Shown piece after piece: positions 1 through 64,000 of a DNA stretch of 64,000 nt (positions are counted from its first letter, which is position 1; every line of letters begins with the position of its first letter). Origin of the DNA: a virus (Duplodnaviria; Heunggongvirae; Uroviricota; Caudoviricetes); IMG/VR virus record IMGVR_UViG_2563366825_000011, positions 1 to 64,000 of that record; one strand, given 5' to 3'. Under the pieces are notes generated by a model. The model was not told the DNA's origin, did no database searches, and saw nothing but the letters and a program-made list of their open reading frames with translations. A program made the position numbers and the translations under genes.

Positions 1-47
1 GCACATCGCCGGGCGTGCGCCAGAATCGCTGATTCTGTCTGTGTCAT
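1..47 (-). CDS. K: Phage tail protein K, N-terminal fragment (gene continues beyond window start)
   Basis: Reverse strand reads ATG ACA CAG ACA GAA TCA GCG ATT CTG GCG CAC GCC (MTQTESAILAHA...), matching the lambda K N-terminus as recalled; sits directly downstream of L. Confidence 0.6.
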   Translation of the reverse strand, partial: MTQTESAILAHARRC

Positions 48-52
48 GGGAT

Positions 53-751
53 TTACTGCGAAAGTTTGTTAATGGAAAGGAAGCCGCCAAAGTTGACGAC
101 ATTATTGCGAAACTTACAGCCACTCAGGCATTTGCTGCATTTATCCTTCGTGATATCGGACGTCGGCTGGTCATATTCATCCGCGACCGCCGGACCGTTA
201 TAACCGCACTCATCACCGCGATAGGTCCAGGTGCAGGTATTAGCCAGCATGATGCGCCCCGGAAAAACGGCACCATCCGTTTCAGTCGGCGTGGACAGTA
301 CAAAGGAGGCACTGACCGCGCTCAATTCGCTGCACTGCTCGATGCGCCAGCGGCTAATCACCTCCTGCTCCGGATCGGCGTCGCTGTTTCCGTTGACGAA
401 GTTCACCGCATCCAGAAAACGGGCATAAACCTTACGCCTGACCACCGTTCCGCCGACCAGACTCTGCAGATCTTCCGCCATCCCGGTGACCATGCCATAC
501 AGGTTAGAAACCGTCAGCGTGGGGCGCGTACTGGTGCCTTTGCCATTCAGTTCGAAACCACTCCCCTGAATGGGATACGCCTGATACTGTCGCCCCTGCC
601 AGGTGACCGGCTCACCTTTTTCGTTCTGCTCATTACAGAAAAAATAACGTTCTCCACCAACCTCTGTCAGATCGATTTCCCAGAGCACCACGCTGGCCGA
701 CTGCTCCGCACGGGTGCATTCATTCAGTGTTTCCTGTCGGATATCCTGCAT
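53..751 (-). CDS. L: Tail tip assembly protein L
   Basis: 232-aa ORF; sequence and position in conserved K-L-M-H order match lambda L. Confidence 0.9.
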   Translation of the reverse strand: MQDIRQETLNECTRAEQSASVVLWEIDLTEVGGERYFFCNEQNEKGEPVTWQGRQYQAYPIQGSGFELNGKGTSTRPTLTVSNLYGMVTGMAEDLQSLVGGTVVRRKVYARFLDAVNFVNGNSDADPEQEVISRWRIEQCSELSAVSASFVLSTPTETDGAVFPGRIMLANTCTWTYRGDECGYNGPAVADEYDQPTSDITKDKCSKCLSGCKFRNNVVNFGGFLSINKLSQ

Positions 752-1080
752 CAGTTCACCACCTGTTCAAACTCTGCGCTGAACTCAACACGCAACATAC
801 TGACCCGCGACGACCATTTTGCGCAGGTCACCTTTATCTGCCGGTAGCCATAAGGCGGCGTCCACAGAAAGGATTTCCAGCCCCCGTGCTCAGCCAGAAA
901 CGACTCAAGCGCCGTGGCCTCCCAACGGGGAACAGAAAGCGTCACGCTGTACGTTTTCAGGTCGGCATTCAGCCCGGCAGGCGCTCGCTGGGAATAGCCA
1001 TCACCAAAGCGCACCTTTCTTACGGAAGGGGCCGAAGCCACATCCATACCGGGTTTCACTTTCCAGCGGAAGGTTTTCAT
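751..1080 (-). CDS. M: Tail protein M
   Basis: 109-aa ORF MKTFRWKVKPGMDV..., lambda M-like, overlaps L start and H stop. Confidence 0.9.
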   Translation of the reverse strand: MKTFRWKVKPGMDVASAPSVRKVRFGDGYSQRAPAGLNADLKTYSVTLSVPRWEATALESFLAEHGGWKSFLWTPPYGYRQIKVTCAKWSSRVSMLRVEFSAEFEQVVN

Positions 1081-3626
1081 CGTCCACCTCCGGAGAACAG
1101 ACCACCATCGCGCATCTGCCCGGTCACAACATCCATTGCCGCCTTACGGGCTACGTCATAAACAGCCTTCAGTGCCTGTGGCCCTATCTGACCGTTCGTG
1201 CCGTCGTTGTTAATCACCACATGGTTATTCTGCTCAAACGTCCCGGACGCCTGCGACCGGCTGTCCGCCATGCTGCCCGGTGTACCGACATAACCGCCGG
1301 TGGCATAGCCGCGCATCAGCCGGTAAAGATTTCCCACGCCAATCCGGCTGGTTGCCTCCTTCGTGAAGACAAACTCACCACGGTGAACAATCCCCGCTGG
1401 CTCATATTTGCCGCCGGTTCCCGTAAACCCTCCGGTCGCAAAATGGAATTTCGCCGCAGCTGCCTGAATGGCTGTACCGCCTGACGCTGATGCGCCGCCG
1501 CCAATGGCGCTGCCTATACTTCCGACAATCCCCACCATTGCCTGCTTAAGCAGAATTTCTGTCATCATGGACAGCACGGAACGGGTGAAGCTGCGCCAGT
1601 TCTGCTCACTGCCGGTCAGCATCGCCGCCATATTCTGCGCAATACCATCAAAGGTCTGCGTGGCAGCACTTTTAACCTGCGACATACTGTCCGTGGCACT
1701 CTCTTTCCACTCGCTCCAGCCGGACTTGAGGCCAGCCATCCAGCTCCCGCGAAGCTGGTCTTCAGCCGCCCAGGTCTTTTTCTGCTCTGACATGACGTTA
1801 TTCAGCGCCAGCGGATTATCGCCATACTGTTCCTTCAGGCGCTGTTCCGTGGCTTCCCGTTCTGCCTGCCGGTCAGTCAGCCCCCGGCTTTTCGCATCAA
1901 TGGCGGCCCGTTTTGCCCGTTGCTGCTGTGCGAATTTATCCGCCTGCTGCGCCAGCGCGTTCAGGCGCTCCTGATACGTAACCTTGTCGCCAAGTGCAGC
2001 CAGCTGGCGTTTGTACTCCAGCGTCTCATCTTTATGCGCCAGCAGGGATTTCTCCTGTGCGGACAGCTGGCGACGTTGTGCCGCCTCCTCCAGTACCGCG
2101 AACTGACTCTCCGCCTTCCACAAATCCCGGCGCTGCTGGCTGATTTTCTCATTTGCTCCGGCATGCTTCTCCAGCGTCCGGAGTTCTGCCTGAAGCGTCA
2201 GCAGGGCAGCATGAGCACTGTCTTCCTGACGATCGCCCGCAGACACCTTCACGCCGGACTGTTTCGGCTTTTTCAGCGTCGCTTCATAATCCTTTTTCGC
2301 CGCCGCCATCAGCGTGTTGTAATCCGCCTGCAGGATTTTCCCGTCTTTCAGTGCCTTGTTCAGTTCTTCCTGACGGGCGGTATATTTCTCCAGCGGCGTC
2401 TGCAGCCGTTCGTAAGCCTTCTGCGCCTCTTCGGTATATTTCAGCCGTGACGCTTCGGTATCGCTCTGCTGCTGCGCATTTTTGTCCTGTTGAGTCTGCT
2501 GCTCAGCCTTCTTTCGGGCGGCTTCAAGCGCAAGACGGGCCTTTTCACGATCATCCCAGTAACGCGCCCGCGCTTCATCGTTAACAAAATAATCATCCTT
2601 GCGCAGATTCCAGATGTCGTCTGCTTTCTTAAACGCAGCCTCTGCCTTAATCAGCATCTCCTGCGCGGTATCAGGACGACCAATATCCAGCACCGCATCC
2701 CACATGGATTTGAATGCCCGTGCTGTCCTGTCTGCCCAGGTCTCCAGCGTGCCCATGTTCTCTTTCAGGCGGCGGGTCTGGTCATCAAACCCTTTCGTTG
2801 CGGCCTCGTTCGCCGCCTGCAATGCCCCGGCTTCATCGCCGGAACGCTGCAACTGAGCAACATACGCAATCTGCTCCGCCGTCACGTTATGGAACTGGCG
2901 TGCCATCGCCGTCAGCCCCGACGTCGGGTCTGTGGTCAGCTTCCCGAAGGCTTCAGCGACCTTGTCCACCTCCACGCCGGATGCAGAGGAGAAACGCGCC
3001 ACACTCTGGCTGATGGACGCAATCTGAGCCTCACCGCTTACCCCCGCCTTAACCAGTGCGCTGAGTGACTCGCTGGTCTGGTTAAACGTCAGCCCTGCCG
3101 CCTGCCCGGCTCTGGACAGGGCCAGAATACGATCTGCCGTCAGTCCCGCCTGATTGCCGGAAAGGACCAGCGTTTTGTTGAAATCGGACAGGGTTGAGTT
3201 GCCCTGATACCAGGCATACGCCAGCGCACCGGTCGCCACCGCCAGCGAGGTGGCCCCCACCATCGGCAGGGTGATCGCACCGGCAAGCCCCCTGAACATG
3301 GGGATCATCCCGCCGAAGGAGTCCTTAACCTGACCACCCTGTTGCAGCAGGATCAGCCACGGACTTTGCCCGCCTGCAAGCTGCGTGGCCACGTCGGTGA
3401 ACTGTGCAGGCAGCATACGCATGGCGGCTTTATACTGCCCGACGGAAATCCCCGCTTTCTGTGCAGCCAGCGCCTGTCGGCTCAGCGACTGTTCAACGAC
3501 TGCCGCTGTTTTTTTCGCATCAGTTTCCGTACCGGAAAAATGACGCCTGACTCTGGCCATCTGCTCGTCAAATCTGGCCGCATCCAGACTTAAATCAACG
3601 ACCAGATCGCCTACCGGTTCAGCCAT
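1077..3626 (-). CDS. H: Tail tape measure protein H
   Basis: 849-aa ORF, Ala/Gln-rich coiled-coil tape-measure composition, lambda H-like length and position. Confidence 0.9.
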   Translation of the reverse strand: MAEPVGDLVVDLSLDAARFDEQMARVRRHFSGTETDAKKTAAVVEQSLSRQALAAQKAGISVGQYKAAMRMLPAQFTDVATQLAGGQSPWLILLQQGGQVKDSFGGMIPMFRGLAGAITLPMVGATSLAVATGALAYAWYQGNSTLSDFNKTLVLSGNQAGLTADRILALSRAGQAAGLTFNQTSESLSALVKAGVSGEAQIASISQSVARFSSASGVEVDKVAEAFGKLTTDPTSGLTAMARQFHNVTAEQIAYVAQLQRSGDEAGALQAANEAATKGFDDQTRRLKENMGTLETWADRTARAFKSMWDAVLDIGRPDTAQEMLIKAEAAFKKADDIWNLRKDDYFVNDEARARYWDDREKARLALEAARKKAEQQTQQDKNAQQQSDTEASRLKYTEEAQKAYERLQTPLEKYTARQEELNKALKDGKILQADYNTLMAAAKKDYEATLKKPKQSGVKVSAGDRQEDSAHAALLTLQAELRTLEKHAGANEKISQQRRDLWKAESQFAVLEEAAQRRQLSAQEKSLLAHKDETLEYKRQLAALGDKVTYQERLNALAQQADKFAQQQRAKRAAIDAKSRGLTDRQAEREATEQRLKEQYGDNPLALNNVMSEQKKTWAAEDQLRGSWMAGLKSGWSEWKESATDSMSQVKSAATQTFDGIAQNMAAMLTGSEQNWRSFTRSVLSMMTEILLKQAMVGIVGSIGSAIGGGASASGGTAIQAAAAKFHFATGGFTGTGGKYEPAGIVHRGEFVFTKEATSRIGVGNLYRLMRGYATGGYVGTPGSMADSRSQASGTFEQNNHVVINNDGTNGQIGPQALKAVYDVARKAAMDVVTGQMRDGGLFSGGGR

Positions 3627-4053
3627 ACCGGACTCCTCCTGCGATCCCTTCTGATACTGTCATCAGCATTACGTCATCCTCCGTCATGTCCGCCACATCC
3701 GGGGAAGCGGGGATAACTTCATTCCCGTCCGGGCCAAAACGAACGCCTCCGGCAAGCCCTGCCGCTTTCTGCATCAGCACATCATCTTCAGGCTCTTCGT
3801 CAGCCTCGCGCCGGTTCAGCAGACTGAAATCCAGCGGATGCATATCCGGATCGCTGAAAAACAGGCTGAGCACGGTGTACGTCAGCCCGGAAAAGTGCAT
3901 ATCCAGCAGAACATCATGAAAATAATGGGTACTGTAAAAGCGGTGCCAGTCGGCATACTCCGTGGATGACATCCCGGCAAGCATGGCACGCCAGTCGGGT
4001 CGCCCCATCTCGCGCGCCAGTTTCAGGGCAAAACTCAGCTCACCGTCGAACAC
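3619..4053 (-). CDS. T: Tail assembly protein T frame (expressed as G-T fusion by -1 frameshift)
   Basis: 144-aa ORF overlapping the 3' end of G in the -1 frame; classic lambda G-T arrangement. Confidence 0.7.
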   Translation of the reverse strand: MFDGELSFALKLAREMGRPDWRAMLAGMSSTEYADWHRFYSTHYFHDVLLDMHFSGLTYTVLSLFFSDPDMHPLDFSLLNRREADEEPEDDVLMQKAAGLAGGVRFGPDGNEVIPASPDVADMTEDDVMLMTVSEGIAGGVRYG

Positions 4054-4457
4054 TTTCCCGCAGAAACAGGCTCTGCAGGCCCGGCGTCCTCTGCCTGTTC
4101 AGGGGCATCATTCACCACAAACTCATACATACCAGACAGCCGGTACACCACGTTTTCAGCATGAGAAATTGCCTCCGTGGGCCAGGTGGTAAGCACTTCC
4201 TGCTCAATCTGTTTAACGGCTTCATTCATGGACGGCATCTGCGTCTTCTGCGGATGGTTATGCCACAGGGACATCGCCACCAGAAACGCGCCGGTTCTGA
4301 TGGCGTCTTCCACAGTAAACTTCCGGTTGCTGTCTGACTCCGCCTGTTCTGCCTGCCGTTTCATCAGGGCGAGATGCTCAATGCGCTGCAGGGCTGACAG
4401 TTCAGAAAGCGTGACGGTCACACCGTTATGTTCAAATGATTCGGTTTTCAGGAACAT
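4035..4457 (-). CDS. G: Tail assembly chaperone G
   Basis: 140-aa ORF MFLKTESFEHNGVTV..., lambda G-like. Confidence 0.9.
   Translation of the reverse strand: MFLKTESFEHNGVTVTLSELSALQRIEHLALMKRQAEQAESDSNRKFTVEDAIRTGAFLVAMSLWHNHPQKTQMPSMNEAVKQIEQEVLTTWPTEAISHAENVVYRLSGMYEFVVNDAPEQAEDAGPAEPVSAGKCSTVS
4053..4059 (-). other. Programmed -1 ribosomal frameshift slippery heptamer GGGAAAG at the G/T overlap
   Basis: Plus strand ctttccc at 4053-4059 = GGGAAAG on the coding strand, at the G-T junction. Confidence 0.6.
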
Positions 4458-4472
4458 CGCTGACTCTCCGGA

Positions 4473-5213
4473 TTAACTGGCGGTGACGGTAATTTCTGCA
4501 ACCGCAGCAAACTCACCATTACCGGATACAACCGGAATGTTGACCTTGCCTGCAGCAACGCCGTTCACGGTGATGGTCATACCACTGACCGACACGGTGG
4601 CTTTTGTTTTATCCGCAGACACCGCACGAAAGCTCTTGTCGGTTACGCCCTCCGGCTGGAAGGCCACGGTCAGCGTGGTGCTCTGCCCTTTCACCACCGA
4701 GGTGCTGGCAGGCGTCACGGTCATGCCGGTTGCCGCTGTTACCGTGCTGCGATCTTCTGCCATCGACGGACGTCCCACATTGGTGACTTTCACCGTGCGG
4801 GTGATCACTTCCTTCGCCGTCACCGCCTTACCGATACTGCTGACCCAGCCACGGAACACATCGACCGTGCCGTTCGGGAAGCGGATTTTATAGGCACGGG
4901 TATCGCCTTCATTAAACCACGCCAGCAGCGCCTGCTGCCCCTGCTCTCCGGGCATCCACGCCAGCGTGAAGCTGGTATCTCCGGCAGATTTCTGCCCCTG
5001 CCCGGTCGCAGTCCAGTCTGCATCTTCATCATCGAGATAGCTGTCGTCATAGGACTCAGCGGTCAGTTCGCCGGGCGTCAGGTCTTTAACTTTTGCCAGA
5101 CGCGACCAGTCAACGTCTGAAAGCGGATTCGCATAAGGGTCACCGCTCCCCTTATAAACCCACAGGGTGGTCCCGGCACCTTTCACCGGCATTGTAGGAT
5201 TTGGTACAGGCAT
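4473..5213 (-). CDS. V: Major tail protein V
   Basis: ORF contains [22 protein letters not shown]...; start placed at the lambda V-like Met; C-terminal Ig-like domain region. Confidence 0.9.
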
Positions 5214-5220
5214 AGCGTCC

Positions 5221-5616
5221 TCACATTTCATAGGTAATGACATAAGTCAGATCGGCTGAACTCCACAGGCCCGCATCATCGTCGCGCCGGTAGTCATAGC
5301 CGCTGGCCACCATACTGGTGATCAAATCTGACAGTGCCGGGATATCGCTCATCACCGGATAAATCCGGGACTCCATCCACGCATCCAGCTCTGAATCCGG
5401 CACCTGAGCAGGCAGGAAAACTTCGATATGCAGCTCCGCCTGCCAGGTATCGCTGTCCAGCTCTTCGCCCGTGTATTCAGCGCCGGTGAGATAAACGGCA
5501 ACTGCCGGAAAATCCGCCTCATCAAAAACAGCGGGGCGACCATCAAAAAACGTCGCCCCGGTGTCATGCTTCTCCAGTGCATCCAGTACGGCTGCACGGA
5601 GTTCAGTATGTTTCAT
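5221..5616 (-). CDS. U: Tail terminator protein U
   Basis: 131-aa [21 protein letters not shown]..., lambda U-like. Confidence 0.9.
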
Positions 5617-6191
5617 CGCTTTATTACCATCCTCAGTTGATGCTGCAGCGCATAGCCCAGCTCTTTCGGAAGACGTTCACGCCGTATCCGCTCAATATTT
5701 TGTTTAAACGCCGTGGTCAGCGGCACCGCCATCGGGATTTTCACCACATCAATGGGGTAACGGTTTTTCCCGGCCACACGCTGCATGACATGCCACCGGC
5801 CATTTTTCAGTTGCTGAATAAACGCGCCGGGAATACGACGGTTACCCACCACAAGCACGCTGCCGCCACCTTTCAGGGATGAACGCTGCCCCTTTTTACG
5901 ACGCCTGCGGCGCGAAAGGACAACCCGCGCATTACCCAGCTTGATTACGGGCAAATCCCCCCGGTTAACTTTGATTCTGGCCTGCGGATTTTTGACCGTG
6001 GCCCTTTTCAGCCTGGCCCTTTCCTTTACCAGTTTCCGGCGTACCTTTGTCTCACGGGCAACTTGTGACGCCGACTGCGATATCGCGGATGAAGCAACGC
6101 GGTTAATGGCCATTGCGGCGGCACCAGGCACCGCCGTTTTGCTGATACGGCTGAGGTTTTCAACGGCCTGCTCAAGACCTTTTATGGCCAT
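5613..6191 (-). CDS. Z: Tail completion protein Z
   Basis: 192-aa ORF in the conserved FII-Z-U order. Confidence 0.85.
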   Translation of the reverse strand: MAIKGLEQAVENLSRISKTAVPGAAAMAINRVASSAISQSASQVARETKVRRKLVKERARLKRATVKNPQARIKVNRGDLPVIKLGNARVVLSRRRRRKKGQRSSLKGGGSVLVVGNRRIPGAFIQQLKNGRWHVMQRVAGKNRYPIDVVKIPMAVPLTTAFKQNIERIRRERLPKELGYALQHQLRMVIKR

Positions 6192-6202
6192 ACATCCCCC
6201 TT

Positions 6203-6556
6203 TCAGCGGCGACGGTTAACGGCAGGCGGTACGCCCCGTCCAAGCCAGAGATGACAACTTCCGCCATCATCCGGCGAAACCCGATCTACCCAGAAATTTT
6301 CCTCACCGATGGTCAGCGTGTCTCCACGCCGCAGCTGCCGCACCTCATCAGTCCGGACAAACAGGGACGGGCTGGAGCCTTCAACGCGCACGCCCTGTCC
6401 GGCATAGCTGATATTTTCAGGGTCATCAAAAACACCACGTATCACCGCACCTGACTGCTCACCGGATGTCATGGTGGCTGACGTTCCCATGTACCCGCGT
6501 ATCGTTTCATCGGCGCGGGCAATGGCAGCATCGAACAGGTTATCGAAATCAGCCAC
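6203..6556 (-). CDS. FII: Head-tail connector protein FII
   Basis: 117-aa ORF MADFDNLFDAAIARADETIRGYMG..., lambda FII-like. Confidence 0.9.
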   Translation of the reverse strand: MADFDNLFDAAIARADETIRGYMGTSATMTSGEQSGAVIRGVFDDPENISYAGQGVRVEGSSPSLFVRTDEVRQLRRGDTLTIGEENFWVDRVSPDDGGSCHLWLGRGVPPAVNRRR

Positions 6557-6567
6557 AGCGCCTCCCG

Positions 6568-6966
6568 TTATTGCATTCTGGCCAGGCCGCGCTCTGTCAT
6601 TTCGGCTGCCACACCGGCAGAGACACGAAACGCCGTTCCCGGCAGCACAAATGCCACAGGTTCATCCCGCGTGGCGTGAAGTGCATCAGTATGCAGCTTC
6701 ACCAGTGCCACGACCGTGACCAGTTCAGACGTATCCAGAATCACGGTATCCGGCTGCGCTGATCCCACCTCATTTTCATGTCCGGTCAGCACATTTTCCC
6801 GGCTGAGAGGGGTGTCCTGACCGGCAGTTTCATCCGTGTCATCAAGCTCCTCTTCCAGCTCTGCCACACGGAGCGCCAGTTCTTCTTTCGTCCCCGTCAG
6901 GCTGACATCACGGTTCAGTTGTTCACCCAGCGAGCGGAGACGGGCAATCAGTTCATCTTTCGTCAT
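6568..6966 (-). CDS. FI: DNA packaging protein FI
   Basis: Start placed at MTKDELIARLRSLGEQL (lambda FI-like N-terminus) inside the longer ORF 6568-7005. Confidence 0.85.
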   Translation of the reverse strand: MTKDELIARLRSLGEQLNRDVSLTGTKEELALRVAELEEELDDTDETAGQDTPLSRENVLTGHENEVGSAQPDTVILDTSELVTVVALVKLHTDALHATRDEPVAFVLPGTAFRVSAGVAAEMTERGLARMQ

Positions 6967-7007
6967 GGACTCCTCCACAGAGAAACAATGGCCCCGAAGG
7001 GCCATGA

Positions 7008-8033
7008 TTACGCCAGTTGTACGGACACGAACTCATCAGGGTCAGCCAGCAGCATCAGCGGTGCTGACTGAATCATGGTGAACTCACGCGCCGGATCGCC
7101 GGTGGTCACCCAGTTTTTCGGGTAACGGGCAGAGGCGTTAATGCCTTCGCGCTGTGCGTCCGCATCCTGAATGCAGCCATAGGTGCGCAGACCGCGTGCC
7201 TGAGTGTTCCCCAGCACCATCGTGTTGTCCGGCAGGAAGTTCTTTTTGACGCCGTTTTCCACGTACTGTCCGGAATACACGACGATGGCTACATCGCCAT
7301 ACATCCCCTTATAGGACACCGCTTTGCCCAGGTCTTTCACCGCTGTCTCCAGCTCGGAATTAGAGCCACGACGGGTATCCAGCTTCTCCTTGACGGCTTT
7401 GAAGGAACGGAACAGCGCCCAGCCTTTCGGATCGAACACGATGATATTCACCACACCGCTGGCGTTCAGCGCGTAGGCTTCGATATCGTCGGTCGGGTCA
7501 TACGTGGACTTGTCACGCTTGCTCCACTCCGTGCCGCCGGACTGCGTGATGTTATTCTCCTCACTGCGGCCCATATCCACCTCAACCGGATCGAAGGCTT
7601 CACCGGTCATGGTGTATTTGCCCTTAAGCACGGCAGAAACTGCCTGCATCTCTTCGACCTGAGCAATGGCCAGCTCTTCGTCACGCATGTTCTGCATGAT
7701 GATGCGACGGCGGCGGTAAGCCGGGTCCGCCAGATTCTGCGGATCTTCATCCGGCAGGCGACGCAGGGTCATCTGCGGATTCACTTCATGCTTCGGCTTG
7801 ACATATCCCGGCGTAAATTCAGAGGTGGAGCCGCCACGGGAACGGATAACCTCACCGGAAACAATCGGCGAAACGTACAGCGCCATGTTTACCAGTCCCG
7901 GAATTTGTGAGAGATAGACTTTCTCCGTGGTGAAGGGATAGCTCTCACGGAAAAAGAGACGCAGAAACAGCGGATCAAACTTAAATTTCTGCTCATTTGC
8001 CGCCAGCAGCTGGGCGGTTGTGTACATCGACAT
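7008..8033 (-). CDS. E: Major capsid protein E
   Basis: Start placed at MSMYTTAQLLAANEQKFKFDP (lambda E-like); 341 aa. Confidence 0.9.
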   Translation of the reverse strand: MSMYTTAQLLAANEQKFKFDPLFLRLFFRESYPFTTEKVYLSQIPGLVNMALYVSPIVSGEVIRSRGGSTSEFTPGYVKPKHEVNPQMTLRRLPDEDPQNLADPAYRRRRIIMQNMRDEELAIAQVEEMQAVSAVLKGKYTMTGEAFDPVEVDMGRSEENNITQSGGTEWSKRDKSTYDPTDDIEAYALNASGVVNIIVFDPKGWALFRSFKAVKEKLDTRRGSNSELETAVKDLGKAVSYKGMYGDVAIVVYSGQYVENGVKKNFLPDNTMVLGNTQARGLRTYGCIQDADAQREGINASARYPKNWVTTGDPAREFTMIQSAPLMLLADPDEFVSVQLA

Positions 8034-8088
8034 AAAAAAATCCCGTAAAAAAAGCCGCACAGGCGGCCTTTAGTGATGAAGGGTAAAG

Positions 8089-8421
8089 TTAAACGATGCT
8101 GATTGCCGTTCCGGCAAACGCGGTCCGTTTTTTCGTCTCGTCGCTGGCAGCCTCCGGCCAGAGCACATCCTCATAACGGAACGTGCCGGACTTGTAGAAC
8201 GTCAGCGTGGTGCTGGTCTGGTCAGCAGCAACCGCAAGAATGCCAACGGCAGCACCGTCGGTGGTGCCATCCCACGCAACCAGCTTACGGCTGGAGGTGT
8301 CCAGCATCAGCGGGGTCATTGCAGGCGCTTTCGCACTCAATCCGCCGGGCGCGGTTGCGGTATGAGCCGGGTCACTGTTGCCCAGCGGCTGGTAATGGGT
8401 AAAGGTTTCTTTGCTCGTCAT
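8089..8421 (-). CDS. D: Head decoration protein D
   Basis: [27 protein letters not shown]..., lambda D-like, ~110 aa. Confidence 0.9.
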
Positions 8422-8430
8422 AAACATCCC

Positions 8431-9730
8431 TTACACTGGTGTGTTCAGCAAATCGTTAACGGCATCAGATGCCGGGTTACCTGCAGCCAGCGGTGCCGGT
8501 GCCCCCTGCATCAGACGATCCAGCGCAGTGTCACTGCGCGCCTGTGCACTCTGTGGTGCTGCGGCCAGAATGCGGCGGGCCGTTTCCACGGTCATACCGG
8601 GGGTTTCTGCCAGCACGCGTGCCTGTTCTTCGCGTCCGTGAGCCTCCTCACAGTTGAGGATCCCCATAATGCGGCTGTTTTCTGCCGCAACCGCTGCGGT
8701 GATCTGCGCGTTCACGTCCGGCTGCGCCGCGCTGGCGTTTTCGCCCTCCGTCGCTGGCACCACGTCAGTAACGTCAGCCTGCGAAGCAGTGGCTGAAACA
8801 GTTGTTGATTGAGTCTCTTTGGTCATTCGCCCTCCTGAGAGACGGGATTTACGTGCATCCAGTGCATCACGCATGACGGTGATCGCATCGGTGCTGTTAA
8901 CAAGTTCATCAGCCAGTCCGGCATCAATGGCCTCCTGACCGCTGTACACTGCAGCCTCGGTATCCAGCACAGCCTGCACGGACAGGCCGGTATATGCCGA
9001 CACCTTCTGCGCAAACATCTGGCGGGTTGCGTCCATCCGGGACTGCAGTGTCTCCCGGACGTCATCCGGAAGATGGCTGTAGGGGTTGCCATCCACCTTA
9101 TGGCTGCCGCTGTAAATCAGAGTGATTTCCACACCCTGTTTCTCCAGCGCAGCACCGTAATTACTGTGAGCCATCATGACGCCGATGGAGCCTGTCCGGG
9201 CGGTCTGCGTGACCAGACGCCGGGAGGCGGCACTGGCAAGCAGCTGACCTGCACTGCAGTTCATGTCGTTGGCCAGCGCCCATACCGGTTTTATGTCACG
9301 CACACGGGCGATGATGTCAGCGCAGTCAAATGCCCCCGCCACCATCCCGCCGGGCGTGTCCATATCGAGCAGAATGCCGTCCACCATCGGATCGCTGGCA
9401 GCCTGTTGCAGACGGGCGATAATGCCGTTGTAACCGGTCATTCCCGAATACGGCTGCAGCGCCCGCGTCCGGCTGACCAGCGTACCGGACACCGGCAGCA
9501 CGGCGATGCCGTTCATGACCTGATAACTGCGGGCCTGTCGTGGTCCGTCATCATCACCGGATAACGCCAGCGCCGCGGGTGCCTCTCCGGCAGTCAGGCT
9601 GTCGCCGGATACTGCATCCGTCAGGCGGCTGATCCCAAGCTGGCCTGCAAGCGCACAAAAGAAAACCCGCGCATAGGCGGGTTCAAGCATCAGCGGCTCA
9701 TTAAAAGCCATGCTGGCAATATGCGGGAGA

Positions 9731-9750
<20 letters not shown>
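8431..9750 (-). CDS. C: Head maturation protease / scaffold C (Nu3 scaffold nested in-frame in the 3' part)
   Basis: ClpP/SppA-like S49 peptidase region; start placed at a GTG giving (V)TAALRNLPHIASMAFNEPLML, lambda C-like; overlaps the B stop. Confidence 0.85.
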
Positions 9751-13431
<3,681 letters not shown>

Positions 13432-13457
<26 letters not shown>

Positions 13458-13977
13458 TCAGCAACCCCGGTATCAGTTCATCCAGCGCGGCTGCTTTGTT
13501 CATGGCTTTGATGATATCCCGTTTCAGGAAATCAACATGTCGGTTTTCCAGTTCCGGAAAACGCCGCTGCACCGACAGGGGGATCCCGTCGAGAATACTG
13601 GCAATTTCACCTGCGATCCGCGACAGCACGAAAGTACAGAATGCGGTTTCCACCACTTCAGCGGAGTCTCTGGCATTTTTCAGCTCCTGTGCGTCGGCCT
13701 GCGCACGCGTAAGTCGATGGCGTTCGTACTCAATAGTCCCTGGCTGGAGATCTGTCTCGCTGGCCTGCCGCAGTTCTTCAACTTCCCGGCGCAGCTTTTC
13801 GTTCTCAATTTCAGCATCCCTTTCGGCATACCATTTTATGACGGCGGCAGAGTCATAAAGCACCTCATTACCCTTGCCACCGCCTCGCAGAACGGGCATT
13901 CCCTGTTCCTGCCAGTTCTGAATGGTACGGATACTCGCACCGAAAATGTCAGCCAGCTGCTTTTTGTTGACTTCCAT
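13432..13977 (-). CDS. Nu1: Terminase small subunit Nu1
   Basis: 181-aa ORF MEVNKKQLADIFGASIRTIQNWQEQGMPVLRGGGKGNEVLYD..., lambda Nu1-like with wHTH N-terminus. Confidence 0.9.
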
Positions 13978-14166
13978 TGTTCATTCCACGGACAAAAACA
14001 GAGAAAGGAAACGACAGAGGCCAAAAAGCTCGTTTTCAGCACCTGTCGTTTCCTTTCTTTTCAGGGGGTATTTTAAATAAAAACATTAAGTTACGACGAA
14101 GAAGAACGGAAATGCCTTAAACCGGAAAATTTTCATAAATAGCGAAAACCCGCGAGGTCGCCGCCC
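13978..14166 (-). other. cos region: cosB (terminase/IHF binding) plus 12-nt cohesive-end site cosN at 14155-14166
   Basis: Reverse complement of 14155-14166 is GGGCGGCGACCT (lambda cohesive end as recalled); following sequence toward Nu1 resembles the lambda left-end leader, including the inverted repeat GAAAGGAAACGACAG...CTGTCGTTTCCTTTC. Confidence 0.7.
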
Positions 14167-14365
14167 CGTAACCTGTCGGATCACCGGAAAGGACCCGTAA
14201 AGTGATAATGATTATCATCTACATATCACAACGTGCGTGGAGGCCATCAAACCACGTCAAATAATCAATTATGACGCAGGTATCGTATTAATTGATCTGC
14301 ATCAACTTAACGTAAAAACAACTTCAGACAATACAAATCAGCGACACTGAATACGGGGCAACCTC

Positions 14366-14599
14366 ATGTCAACGAAGAACAGAACCCGCAGAACAACAAC
14401 CCGCAACATCCGCTTTCCTAACCAAATGATTGAACAAATTAACATCGCTCTTGAGCAAAAAGGGGCCGGGAATTTCTCAGCCTGGGTCATTGAAGCCTGC
14501 CGCCGGAGACTGTGCTCAGAAAAAAGAGTTTCTTCTGAAGCAAACAAAGAAAAGAGTGACATTACTGAATTGCTCAGAAAACAGGTCAGACCAGATTGA
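14366..14599 (+). CDS. Small hypothetical prophage protein (ynfO-like position)
   Basis: 77-aa ORF between cos and ydfO, basic N-terminus; the Qin-like gene order suggests ynfO. Confidence 0.45.
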   Translation: MSTKNRTRRTTTRNIRFPNQMIEQINIALEQKGAGNFSAWVIEACRRRLCSEKRVSSEANKEKSDITELLRKQVRPD

Positions 14600-14656
14600 A
14601 GCAATTTAGATAATCGTGCAGACTACGCCCCCTCATATCACATGGAAGGTTTATCT

Positions 14657-15067
14657 ATGGATCAGGTAGTCATTTTTAAACAAATATTTGATAAAGTTCG
14701 AAACGATTTAAACTATCAATGGTTTTATTCTGAGCTAAAACGTCACAATGTCTCACATTACATTTACTATTTAGCCACAGAGAATGTTCATATTGTATTA
14801 AAAAATGATAATACAGTGTTATTAAAGGGCCTAAAAAACATTGTGTCTGTCAAATTTTCAAAGGATAGGCATCTTATAGAAACGACCTCTAATAAGCTGA
14901 AATCCAGAGAGATCACATTTCAGGAATACAGAAGAAACCTTGCTAAAGCAGGAGTTTTTCGGTGGGTTACAAATATCCACGAACAAAAAAGATATTACTA
15001 TACCTTTGATAATTCATTACTATTTACTGAAAGCATCCAGAAAACTACACAGATCTTACCACGCTAA
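14657..15067 (+). CDS. ydfO: DUF1398-family prophage protein YdfO
   Basis: [49 protein letters not shown]... matches YdfO as recalled. Confidence 0.8.
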
Positions 15068-15218
15068 ACCATAACGTCCGGCTTCTCTCACTCCTGAGCC
15101 GGACTGCATTGGTTTAATAAAAACCATCAACAATTGTGATTTAGATATTCGGAACCATTCAAATATAACAAAACCCCGTAAAAACGAGGTTTATGGATAA
15201 ATTTTATTATTGAATACA

Positions 15219-15392
15219 TCAGATTAAATTAATCTTGACATCATAGCTTTCAAGACCCGTCATTTTTTCCCGTGCGGTAAACTGAATACTGGTAACTTCT
15301 TTCCCGGTCTTTTTCTTAAGTTCAATAATTTTTTTTGTTATATATTCAGAAATATCTGCTTCTGCTTTTGTTTTTAAGTTTTCAATATTCAT
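15219..15392 (-). CDS. gnsB: GnsB, small protein suppressor (Gns family)
   Basis: Reverse translation MNIENLKTKAEADISEYITKKIIELKKKTGKEVTSIQFTAREKMTGLESYDVKINLI, 57 aa; not in the ORF track because it is under 60 aa. Confidence 0.8.
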   Translation of the reverse strand: MNIENLKTKAEADISEYITKKIIELKKKTGKEVTSIQFTAREKMTGLESYDVKINLI

Positions 15393-15563
15393 CATTTCCT
15401 CTTTTAGTCTGTTATGACTTTCCAGTTACACAGTAAGTCGATTATATGGTGCAAACGTGTAAAAGATAAGATGAAACATCGCAATAATCAACATACGATA
15501 GTCTAAATTTTACACAAACAGACAAAGAGAATTTTCCTGAATTATCAATGCAATAGCATCAAA

Positions 15564-15836
15564 TCAACTCAAGAGCCTTATTGCTGCTTCCAGAATTTCT
15601 TCTGAAGTAACATGTCGATCCGCGGCTACATAAATGACTTTATGATCTCCGGTCAGAGATGGAAACCCTGCGGCCATTACAGTAAGGTGTGTTTTTTCGC
15701 CATTTGGATATTCACGCATGATGGTGTTAACTCCAGTCATCGCTGGCACTACCACTGCTGGTTCAGAGTTAAAAAAAACTATGATTTTTTTCATGATGTT
15801 ACCGTAGTATGTGAGTATCCATCGAATAGACACCAA
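15564..15836 (-). CDS. Small hypothetical prophage protein (ynfN position)
   Basis: 90-aa ORF, probable internal start at MKKIIVFF; position between gnsB and cspI. Confidence 0.4.
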   Translation of the reverse strand: MVSIRWILTYYGNIMKKIIVFFNSEPAVVVPAMTGVNTIMREYPNGEKTHLTVMAAGFPSLTGDHKVIYVAADRHVTSEEILEAAIRLLS

Positions 15837-16065
15837 GCAAAAAAGCTCCCGAAGGAGCCTTCATTTTCACTTTTTTAAATCCAACGACAGACGGCTGGCA
15901 TTTAAGTATTGTGAAATATTATCAAATGTAATCATCATTGATTTACAAAAGATACATTTTGCCCCGAAAGGATTCATGTCAGAAACATCAAAAGATGATG
16001 TTCTATACTGGGAACCATGACAACACGGGCATCTAAAGTGAATATGATTTGTAATATTGTCTACC

Positions 16066-16278
16066 TCAAAGCGCCACTACATGAACAGCGGCAGGACCTT
16101 TAGGTCCGTTCTCAATACCAAATTCAACTTCCTGATTCTCAGTTAATGTTTTGAAATCGTTGCTCTGAATTGCTGAGAAATGGACAAACACATCTTTGCT
16201 GCCATCTTTCGGCGTGATGAAACCAAAACCTTTTTCAGGGTTAAACCATTTCACTAAACCAGTCATTTTGTTAGACAT
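16066..16278 (-). CDS. cspI: Cold shock protein CspI (CspA family)
   Basis: 70-aa [70 protein letters not shown] with RNP1/RNP2 motifs. Confidence 0.9.
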
Positions 16279-16640
16279 AATTATTACCTTTTGAAGAAAT
16301 TAGCCCTTGGGCAGAATGGTCCGAAAAAAAATATCAGAGAGAAAAACCAACAAGGAAATCTCAAGAGGTACAAATAATAAAATTATAACAATGACTGCTT
16401 CAGATAAATTTGTAACAAACCAGAACACCATTAACGCATGATTAACCACCCATAGCAAGGATTACTTTTGTAAAGAAAAACACAGCAATGAAAGAATAGC
16501 TTTATTTATTAATAAAACGTGTCATTCTGATTAAGACCTTTTATCTTACCCTTAAGATTTCAGGAATTTTGGCTCATGGAAGAGTCCTTTTTATTTAAAT
16601 TTTACATTCCGCGATGTAAATGTTCCGATTTAATATTACC

Positions 16641-17664
<1,024 letters not shown>

Positions 17665-17668
<4 letters not shown>

Positions 17669-17976
17669 AGATATTTATGATGAGGACGCTCGTGCTTATT
17701 GGCAGGATTTTCAATCTTAAAGGAGTACTGATGCTGCAGATAAGACTCAACTTTTTCTGACAATTTTTCTGCTACTTCCAGGAAGACTTGCCGGACGCTC
17801 CTTCTGGCTGCTGCCTCATAAAACTCCAGCGCAGCTCCTTCAACACGGTCCATGGCGACATCCAGGTCAAAAATTTCACCGTCAAAGCGTTCTTTGTCCT
17901 GTAAGGCTACAGTTACCGTAACTTTATTCTCAAAATTACGGACTCCTTTCACAACCAGTTCATAGTCTTGAGTCAT
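17665..17976 (-). CDS. Hypothetical protein between holin and endolysin (ydfR-like position)
   Basis: 103-aa ORF, start overlaps holin stop region, stop overlaps lysozyme start. Confidence 0.5.
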
Positions 17977-17980
17977 TGGA

Positions 17981-18196
17981 TTACTCTCCTCTCGCAGCCT
18001 TACGCCTGTCTTCTTTAATCTTGAAATAAAGATTTGTCAGATACGTCAGCAGGCCAAAAACCAGGCTACCCAGCACACCGATTGCAGCCCACTGTGACGG
18101 AGTTACTTTATCGAGTAACTGCAATGCCCAGAAACCAGCATTACCCGCCGATGTGCCATAGGCAACACCTGTTGTTAACTTATCCATTGATTTCAT
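17981..18196 (-). CDS. Class II holin (S21-like pinholin) with dual-start motif MKSM
   Basis: [71 protein letters not shown]: two TM segments, charged C-terminus, Met1/Met4 dual start. Confidence 0.85.
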
Positions 18197-18415
18197 ATCC
18201 TCACCCCGATGTACACGGATGGTGCAATATGTTTGAAAAGATCGGAGTCTACGGGGTAGTTTTGACAGCACACGTTGTTCTCAACGGCGCTAAAAAAACA
18301 TACACATTAAAAATGTGGGTAATTATTTTGAAAGAAAGTCATATATAAAATAATAATACGAGAAATGTTTTCATATTTAGTGTACTGTATACGGCCATTT
18401 ATACAGGAAAAGCCT

Positions 18416-18586
18416 ATGTCAGAACGTAAAAACTCAAAATCACGCCGTAATTATCTCGTTAAATGTTCCTGCCCAAACTGCACCCAAGAGTCAGAACACA
18501 GTTTTTCAAGAGTACAAAAAGGTGCCCTTTTGATCTGCCCTCATTGCAACAAAGTATTCCAGACAAATCTTAAAGCTGTAGCCTGA
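18416..18586 (+). CDS. Small zinc-ribbon protein (CxxC...CxxC)
   Basis: MSERKNSKSRRNYLVKCSCPNCTQESEHSFSRVQKGALLICPHCNKVFQTNLKAVA; AGGA-type RBS upstream; start chosen inside ORF 18365-18586. Confidence 0.4.
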   Translation: MSERKNSKSRRNYLVKCSCPNCTQESEHSFSRVQKGALLICPHCNKVFQTNLKAVA

Positions 18587-18645
18587 TTGATTTTATTAGT
18601 AACAAGTATTTTTTATATTTTAATAATATATTTAAAGCAGATAAT

Positions 18646-18672
18646 AAAAAACCCGCCTGAGCGGGTTTGAGA
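18646..18672 (-). terminator. Rho-independent terminator downstream of cspB
   Basis: Hairpin AACCCGC-TCAG-GCGGGTT followed on the minus strand by TTTTTTATTAT. Confidence 0.5.
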
Positions 18673-18949
18673 TTGTGGTGCTTTTTGTGGGAGTCATCCA
18701 CTTACGCACTTTGTTTTGCCATGCCAGCAGTTAGCTTCTGCTGTAAAACTATTCATGCAGCAAACCTGCACTTCACCACAATGGTTAGCATACTTTTCCT
18801 GATTAAGATTTTGCCAAATATGCTGGCCATTGTTTCATGTATTGGACCTCCTTACTTTTTATTAAAGAGATCCAATATTCACTACTCTGTCCGTATCTCT
18901 ACTCAGGCATCAGCCTTCTTCGTTATCGTATACAGACGAGCGATGAATT

Positions 18950-19165
18950 TTAATCAGTAATGATGACATTTGCTGCTGCAGGACCTTTAGCACCACTCTC
19001 TATAGAGAAGGTAACCTTTTGACCTTCAAATAAGGTTCGATAATTATCATTCTGAATCGCAGAAAAATGCACAAACACATCTTTACTACCATCAACAGGA
19101 GAAATAAAGCCGAAACCTTTATCAGCGTTAAACCATTTTACTAAACCAGTCATTTTATTTGACAT
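18950..19165 (-). CDS. cspB: Cold shock protein CspB
   Basis: 71-aa [71 protein letters not shown]. Confidence 0.9.
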
Positions 19166-19465
19166 TCTACATTCCTTAACTTGAGCCTTTCGGCATAAAT
19201 GGTTTGCATAACAGAAACGACTTCGTACTTAATTGGAGAGACTCAAAGAAGGAATAAGTGAATAACACCTGAAATGAGAACTGCTTTAGTAAACTACTTC
19301 GTATATCGTCTGTTCTTCAAACCGACGCAATCATTAACGCATAGTTGAACATATGAAGCAATGTTTATTTTAGACATCCAGCCATCTTCAACCCCATCAA
19401 AAAACTATAGCTTTCTTCAGGAACGTGTGTATAGTGCGCCAAGTTATCAGTATTAAGGAATTTTT

Positions 19466-19678
19466 TTGTCCCGTAAAATGACAGGAATTGTCAAAACCTT
19501 TGACGGCAAAAGCGGCAAGGGTCTTATCACCCCATCCGATGGTCGTATCGATGTCCAGCTTCATGTTTCAGCGCTCAATCTCCGCGATGCAGAAGAAATT
19601 ACCACCGGATTACGCGTGGAATTTTGCCGGATAAATGGTCTGCGTGGCCCTTCAGCTGCCAATGTTTACCTTTCATGA
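19466..19678 (+). CDS. cspF: Cold shock protein homolog CspF
   Basis: 70-aa [70 protein letters not shown]. Confidence 0.9.
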
Positions 19679-19969
19679 GCTATATTAAAGCTTTAATTTC
19701 AGGCCCCATCGGATCACACATGGAGAGTTTTTATGAATAACCCCGTCTGTCTTGATGACTGGTTGATTGGCTTTAAAAGCTTATGCTGTACTTTGGCCGT
19801 AATAGCTCTGCTAATAATATAATAAGCAGACTCATTGTGTTTAGGGACATTGTACTGGAAGAAAACATTTTAAACATCAGGCAAATAACCAAGTCACCAG
19901 CTAAATAATAAGTTAACAGACATGAGTCCCGGGATGAGATTCAACATTACCATTGCCCCATTTAAAGCA

Positions 19970-20005
19970 CAAAACCCGCTCATCAGCGGGTTTTCTACTT
20001 TTTCT
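19970..20005 (+). terminator. Rho-independent terminator (possibly bidirectional) between cspF and Q
   Basis: AAAACCCGCTCATCAGCGGGTTTT hairpin followed by CTACTTTTTC. Confidence 0.5.
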
Positions 20006-20099
20006 TAACGTCGGGTATACAAAGCCCATCGTTGAAAAAATTTTATCCATATTTTTTGAAAAATGCAAACATCATGTCGCCATCTTCAGCAAAAATCAT

Positions 20100-20852
20100 T
20101 TATCTCGTCACCTTCCTCAATTGCGCTTCCGCGTATGCTTCTTCCTGCCAGCACTTTGTTACCAGTTTACCAATGACGTCCGCATACCCCTTATACCACT
20201 GATAATCGGTCAGGTCTGGTACCAGCTTCTGGACATGACGTCGTGCCAGCGTGGTCGGTAAACGACTAAACCGGTTTCCATTACAACGCCCACAAATCTT
20301 ATATACCGGTACGCCATGAAACCGGGTTCTTTTTTCATCCAGAACAATCCCTTTACCCTTACACCCTCTGCACGCTGTGCTGGCTTCGCCCTTACCATGG
20401 CAATGCTGACATAGTTCCTTCACCCATTCTTCCTTGATTACAGATTCCCCGCGTCTGTAGTGTTTCACCACTTCGCGCAATACATTATAAAATCCCGTAC
20501 CTGAACAATGCTCACAGCGAGCCTTACTTGCCGCAGACCTGGAGTAATCAGCAAAGGCAAAACTCACGAGGTAAGGAATAATCTGTAACCGGATTTCTTC
20601 ACTCAATTTGTTCAATGTCGGGTTATCCAGTGCCATCGCGTAATTTAGCAGGCCTTCAATCGCAAACTGAGGGTCCTGAACACCAACTTTTGCCAGAAAT
20701 AAGGCCAACCCAAGTGGTGCTTTCGACTGCACCATCCCCTGCGCTGCCATTACATCCGTAATTGTTAAACAACCGGTGCCTGTCGCTGGAGCGTCATCGC
20801 TCAATTTTGGAGATTTTGGGGAGTAATATTTTGGTAAGGCTTCAAGGTTCAT
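20100..20852 (-). CDS. quuQ: Late gene antiterminator Q (phage 82-type QuuQ)
   Basis: Start placed at MNLEALPKYYSPKSPKL...; Cys-rich zinc-binding region CEHCSGTG...CQHCHGKGE...CRGCKGKG; immediately upstream of the lysis cassette. Confidence 0.85.
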   Translation of the reverse strand: MNLEALPKYYSPKSPKLSDDAPATGTGCLTITDVMAAQGMVQSKAPLGLALFLAKVGVQDPQFAIEGLLNYAMALDNPTLNKLSEEIRLQIIPYLVSFAFADYSRSAASKARCEHCSGTGFYNVLREVVKHYRRGESVIKEEWVKELCQHCHGKGEASTACRGCKGKGIVLDEKRTRFHGVPVYKICGRCNGNRFSRLPTTLARRHVQKLVPDLTDYQWYKGYADVIGKLVTKCWQEEAYAEAQLRKVTR

Positions 20853-20865
20853 GCTCGTTCTCCAC

Positions 20866-21915
20866 TTACGCCAGTACGCCAATTGCCAGCGCGCGATCGA
20901 TAAAACGAAATATCAGCTCCAGTTGGGAGCCATACTTCTCTTCAAATGCCACTGTATCCGTATGCAGCTCGTTGTGATGCTTTCTGCACAAAGGCAACAC
21001 AAAGAGATCATGTGCTTTTGTTCCCATTCCGCCCTGCCCGTGACCAATCAGATGATGCGGATCGTCGGCTGGCATACCGCAGCAAGCACACGGCTGTGTC
21101 TTAACCCAACGTGTGTATTTCCCCTTAACCCAGCGGCGACGTTTAGGCAGCTTCATGAAAGATTCCGGAGACTCTGGATCAACGGTGATGCTTACCACCG
21201 TCTTTTCCTGTGGTGATTTTTGTTGCTGGTGGGCGTAAGGCAACGGTGCAAGATTTTTTGTGCGTTGTTTCAATATGCTGGTGGCGGTCTGCTCTCCCGG
21301 TACGATGTCGCTTTCGCGGTACACCGGGCGGATTTTTTCCGCACGTAATCCCAGCGAACGACGCGATACAGCCTCAGGTAGTGCATCCACCACCTGATTG
21401 CAGACCGCCCACCAGGATAATTCAGCCAAAGATAATTCCCGCTCCTGCGTACCGCTTATTGCGTGACGGATGACGTCAATCACCCATGCTGTCAGATTTT
21501 GTTGAGCAAGCAGCTCCAGTGATTCCGATGTCTGGTCACGCAGTTGGTTGTCGCAGTGCCAGCACAACACCATTGCGCCGGTACCATAACGGTGAATGAC
21601 TGTTTCAGTGTGATGGTAATCGCCATTAGGCCACTGGCAGGATGTAACATGACGTAATAGCCAGTCGGACAATGCGCCAACGCCGCCAGCAGCACGAATC
21701 ACCCGTTCGTTACTAAAAAACGGCAGCAATGTTTTGTCTTCCGCCAGCGGCTGGCGAACGGCAGGAACGACTCCGGATGGCAGATTACGCATGCTTTTTG
21801 GTTCCGGTTCCACCAGCACTCGAGGATTATGAAATATCTGTATGGATTCACGGCCCGGCTTAAGGACCACCAGCCCAAGCTCAGGCACCAGAACAGGTCT
21901 AAGTAATACCCGCAC
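20866..21915 (-). CDS. ydfU: DUF968 protein YdfU with C-terminal HNH-like motif
   Basis: ORF 20866-21954 with probable GTG start giving ~349 aa; C-terminal CACCGMPADDPHHLIGHG...CRKHHNELH resembles an HNH nuclease motif. Confidence 0.75.
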   Translation of the reverse strand: MRVLLRPVLVPELGLVVLKPGRESIQIFHNPRVLVEPEPKSMRNLPSGVVPAVRQPLAEDKTLLPFFSNERVIRAAGGVGALSDWLLRHVTSCQWPNGDYHHTETVIHRYGTGAMVLCWHCDNQLRDQTSESLELLAQQNLTAWVIDVIRHAISGTQERELSLAELSWWAVCNQVVDALPEAVSRRSLGLRAEKIRPVYRESDIVPGEQTATSILKQRTKNLAPLPYAHQQQKSPQEKTVVSITVDPESPESFMKLPKRRRWVKGKYTRWVKTQPCACCGMPADDPHHLIGHGQGGMGTKAHDLFVLPLCRKHHNELHTDTVAFEEKYGSQLELIFRFIDRALAIGVLA

Positions 21916-21916
21916 G

Positions 21917-22195
21917 TTACCTCCAGATCCGTTGCTGGAAAGTGCGGGACGCACGTGGTGGGCGTTCGGAATAAGGCAGCCTGACAGAGATTATCCAGTG
22001 CCGATAGTCGAGACTGAGAGCTTTCTTAACCTCGAACCCGCGCCTGCGGTAAGAATGAATCAGCCATTCGGCCTGTTCTGCAGTGCATGGAGGGTGCTGG
22101 AACCATTCAGACTTGAATGCGTGAGAATACCGCCCGTGCGTGCAGGCAAGAACGGGCGAATTATCAGAATTGTAATATTTTGCGTTGCGTGCCAT
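21917..22195 (-). CDS. Small hypothetical prophage protein (rem region)
   Basis: 92-aa ORF with single start, between ydfU and hokD as in Qin. Confidence 0.45.
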   Translation of the reverse strand: MARNAKYYNSDNSPVLACTHGRYSHAFKSEWFQHPPCTAEQAEWLIHSYRRRGFEVKKALSLDYRHWIISVRLPYSERPPRASRTFQQRIWR

Positions 22196-22261
22196 CGGTT
22201 TTCTCCGGTGGCACGGTGTTACTCAGCGGGAGTTCAGCCCCGCGCAAGATTGTAGATGAGT

Positions 22262-22513
22262 TTATTCTCCTGAAAAAGCAGAAAAGCCAGCTTTTATTCC
22301 GATCTCTTTCAATGCCTGTAATGAAGTGACAAACTCACCTTCGCGCAAGATAAATCCGTCCGTGACCCGAGCATCCACAAAATTAATTAACGCAGCCCCA
22401 TTCTTTCGCAAACACATAATGCGGTAATGACTAACAAGATTTCCATTTTCAACGCACACAGCATAGAGGCCATCTTCACAAAAAATTTTACGCAGTTCTT
22501 CGATGTTCATCAT
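22262..22513 (-). CDS. Small hypothetical prophage protein
   Basis: 83-aa ORF MMNIEELRKIFCEDGLYAVCVENGNL... Confidence 0.4.
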   Translation of the reverse strand: MMNIEELRKIFCEDGLYAVCVENGNLVSHYRIMCLRKNGAALINFVDARVTDGFILREGEFVTSLQALKEIGIKAGFSAFSGE

Positions 22514-22635
22514 CAGAATCCTTCCGGATAATTAGCTCTCCCCTTTAAGGGACCATCCCTCTTATCCCTGCGCGCTACTTAAGTATTTTTGATTCTATTC
22601 CGGCACCGTCCAGAACTTCAAACGCGTTGAAAATA

Positions 22636-22665
22636 AAAACAAAAACCCGCCGAAGCGGGTTAAGT
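22636..22665 (-). terminator. Rho-independent terminator downstream of hokD
   Basis: AACCCGCTTCGGCGGGTT hairpin followed on the minus strand by a T-rich tract (TTTTGTTTTTATTTT). Confidence 0.45.
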
Positions 22666-22729
22666 GCGGGTGCGTTGAGGATGCCTGCCACATCAGAGGT
22701 GGCGAGGGATTTCTCCCCCGCCGGGTCTC

Positions 22730-22885
22730 TTACTCCTCAGGTTCGTAAGCTGTGAAGACAGCGACCTCCGTCTGGCCGGTTCGGATTCGTACCTCGCAGA
22801 GGTCTTTCCTCGTTACCAGTGCCGTCACTATGACGGTTAAACAGATGACGATCAGGGCGATTAACATCGCCTTTTGCTGCTTCAT
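22730..22885 (-). CDS. hokD: Hok-family type I toxin HokD (RelF)
   Basis: Reverse translation MKQQKAMLIALIVICLTVIVTALVTRKDLCEVRIRTGQTEVAVFTAYEPEE, 51 aa; under 60 aa so absent from the ORF track. Confidence 0.85.
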   Translation of the reverse strand: MKQQKAMLIALIVICLTVIVTALVTRKDLCEVRIRTGQTEVAVFTAYEPEE

Positions 22886-22956
22886 AGCCTGCTTCTCCTG
22901 TCAACGCAAAGCAGAAGTGTCACCTTCGGTGCGAAACAGAGATGTCATGCTTTGGT

Positions 22957-23244
22957 TCAGAGAATGCGTTTGACCGCCTCGCTATATACTTCCGAGCGTT
23001 CTCTTTTCCCAACAGAAATCACGAAAACGACAACTTTCTCGTCTATAACCTGGTATACAAGGCGATAGCCTGAAGACCGGAGCTTAATCTTGTAACAATC
23101 AGGCATACCACGGAGCTTGTTTGCTTCAATCCGGGGTGACTCAAGTACTTCAACCAGCTTCTTTTTCAACTGTTCACGTACCGTCGAGCCCAGCTTTCGC
23201 CATTCCTTTAGTGCCCGCTCGTCAAAATCCAGAAAATACGCCAT
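22957..23244 (-). CDS. relE: mRNA interferase toxin RelE
   Basis: 95-aa MAYFLDFDERALKEWRKLGSTVREQLKKKLVEVLESPRIEANKLRGMPDCYKIKLRSSGYRLVYQVIDEKVVVFVISVGKRERSEVYSEAVKRIL. Confidence 0.95.
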   Translation of the reverse strand: MAYFLDFDERALKEWRKLGSTVREQLKKKLVEVLESPRIEANKLRGMPDCYKIKLRSSGYRLVYQVIDEKVVVFVISVGKRERSEVYSEAVKRIL

Positions 23245-23483
23245 CAGAGTTCATCCAGCGTCACACGTACTGGCTTAGGATTACGAAGCCGTTCTTTCAC
23301 TATCTCCACAAGTTCAGCATCTTCATCACTCAGGAGTGTCTGTTTGAACGGCAAGCGTTCATTGTCAGCGATATACTCGAGCATGAGACGAAGCGCTTCA
23401 GAAGGAGTTACACCCATTTTTTCAAGCGCGGCGTAAGAACGCGCTTTAAGTTCATCGTCAATACGCAGGTTAATGCTACCCAT
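23244..23483 (-). CDS. relB: Antitoxin RelB
   Basis: 79-aa MGSINLRIDDELKARSYAALEKMGVTPSEALRLMLEYIADNERLPFKQTLLSDEDAELVEIVKERLRNPKPVRVTLDEL; stop overlaps relE start. Confidence 0.95.
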   Translation of the reverse strand: MGSINLRIDDELKARSYAALEKMGVTPSEALRLMLEYIADNERLPFKQTLLSDEDAELVEIVKERLRNPKPVRVTLDEL

Positions 23484-23507
23484 GTCTTACACCTCTTGTA
23501 ATTACAA

Positions 23508-23813
23508 ATGTCATTACAAGTATCGCACTACAACATGCTTAGGGCAAGTCACGAAGGAAGTCAGAAAGTAGTCGTAAGAACGGTGATCACTGTCCGCTTT
23601 GTGCCAGGAGCAGCCATTGCTAAGTCCATCCTGTATTGTGCAGGTCAGCTCGTTTTTAAAGAGTCCGGCCATCATCTTACTGGTACAGACACCATATACT
23701 TTGTGACGGTCAGGCTACATATGCACAACTCAACTTATTCATCTATTTTTTGCTTTAGCATGTCAGTGTTGCTTTCTCGTCGGCGGGTGAGCGGTGACCT
23801 GACCTGTCGATAA
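23508..23813 (+). CDS. Hypothetical protein (ydfV-like position)
   Basis: 101-aa ORF between relB and flxA; no recognisable domain. Confidence 0.35.
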   Translation: MSLQVSHYNMLRASHEGSQKVVVRTVITVRFVPGAAIAKSILYCAGQLVFKESGHHLTGTDTIYFVTVRLHMHNSTYSSIFCFSMSVLLSRRRVSGDLTCR

Positions 23814-24015
23814 AGGAACGTAACACGTTTTATGCAACACCCGCATGCGGCAGAAAATTATTGCCGAACGTTTACCCCTGTCAACAAGCTTTACTTTCTG
23901 AGGCGCGCCAGCCCGCGAGGAAAACAATCTGAACATCAAACAATTAATGACACAAGAAATACGATTAAAGATTTTTTTGTGCATGCCGATAGTGCTTTTT
24001 TAAAAGGAGAAATCT

Positions 24016-24348
24016 ATGTCTGTCACAATTCAGGGAAATACCTCAACCGTTATTTCAAACAACTCCGCCCCGGAAGGAACATCAGAAATAGCCAAAATCA
24101 CAAGACAAATTCAGGTGCTGACTGAAAAGCTTGGGAAAATCTCATCGGAAGAGGGGATGACGACACAGCAGAAAAAAGAAATGGCTGCATTGGTACAGAA
24201 GCAAATTGAAAGCCTCTGGGCTCAACTGGAGCAGTTGTTAAGGCAGCAGGCAGAGAAAAAGAATGAAGACGCGACAGTTCAGCCTGATAAAAAAGAAGAG
24301 AAAAAAGACGATACAAATACCGCTGGCACCATTGATATTTACGTCTAA
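24016..24348 (+). CDS. flxA: FlxA (FliA-regulated prophage protein)
   Basis: 110-aa MSVTIQGNTSTVISNNSAPEGTSEIAKITRQIQVLTEKLGKISSEEGMTTQQKKEMAALVQKQIESLWAQLEQLL... Confidence 0.85.
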   Translation: MSVTIQGNTSTVISNNSAPEGTSEIAKITRQIQVLTEKLGKISSEEGMTTQQKKEMAALVQKQIESLWAQLEQLLRQQAEKKNEDATVQPDKKEEKKDDTNTAGTIDIYV

Positions 24349-24408
24349 GTGACAGCCGTATTGTGGCCCTCATCGAGCCTGTTCAGGATTCTGTGTAAAT
24401 ACCTTTTC

Positions 24409-25617
24409 TCAGAAGTGGCCGTCCAGGCGGTCACCGAACTCGATAATAAAGCGGCTCATTGCCATACGCCAGTCCCGCAGTGGCATCGTCCATTTCTGTG
24501 AAGCCGCCTGGATTGCCAGCCACACCACTTTTTTCACCGAGTCGTCTGTCGGGAACACTTTACGCTTTTTGATCGCATGGCGGATCACGCTGTTTAGCGA
24601 CTCGATGGCATTCGTCGTATAGATCACTTTGCGGATGTCCGTTGGATAAGCGAAGAACGTGGCAAGATTCGGCCAGTTAGCCTGCCAGCTTCGGCTTATC
24701 TGAGGATAGCGACAGTCCCAGGCCGCAGCGAACGCTTCCAGTGCCTGCTGGCCTGCCTCTTCCGTGGGAGCCTGATAAATCGCTTTCAGGTCGCGAGTGA
24801 CGGCTTTGTAGTCCTTCCATGACACGAAGCGCAGGCTGTTGCGCACCATATGCACGATGCATAACTGGATGCGGGCCTTCGGATATACTGTGTTGATGGC
24901 ATCCGGGAAGCCTTTCAGGCCATCCACACAGGCGATGAGGATATCGTTCAGACCGCGGTTTTTCAGTTCAGTCAGCACATTGAGCCAGAACTTCGCCCCT
25001 TCATTTTCGGCCAGCCACATACCCAGCAGTTCTTTCTGACCTTCGATATTGATGCCCAGTGCCAGGAACACCGATTTGTTGATGACGCGACTGTCCTGCC
25101 GAACTTTCAGGACGATACAGTCAAGATAAACAATGGGGTAAACAGCATCCAGTGGTCGGTTTTGCCATTCTACAACCTGCTCCATCACGGCATCGGTAAC
25201 CTTTGATATCAGTGCCGGTGAAACATCTGCGTCATACAGTTCTTTGAACGCAGCAGCTATCTCACGGGTGGTCATCCCTTTGGCATACAACGAGAGGATC
25301 TGGTTATCCATCCCGGTAATACGGGTCTGATTTTTCTTTACCAGTTGTGGTTCGAAGGTACCGTCACGATCGCGCGGAGTACGCAGTTCCAGTGGACCGT
25401 CGCCTGTGATAACGGTCTTTGTGGAAAAACCGTTGCGGGAGTTAGCTCCTGGTCTGGACTGATTTTTCTCATACCCAAGATGGTGTGTCATCTCTGCATT
25501 GAGAGCGGCTTCAACGCTGAGCTTTTTCAGCAGCCGATCAAACTGACTGAGGTCTTCAGGGGTTTTGAGGTTTTTGGCCAGTTCGTTAGCCAGAGCCTGT
25601 AACTGTTTTTCGTCCAT
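24409..25617 (-). CDS. IS256-family (Mutator-like) transposase of IS1414
   Basis: 402-aa ORF MDEKQLQALANELAKNLKTPEDLSQF... with MULE transposase core; identical to the ORF at 52182-53390. Confidence 0.9.
   Translation of the reverse strand: MDEKQLQALANELAKNLKTPEDLSQFDRLLKKLSVEAALNAEMTHHLGYEKNQSRPGANSRNGFSTKTVITGDGPLELRTPRDRDGTFEPQLVKKNQTRITGMDNQILSLYAKGMTTREIAAAFKELYDADVSPALISKVTDAVMEQVVEWQNRPLDAVYPIVYLDCIVLKVRQDSRVINKSVFLALGINIEGQKELLGMWLAENEGAKFWLNVLTELKNRGLNDILIACVDGLKGFPDAINTVYPKARIQLCIVHMVRNSLRFVSWKDYKAVTRDLKAIYQAPTEEAGQQALEAFAAAWDCRYPQISRSWQANWPNLATFFAYPTDIRKVIYTTNAIESLNSVIRHAIKKRKVFPTDDSVKKVVWLAIQAASQKWTMPLRDWRMAMSRFIIEFGDRLDGHF
24786..24902 (-). CDS. astA: Enteroaggregative heat-stable enterotoxin 1 (EAST1), embedded in the IS1414 transposase gene in an alternate frame
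   Basis: Reverse translation MPSTQYIRRPASSYASCIWCATACASCHGRTTKPSLAT (38 aa, four Cys); matches EAST1 as recalled. Confidence 0.85.
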   Translation of the reverse strand: MPSTQYIRRPASSYASCIWCATACASCHGRTTKPSLAT

Positions 25618-26107
25618 AAATTAACCTTCATTTGATGCTGGATTGAACATATCAAAATCAGGCAATTACACAAATCTATGTACAGGCTCCCCTCATCGGG
25701 CCACTTTTCGCCATCAGCCTTTTCTTTAAAGACATATTATCTTTGTATCATTTCTGATAGTTAACATTACAAGATATAAGTAATGGACGCACTCCCAATT
25801 AGTCTATTTAAATCGCCACGAGTTTAACTGACAACCCATGATCAATTATGAATTGCAACTATTTCTGTAGTCACTTTTGTGGGGACAGTCCACAAAACTG
25901 CCAACTTCCGCTTCTTGCTCTTAGCGGACATTAGCATAGGCTATTTACCATAACGCCTCATTACGCGCACCGCCCAGACTGACTCAGCGCGTTTCTGGCA
26001 TATCCCCGGTAAAACAAGTAACAAACCACCCGAAAATGAACACCAGAAACGCGACTTAAGAATCTACCCTATGAATGGATATGCACTCAACCGAATCGAT
26101 CTTGGTT

Positions 26108-27421
26108 TCAATCTTTTTTATCGGGATCAGGCTTCTTTTTAGGTAACTTCGGGGGCTTAACTTGCTGATGACTTTGCGTTCGGCGCGTAAGCCAGGGATG
26201 GTCAGCTTTAGGTTTAACATAGTATTTTGAGCGTAAATCAATACGGGCATTATCCACTCGTTCATGGACACTCTTTTCATCATCCAGTGGTATAGGCTCC
26301 GGGCCATCAACATACTTTTCCCAGCCCAGCGCTTTCCCGTCATACAGAACGTTAATTTCACCGTCAAAGTTCTCGCATACAGTAACAACCGAATGCCTAA
26401 GTCGATATCCCCGGCCCTCACTGCGTACCTGAAACGCACTGCTTTTGTACTGGAAAGTGAGATTTTTAGACAGAACGCGCTTCGCCTGTAGGCTGAAGAT
26501 ATAACCCAGTTCCTCTTCAGAATGGTGCACATCAAGATGAGCATTATCAGTAGTACGAGGCGACGTAGCGAACCGGTTGTTATAGGCTTCAATAAAGGTC
26601 GGCAACCATGCATTTGCTGTTTCAATATCACTGATATTCTGAAGCCGCATTTCTTTGACCAGCCTGTCCTGTAGTGTCTGATTGGCGCGCTCTACCCGCC
26701 CTTTTGCCTGCGGGCTGTTGGCATGGATTGGCTCGATGCCCAGTGTCTTTATCGCACGAGTGAACTGGGTCAGCTCACCTTCCCGCTCTGGGTTATTTAC
26801 CCTGAATATACTGTGTCTATCAGAGTAGAGAGCGAGCGGTACGCCATGATCATTAAGGTAACCCCGGAGGGTTTCCATGTAAGCCCGGGTTGTTTCAGCA
26901 GGCACAAAACGCAACGCCATCAACGCACTGGTGGCATCATCAATGAAAACGATCAGTGTACATCTGGGGCCTCGATTTTCAAACCAGTCATGAGGTGAGC
27001 CATCAATCTGGATCAGTTCACCGTAAGATGGTCGTCGCATGCGGCGTTGATATATACGGGCAATTTTACGACGGCGTTCACGCCATAACCCCTCTTCTAT
27101 CATCCACTTTCTGAGAGTTTCAACGGATAAAGATAAACCGTGTATCTCGCGCAATTTTTCGCACGCAAACGTAGGTCCAAAATCAGCGTAACGGCCTTTG
27201 AGGAGTGAAATTACTGTTGCTCTGAATTCAGTAGAAAAGGAATTATTAGGACGCTTTCCACGTCGGTGGGAAACCAGACCAGAAGGCCCTTCATTTCTAT
27301 ACCGTTGCACCAGACGTTTAACCTGCCGAATAGAAATGCCAATGCGTGCCGCAGCTTGTTCCTGAATAATCTGAAGTCGGTGGAGTTCCTTATGACTCAT
27401 CGTAACAGTCTCTTTGATCAT
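26108..27421 (-). CDS. DDE transposase with integrase catalytic core (rve); IS481/ISNCY-like IS, element ends not resolved
   Basis: 437-aa ORF with N-terminal HTH and rve-like core; interrupts the prophage early region; terminal repeats could not be assigned by eye. Confidence 0.65.
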   Translation of the reverse strand: MIKETVTMSHKELHRLQIIQEQAAARIGISIRQVKRLVQRYRNEGPSGLVSHRRGKRPNNSFSTEFRATVISLLKGRYADFGPTFACEKLREIHGLSLSVETLRKWMIEEGLWRERRRKIARIYQRRMRRPSYGELIQIDGSPHDWFENRGPRCTLIVFIDDATSALMALRFVPAETTRAYMETLRGYLNDHGVPLALYSDRHSIFRVNNPEREGELTQFTRAIKTLGIEPIHANSPQAKGRVERANQTLQDRLVKEMRLQNISDIETANAWLPTFIEAYNNRFATSPRTTDNAHLDVHHSEEELGYIFSLQAKRVLSKNLTFQYKSSAFQVRSEGRGYRLRHSVVTVCENFDGEINVLYDGKALGWEKYVDGPEPIPLDDEKSVHERVDNARIDLRSKYYVKPKADHPWLTRRTQSHQQVKPPKLPKKKPDPDKKD

Positions 27422-29087
27422 GAAAAATCCCCCAGAGAATTGTCTGGGGACATTTTAGAATGGTTCAAAGGGGACATTACAGCTTGGTGTTAACAATAGC
27501 CTGCTTCTCCGTGCCTTTCGGCACGTAAGAGGCTAACCTACATGTGTCTAGCATGAAATTGGCCTCAGATTAATGTTAAGCGTCTTGCAGGACGCGTAAT
27601 GTTAACTGGGGCTTTTCTCTATCTGCCGTTGGTGTCCATGCCCGAGGCAGATAGCCTCAAGCACCCGCAGTCATTCTACTTAACTAAGATTTCCCCGCAA
27701 ACCGTTTTTGTCCAGCACAGTAAATATCCAACTAAACCAATGGAGTTCGCTGTATTTACCGCCAGTATTCAATGCACATGACCGCCATGAACACCCCTAA
27801 AAAAAGGGCATTTATATATCCAAATATTAATATCAAAACATCAACTTTTTCCATATACCTTGCTGTGAAGATGATGGGCATACATGATGCGAACAACCAG
27901 AACGCAACAAACAAAAACTGCAATGCGTTTTTCATTATTCCTCCTACAATCAATGTGCAATTACATTTAAACACACCTCAATTTGGCCGGACATATAAAT
28001 ATCTAAACCAGAAAAAATCACTTACATAGCGTTACAAACTCTTTAGTCTAAAGGTTCATCGTAAAACATTCCCCATACTTATCAGTCCGTTCCGCGCCAG
28101 GTAGCTCATTGCCTTATCTGGCAACCTGTAATCAGGTTTCCGCTTTTTCAGTTGGCTGGTCGTTTAACCGACATAGTTAATCCATTAATCTAGTTGCCGG
28201 ATGTTGGTGGATTTTCGCGTTTTAGTTGTTCATAAAAGTGCACAGCTTTAACCAGTTCTTCTGATGTAACTGGGACTGGTGAGGCAGTGAATAAGGCCTG
28301 AATTTGATAGTTCGGCCTGTCGTTACAATCCTCTTTTTTCGGTACATATTTCCAGTCACCAGACCACTACTTCCCCTGAAAGTCCGTAACGCCTTTTTTC
28401 ACGTAGCGATATCGCCATGCCACTGGTTTTGCTTGCCCCGCCGTTTCATGCCCTTCCTGATAATTAATCTCGCTCATTCATCGCCCCACTCATCACAATA
28501 TGCTTCGACCGGAGTTTTTCCCGCTTCATAGTCATCACGCTAGGATTCGACATCAGCAGCACTTCCACCGCGTAACTCACCATAGTCCATTAATAGTTCA
28601 TCCCGCTCTTCAAAACTGATGTTATATTTAGCTGAACAAAAATCAGCCACTTTGTTCTTCCTCATCGTCTTTTATTTCGTGGTATGAGTAATTGCAGTAG
28701 TTAAAGAAAATTTCTTATGCTCCGTCATGAATTTCCTCAGGTGTTGCGTCATCGTCCACTTCGAATACATCCTCAAAATCTCCACCAGCTATTCCCGTTT
28801 CAATAATAATTTTGAACTTTCGCATTTCACTACCGCCCTTTCGGGCTGCCTCCTGATGTTCTGAGGGTGCAGAAATCCATCCGGTTAAGGATTAAATTTT
28901 ATTTACAGAACTGAATTTAATTATTCAGATATACGTATCTGTAGCCTTACGAATCTACTCACTGGATGCCTCTTTCATAAAAATAATCCAGTGGGTTTTA
29001 TCGTTTTTTCCCTGTTCGTTGACAGATAACAGGTTTTCTGTCTGTCAGTGCCAGAATCTGGCTTACCGGTATTTGCGTTTCATTCCA

Positions 29088-29444
29088 TTAAAAAATCAGA
29101 ACGCCGTGCGGCCTCAACACCCGAAAAGCTTCTTTAAATCTCTGTCGCGAATCATCACGCCAGGCATCTTTATTCAGCCGTCCATATTTCTTTCCCATCC
29201 AGGCGTTATCACCAACACTCTCAAGATGCGGAGGGTCTAATACAACCATCGAAAAAGATGCGTCTGCAAATGATAATGCACGAAAATCTGCGATAATGTC
29301 AGGGCTGATAATCAAGCGTCTCCCATTGCGTAATGTGTATCCTTCTTTTCTGATATCGCTGAATATCGCCCGTTCGTCAGACTTATCGAACCAGAACATG
29401 CGGCTGCCACAGCACATATCAAGAATGGTTGCCGGTGCACTCAC
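29088..29444 (-). pseudogene. DNA N6-adenine/N4-cytosine methyltransferase fragment (probably truncated)
   Basis: 118-aa ORF with an SAM-binding-like segment and DPPH motif (cf. DPPY/DPPH of amino-methyltransferases); too short for a complete MTase and followed by ~1.6 kb without ORFs. Confidence 0.5.
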
Positions 29445-29863
29445 TGCGCCACGTCCTGAAAATTACCCTGATAGAAAGCCAGTATGCGCTGCATAACTTC
29501 GCTCTTCCGGCACTCGCGACAGATTATGTTTAGGCGACTGTCGTAGCGACGTATTTCTCCGTCAGGTGATGACCAGATAAGGTCCGGATCAACCACAGCA
29601 GGTTTCTTCACCTTTGCCCTCGAGAGTTTTTTGCGGGCGTTTTGCCAGTCCTTACGCGCCTGTTCAGAGGGGAATAACCCGTAGCCGGAGTTGTATACAT
29701 CGCCACTGGCTACCAGCTCTCTGGCAAGAACGCTCATCAGATATCTAGTCGCACCTGTTTTAGCTTCCAGTTGCCGTAACGTCTCACGGCCGCTCTGGCG
29801 CACGAGTTCCACCACCTGCCATTTAATTTTTTCCCGCTCTTCTTGTGTAAAAACTTTTGCCAC
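29441..29863 (-). CDS. Hypothetical prophage early-region protein
   Basis: 140-aa ORF translationally coupled to the upstream replication-like gene and the downstream MTase fragment. Confidence 0.4.
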   Translation of the reverse strand: MAKVFTQEEREKIKWQVVELVRQSGRETLRQLEAKTGATRYLMSVLARELVASGDVYNSGYGLFPSEQARKDWQNARKKLSRAKVKKPAVVDPDLIWSSPDGEIRRYDSRLNIICRECRKSEVMQRILAFYQGNFQDVAQ

Positions 29864-29903
29864 AAGTCCCCCTTAAAATTACCTCATGACCTGAAATCAA
29901 CAC

Positions 29904-30923
29904 TTATCCTCTGAAACCAGGCGGAATTTCTGTATCCGGTTCAGAAATATGATTAACACAACGCTGTACAGGTGAACGTCCCAGGCGGATGACCAGTTCG
30001 TCCCATTTTTCGCGGAGCTTTGACGGGCTCATGATGTTTTTTACCCAGAATGGATCTCGCTGAACCCGACCAAACATTTCGCAAATTTGTCTGTGGCTTC
30101 TGCCATCCAGCATCCGCATTGTGCGCACGTCATTGGCCCAGGCAGTCCAGTTAGGCTCTTTTGGTCGCATGATCTCGCCATCATCACTGGCTGCCTGTTC
30201 GTAGAGACCCACGATCCGCCCCCAGATCCACTGCGCACACGCCAAATCCTCCCTGCTACCCCACTGGCGTTTTTTCGCACTAAACACAACCGCGTCGGAG
30301 TTCCGGGTTAAAAAATCCTGTTCAGTCGTCTGCGGGTCCGGTTGCGAAGCTTCCGGACGAAAAGTGTTTTTATTCTCTGTAGTAATCTCTGTTGTATTCT
30401 CTGTAAGATCATCAGGCCATTTTGACCCGATGACATTGGGTCGTTTTGAACCAATGGAGCGTTTCATTTTGACCTCTTCCATCGTGTCATTTTGACCTGA
30501 TGGAGCGGCGCATTTTGAACCGATGGATTCGCTCAATTTGCCACCATCTAAAAGCTCGCTCCCATAGTTGATCGTGTAGAAATTGGTCATATCGCGCTTT
30601 GATTTATTGAGCTTTTCACAACGCAAAAGCCCCAGCGTTTTCAGACTTGCAAACGCGCGCTTTAACGTTGACTCTGACCAGAATGGGAACTGTTCCAGCC
30701 ATTGTTCCGTTGTGTTATAAATCCAGCGAACACCATCACATTCCATGCCGGAGTTGGTATCTCTCAACCAGTAGTGCAGTTGTTGCAAAACAATGGCTTC
30801 GTTTAAGCCAATTTTCATTGCCAGCTGCGTGTTTATAACCAGTGGGCGTTCAGCAAAAAGAAGGCTCATAATTCCATCCAGCTTTTTGTTGGTATTGCTG
30901 TCGATACGCAAGTTTGAAAGCAA
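29904..30923 (-). CDS. Putative phage replication initiation protein
   Basis: 339-aa ORF in the O/P position of the rightward early operon; N-terminal HTH-like segment; assignment by position and composition only. Confidence 0.4.
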   Translation of the reverse strand: MLSNLRIDSNTNKKLDGIMSLLFAERPLVINTQLAMKIGLNEAIVLQQLHYWLRDTNSGMECDGVRWIYNTTEQWLEQFPFWSESTLKRAFASLKTLGLLRCEKLNKSKRDMTNFYTINYGSELLDGGKLSESIGSKCAAPSGQNDTMEEVKMKRSIGSKRPNVIGSKWPDDLTENTTEITTENKNTFRPEASQPDPQTTEQDFLTRNSDAVVFSAKKRQWGSREDLACAQWIWGRIVGLYEQAASDDGEIMRPKEPNWTAWANDVRTMRMLDGRSHRQICEMFGRVQRDPFWVKNIMSPSKLREKWDELVIRLGRSPVQRCVNHISEPDTEIPPGFRG

Positions 30924-31371
30924 TTGCTTTTTCTATAAGTTCGTCAGTTTCACGATCCACTACGGCAGGATCAGCAAAAAGCAGTCCGGACTCCACCACA
31001 TCGCCATATTCTTTGTTTAACCCGGCGATCATGCACGTGATGCTTTTTCCGTCAGTAATTTCACGATACAACCTGAAATCATTAATCCGGATAGCCTCCA
31101 TAATTGCAGGCACTAGCGCCGTGAACTTTTCACGCTTATCCCTGGTGTCGATAGCCTTCCAGCGTTCAAATATCTTCACTCGATTAACGCCAAGCGCTCG
31201 CTGATCAATCGCGCCACCTTCATATGTGACACGCTGAACATCGATGTTCGGGCGCTCTTTCAAAGCCCAGAATGCTTCAGTGATTAATATCGTCGCCTGC
31301 TCCTGTGTCATTCCTGGTCGACATATCCAGGCATCCAGAGCCTCACGAGCCTGTTCAGGAGTGATTTTCAT
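30850..31371 (-). CDS. Hypothetical early protein downstream of the cro-like gene (cII/YdaT position)
   Basis: 173-aa ORF; function not recognisable from sequence. Confidence 0.4.
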   Translation of the reverse strand: MKITPEQAREALDAWICRPGMTQEQATILITEAFWALKERPNIDVQRVTYEGGAIDQRALGVNRVKIFERWKAIDTRDKREKFTALVPAIMEAIRINDFRLYREITDGKSITCMIAGLNKEYGDVVESGLLFADPAVVDRETDELIEKAIAFKLAYRQQYQQKAGWNYEPSFC

Positions 31372-31582
31372 TGTTCAACCGCCCCGCCCGCTTCGTCTTA
31401 CGATATTCGTCATAAACCTTGGGATCATACAGAAGCTCGCCGCCAGATGCCTCCTGTAGACGCATCGCGCGACCTTCAGGAACCAGCTCTTGCCATTGAG
31501 AAACAGCAGATGGGTCAACGCCAGCAGCTTTCGCTACTTTGGCTTTCGTACCGTAAAAATTAATTACGTCTGATTTAAACAT
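31355..31582 (-). CDS. dicC: Cro-like repressor DicC
   Basis: MFKSDVINFYGTKAKVAKAAGVDPSAVSQWQELVPEGRAMRLQEASGGELLYDPKVYDEYRKTKRAGRLNNENHS, 75 aa; divergent from dicA. Confidence 0.75.
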   Translation of the reverse strand: MFKSDVINFYGTKAKVAKAAGVDPSAVSQWQELVPEGRAMRLQEASGGELLYDPKVYDEYRKTKRAGRLNNENHS

Positions 31583-31594
31583 CGCACCTCCAAT

Positions 31595-31610
31595 ATTGAG
31601 TTTTCTCAAT
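31595..31610. promoter_or_regulatory. Operator-like perfect palindrome ATTGAGTTTTCTCAAT in the dicC-dicA divergent intergenic region
   Basis: 16-bp inverted repeat between the divergent repressor genes; 13-mer TTGAGTTTTCTCA recurs at 32132-32144. Confidence 0.5.
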
Positions 31611-31659
31611 GCTAATCACTCAAGGAATCTCAAGTCAAGGGTTATTAAGATATCTAAAT

Positions 31660-32067
31660 ATGAACGAGAAAACTTTAGGTCAACGCATTAGAGAAAGACG
31701 TAAGCAGGTAGGCTTAAGTCAAAACGGTTTAAGCAAAGCTGCTGGCGTATCTGGCTCATCAATTTCATTATGGGAAAGTGACCATACAGCCCCGCGCGGG
31801 CAAAATTTGCATCGCCTCGCCGAGGTATTGCAATGTTCACCAACTTGGATACTGTTTGGCGACGAGGACAAAACACCAGCTCCCCCTGTTTCACTCGATA
31901 GTGCCTTAGACTTATCGGAAGATGAGTTAGAGATGCTGCGTTTGTATCGCGCACTTCCTAAATCAGAGCAACAAGCACAACTCAGCGAACTCCGCGCCCG
32001 CGTTGAGAATTTTAATCGCCTGTTCACCGAGCTATTAGAGGCTCGCAAACGCAACAAGCATCAATAA
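31660..32067 (+). CDS. dicA: cI-like HTH (XRE family) repressor DicA
   Basis: MNEKTLGQRIRERRKQVGLSQNGLSKAAGVSGSSISLWESDHTAPRGQNLHRLAEVLQCSPTWILFGDEDK..., 135 aa, DicA-like. Confidence 0.85.
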   Translation: MNEKTLGQRIRERRKQVGLSQNGLSKAAGVSGSSISLWESDHTAPRGQNLHRLAEVLQCSPTWILFGDEDKTPAPPVSLDSALDLSEDELEMLRLYRALPKSEQQAQLSELRARVENFNRLFTELLEARKRNKHQ

Positions 32068-32131
32068 TCATCCCTTCACAAAATTTTAAAGCCTTACATT
32101 TCAATGTATTGGCTTTATCTTGCGCCAATAC

Positions 32132-32183
32132 TTGAGTTTTCTCATCAAAAAACCTTGACGAAAAATAATGAGAAAACTAAATT
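32132..32183 (+). promoter_or_regulatory. Second operator copy (TTGAGTTTTCTCA) plus putative pL-like promoter (-35 TTGACG 32155-32160, -10 TAAATT 32178-32183) for the ydfA-dicF-dicB operon
   Basis: Motif repeat immediately upstream of a sigma70-like -35/-10 pair with 17-bp spacing, preceded by hairpin TATTGGC...GCCAATA at 32107-32130. Confidence 0.4.
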
Positions 32184-32259
32184 ACCTCCATCAAGACACC
32201 GCACGGTGTTCTCAGCAAACAGTTCCGCTACCCCGGCGTTAAGGGGAAATGAGGTCAGC

Positions 32260-32415
32260 ATGGATACTATCGATCTTGGCAACAGCGAATCTCTGGTATG
32301 TGGCGTGTTCCCCAACCAGGACGACACGTTCACCGCGATGACGTATACCAAAAGCAAAACGTTTAAAACCGAAAATGGTGCCCGTCGCTGGCTGGAAAGA
32401 AACTCAGGTGAGTGA
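32260..32415 (+). CDS. ydfA: Small prophage protein YdfA
   Basis: MDTIDLGNSESLVCGVFPNQDDTFTAMTYTKSKTFKTENGARRWLERNSGE, 51 aa. Confidence 0.8.
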   Translation: MDTIDLGNSESLVCGVFPNQDDTFTAMTYTKSKTFKTENGARRWLERNSGE

Positions 32416-32416
32416 T

Positions 32417-32992
32417 ATGGATTTCGACACAATCATGGAAAAGGCTTACGAAGAATACTTCGAAGGCCTTGCCGAAGGCGAAGAAGCTCTCAGCTTCAGT
32501 GAGTTTAAACAGGCACTCAGAATAAGAATGTGCTCTCACAATGACGCGGAGCACAAATATGAGAAGCAAAATCAGACCGCAGAAAATTTTGTTCTGGAAC
32601 CCGGAGAAACGCTTTTCAAAATTCCCGTTACGTGCCCCATTTGCGGTTTTACATCAGAAGAACTTGACGACTCCTGTAACAATCAGGAAACAACCAAGTA
32701 TGTCGAAGATGATACCGAGTGCGCACGAAGAACGATTATATCCACGAGTCCAAACTCCAGGACCAATAAATCTCACTATGAGAGGGTGATTAATCCACTC
32801 CCCCAAACCAATAAAAAAGATGCCGGAGGACAAAAAACCCAATGGAACAACGGGATATCTGTCAAAAAAAGACGTTCCATTAAAGACAAACAACGCAGCG
32901 CCAACAACTGTAAGCGCTTTATACCAGTAATCAATTTTCATGTTCTTAAGCGGATTTATTGGTGGTTGCGACATTGCTTAATGAATCCTTAA
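32417..32992 (+). CDS. YdfB/YdfC-region protein with zinc-ribbon-like CxxC pair
   Basis: ORF beginning MDFDTIMEKAYEEYFEGLAEGEE... (YdfB-like N-terminus) continuing for ~190 aa. Confidence 0.45.
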   Translation: MDFDTIMEKAYEEYFEGLAEGEEALSFSEFKQALRIRMCSHNDAEHKYEKQNQTAENFVLEPGETLFKIPVTCPICGFTSEELDDSCNNQETTKYVEDDTECARRTIISTSPNSRTNKSHYERVINPLPQTNKKDAGGQKTQWNNGISVKKRRSIKDKQRSANNCKRFIPVINFHVLKRIYWWLRHCLMNP

Positions 32993-33251
32993 AACTGTGG
33001 TGATTTTAAGGATACCACCTCGCCTGACGTGGTTAAAAGCAGGCACACAACACGAAAGCGCACGGCGAAGTTCGTCTCACTGTACGGTGTCGTTAAATTT
33101 AATTCGACCGTGCGCTTCCGGTTGTGGCAACCCGCAAAATGGCGCGGCGGTAAGTATGGCGGGGTTATTCCTTCCCCGTTGAGGACACCGGGTTGTCAGG
33201 TTGACCATACGCTTAAGTGACAACCCCGCTGCAACGCCCTCTGTTATCAAT

Positions 33252-33304
33252 TTTCTGGTGACGTTTGGCGGTATCAGTTTTACTCCGTGACTGCTCTGCC
33301 GCCC
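33252..33304 (+). ncRNA. dicF: DicF small regulatory RNA (antisense inhibitor of ftsZ translation)
   Basis: TTTCTGGTGACGTTTGGCGGTATCAGTTTTACTCCGTGACTGCTCTGCCGCCC followed by TTTTT; matches the 53-nt DicF as recalled, with intrinsic terminator. Confidence 0.85.
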
Positions 33305-33478
33305 TTTTTAAAGTGAATTTTGTGATGCGGTGAATACGGCTAAGCGCACGCGGAACAGTTAAAACCAAAAACAGTGTTATGGGTGGATTCTCTGTATCCG
33401 ACGTTAATTGTTAACTGGTTAACGTCACCTGGAGGCACCAGGCACTGCATCACAAAATTCATTGTTGAGGACGCGATA

Positions 33479-33667
33479 ATGAAAACGTTATTACCAAACG
33501 TTAATACGTCTGAAGGTTGTTTTGAAATTGGTGTCACTATCAGTAACCCTGTATTTACTGAAGATGCCATTAACAAGAGAAAACAAGAACGGGAGCTATT
33601 AAATAAAATATGCATTGTTTCAATGCTGGCTCGTTTACGTCTGATGCCAAAAGGATGTGCACAATGA
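33479..33667 (+). CDS. dicB: Cell division inhibitor DicB
   Basis: MKTLLPNVNTSEGCFEIGVTISNPVFTEDAINKRKQERELLNKICIVSMLARLRLMPKGCAQ, 62 aa. Confidence 0.85.
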   Translation: MKTLLPNVNTSEGCFEIGVTISNPVFTEDAINKRKQERELLNKICIVSMLARLRLMPKGCAQ

Positions 33668-33855
33668 ATTCAGCATTTGCGCTTGTTCTGACAGTTTTTC
33701 TTGTTTCCGGAGTGCCAGTTGATATTGCAGTCAGTGTTCACAGGACAATGCAGGAGTGTATGACTGCAGCAACCGAACAGAAAATTCCCGGTAACTGTTA
33801 CCCGGTCGATAAAGTTATTCACCAGGATAATATCGAAATCCCGGCAGGTCTTTAA
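33664..33855 (+). CDS. ydfD: YdfD small membrane lysis protein
   Basis: MNSAFALVLTVFLVSGVPVDIAVSVHRTMQECMTAATEQKIPGNCYPVDKVIHQDNIEIPAGL, 63 aa; overlaps the dicB stop. Confidence 0.8.
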   Translation: MNSAFALVLTVFLVSGVPVDIAVSVHRTMQECMTAATEQKIPGNCYPVDKVIHQDNIEIPAGL

Positions 33856-33948
33856 AACAGTTCCGTAATAAATATCCGGTTTCATTCTTATATGCCAGCA
33901 ATGGCAGGGATTTGTTCATCCTTAAATCTGTCATGAGGTTAAAACAAA

Positions 33949-36420
33949 ATGAGTAAAGTCTTTATTTGCGCCGCTATTCCTGACGAACTGGCAACAAGGG
34001 AAGAAGGCGCTGTGGCTGTAGCCACAGCCATTGAAGCTGGCGACGAACGCCGTGCTCGAGCAAAATTTCACTGGCAGTTCCTGGAACATTATCCGGCTGC
34101 TCAGGACTGCGCTTATAAATTTATTGTCTGCGAGGATAAACCTGGCATACCCCGCCCTGCCCTCGATTCATGGGATGCTGAATATATGCAGGAAAACCGC
34201 TGGGATGAGGAGTCTGCTTCTTTTGTCCCGGTTGAGACTGAATCCGATCCGATGAACGTCACTTTTGACAAGCTGGCCCCTGAAGTACAGAACGCTGTCA
34301 TGGTTAAGTTCGACACATGTGAAAACATCACCGTTGATATGGTTATTAGCGCACAGGAATTGTTGCAGGAAGACATGGCAACATTCGACGGACATATCGT
34401 TGAAGCGTTGATGAAAATGCCAGAAGTTAACGCCATGTATCCGGAGCTTAAGTTGCACGCCATTGGGTGGGTTAAGCATAAATGTATTCCTGGTGCTAAA
34501 TGGCCCGAAATTCAGGCAGAGATGCGCATCTGGAAAAAACGTCGCGAAGGTGAACGCAAGGAAACCGGAAAATACACATCTGTTGTTGATCTCGCCCGCG
34601 CCAGAGCCAATCAACAGTACACTGAAAATTCAACAGGAAAAATCAGCCCGGTCATTGCTGCCATTCATCGCGAATACAAGCAGACATGGAAAACACTGGA
34701 TGACGAACTGGCCTACGCTCTCTGGCCTGGTGATGTGGATGCCGGAAACATTGACGGCAGCATCCATCGCTGGGCAAAAAAAGAAGTTATCGACAACGAC
34801 CGCGAAGACTGGAAGCGTATCTCGGCATCAATGCGCAAACAGCCTGATGCCCTTCGCTACGACCGCCAAACTATTTTTGGCCTTGTCCGTGAGCGTCCGA
34901 TCGACATTCACAAAGATCCCGTAGCACTGAACAAATATATCTGCGAATACCTGACGACAAAGGGCGTGTTTGAGAATGAAGAAACAGACCTGGGCACTGT
35001 TGATGTTCTCCAGTCATCAGAAACACAAACTGATGCAGTGGAAACTGAGGTATCTGATATCCCAAAAAATGAAACCGCGCCGGAAGCTGAACCATCTGTA
35101 GAGCGTGAGGGGCCGTTCTATTTCCTCTTCGCAGATAAGGACGGAGAAAAATACGGTCGCGCAAACAAACTTTCTGGTCTGGATAAGGCACTGGCTGCTG
35201 GCGCCACTGAAATCACAAAAGAAGAATATTTTGCCCGAAAAAATGGCACATACACGGGCTTACCGCAAAATGTAGATACCGCTGAAGATTCAGAACAACC
35301 AGAGCCGATAAAAGTTACCGCTGACGAAGTAAACAAAATTATGCAGGCAGCCAATATCAGCCAGCCTGACGCCGATAAGTTGCTTGCTGCATCACGTGGT
35401 GAATTTGTTGAAGGGATTAGTGACCCGAATGATCCGAAATGGGTTAAGGGGATCCAGACCCGCGATTCTGTGAACCAGAACCAGCATGAATCGGAACGGA
35501 ACTACCAAAAAGCGGAACAAAACAGTCCAAATGCGTTACAAAACGAGCCAGAAACGAAACAGCCTGAACCAGTGGCGCAACAGGAAGTGGAAAAAGCCTG
35601 CACCGCCTGCGGTCAGACCGGCGGCGGCAACTGCCCTGATTGTGGCGCGGTGATGGGCGACGCAACATACCAAGAAACATTCGATGAAGAGTATCAGGTT
35701 GAAGTTCAGGAAGATGATCCGGAGGAAATGGAAGGCGCTGAACATCCACACAAGGAGAACACTGGCGGCAATCAGCATCACAATAGCGATAATGAAACTG
35801 GCGAGACGGCAGATCACCCAATTAAGGTGAACGGTCATCACGAAATCACATCCACCAGCAGGACGTGTGACCATCTAATGATCGACCTTGAAACCATGGG
35901 AAAAAATCCTGATGCCCCGATCATCTCAATAGGTGCAATATTTTTCGATCCGCAAACCGGAGATATGGGACCGGAATTTAGTAAGACTATCGATCTGGAA
36001 ACTGCTGGCGGAGTCATTGATCGGGACACCATTAAATGGTGGCTTAAGCAATCACGCGAAGCGCAATCTGCCATTATGACCGATGAAATCCCGTTAGATG
36101 ATGCACTGTTACAATTGCGGGAATTTATCGACGAAAACTCCGGTGAATTTTTTGTTCAGGTTTGGGGAAATGGAGCCAACTTCGACAACACGATTTTGCG
36201 CCGTTCATACGAACGGCAGGGGATCCCCTGCCCGTGGCGTTACTACAACGATCGCGATGTACGCACAATCGTTGAGCTGGGGAAAGCCATAGACTTCGAT
36301 GCCAGAACGGCTATTCCATTCGAAGGTGAGCGCCATAATGCACTTGATGACGCCCGTTACCAGGCAAAATACGTTTCAGTTATCTGGCAAAAACTGATCC
36401 CGAGTCAGGCTGATTCTTAA
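33949..36420 (+). CDS. Large early-region protein with C-terminal DEDDh (DnaQ-like) 3'-5' exonuclease domain; Exo VIII/RecE-position protein, probable full-length counterpart of the K-12 ydfE fragment
   Basis: 823-aa ORF; C-terminal motifs IDLETMG (Exo I), WGNGANFD (Exo II), HNALDDARY (Exo III); acidic low-complexity central region with CTACGQ...CPDCG zinc-ribbon-like pair. Confidence 0.6.
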   Translation: MSKVFICAAIPDELATREEGAVAVATAIEAGDERRARAKFHWQFLEHYPAAQDCAYKFIVCEDKPGIPRPALDSWDAEYMQENRWDEESASFVPVETESDPMNVTFDKLAPEVQNAVMVKFDTCENITVDMVISAQELLQEDMATFDGHIVEALMKMPEVNAMYPELKLHAIGWVKHKCIPGAKWPEIQAEMRIWKKRREGERKETGKYTSVVDLARARANQQYTENSTGKISPVIAAIHREYKQTWKTLDDELAYALWPGDVDAGNIDGSIHRWAKKEVIDNDREDWKRISASMRKQPDALRYDRQTIFGLVRERPIDIHKDPVALNKYICEYLTTKGVFENEETDLGTVDVLQSSETQTDAVETEVSDIPKNETAPEAEPSVEREGPFYFLFADKDGEKYGRANKLSGLDKALAAGATEITKEEYFARKNGTYTGLPQNVDTAEDSEQPEPIKVTADEVNKIMQAANISQPDADKLLAASRGEFVEGISDPNDPKWVKGIQTRDSVNQNQHESERNYQKAEQNSPNALQNEPETKQPEPVAQQEVEKACTACGQTGGGNCPDCGAVMGDATYQETFDEEYQVEVQEDDPEEMEGAEHPHKENTGGNQHHNSDNETGETADHPIKVNGHHEITSTSRTCDHLMIDLETMGKNPDAPIISIGAIFFDPQTGDMGPEFSKTIDLETAGGVIDRDTIKWWLKQSREAQSAIMTDEIPLDDALLQLREFIDENSGEFFVQVWGNGANFDNTILRRSYERQGIPCPWRYYNDRDVRTIVELGKAIDFDARTAIPFEGERHNALDDARYQAKYVSVIWQKLIPSQADS

Positions 36421-36492
36421 TGTTCAACTGTCGCCGGTTGTGACTGGTATTCTGCAACCGGCGCTCGTCTGATGTAAGAGATAAAGAAATCG

Positions 36493-36744
36493 ATGAGCGA
36501 AGTAATCATGATTGTCTCTCCCGGCAAATGGGTATCCGAAGAGCAGTTAATTGCGCTGAAAGGAATAAAAAAAGGTACGTTAAAAAAGGCCCGGGAAAAA
36601 TCGTTTATGGAAGGAAGGGAATATAAGCATGTCGCTCATGACGGTATGCCATGGGATAACAGTCCATGCTTTTACAACCTGGAAGAAATTGATCGCTGGA
36701 TTGAGCGCCAGGCATCAGCGAGACCAAGACGTCATCTTACTTGA
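36493..36744 (+). CDS. Putative excisionase-like protein
   Basis: 83-aa basic ORF immediately upstream of the integrase; assignment by position. Confidence 0.45.
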   Translation: MSEVIMIVSPGKWVSEEQLIALKGIKKGTLKKAREKSFMEGREYKHVAHDGMPWDNSPCFYNLEEIDRWIERQASARPRRHLT

Positions 36745-36763
36745 CTAAAAGCCACACTAACTA

Positions 36764-38059
36764 ATGAGAGAAGTTGAAATGAAATATCCGACAGGCGTGG
36801 AAAACCATGGAGGGAAATTACGTATCTGGTTTGTTTATAAAGGCGTAAGAGTCAGGGAAAATCTGGGGGTTCCTGACACAGCAAAAAACAGGCGCGTTGC
36901 AGGTGAACTACGCTCCTCTGTTTGTTACGCAATAAAAACTGGTGTTTTCGACTATGCAAAACAGTTTCCCTCCTCACGCAATCTGGAAAAATTTGGTGAG
37001 GCCCGACAAGATTTAACCATAAAAGAACTGGCTGAAAAATTTCTGGCACTGAAAGAAACTGAAGTCGCCAAAACATCACTCAACACATACCGTGCCGTCA
37101 TCAAAAATATCCTGAGCATAATCGGTGAAAAAAATCTTGCCTCATCGATTAATAAAGAAAAATTACTGGAGGTTCGTAAAGAGCTACTGACTGGATACCA
37201 GATCCCCAAAAGTAACTATATTGTTACACAACCAGGGAGATCGGCTGTAACTGTAAATAATTACATGACAAATCTTAACGCCGTGTTCCAGTTTGGTGTT
37301 GATAACGGTTACCTGGCAGATAATCCGTTTAAGGGGATCTCGCCATTAAAGGAATCAAGAACCATTCCGGATCCTCTTTCGCGGGAGGAATTTATCCGTC
37401 TTATCGATGCGTGCAGAAATCAGCAAGCAAAAAATTTATGGTGTGTTTCTGTTTATACTGGCGTTCGCCCTGGTGAGCTGTGTGCACTTGGATGGGAGGA
37501 CATAGATCTGAAAAATGGAACAATGATGATCAGGAGAAATTTAGCAAAAGACCGTTTCACGGTACCAAAAACACAGGCGGGAACCAATCGGGTCATTCAT
37601 CTTATTAAGCCAGCAATCGACGCTCTCCGGAGTCAGATGACATTAACGAGACTGAGCAAAGAGCATATCATTGATGTTCACCTCAGAGAGTATGGCAGAA
37701 CAGAAAAACAAAAATGCACCTTTGTTTTTCAACCTGAAGTGTCAGCGAGAGTAAAAAATTATGGTGACCATTTTACCGTTGACTCAATAAGGCAGATGTG
37801 GGACGCAGCGATAAAACGTGCCGGACTCCGCCATCGAAAATCATATCAGTCGAGACATACTTATGCCTGCTGGTCGCTGACAGCTGGTGCTAACCCGGCA
37901 TTTATAGCAAACCAGATGGGCCATGCAGATGCGCAAATGGTATTTCAGGTATACGGAAAATGGATGTCTGAAAACAATAATGCACAGGTAGCTTTGTTAA
38001 ATACACAGTTAAGCGAGTTTGCCCCAACCATGCCCCATAACGAATCAATGAAAAATTAA
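36764..38059 (+). CDS. Tyrosine site-specific integrase
   Basis: 431-aa ORF with a C-terminal catalytic region containing conserved R, H and Y residues (GVRPGELCAL..., SRHTYACWSL..., MGHADAQMVFQVYGKW); at the prophage end next to rspB. Confidence 0.85.
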   Translation: MREVEMKYPTGVENHGGKLRIWFVYKGVRVRENLGVPDTAKNRRVAGELRSSVCYAIKTGVFDYAKQFPSSRNLEKFGEARQDLTIKELAEKFLALKETEVAKTSLNTYRAVIKNILSIIGEKNLASSINKEKLLEVRKELLTGYQIPKSNYIVTQPGRSAVTVNNYMTNLNAVFQFGVDNGYLADNPFKGISPLKESRTIPDPLSREEFIRLIDACRNQQAKNLWCVSVYTGVRPGELCALGWEDIDLKNGTMMIRRNLAKDRFTVPKTQAGTNRVIHLIKPAIDALRSQMTLTRLSKEHIIDVHLREYGRTEKQKCTFVFQPEVSARVKNYGDHFTVDSIRQMWDAAIKRAGLRHRKSYQSRHTYACWSLTAGANPAFIANQMGHADAQMVFQVYGKWMSENNNAQVALLNTQLSEFAPTMPHNESMKN

Positions 38060-38246
38060 TTTAATATTTATCAAATAGTTAACACGCATGACTCTTGAAA
38101 TCCATAAATTCAAGCGCAGTGCCCAGCCATCCCGATACTGCTGCTTTCACCAAATCCTTAGTGCTTCTTTCGTGTTTTTCTATTGTCATAATGGTTATCT
38201 CTAAAAAAGAGGTAAGATGCGTACTACTTACTCGCCGTTATTGGTA

Positions 38247-39266
38247 TTATTCAGAAAAAGTGAGTAAGACTTTGCAGCAATGTTTTTGATCCTGTTCAAA
38301 TAAACTAATGGCATCAGCAACATGCTGGAAATCAAACGTATGGGTAATTAATTTTTCTGGTTTAATTAACCCTTTACTTAACCAGTCGATAACGATCGGG
38401 AATTTATTTGCATTTAAGCGTGAAGAGAAAATAGAGAGTTCTTTTCCGGTAATTCCTTGCTGAATCACTTCAGACGGTTCACTGGAGAACCCCATCAATA
38501 CAATACGTGCCGCTGGAGAAGCCAGCGTTACGGCCTCTTTCAGGATAGAAGGATGACAAGCCGCATCGATAATTAATGTCGGCTTGATGCCTTTTTCAGT
38601 GAAAATCTCGCCAAGCGGTGTCTGGCTGTTATTAATCGCCCAGTCAGCCCCGCTCTCTTTCGCTTTTTCCAGTCGTTCATCAATGCGATCGGCAACAATC
38701 ACATTTTTAACGTTATAGACGCCTTTTAATACCTGAACGATCGTCAGGCCGATTGGACCGGCACCATAAACCAGAACGGTATCATTTTCAGTCGGTTGAC
38801 CATGTCCGGTTACGTTAGCCGCAATGGTAAAAGGTTCGATCATTACCGCATATTGATCGGCCACTGCTTCAGGAATTTTCCACGCATTTTTTGCCGGAAC
38901 CACGGCATATTCACTGAAACCACCGTCAGCGTGCACACCTAATACAGCCAGTGTCGTACAAACGTTCGGTTTACCTATAGAGCACGGATAGCAATGCCCA
39001 CAACTGACCACCGGATCGACAGCAACACGTTCACCGACTCTGGCGCTTTCCACGCCTTCACCCACTGCATCAATGACGCCAAAGAATTCATGACCAATGA
39101 CGCGCGGATATTTCGCAAAAGGATTATGCCCACGATAAATATGGCTATCTGAACCACAAATTCCGGCAAGTTTCACTTTTACTCGTACTTCACCCGCTGA
39201 CGGGGTGGGTATTTCACGTTCGACAATCGCCAGTTGATTCGGTTTTTCAATTAATATGCTTTTCAT
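38247..39266 (-). CDS. rspB: Starvation-sensing protein RspB (zinc-type alcohol dehydrogenase family)
   Basis: Start placed at MKSILIEKPNQLAIVEREIPTPSAGEVRVKVK...; MDR Zn-ADH motifs GHEFFG, GAGPIG. Confidence 0.9.
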   Translation of the reverse strand: MKSILIEKPNQLAIVEREIPTPSAGEVRVKVKLAGICGSDSHIYRGHNPFAKYPRVIGHEFFGVIDAVGEGVESARVGERVAVDPVVSCGHCYPCSIGKPNVCTTLAVLGVHADGGFSEYAVVPAKNAWKIPEAVADQYAVMIEPFTIAANVTGHGQPTENDTVLVYGAGPIGLTIVQVLKGVYNVKNVIVADRIDERLEKAKESGADWAINNSQTPLGEIFTEKGIKPTLIIDAACHPSILKEAVTLASPAARIVLMGFSSEPSEVIQQGITGKELSIFSSRLNANKFPIVIDWLSKGLIKPEKLITHTFDFQHVADAISLFEQDQKHCCKVLLTFSE

Positions 39267-39277
39267 TATCTTACTCC

Positions 39278-40492
39278 TTACCAGTTCCACAGCGTGCCAT
39301 CTTCCAGACGTGCGACTGGTAGATAAGCAGGTTCATAGGGATATTTCGCCGCCAGCTTTTCATCGAATTCGATACCAAGACCCGGTTTGTCTCCCGGATG
39401 CATATAGCCGTTATCGAAAGTCCAGTTGTGCGGGAAGACTTCGAGCATTTGTTCGGAATAACCCATGTATTCCTGGACACCGAAATTGGGGACCCACAGA
39501 TCAAAGTGCAGCGCCGCAGCCATGCAGACTGGTGACAAATCGGAAGGACCGTGTGAGCCAGTACGTACCTGATACAGCGAAGCAAAATCGGCAATCCGGC
39601 GCATACCGGTAATTCCGCCTGCATGGGTCAGCGTGGTGCGGATATAATCGATGAGTTGCTCTTCAATCAGTTGTTTGCAGTCCCAGATGCTGTTGAAGAC
39701 TTCACCCACTGCGATGGGTGTGACGGTATGTTGGCGAATGAGACGGAAGCATTCCTGGTTTTCCGCAGGCGTCGGGTCTTCCATCCAGAACATGCGATAA
39801 TCTTCAATGCTTTTACCAAAGCGCGCCGCTTCAATAGGCGTTAAGCGATGGTGCATGTCATGCAGCAAATGTTCATTAAAACCAAACTTGTTACGTACCG
39901 CGTCAAACAATTTCGGCATGAAATCGAGGTATTTCTCCGTCGACCACAGCTGCTCTTCCGGCCACTGTCCTTTGGTTGCGGGTTCATAAGCCAGACCTTT
40001 ACCTTTCGACATGCCGTAGGAGGTTTTCATACCAGGGATTCCGCACTGCACGCGGATGGCTTTGAATCCAAGCTCTTGATGACGGGCATAATCATCCAGA
40101 GCTTCATCAATACTGTGACCGGTGGTATGGCAATAAACCATCACCCCTTCACGAGACGCGCCGCCGAGTAACTGGTAAAGCGGCATGTTGGCAGCTTTGG
40201 CTTTAATATCCCACAGCGCCATATCAACCGCTGAAATGGCCGACATCGTAACCGGACCGCGACGCCAGTAAGCACCTTTATAGAAAAACTGCCAGATATC
40301 TTCGATACGGTGCGCATCGCGACCAATAAGCTGCGGACAAAGGTGATCCTGCAAATAAGAGGCCACGGAAAGCTCACGTCCATTGAGGGTGGCATCCCCA
40401 AGGCCCGTAATACCGTCCTCAGTGGTGATTTTTAATGTGACGAAATTACGCCCCGGACAGGTAACAAAAACTTCAGCCTTTACGATCTTCAT
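39278..40492 (-). CDS. rspA: Starvation-sensing protein RspA (enolase superfamily, mannonate dehydratase-like)
   Basis: Start placed at [40 protein letters not shown]... Confidence 0.9.
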
Positions 40493-40697
40493 GTTCGATT
40501 CCTTGCATCGCTTGTCGTGATGCATGAAATCTACGCAACTGAGCTACTGCCATACAAGTATAAAGATCGAAAAGAGCCGGAGTGATCACAAAAAAAGGCG
40601 TATATTTGCGCTGTGAATGGTTGACAAAAGATGAAATAGAATACCTTTTGTCAGCTGACACTTCCTCTTATCTTATTGATAAAATGGATTTATGTTC

Positions 40698-41024
40698 CTA
40701 CGTGCGCCCCCAGCCCGCAACAATGATCAACATGCCGCAAAGCGCAATCAACGCACCCGTCCAGTCATAAAGAGTCAGTTTCACGCCATCCACAACGCGC
40801 AGCCACATCAACGCCGTGCAGACATAAACGCCACCATAAGCCGCGTAAACACGCCCACTCGCCGCTGGATGCAACGTTAACAACCAGACAAACAGCGCCA
40901 GTGAAATCCCCGCCGGAAGCAACAGCCAGATACTGGCGTTTCGTTTTAACCACAACCAGGGCAGAAAGCATCCAATAATTTCACACAGCGCAGTAGCAAA
41001 AAATAGTAACGTTGTTTTAATCAT
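40698..41024 (-). CDS. ynfA: UPF0060 inner membrane protein YnfA
   Basis: 108-aa four-TM protein [28 protein letters not shown]... Confidence 0.85.
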
Positions 41025-41158
41025 CTTTGTCTCTTATTGACATCATGTATAGTTATAGGGCGACATAATATCATCAATATAAACACCCTCCTGGTACGTT
41101 TTGCGTCCGCAGTGGATGGTGTAGAATCACCTTTAATCATTCATACAGGGAATGAATT

Positions 41159-41500
41159 ATGAAAATCACTCTCAGCAAACGAATCGGCCTGCTCGCTATT
41201 CTGCTGCCTTGCGCACTGGCATTGAGCACAACTGTTCATGCCGAAACTAACAAACTGGTGATTGAGTCTGGCGACAGTGCACAAAGCCGCCAGCACGCCG
41301 CTATGGAAAAAGAGCAATGGAATGACACGCGCAATCTGCGCCAGAAAGTGAATAAACGCACTGAAAAAGAGTGGGATAAAGCCGACGCCGCTTTTGATAA
41401 CCGCGATAAATGTGAGCAAAGCGCCAACATCAATGCCTACTGGGAGCCCAATACTTTGCGCTGCCTGGACCGTCGAACTGGCCGCGTTATTACCCCCTAA
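41159..41500 (+). CDS. ynfB: UPF0482 secreted protein YnfB
   Basis: 113-aa ORF with signal peptide [28 protein letters not shown]. Confidence 0.85.
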
Positions 41501-41534
41501 CCTGTTATTGATTTAAGGAATGTAAGGACACGTT

Positions 41535-42095
41535 ATGCCAAGCGCCCACAGTGTTAAGCTACGCCCGCTGGAGCGTGAAGATTTACGCTATGTACATCAA
41601 CTCGACAATAACGCCAGTGTGATGCGTTACTGGTTTGAGGAACCCTACGAAGCCTTTGTTGAACTCTCTGATCTGTATGATAAGCATATTCACGATCAGA
41701 GCGAACGGCGCTTTGTGGTGGAATGTGACGGCGAAAAAGCCGGTCTGGTGGAGCTGGTGGAAATTAACCATGTTCATCGCCGCGCAGAATTTCAGATAAT
41801 TATCTCCCCGGAGTATCAGGGGAAAGGTCTGGCAACCCGTGCCGCCAAATTAGCAATGGACTATGGCTTTACCGTTCTCAATCTCTATAAGCTGTATCTG
41901 ATCGTTGATAAAGAGAATGAAAAAGCGATTCACATTTACCGCAAGCTTGGCTTTTCGGTTGAAGGTGAATTGATGCACGAGTTCTTTATTAATGGTCAAT
42001 ATCGTAATGCCATTCGCATGTGTATATTCCAGCATCAGTATCTGGCAGAGCACAAAACACCGGGGCAGACTCTCCTGAAGCCGACCGCACAATAG
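41535..42095 (+). CDS. speG: Spermidine N1-acetyltransferase SpeG (GNAT)
   Basis: 186-aa [41 protein letters not shown]... Confidence 0.9.
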
Positions 42096-42097
42096 CA

Positions 42098-42808
42098 TTA
42101 ATAATAATCGATCGTATTTTTGATGGTGTAAACCCGTTCGACGGCGGGTTTTACTCCTTCATCAACAATGATTAGCTGACAGTCCACCGGATTAGCGTGA
42201 CTGTCATATTCACAGCTCTGTTTTACATTACCAACCCGTTGATTATTCAGTAAAGTAACCGCTGTGTAATCTAATTTTTTGATCGGATCCGTTGATGGCG
42301 TGGCGCTGACAGATAATGTTTTGTCGTTACTTTTCGTGGTTTTACCCAGCGGATAACCCTGATCATCATAGCGATATTCCATCTGCATTTGTTTGCTGCT
42401 GGCTTTAATCACGAAGCCATTATCATCGGTTTCCCAACTCACCCCGGCAGAAGGTAATTCTGCTAGCTGGCATTTTCCCTGTAAACGTACTCTCTTCTCC
42501 AGCGTCTCGGCATCACGGTAATAATTGGCGTCCAGTACCAGAGCGACCACGGTATTATTTTCCAGATCCAGTAATTCGAGTGAATCAAAACAGCCTTCTT
42601 CCGACAAAGTCCCAGAAACACGTTTCGTCACTTCACCTTGCTCATCCATTAATGTCTGAGTGAAATCTTTTACCGGACCACGCAGCGGATCAAAATCGAA
42701 TTCATTAGAGAAACTGGCCATCTCAGGGGTAAATGAAAGTGTTACCTCTGTGCGGTCACATCCTGTGAGGAATATCGCGAGTAAGCATGGTAGTAATTTG
42801 TATTTCAC
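42098..42808 (-). CDS. ynfC: UPF0257 lipoprotein YnfC
   Basis: ORF 42098-42844 with probable GTG start giving (V)KYKLLPCLLAIFLTGCDR lipoprotein signal. Confidence 0.8.
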   Translation of the reverse strand: MKYKLLPCLLAIFLTGCDRTEVTLSFTPEMASFSNEFDFDPLRGPVKDFTQTLMDEQGEVTKRVSGTLSEEGCFDSLELLDLENNTVVALVLDANYYRDAETLEKRVRLQGKCQLAELPSAGVSWETDDNGFVIKASSKQMQMEYRYDDQGYPLGKTTKSNDKTLSVSATPSTDPIKKLDYTAVTLLNNQRVGNVKQSCEYDSHANPVDCQLIIVDEGVKPAVERVYTIKNTIDYY

Positions 42809-42915
42809 AACAGTCACCAGAGAGTAGAGATGATTCTCAATCATAGTAGCAAATACAGTACTTTACACGTTAAATGCTATGCTTAAAGAAGTTATCTTCG
42901 CGTAAGGAGCTTATG

Positions 42916-43221
42916 ATGAAACTCTCAACCTGCTGTGCCGCACTTCTGCTCGCCCTCGCCTCACCCGCGGTACTCGCCGCGCCGGGATCCTGTGAGCGCA
43001 TACAGAGCGATATATCACAGCGCATTATCAATAATGGCGTACCCGAAAGCAGCTTCACGTTAAGTATTGTACCCAATGACCAGGTTGATCAGCCTGATTC
43101 CCAGGTCGTCGGCCATTGCGCTAATGATACGCATAAAATTCTCTATACCCGCACCACCAGCGGTAACGTCTCTGCTCCCGCGCAGTCTAGCCAGGATGGC
43201 GCGCCTGCCGAACCGCAGTAA
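42916..43221 (+). CDS. ynfD: Secreted protein YnfD (DUF1161)
   Basis: Start placed at MKLSTCCAALLLALASPAVLA...; ~101 aa. Confidence 0.8.
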   Translation: MKLSTCCAALLLALASPAVLAAPGSCERIQSDISQRIINNGVPESSFTLSIVPNDQVDQPDSQVVGHCANDTHKILYTRTTSGNVSAPAQSSQDGAPAEPQ

Positions 43222-43419
43222 CACATTATCGACTGAACGCCGGATATGACAAATCCGGCGATTTGAACATACAACATAATCCCACCTTATTACTCATACC
43301 CTTCTATTGATATGGATTAATAATTCTTAACCCAAAATGGGTAGACTCCCTCTATTGTTAGCGCGCTAAATATTCAATATATAAACTTTTATATAACGAT
43401 AAAGAACAGGGAGTGAGTT

Positions 43420-45846
43420 ATGTCCAAAAATGAACGAATGGTGGGCATCAGCCGCAGAACACTCGTTAAATCTACCGCGATAGGTTCTCTGGCGCTGGCT
43501 GCAGGCGGTTTTTCTTTGCCGTTTACCCTGCGCAATGCAGCAGCAGCGGTACAACAGGCCCGCGAAAAAGTGGTCTGGGGTGCCTGTTCCGTCAACTGTG
43601 GTAGCCGCTGTGCACTTCGTCTACATGTTAAAGATAATGAAGTGACCTGGGTGGAAACTGACAATACCGGCAGCGATGAGTACGGCAACCATCAGGTACG
43701 CGCCTGTTTGCGCGGTCGCTCCATCCGCCGGCGTATTAATCATCCCGATCGCTTGAATTACCCAATGAAACGCGTGGGCAAACGCGGCGAAGGCAAATTC
43801 GAACGGATTAGCTGGGATGAAGCCCTGGATACTATCGCCAGTAGCCTGAAGAAAACCGTCGAACAATATGGCAATGAGGCTGTATATATTCAGTACTCTT
43901 CGGGGATCGTTGGCGGCAATATGACCCGCTCTTCGCCATCAGCCTCGGCGGTCAAACGCCTGATGAACTGCTACGGCGGTTCACTCAACCAGTATGGCTC
44001 CTACAGCACTGCGCAAATTTCCTGTGCCATGCCCTACACCTACGGCAGTAATGATGGCAACAGCACCACGGATATTGAAAACAGCAAGCTGGTCGTGATG
44101 TTTGGTAACAACCCGGCAGAAACCCGCATGAGCGGTGGTGGCATCACTTATCTTCTTGAAAAAGCGCGCGAGAAATCGAACGCCAAAATGATTGTTATCG
44201 ATCCGCGATATACCGATACGGCTGCCGGTCGTGAAGACGAATGGCTCCCTATTCGCCCGGGCACCGATGCCGCGCTGGTTGCGGGTATTGCCTGGGTATT
44301 GATTAACGAAAATCTCGTTGATCAACCTTTTCTCGATAAATACTGCGTCGGCTATGACGAAAAAACCTTACCCGCAGATGCACCCAAAAATGGTCACTAT
44401 AAAGCCTATATTCTTGGTGAAGGTGACGATAAAACAGCGAAAACGCCGCAGTGGGCTTCGCAAATTACCGGTATCCCGGAGGACCGTATCATCAAACTGG
44501 CGCGTGAAATTGGCACAGCAAAACCCGCTTATATCTGCCAGGGCTGGGGGCCACAACGCCAGGCAAACGGCGAACTGACTGCACGCGCTATTGCTATGTT
44601 ACCTATTTTGACGGGCAATGTCGGCATCAGCGGCGGAAATAGTGGCGCGCGTGAATCGACCTATACCATTACCATAGAACGCCTGCCGGTGCTGGATAAT
44701 CCGGTCAAAACGTCAATCTCCTGCTTCAGCTGGACAGATGCTATCGATCATGGTCCGCAAATGACGGCAATCCGCGACGGCGTCCGCGGCAAAGATAAAC
44801 TGGATGTGCCCATTAAGTTCATCTGGAACTACGCGGGAAATACCCTCGTTAATCAGCATTCTGACATCAACAAAACGCATGAAATTCTGCAGGACGAATC
44901 GAAATGCGAAATGATTGTGGTCATCGAAAACTTTATGACCTCATCGGCAAAATATGCCGACATTCTGCTGCCAGACCTGATGACCGTTGAGCAGGAAGAT
45001 ATTATTCCTAACGACTACGCCGGTAACATGGGATATCTCATTTTCCTCCAGCCTGTCACCAGCGAAAAATTCGAACGCAAACCGATTTACTGGATCCTGA
45101 GTGAAGTCGCGAAACGTCTTGGACCTGACGTCTATCAAAAGTTCACAGAAGGTCGCACGCAGGAACAATGGTTACAACATCTGTACGCCAAAATGCTTGC
45201 CAAAGATCCGGCGTTACCGTCTTACGACGAACTGAAAAAAATGGGTATCTATAAGCGTAAAGATCCCAATGGCCATTTTGTCGCCTACAAAGCATTTCGT
45301 GACGACCCCGAGGCAAATCCACTTAAAACGCCTTCCGGTAAGATTGAAATTTATTCCAGCAGGCTGGCGGAAATTGCCCGTACCTGGGAACTGGAAAAAG
45401 ATGAAGTGATAAGCCCATTGCCAGTTTATGCCTCAACCTTTGAAGGCTGGAACTCCCCTGAACGTAGAACCTTCCCACTGCAACTGTTTGGTTTCCATTA
45501 CAAATCCCGTACTCACTCGACCTACGGCAATATTGATCTCCTGAAGGCTGCCTGCCGTCAGGAGGTGTGGATCAACCCTATAGATGCGCAGAAACGTGGG
45601 ATTGCCAACGGCGATATGGTGCGGGTGTTTAACCATCGTGGCGAAGTTCGGCTACCAGCCAAAGTAACACCACGTATTCTCCCTGGAGTTAGCGCTATGG
45701 GCCAGGGAGCCTGGCACGAGGCCAATATGTCTGGCGATAAAATCGACCATGGCGGCTGTGTGAATACGCTAACCACTCTGCGCCCTTCACCACTGGCGAA
45801 GGGAAACCCGCAGCACACTAATCTGGTCGAGATCGAAAAAATATAA
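43420..45846 (+). CDS. ynfE: Molybdopterin oxidoreductase YnfE (DMSO reductase family, putative selenate reductase catalytic subunit)
   Basis: 808-aa ORF with Tat signal (SRRTLVKS) and Cys cluster CSVNCGSRC. Confidence 0.9.
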   Translation: MSKNERMVGISRRTLVKSTAIGSLALAAGGFSLPFTLRNAAAAVQQAREKVVWGACSVNCGSRCALRLHVKDNEVTWVETDNTGSDEYGNHQVRACLRGRSIRRRINHPDRLNYPMKRVGKRGEGKFERISWDEALDTIASSLKKTVEQYGNEAVYIQYSSGIVGGNMTRSSPSASAVKRLMNCYGGSLNQYGSYSTAQISCAMPYTYGSNDGNSTTDIENSKLVVMFGNNPAETRMSGGGITYLLEKAREKSNAKMIVIDPRYTDTAAGREDEWLPIRPGTDAALVAGIAWVLINENLVDQPFLDKYCVGYDEKTLPADAPKNGHYKAYILGEGDDKTAKTPQWASQITGIPEDRIIKLAREIGTAKPAYICQGWGPQRQANGELTARAIAMLPILTGNVGISGGNSGARESTYTITIERLPVLDNPVKTSISCFSWTDAIDHGPQMTAIRDGVRGKDKLDVPIKFIWNYAGNTLVNQHSDINKTHEILQDESKCEMIVVIENFMTSSAKYADILLPDLMTVEQEDIIPNDYAGNMGYLIFLQPVTSEKFERKPIYWILSEVAKRLGPDVYQKFTEGRTQEQWLQHLYAKMLAKDPALPSYDELKKMGIYKRKDPNGHFVAYKAFRDDPEANPLKTPSGKIEIYSSRLAEIARTWELEKDEVISPLPVYASTFEGWNSPERRTFPLQLFGFHYKSRTHSTYGNIDLLKAACRQEVWINPIDAQKRGIANGDMVRVFNHRGEVRLPAKVTPRILPGVSAMGQGAWHEANMSGDKIDHGGCVNTLTTLRPSPLAKGNPQHTNLVEIEKI

Positions 45847-45906
45847 CCCACGACAACCATAAATTCTGGCATGACATTTTGTTTGAAAAGCAATAAGTGA
45901 GTAATG

Positions 45907-48330
45907 ATGAAAATCCATACCACAGAGGCGCTCATGAAGGCTGAAATCAGCCGTAGAAGTCTGATGAAAACCTCCGCACTTGGCAGTCTTGCGCTGGCAA
46001 GCAGTGCTTTCACTCTGCCATTTTCCCAAATGGTCCGGGCGGCAGAGGCTCCGGTAGAAGAGAAAGCGGTCTGGAGTTCCTGCACCGTTAACTGCGGGAG
46101 CCGCTGTCTGTTACGTTTGCATGTGAAAGATGACACCGTGTACTGGGTGGAGTCTGATACGACAGGTGACGACGTCTACGGTAATCATCAGGTTCGAGCG
46201 TGTTTACGCGGGCGCTCTATCCGCCGACGGATGAATCATCCTGATAGGTTGAAATATCCCATGAAGCGCGTCGGCAAGCGCGGTGAAGGTAAATTTGAAC
46301 GGATAAGTTGGGACGAAGCCCTGGATACCATCAGTGATAATCTTCGGCGGATCCTGAAAGATTACGGCAATGAGGCTGTACATGTCCTGTACGGAACAGG
46401 CGTAGATGGCGGAAACATCACCAACTCAAACGTCCCGTACCGTCTGATGAACTCTTGCGGTGGTTTTCTCAGTCGCTATGGCAGCTACAGTACCGCACAG
46501 ATCAGTGCCGCAATGAGTTATATGTTCGGTGCCAATGATGGCAACAGCCCGGATGATATCGCCAATACGAAACTGGTCGTTATGTTCGGAAATAACCCGG
46601 CAGAAACGCGGATGAGCGGCGGTGGTGTCACTTACTACGTCGAGCAAGCCCGCGAACGTTCAAACGCACGCATGATCGTCATCGATCCACGTTATAACGA
46701 CACTGCTGCCGGGCGTGAAGATGAATGGCTGCCCATTCGCCCTGGCACCGATGGCGCACTGGCCTGTGCGATTGCCTGGGTACTGATTACTGAAAACATG
46801 GTCGATCAGCCATTTCTCGACAAATATTGTGTTGGTTACGATGAAAAAACGCTGCCCGCCAACGCACCACGTAACGCGCATTATAAAGCCTATATTCTGG
46901 GCGAAGGGCCTGACGGCATAGCTAAAACGCCGGAATGGGCAGCAAAAATCACCAGCATCCCGGCAGAAAAAATTATCCAGTTGGCACGAGAGATCGGTTC
47001 AGCAAAACCTGCTTATATTTGTCAGGGTTGGGGGCCACAACGACATTCCAACGGCGAGCAAACATCCCGCGCTATTGCCATGCTTTCCGTTCTCACCGGC
47101 AACGTCGGCATAAACGGCGGCAACTCAGGCGTACGCGAAGGTAGCTGGGATCTGGGGGTAGAATGGTTCCCGATGCTCGAGAATCCTGTTAAAACGCAGA
47201 TTTCCGTCTTTACATGGACAGATGCCATCGACCATGGTACGGAAATGACCGCGACCCGTGATGGTGTTCGTGGAAAAGAAAAACTGGATGTCCCCATCAA
47301 GTTTTTATGGTGCTACGCCAGTAACACATTGATCAATCAACATGGCGACATCAATCACACCCATGAGGTGCTTCAGGATGACAGCAAGTGCGAGATGATT
47401 GTTGGCATTGACCACTTCATGACGGCCTCGGCTAAGTATTGCGATATCCTGTTGCCCGACCTGATGCCAACAGAGCAAGAAGACCTTATCTCTCATGAAT
47501 CTGCAGGGAATATGGGCTATGTGATCCTCGCCCAACCCGCAACCTCAGCAAAATTTGAACGCAAACCCATCTACTGGATGCTGAGTGAAGTCGCCAAACG
47601 CTTAGGACCAGACGTTTATCAAACCTTTACTGAAGGTCGCAGTCAGCATGAATGGATCAAATATCTCCATGCGAAAACGAAGGAACGTAACCCTGAGATG
47701 CCCGACTACGAGGAGATGAAAACGACCGGGATCTTTAAGAAAAAATGCCCGGAAGAACACTACGTCGCTTTCCGCGCATTCCGTGAAGATCCACAGGCAA
47801 ACCCGTTGAAAACACCTTCGGGGAAAATCGAAATTTATTCTGAACGACTGGCGAAGATTGCAGATACCTGGGAATTGAAAAAAGATGAAATTATTCATCC
47901 CCTTCCTGCGTATACCCCAGGTTTTGATGGCTGGGACGATCCCCTGCGGAAAACCTATCCACTGCAGTTAACGGGCTTCCATTACAAAGCGCGTACCCAC
48001 TCCAGCTACGGCAATATTGATGTGTTACAGCAGGCCTGCCCACAAGAGGTGTGGATCAACCCCATTGATGCTCAGGCACGCGGTATCCGTCATGGCGATA
48101 CCGTGCGGGTATTTAACAATAATGGAGAAATGCTGATTGCCGCAAAAGTGACTCCGCGTATTCTGCCTGGCGTTACCGCCATCGGGCAAGGTGCGTGGCT
48201 TAAAGCGGATATGTTTGGTGACCGGGTCGATCACGGCGGCAGTATCAATATTCTGACCTCTCACCGCCCTTCACCGCTGGCAAAGGGAAACCCGTCGCAC
48301 AGCAATCTTGTCCAGATCGAAAAGGTTTAA
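45907..48330 (+). CDS. ynfF: Molybdopterin oxidoreductase YnfF (DmsA paralog)
   Basis: ~807-aa ORF paralogous to ynfE; Tat motif SRRSLMKT, CTVNCGSRC. Confidence 0.9.
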   Translation: MKIHTTEALMKAEISRRSLMKTSALGSLALASSAFTLPFSQMVRAAEAPVEEKAVWSSCTVNCGSRCLLRLHVKDDTVYWVESDTTGDDVYGNHQVRACLRGRSIRRRMNHPDRLKYPMKRVGKRGEGKFERISWDEALDTISDNLRRILKDYGNEAVHVLYGTGVDGGNITNSNVPYRLMNSCGGFLSRYGSYSTAQISAAMSYMFGANDGNSPDDIANTKLVVMFGNNPAETRMSGGGVTYYVEQARERSNARMIVIDPRYNDTAAGREDEWLPIRPGTDGALACAIAWVLITENMVDQPFLDKYCVGYDEKTLPANAPRNAHYKAYILGEGPDGIAKTPEWAAKITSIPAEKIIQLAREIGSAKPAYICQGWGPQRHSNGEQTSRAIAMLSVLTGNVGINGGNSGVREGSWDLGVEWFPMLENPVKTQISVFTWTDAIDHGTEMTATRDGVRGKEKLDVPIKFLWCYASNTLINQHGDINHTHEVLQDDSKCEMIVGIDHFMTASAKYCDILLPDLMPTEQEDLISHESAGNMGYVILAQPATSAKFERKPIYWMLSEVAKRLGPDVYQTFTEGRSQHEWIKYLHAKTKERNPEMPDYEEMKTTGIFKKKCPEEHYVAFRAFREDPQANPLKTPSGKIEIYSERLAKIADTWELKKDEIIHPLPAYTPGFDGWDDPLRKTYPLQLTGFHYKARTHSSYGNIDVLQQACPQEVWINPIDAQARGIRHGDTVRVFNNNGEMLIAAKVTPRILPGVTAIGQGAWLKADMFGDRVDHGGSINILTSHRPSPLAKGNPSHSNLVQIEKV

Positions 48331-48340
48331 GGAGTAGCCC

Positions 48341-48454
48341 ATGACCACACAATATGGATTTTTTATCGATTCCAGCCGCTGTACTGGCTGTAAAACCTGC
48401 GAACTGGCGTGCAAAGATTTTAAAGTTGGTTACGTATCGTTTAAAATCAATTAG
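48341..48454 (+). pseudogene. ynfG: ynfG (Fe-S subunit) truncated after ~26 codons by insertion of an accessory element
   Basis: MTTQYGFFIDSSRCTGCKTCELACKD then divergent FKVGYVSFKIN-stop; the YnfG reading frame is lost at about 48419/48420. Confidence 0.8.
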
Positions 48455-48498
48455 ATAGCCCGTCATTTCTGCGCTCACACGTCCCAACATTGAAAAAC

Positions 48499-48532
48499 AT
48501 GCAAAGCTTTGTAAGCCGATGCAAAGCTTTGT
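48499..48532. repeat. Two 14-bp direct repeats ATGCAAAGCTTTGT, each containing the 10-bp palindrome CAAAGCTTTG, spaced 20 bp apart; operator-like
   Basis: Repeats at 48499-48512 and 48519-48532, ~80 bp inside the element boundary and ~100 bp upstream of a putative promoter. Confidence 0.45.
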
Positions 48533-48621
48533 GTGTCTCACTTTTGTCCCAATACCAATCCGAATCCACCCTTTGTCATCATTGAGAAATGGCAAGGAAG
48601 AAAAGGATGTTACTGCACGAT

Positions 48622-48651
48622 TTGACAAATCCGCCAGAGCTATCGCATACT
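48622..48651 (+). promoter_or_regulatory. Putative sigma70 promoter (-35 TTGACA, -10 CATACT) upstream of the antirepressor paralogs
   Basis: TTGACA at 48622-48627, 18-bp spacer, CATACT at 48646-48651; followed by hairpin CCGCA...TGCGG plus T-tract at 48678-48707. Confidence 0.3.
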
Positions 48652-48869
48652 GATCGCACTGAACAAATAAGCGGTCTCCGCACCCGATAGCTTTGCGGCT
48701 TTTTTATGCCTGCAATTTGGCATAGTTACATCCGTACAAAGGTCGGGTGGAGAGGCGTAATACAACACCCGCAAGGGGAATATGCCCAGAGCTTCTTATT
48801 TGGCTCAGTTGACACCCGACCGCCAGCTACTAACTGGCGGTTATAAACTAAACAAATAAGGAGGTCATC

Positions 48870-49154
48870 ATGACCAGTCAACTCATCCCCGTATTCAACG
48901 GTTCTATCTCAAACCAAGCAGCCCTTCTATGCAATGCTCGCAATCTACACGCTTTCCTTGGGGTTGGTAAACGCTTTGCATCGTGGATAACAGAACGTAT
49001 TGCTGAATATGGTTTCGTTGAAAAACAGGACTATATGATTGCTTCCCAAATTCGGGAAGCAAAAGGTAGAGGCGGTCACAACCGCAAGGAATACCACCTC
49101 ACCCTCGACACAGCCAAAGAGCTTGCGATGGTTGACGACTGCGTCCAATACTGA
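48870..49154 (+). CDS. Phage antirepressor-like protein (AntA/KilA-N-type N-terminal domain), short paralog
   Basis: 94-aa MTSQLIPVFNGSISNQAALLCNARNLHAFLGVGKRFASWITERIAEYGFVEKQDYM...EYHLTLDTAKELAMV; strong RBS AGGAGGTCATC; paralog of the ORF at 49404. Confidence 0.6.
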   Translation: MTSQLIPVFNGSISNQAALLCNARNLHAFLGVGKRFASWITERIAEYGFVEKQDYMIASQIREAKGRGGHNRKEYHLTLDTAKELAMVDDCVQY

Positions 49155-49403
49155 CTATACTCCGCGCCGAGGCCTCGAAAACCTCCCAAAAGCGGATTAA
49201 ACCAACCCCGTCAGTGTTGGATTTTTTATGCCTGTTATTCAGTGATAGCACAGTGTGCGGTCACATCCCCGATCAATGTCGGGAGGGCGACGAATACAAC
49301 ACCCGCAAGGGGAATAAGTCCGCGGTATCTTTTGGGCCGTTTCGAGCCTCCCGGCACCACATCTTGTGGTGGCATTTCTCGAAAAAAGCCAAAGGAGGTC
49401 ATC

Positions 49404-50033
49404 ATGACCACTCAACTCATCCCTGTGTTTGAAGGTACAATCTCAAATGAACCTACGCTTCTGGTGAACGCGCGTGATTTGCATGGATTTTTAGAGGTAG
49501 GTAAAGATTTTTCTAACTGGATACGGGCCAGGCTAAACGAGTATGGATTCGTAGAAAATTTAGACTACATTCTATTTTCGCCAAATTTGGCGAAAACTCC
49601 AGGCCGCCGCCGCAAGGAATACCACCTCACCCTCGACACAGCCAAAGAGCTTGCGATGGTTGAACGTAACGAAAAAGGTCGCCAGATCCGCCGCTACTTC
49701 ATCGAGTGCGAAAAGAAACTTCGCAACATTCAGCCAGTACAAGCAGAACCACAGCCGCAATTCACAGCCGAGGAAATCATCCTCCTTTGCTACATGCAGC
49801 TCTGGATGGAAAAAGCCCAGGACCTCAGCAAACACCTGTATCCCATCATGAAAGAGCTGAACTCCTCATACACGAACAAGCTGTATGACATTGCGTTTGA
49901 GACCATCTACATGGTGACGAAGAACAGAGATGCGTTACTGAGGGAAGTAACACGTCTCGACATGTCAAGTTCCGTTATCCAACGAGCCATGCCAATGCTG
50001 AAAAGCCTGCGGGCAAGGCAATTCGAATTCTGA
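49404..50033 (+). CDS. Phage antirepressor (AntA-like N-terminal domain plus C-terminal extension), long paralog
   Basis: MTTQLIPVFEGTISNEPTLLVNARDLHGFLEVGKDFSNWIRARLNEYGFVENLDYIL...; start chosen at the Met with RBS AAAGGAGGTCATC rather than the upstream ORF start at 49242. Confidence 0.7.
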   Translation: MTTQLIPVFEGTISNEPTLLVNARDLHGFLEVGKDFSNWIRARLNEYGFVENLDYILFSPNLAKTPGRRRKEYHLTLDTAKELAMVERNEKGRQIRRYFIECEKKLRNIQPVQAEPQPQFTAEEIILLCYMQLWMEKAQDLSKHLYPIMKELNSSYTNKLYDIAFETIYMVTKNRDALLREVTRLDMSSSVIQRAMPMLKSLRARQFEF

Positions 50034-50036
50034 AAC

Positions 50037-50061
50037 TAAAGGAGCTTCGGCTCCTTTTTTC
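50037..50061 (+). terminator. Rho-independent terminator after the antirepressor gene
   Basis: AAAGGAGC-TTCG-GCTCCTTTTTT hairpin plus T-tract. Confidence 0.55.
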
Positions 50062-50229
50062 ATGCCTGAACGACAACGCCGCTGAAATCGAAGAGTTAAT
50101 ACAATAAAGAGAAGAGCTCAGTACATTAGATAAACATTTTTTATCATTATCTCATTGCCTTTATTCAAAAAAATAGTTACATAACGTTACTAGGTAAAAT
50201 GCAAACCCTCGCTATTTTTATCAGATTGT

Positions 50230-51456
50230 ATGCCGGTAACTATAACAAAAATCAGAACTGGAGAAGATGTTTTGTCAGCAGCCATTCACCGCATTGAATG
50301 GTTGTTTGAAACATTCTCTTCTGTATGTTTATCTTTTTCTGGCGGTAAAGATTCCACTGTACTTTTCCATCTTGTAGCCGAAGTGGCCTACAGGAAGAAA
50401 CGTCGTTTTTCTGTATTGTTCATTGACTGGGAAGCCCAGTATCAATGCACCATTGATCATATACAGAAGATGCGGATGATGTACCAAGATGTAACAGATA
50501 CCTTTTACTGGGTTGCACTTCCCCTGACGACAGTAAATGGTGTCTCGCAGTTTCAGCCTGAGTGGATATGCTGGGAGCCCGGTGTAGAGTGGGTTCGACA
50601 GCCACCGGAAGATGCTATTACTGATATGGCGTATTTCCCCTTTTACCGCTACGCCATGACTTTTGAAGAATTTGTCCCAGCTTTTTCTTCCTGGTTCGCA
50701 AGTAACCAATGTAGCGTGGCAATACTGACTGGAGTCCGCGCGGATGAATCTCTTAACAGATTTATGGGACTGGTTTCCCAACGAAAACTGAGATATGCAG
50801 ATGATAAACCCTGGACCACGGCGTCACCTGAAGGTTTTTACTACACCATGTATCCGCTGTATGACTGGAAAACCAACGATATCTGGGTATATAACGCTAA
50901 AACCTGTGCAATCTACAATCCTCTGTATGATTTGATGTACCGTGCAGGCATTCCTCTACGTAATATGCGTGTCTGTGAGCCTTTTGGCCCGGAACAGCGT
51001 AAGGGACTATGGCTTTATCATGTTCTGGAGCCAGAAACTTGGGCACGGATGTGTGAACGAGTATCTGGTGCTGCCAGTGGGGCTCTTTATGCCAATGAAA
51101 GCGGGGCCTATTTTGCCCTGCGTAAACGGATGTCAAAACCATCCCATCATACCTGGCGCAGCTATGCGTTCTTCCTGCTGGACGTAATGCCGGAAAGAAC
51201 GGCTGAACACTACCGCAACAAGATAGCAGTTTACCTGCGCTGGTATCAGAACCGGGGATTCCCGGATGATATCCCGGATGAACAGGAAAATGATCTGGGC
51301 TGCCGGGATGTTCCCTCCTGGCGACGTATTTGTAAGACTCTCATAAAGAATGATTTCTGGTGCCGAACGCTCTCCTTCAGCCCCAACAAACCCCGGCACT
51401 ATGAACGTTACCTGCAGCGTATGAATGAAAGGAGGAAGGAATGGGGAATTCTGTGA
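50230..51456 (+). CDS. ibrA: PAPS-reductase-like (PP-loop ATP pyrophosphatase) protein, IbrA-like
   Basis: 408-aa ORF with PP-loop motif SFSGGKDS near the N-terminus and a C-terminal extension; paired and translationally overlapping with a ParB-like gene. Confidence 0.75.
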   Translation: MPVTITKIRTGEDVLSAAIHRIEWLFETFSSVCLSFSGGKDSTVLFHLVAEVAYRKKRRFSVLFIDWEAQYQCTIDHIQKMRMMYQDVTDTFYWVALPLTTVNGVSQFQPEWICWEPGVEWVRQPPEDAITDMAYFPFYRYAMTFEEFVPAFSSWFASNQCSVAILTGVRADESLNRFMGLVSQRKLRYADDKPWTTASPEGFYYTMYPLYDWKTNDIWVYNAKTCAIYNPLYDLMYRAGIPLRNMRVCEPFGPEQRKGLWLYHVLEPETWARMCERVSGAASGALYANESGAYFALRKRMSKPSHHTWRSYAFFLLDVMPERTAEHYRNKIAVYLRWYQNRGFPDDIPDEQENDLGCRDVPSWRRICKTLIKNDFWCRTLSFSPNKPRHYERYLQRMNERRKEWGIL

Positions 51457-52085
51457 CACCAGAGGTGGAGGTGCTGAGCAAGATGATTCGACAGTACTTC
51501 AGTCAGGAACAATCTGAAGAGAAAACCATACAGGCCCTGAACCATCTCCGCTGCGTACTCCATGAGATCAGCCCCTTTGCTCAAGAACCAGTGGACTGTG
51601 TGCTGTGGGTAAAAGCGGATGAAATTGTCGCTAACGATTATAATCCCAATGTCATGGCCCCAAGCGAAAAAAAATTACTGAAACAATCTCTGGAAAAAGA
51701 CGGTTTTACTCAACCAATTGTTGTTTCGGAAGAAACAAGCCATTACCTGGTGGTGGATGGTTTTCATAGGCAGTTACTAGGTAGAAGAACAGTTACTGGA
51801 AAACGCCTGAAAGGCTGGCTACCAGTAACCTGTATTAATCCAGACCGAAAGGGACAAACCTCACGTATTGCCGCGACTATCCGACATAACAGAGCCAGGG
51901 GGAAACACCAGATAACCTCAATGTCTGATATTGTCAGAGATCTTTCACGTCTTGGCTGGACTGATGAACGTATCGGAACAGAACTGGGGATGGACCAGGA
52001 TGAAGTTCTGAGGTTAAAGCAGATTAGCGGGCTAACGGAGTTATTTCAGCAGGCAGATTTCAGCCCTGCATGGACTGTTACATAA
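51441..52085 (+). CDS. ibrB: ParB/sulfiredoxin-like nuclease-domain protein, IbrB-like
   Basis: 214-aa ORF with ParB-type motifs (IVANDYNPN..., VVDGFHRQ); RBS AGGAGGAAGGA; overlaps the ibrA-like stop by 16 nt. Confidence 0.75.
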   Translation: MGNSVTPEVEVLSKMIRQYFSQEQSEEKTIQALNHLRCVLHEISPFAQEPVDCVLWVKADEIVANDYNPNVMAPSEKKLLKQSLEKDGFTQPIVVSEETSHYLVVDGFHRQLLGRRTVTGKRLKGWLPVTCINPDRKGQTSRIAATIRHNRARGKHQITSMSDIVRDLSRLGWTDERIGTELGMDQDEVLRLKQISGLTELFQQADFSPAWTVT

Positions 52086-52181
52086 AGTTAGGTTAGGCCT
52101 GTGGAGCCGGAGCCTGTACATAGATTTGTGTAATTGCCTGATTTTGATATGTTCAATCCAGCATCAAATGAAGGTTAATTT

Positions 52182-64000: not shown

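Follow-up and report, generated by a model that had tools for sequence, protein, structure and literature searches.

The sites bound by RDF proteins in phage attachment regions are direct repeats placed one helical turn apart (PMC7498355). In phage lambda, three Xis monomers are bound to the X1-X1.5-X2 sites (PMC7498355). The attP of phage P22 is about 260 bp long, and IHF sites have been reported in it that are not essential (table in PMC4111918). P22 Xis, a protein of 116 aa (PMC4111918), bends att DNA strongly and has defined operators (PMC7498355, a secondary source). On the host side, ynfG of E. coli has been published as the integration site of the Stx phages 75/02 and POCJ13 and of the RM10410 Stx1a prophage (PMC5447701, PMC10562709).

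The sequence analysed here, called the window below, is a 64-kb stretch of viral DNA in which phage sequence begins inside ynfG. An original prediction had noted this boundary and, just inside it, a pair of palindromic direct repeats, which it took for a dimeric HTH operator or a recombinase-binding arrangement. We propose that positions 48419-48618 are probably the P-arm, attR-type junction of a prophage with the attP architecture of P22, and that the repeats would form the block bound and bent by Xis.

The junction within ynfG

In the window, ynfE (43420-45846) and ynfF (45904-48330) are followed by a ynfG start at 48343 in the list of open reading frames. Alignment to the uninterrupted K-12 locus gave the exact junction: identity with K-12 ynfG extends through 48425, and phage-specific DNA starts at 48426. 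The ynfG 5' fragment (48343-48425, + strand) therefore consists of codons 1-28, MTTQ...ELACKDFK, past which the frame enters phage DNA as VGYVSFKIN* and stops at 48456. The predicted boundary in ynfG is thus real, but its end at ELACKD had been set 5-7 bp too far left. In genomes with an identical junction, this fragment is annotated as a partial '4Fe-4S binding protein'.

The far end of the element was read in E. coli G6/7 (NZ_CP060061), whose near junction is 100% identical to that of the window. There, K-12 sequence resumes at the heptamer TTTAAAG with the remainder (3' part) of ynfG, followed by ynfH and dmsD, and not one host base is lost. The element had been supposed to be inserted in the ynfGH region or to replace part of it; it is inserted, with a length of about 62 kb, and replaces nothing.

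When K-12, the window junction and the G6/7 far junction were aligned with one another, the 7-bp core, or overlap, fell at 48419-48425 (no strand assigned). TTTAAAG is found once in the K-12 attB and once in each prophage junction, and host sequence is contiguous across it. The heptamer is the place of strand exchange, and the original prediction was right in its hint of site-specific integration. The intact attB is nearly symmetric around it in K-12, reading GCAAAGAT-TTTAAAG-ATCTTGGC. Because of this symmetry, GCAAAGAT (48411-48418, + strand), which is host DNA, is plausibly the left (B) core-type half-site, mirroring ATCTTGGC across the overlap; the assignment is read from the K-12 attB. The same octamer had earlier been taken for a relative of the repeat core. 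We consider that match (13 of 16 positions) coincidental, since P22, with a thrW core, and epsilon34, with an argU core, carry the same TGCAAAG block.

The window junction is the int-distal one, that is, attR in lambda nomenclature. It is an ordinary prophage end, known in kind, at an already published site, and 55 of 5,426 complete E. coli genomes have it. Its value is mainly for annotation: ynfG is a known hot spot for Stx-type phages, and the 7-bp core allows occupied and empty ynfG to be scored directly. At the int-side junction of G6/7 (L002, 13735-13761), there are two GTG codons in frame, 5-6 codons ahead of the core. Read from sequence, they might in principle initiate a YnfG that is truncated at the N-terminus and without the first Cys cluster.

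A P22-type arm and its predicted integrase sites

To the right of the core, the int-distal P arm (48426-48618, + strand) is delimited by its identity in other ynfG phages and by its homology to P22. Positions 48440-48557 (118 bp) are 84.7% identical to P22, ST64T and phage L, directly past the thrW-derived core of these phages. In the weaker relatives HK542, HK75, g341c and SEN22, the match is limited to 48502-48551. The arm is 100% identical in 75/02 and POCJ13, and the DNA further right diverges. Stx phages that integrate in wrbA show homology only from about 48619 rightwards, which places 48426-48618 in the int/att module and apart from the ant genes that follow. From these comparisons we set 48618 as the right-hand limit of the module, the arm and the core together making up the attR-type junction.

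Copies of part of this arm were also seen outside functional arms. HK542 (L015, about 1990-2050) has a relic P22-type block with sites B and C (described below) outside its functional arm, and in g341c (L016, about 1995-2050) a P22-type block with sites B and C lies directly after an HK620-type int, upstream of gtrA. These relic copies imply that the block survives module shuffling.

The int and xis genes lie outside the 64-kb window and were read in other genomes and phages with an identical junction. One junction there is flanked by a tyrosine integrase gene, itself preceded by an RDF gene. Int has 387 aa, with a Phage_integrase domain (E = 1.5e-45), and xis-int lies 53 bp from the core. Over 97% of its length, Int is 71-73% identical to the Int proteins of SfII and of P22-like phages. 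Xis has 123 aa and an HTH_17 domain; its gene is upstream of int and overlaps the int start. Its N-terminal 85 aa share about 85% identity with P22 Xis, and the HTH is almost unchanged. Both proteins are orthologous to those of P22. When solved structures were searched by sequence, the matches to Int were confined to catalytic domains, those of HP1 Int and of Xer recombinases, and Xis had none.

For the map of the attachment site, attP was reconstructed from the window junction and the G6/7 far junction, with positions counted from the core centre. A hexamer unlike the core, GTC(C/T)CA, recurs in both arms. Two copies, at -106 and -95, fall within the 3' end of the int coding sequence; three others stand at +59, +113 and +124, and all five are on one strand. 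The background of the hexamer is 0.15-0.28 per kb, both strands counted. The three copies in the window are GTCCCA at 48481-48486 (site A, +59), GTCTCA at 48535-48540 (site B, +113, exactly 48 bp after A) and GTCCCA at 48546-48551 (site C, +124, 11 bp after the start of B), all on the + strand.

This geometry is common to the P22 attP family. A viral-contig collection was scanned with an anchor made of site A and its left flank only, and 58 unique arms were recovered. The A-to-B spacer is 48 bp in all 58, and sites B and C, which lie outside the search anchor, are invariant at the G, T, C and C/A positions. P'1 and A are 163-166 bp apart in 16 distinct contiguous attPs whose cores are of the thrW or argU type, and 165 bp apart in the ynfG phage. 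P22 itself, whose Int is 71% identical and whose Xis is homologous, has five GTCCCA sites at the same positions as the ynfG phage (-106, -95, +59, +113 and +124). The agreement is exact for all five when the P22 overlap is taken as the anticodon-loop heptamer TTACGAA. Both TGCAAAG repeats are present in the P22 arm. The two phages differ in their core, which in P22 is the anticodon region of the thrW tRNA and in the ynfG phage the coding sequence of ynfG (overlap TTTAAAG), and in their backbone, which in the ynfG phage is 933W-like and not P22-like.

The hexamer also follows the integrase. Int proteins with the N-terminus MSLFRRGE.WYAS pair with GTCCCAAATnTGTCCCA, and those with MSI.LRGG.WHC (HK542, L129, L075 and L097) pair with G(G/A)CACAAATACG(G/A)CACAA in the int 3' end; in HK542 a G(G/A)CACAA-type motif is also found in the P arm of the phage itself. 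Because it is present in both arms at fixed spacing and switches with the Int N-terminus, we assign GTC(C/T)CA, and not the palindromes, as the predicted Int arm-type sites. The map so obtained, with five arm sites, an IHF-like site, a putative Xis block and a swapped core specificity, could be useful for engineering or predicting integrase specificity; it leaves the current understanding of site-specific recombination unchanged.

A consensus scan returned, on each side, one-mismatch IHF matches between the core and the arm sites. The one in the window, AATCAATTAGATA (48445-48457, + strand), differs by 1 mismatch from WATCAANNNNTTR and is placed between the core and site A, where it is a candidate H site; the aligned P22 sequence is AAGTCAACAACATA.

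Three of the viral contigs mentioned above, L129, L075 and L097, have hybrid att regions. On the int side of a shared tRNA core they have P' sites of the G(G/A)CACAA type, within the int 3' end, and on the other side a P arm with sites of the GTCCCA type. Tandem prophages, or recombination at common tRNA cores, are the probable origin.

The repeated block between sites A and B

The two repeats lie in the 48-bp spacer. They are exact copies of the 14-mer ATGCAAAGCTTTGT, at 48499-48512 and 48519-48532 (+ strand), each holding the perfect palindrome CAAAGCTTTG. Their starts are 20 bp apart, that is, the predicted two helical turns, and the first begins 74 bp inside the element when measured from 48426, where about 80 bp had been given. 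No third copy was detected at up to 2 mismatches in the 64-kb window. The note had proposed to look for the same repeats at the other end of the element; with 3 mismatches allowed, the 26-kb far-end locus of G6/7 contained none. A half-motif, ATGCAAAG, does occur there, inside the int 3' end of the ynfG phage; P22, epsilon34 and PhiR34_1 lack it.

The repeats are not a chance occurrence, since the block is conserved in P22-family phages. In the lineage of P22 and the ynfG phage, the spacer reads, from left to right, GAAAAAC, ATGCAAAGC(T/C), TTG(T/C)AAGCCG, ATGCAAAGCT and TTGTGTGT. The P22 equivalent of 48492-48534 is AAAAACATGCAAAGCCTTGCAAGCCGATGCAAAGCTTTGT (L011, about 2055-2095). Here the repeats appear as units 1 and 3 of a run of (A/T)TG(C/T)AA(A)G phased at about 10 bp, namely ATGCAAAG, TTGTAAG and ATGCAAAG. 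The first 14-mer would contain the proposed Xis unit 1 (ATGCAAAG) and the start of the middle unit, the degenerate TTGTAAG at 48509-48515 (+ strand); the second would contain unit 3, 20 bp from unit 1. The palindrome of the first repeat, perfect in the ynfG phage (CAAAGCTTTG), is imperfect in P22 (CAAAGCCTTG).

In an ungapped alignment of 47 distinct arm sequences, the spacer sequence is highly variable across 16 lineages, and A-runs are phased at 9-10 bp in all 16. Columns A25-A27, T30, A34-A35, A54 and T60 are nearly invariant. The first phased A-tract is GAAAAAC, at 48492-48498 in the window (+ strand), in which A25 and A27 are invariant.

Arms were then matched to the Xis of their own contig. 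Where the HTH is of one of two almost identical types, FLKISRPTATNWIRTGRLQATRK or MLGISRPTATNWIKSGRLQATRK, the units are nGnAAAG, in the forms TGCAAAG, TGTAAAG, TAGAAAG, TGGAAAG and TCAAAAG. Two divergent HTH types pair with other units, namely TTGCnA, and GTTAC, GTAAC or GCAAC. Because the type of unit varies with the type of HTH, Xis is favoured as the ligand of the block, with a loose, AAAG-centred recognition. A strict one-to-one covariation between Xis and block did not hold. It is partial only, one HTH type being found with several AAAG-centred blocks; ENT47670 on the one hand, and L128 and L050 on the other, have the same HTH type and rather different blocks. Such a spread would call for recognition that is loose (AAAG-centred) or in part structural. 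The ynfG phages alone gave no footprint, since 75/02 and POCJ13 match the window at 100% over the first 230 bp or so.

The repeats are more likely excisionase-bound, as head-to-tail units 10 bp apart, and the palindrome a lineage-specific by-product or part of a hairpin. From the core outwards the arm would consist of the IHF-like site, site A, the 48-bp spacer, and sites B and C, with two GTCCCA in the other arm. A P22-family tyrosine integrase would have integrated the prophage into ynfG across the 7-bp overlap TTTAAAG. Upon induction, the P22-type Xis, a 123-aa HTH protein, would bind the units of the spacer head to tail and bend the arm sharply. Int bound at the flanking arm sites might then also reach the core, and the excisive complex would be assembled. 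Which protein touches which base, and the bending, we infer; the assignment of the block to Xis is comparative. Mattis et al. (2008) are reported to have found a single site protected by P22 Xis, with a bend of about 137 degrees.

Several features of this arrangement recall the lambda P arm, in which X1-X1.5-X2 likewise consists of two good direct repeats at a distance of 20 bp and a degenerate unit in the middle. In both phages these sites are in the int-distal arm and adjoin an Int arm-type site (P2 in lambda), and the block of the ynfG phage would be expected to serve cooperative RDF binding and bending as in lambda (PMC7498355). However, sequence similarity between the two blocks is zero, P22-type Xis proteins are larger (116-123 aa), and the order and orientation of the arm sites differ, the putative Xis block of the ynfG phage lying between A and B/C.

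The main rival to Xis binding is a hairpin, which we treat as a lineage-specific and possibly additional property of the block. The two repeats pair with each other in a 17-bp stem (48497-48513 with 48520-48536, no strand assigned) closed by a 6-nt loop, with a minimum free energy of -22.7 kcal/mol (z = -5.6). Such a stable stem-loop could be an intrinsic terminator, possibly bidirectional, and could coexist with Xis binding; as the explanation of the repeats we find it unlikely. It might end int transcripts in the free phage, like lambda tI/sib, or stop convergent late or host read-through. A consensus scan scores the hairpin as terminator-like, with an A-run before the stem and a T-run after it, and the homologous block is annotated as a terminator in SfII, epsilon34 and phage L. 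The hairpin is also stable in P22 (z = -4.7) and in SfII (z = -3.5), where the stem is kept after about 7 substitutions that destroy the direct repeat, the third unit being still complementary to the first. Since SfII keeps complementarity and loses the direct repeat, the inverted-repeat property itself would seem to have been selected in the lineage of P22, SfII and the ynfG phage. Over the whole family, the picture is different. A significant hairpin (z ≤ -3.5) is formed in only about 6-7 of 16 lineages, the P22-type stem is 65% paired across the 47 arms against 58.6% in shuffles and so is not conserved as a stem, and RNAalifold did not find a consensus stem across the family. Arms that form no hairpin nevertheless have the invariant 48-bp spacing and the phased A-tracts. 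Strand preference is absent, the + strand being the more stable in 12 of the 29 hairpin-formers. In the window itself, the T-run of the + strand begins 5 nt past the stem (tail CTCACTTTTG), and on the - strand TTTTT is found within 4 nt of the inner stem. The family-wide covariation and the strand symmetry thus speak against an RNA hairpin as the universal function of the block. Among Rfam families, the repeats gave only a sub-threshold match to a miRNA model, which reflects the hairpin. The lambda tI/sib hairpin lies outside the minimal attP. Like it, the hairpin of the ynfG phage is stable, lies across att from int and would be separated from int by integration; it differs from tI/sib in that it would overlap the Xis block, is not conserved in the family and has no strand bias. 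A Xis block that was co-opted, in the lineage of P22, SfII and the ynfG phage, as a (bidirectional) terminator or sib-like retroregulator embedded in attP is a doubtful variant. If true, it would mean that integration uncouples int from its own terminator, and that Xis binding and termination compete for the same 40 bp.

The other readings of the repeats give them to another DNA-binding protein. As direct repeats in an att arm, at about +77 to +110 from the core, they stand at a distance typical of arm-type sites, and a half-copy, ATGCAAAG, exists in the other arm of the ynfG phage; that they are themselves the binding sites of Int is nevertheless improbable. The half-copy is missing from the other arm in P22, epsilon34 and PhiR34_1, the block varies greatly among phages with nearly identical Int N-terminal domains, and it is GTC(C/T)CA that is invariant in both arms and gives way to G(G/A)CACAA with the Int N-terminus. 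Of the recombinase-binding arrangement originally suggested, the link to the recombination apparatus is therefore retained, and the repeats are probably not Int's own sites. It is very improbable that CII (C1) binds the block to activate a promoter for the establishment of lysogeny, in the way proposed for gtrA of epsilon34, whose genome paper suggests that CII activates the conversion cassette (PMC2629481). The minus strand of P22 and epsilon34 does read as a perfect TTGC-N6-TTGC-N6-TTGC, but in the window it is TTGC-N6-TTAC-N6-TTGC, with a middle box TTAC. Moreover, the TTGC strand is directed to the core and int, away from the downstream genes, a sigma-70-like -10 was not found in the right place, and about half of the lineages keep the architecture without any TTGC; the periodicity of TTGC, and with it the 'CII-binding sites' annotated in epsilon34, is a trivial outcome of GCAA units spaced at 10 bp on the opposite strand. 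The operator for a dimeric repressor of the adjacent antirepressor-like genes, as first imagined, had in its favour two perfect 10-bp palindromes upstream of ant-like genes, and is the least probable of all. The repeats travel with int and att and not with ant, so this reading is effectively refuted; in P22-like phages, P22 included, the same block stands upstream of the unrelated gtrA. In addition, the half-sites are only 5 bp apart from centre to centre, and the block is some 340 bp upstream of the ant start, with a promoter-like site and an Rfam-recognised RNA element in between. The Xis-bound block is the reading kept here.

The prophage and the remainder of the window

The element is a 933W-like prophage of about 62 kb, with a P22-family tyrosine integrase, in ynfG. 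In G6/7, the insert contains genes for an N4-gp56-type capsid protein, short-tail genes, a nanS-p-like esterase, lysis genes, a nin region, cI/cro/cII and bet/exo/gam, with xis-int at the far end. No stx genes are annotated in the G6/7 prophage, the sole relative inspected in full. The closest phage records are PhiR5_2 (99.8%), Shigella phage 75/02 Stx (91.5%) and POCJ13 (86.7%), all three linearised exactly at the ynfG junction. These ynfG phages (75/02 Stx, POCJ13, the RM10410 Stx1a prophage and Escherichia phage PhiR5_2) share the integration site of the window prophage. Both att arms are identical as well, with 100% identity over the first 230 bp or so of the P arm and an identical int end, and the int genes are 99-100% identical.

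Compared with the G6/7 prophage, the copy in the window has an extra IS256-family insertion. The element, at about 52111-53418 with a 402-aa transposase (52182-53390), lies between an IbrB-like gene and a Panacea-domain gene and is missing in G6/7, which is otherwise collinear. Near the att arm, an IbrA/IbrB-like pair is encoded at 50230-52085 (+ strand), consisting of a PAPS-reductase-like protein of 408 aa and a ParB/IbrB-like protein of 214 aa. A giant ORF of 2794 aa occupies 54172-62556 (- strand); its relatives are annotated as LPD38-domain proteins. It is only 93-97% identical to the G6/7 copy, and the flanking DNA is 99% identical.

Just past the arm, two matches to the Rfam family sRNA-Xcc1 (RF02221) were found on the + strand, at 48741-48829 and 49278-49363 (69.1 and 73.4 bits; gathering score 53). 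Two antA/AntB-like genes, the truncated 48870-49154 and the annotated homologue of 49242-50033, are each closely preceded by one of the matches, and a promoter-like TTGACA-18-CATACT (48622-48651) precedes the first match. The arrangement looks like a duplicated leader/ant cassette. In the left part of the window, further Rfam matches at 16039-16424, 18934-19326, 27495-27666 and 33253-33304 correspond to two cspA-type thermoregulators, sok and DicF. From these matches, that part carries a Qin-like cryptic prophage upstream of the ynf genes, and the window has two prophage regions.
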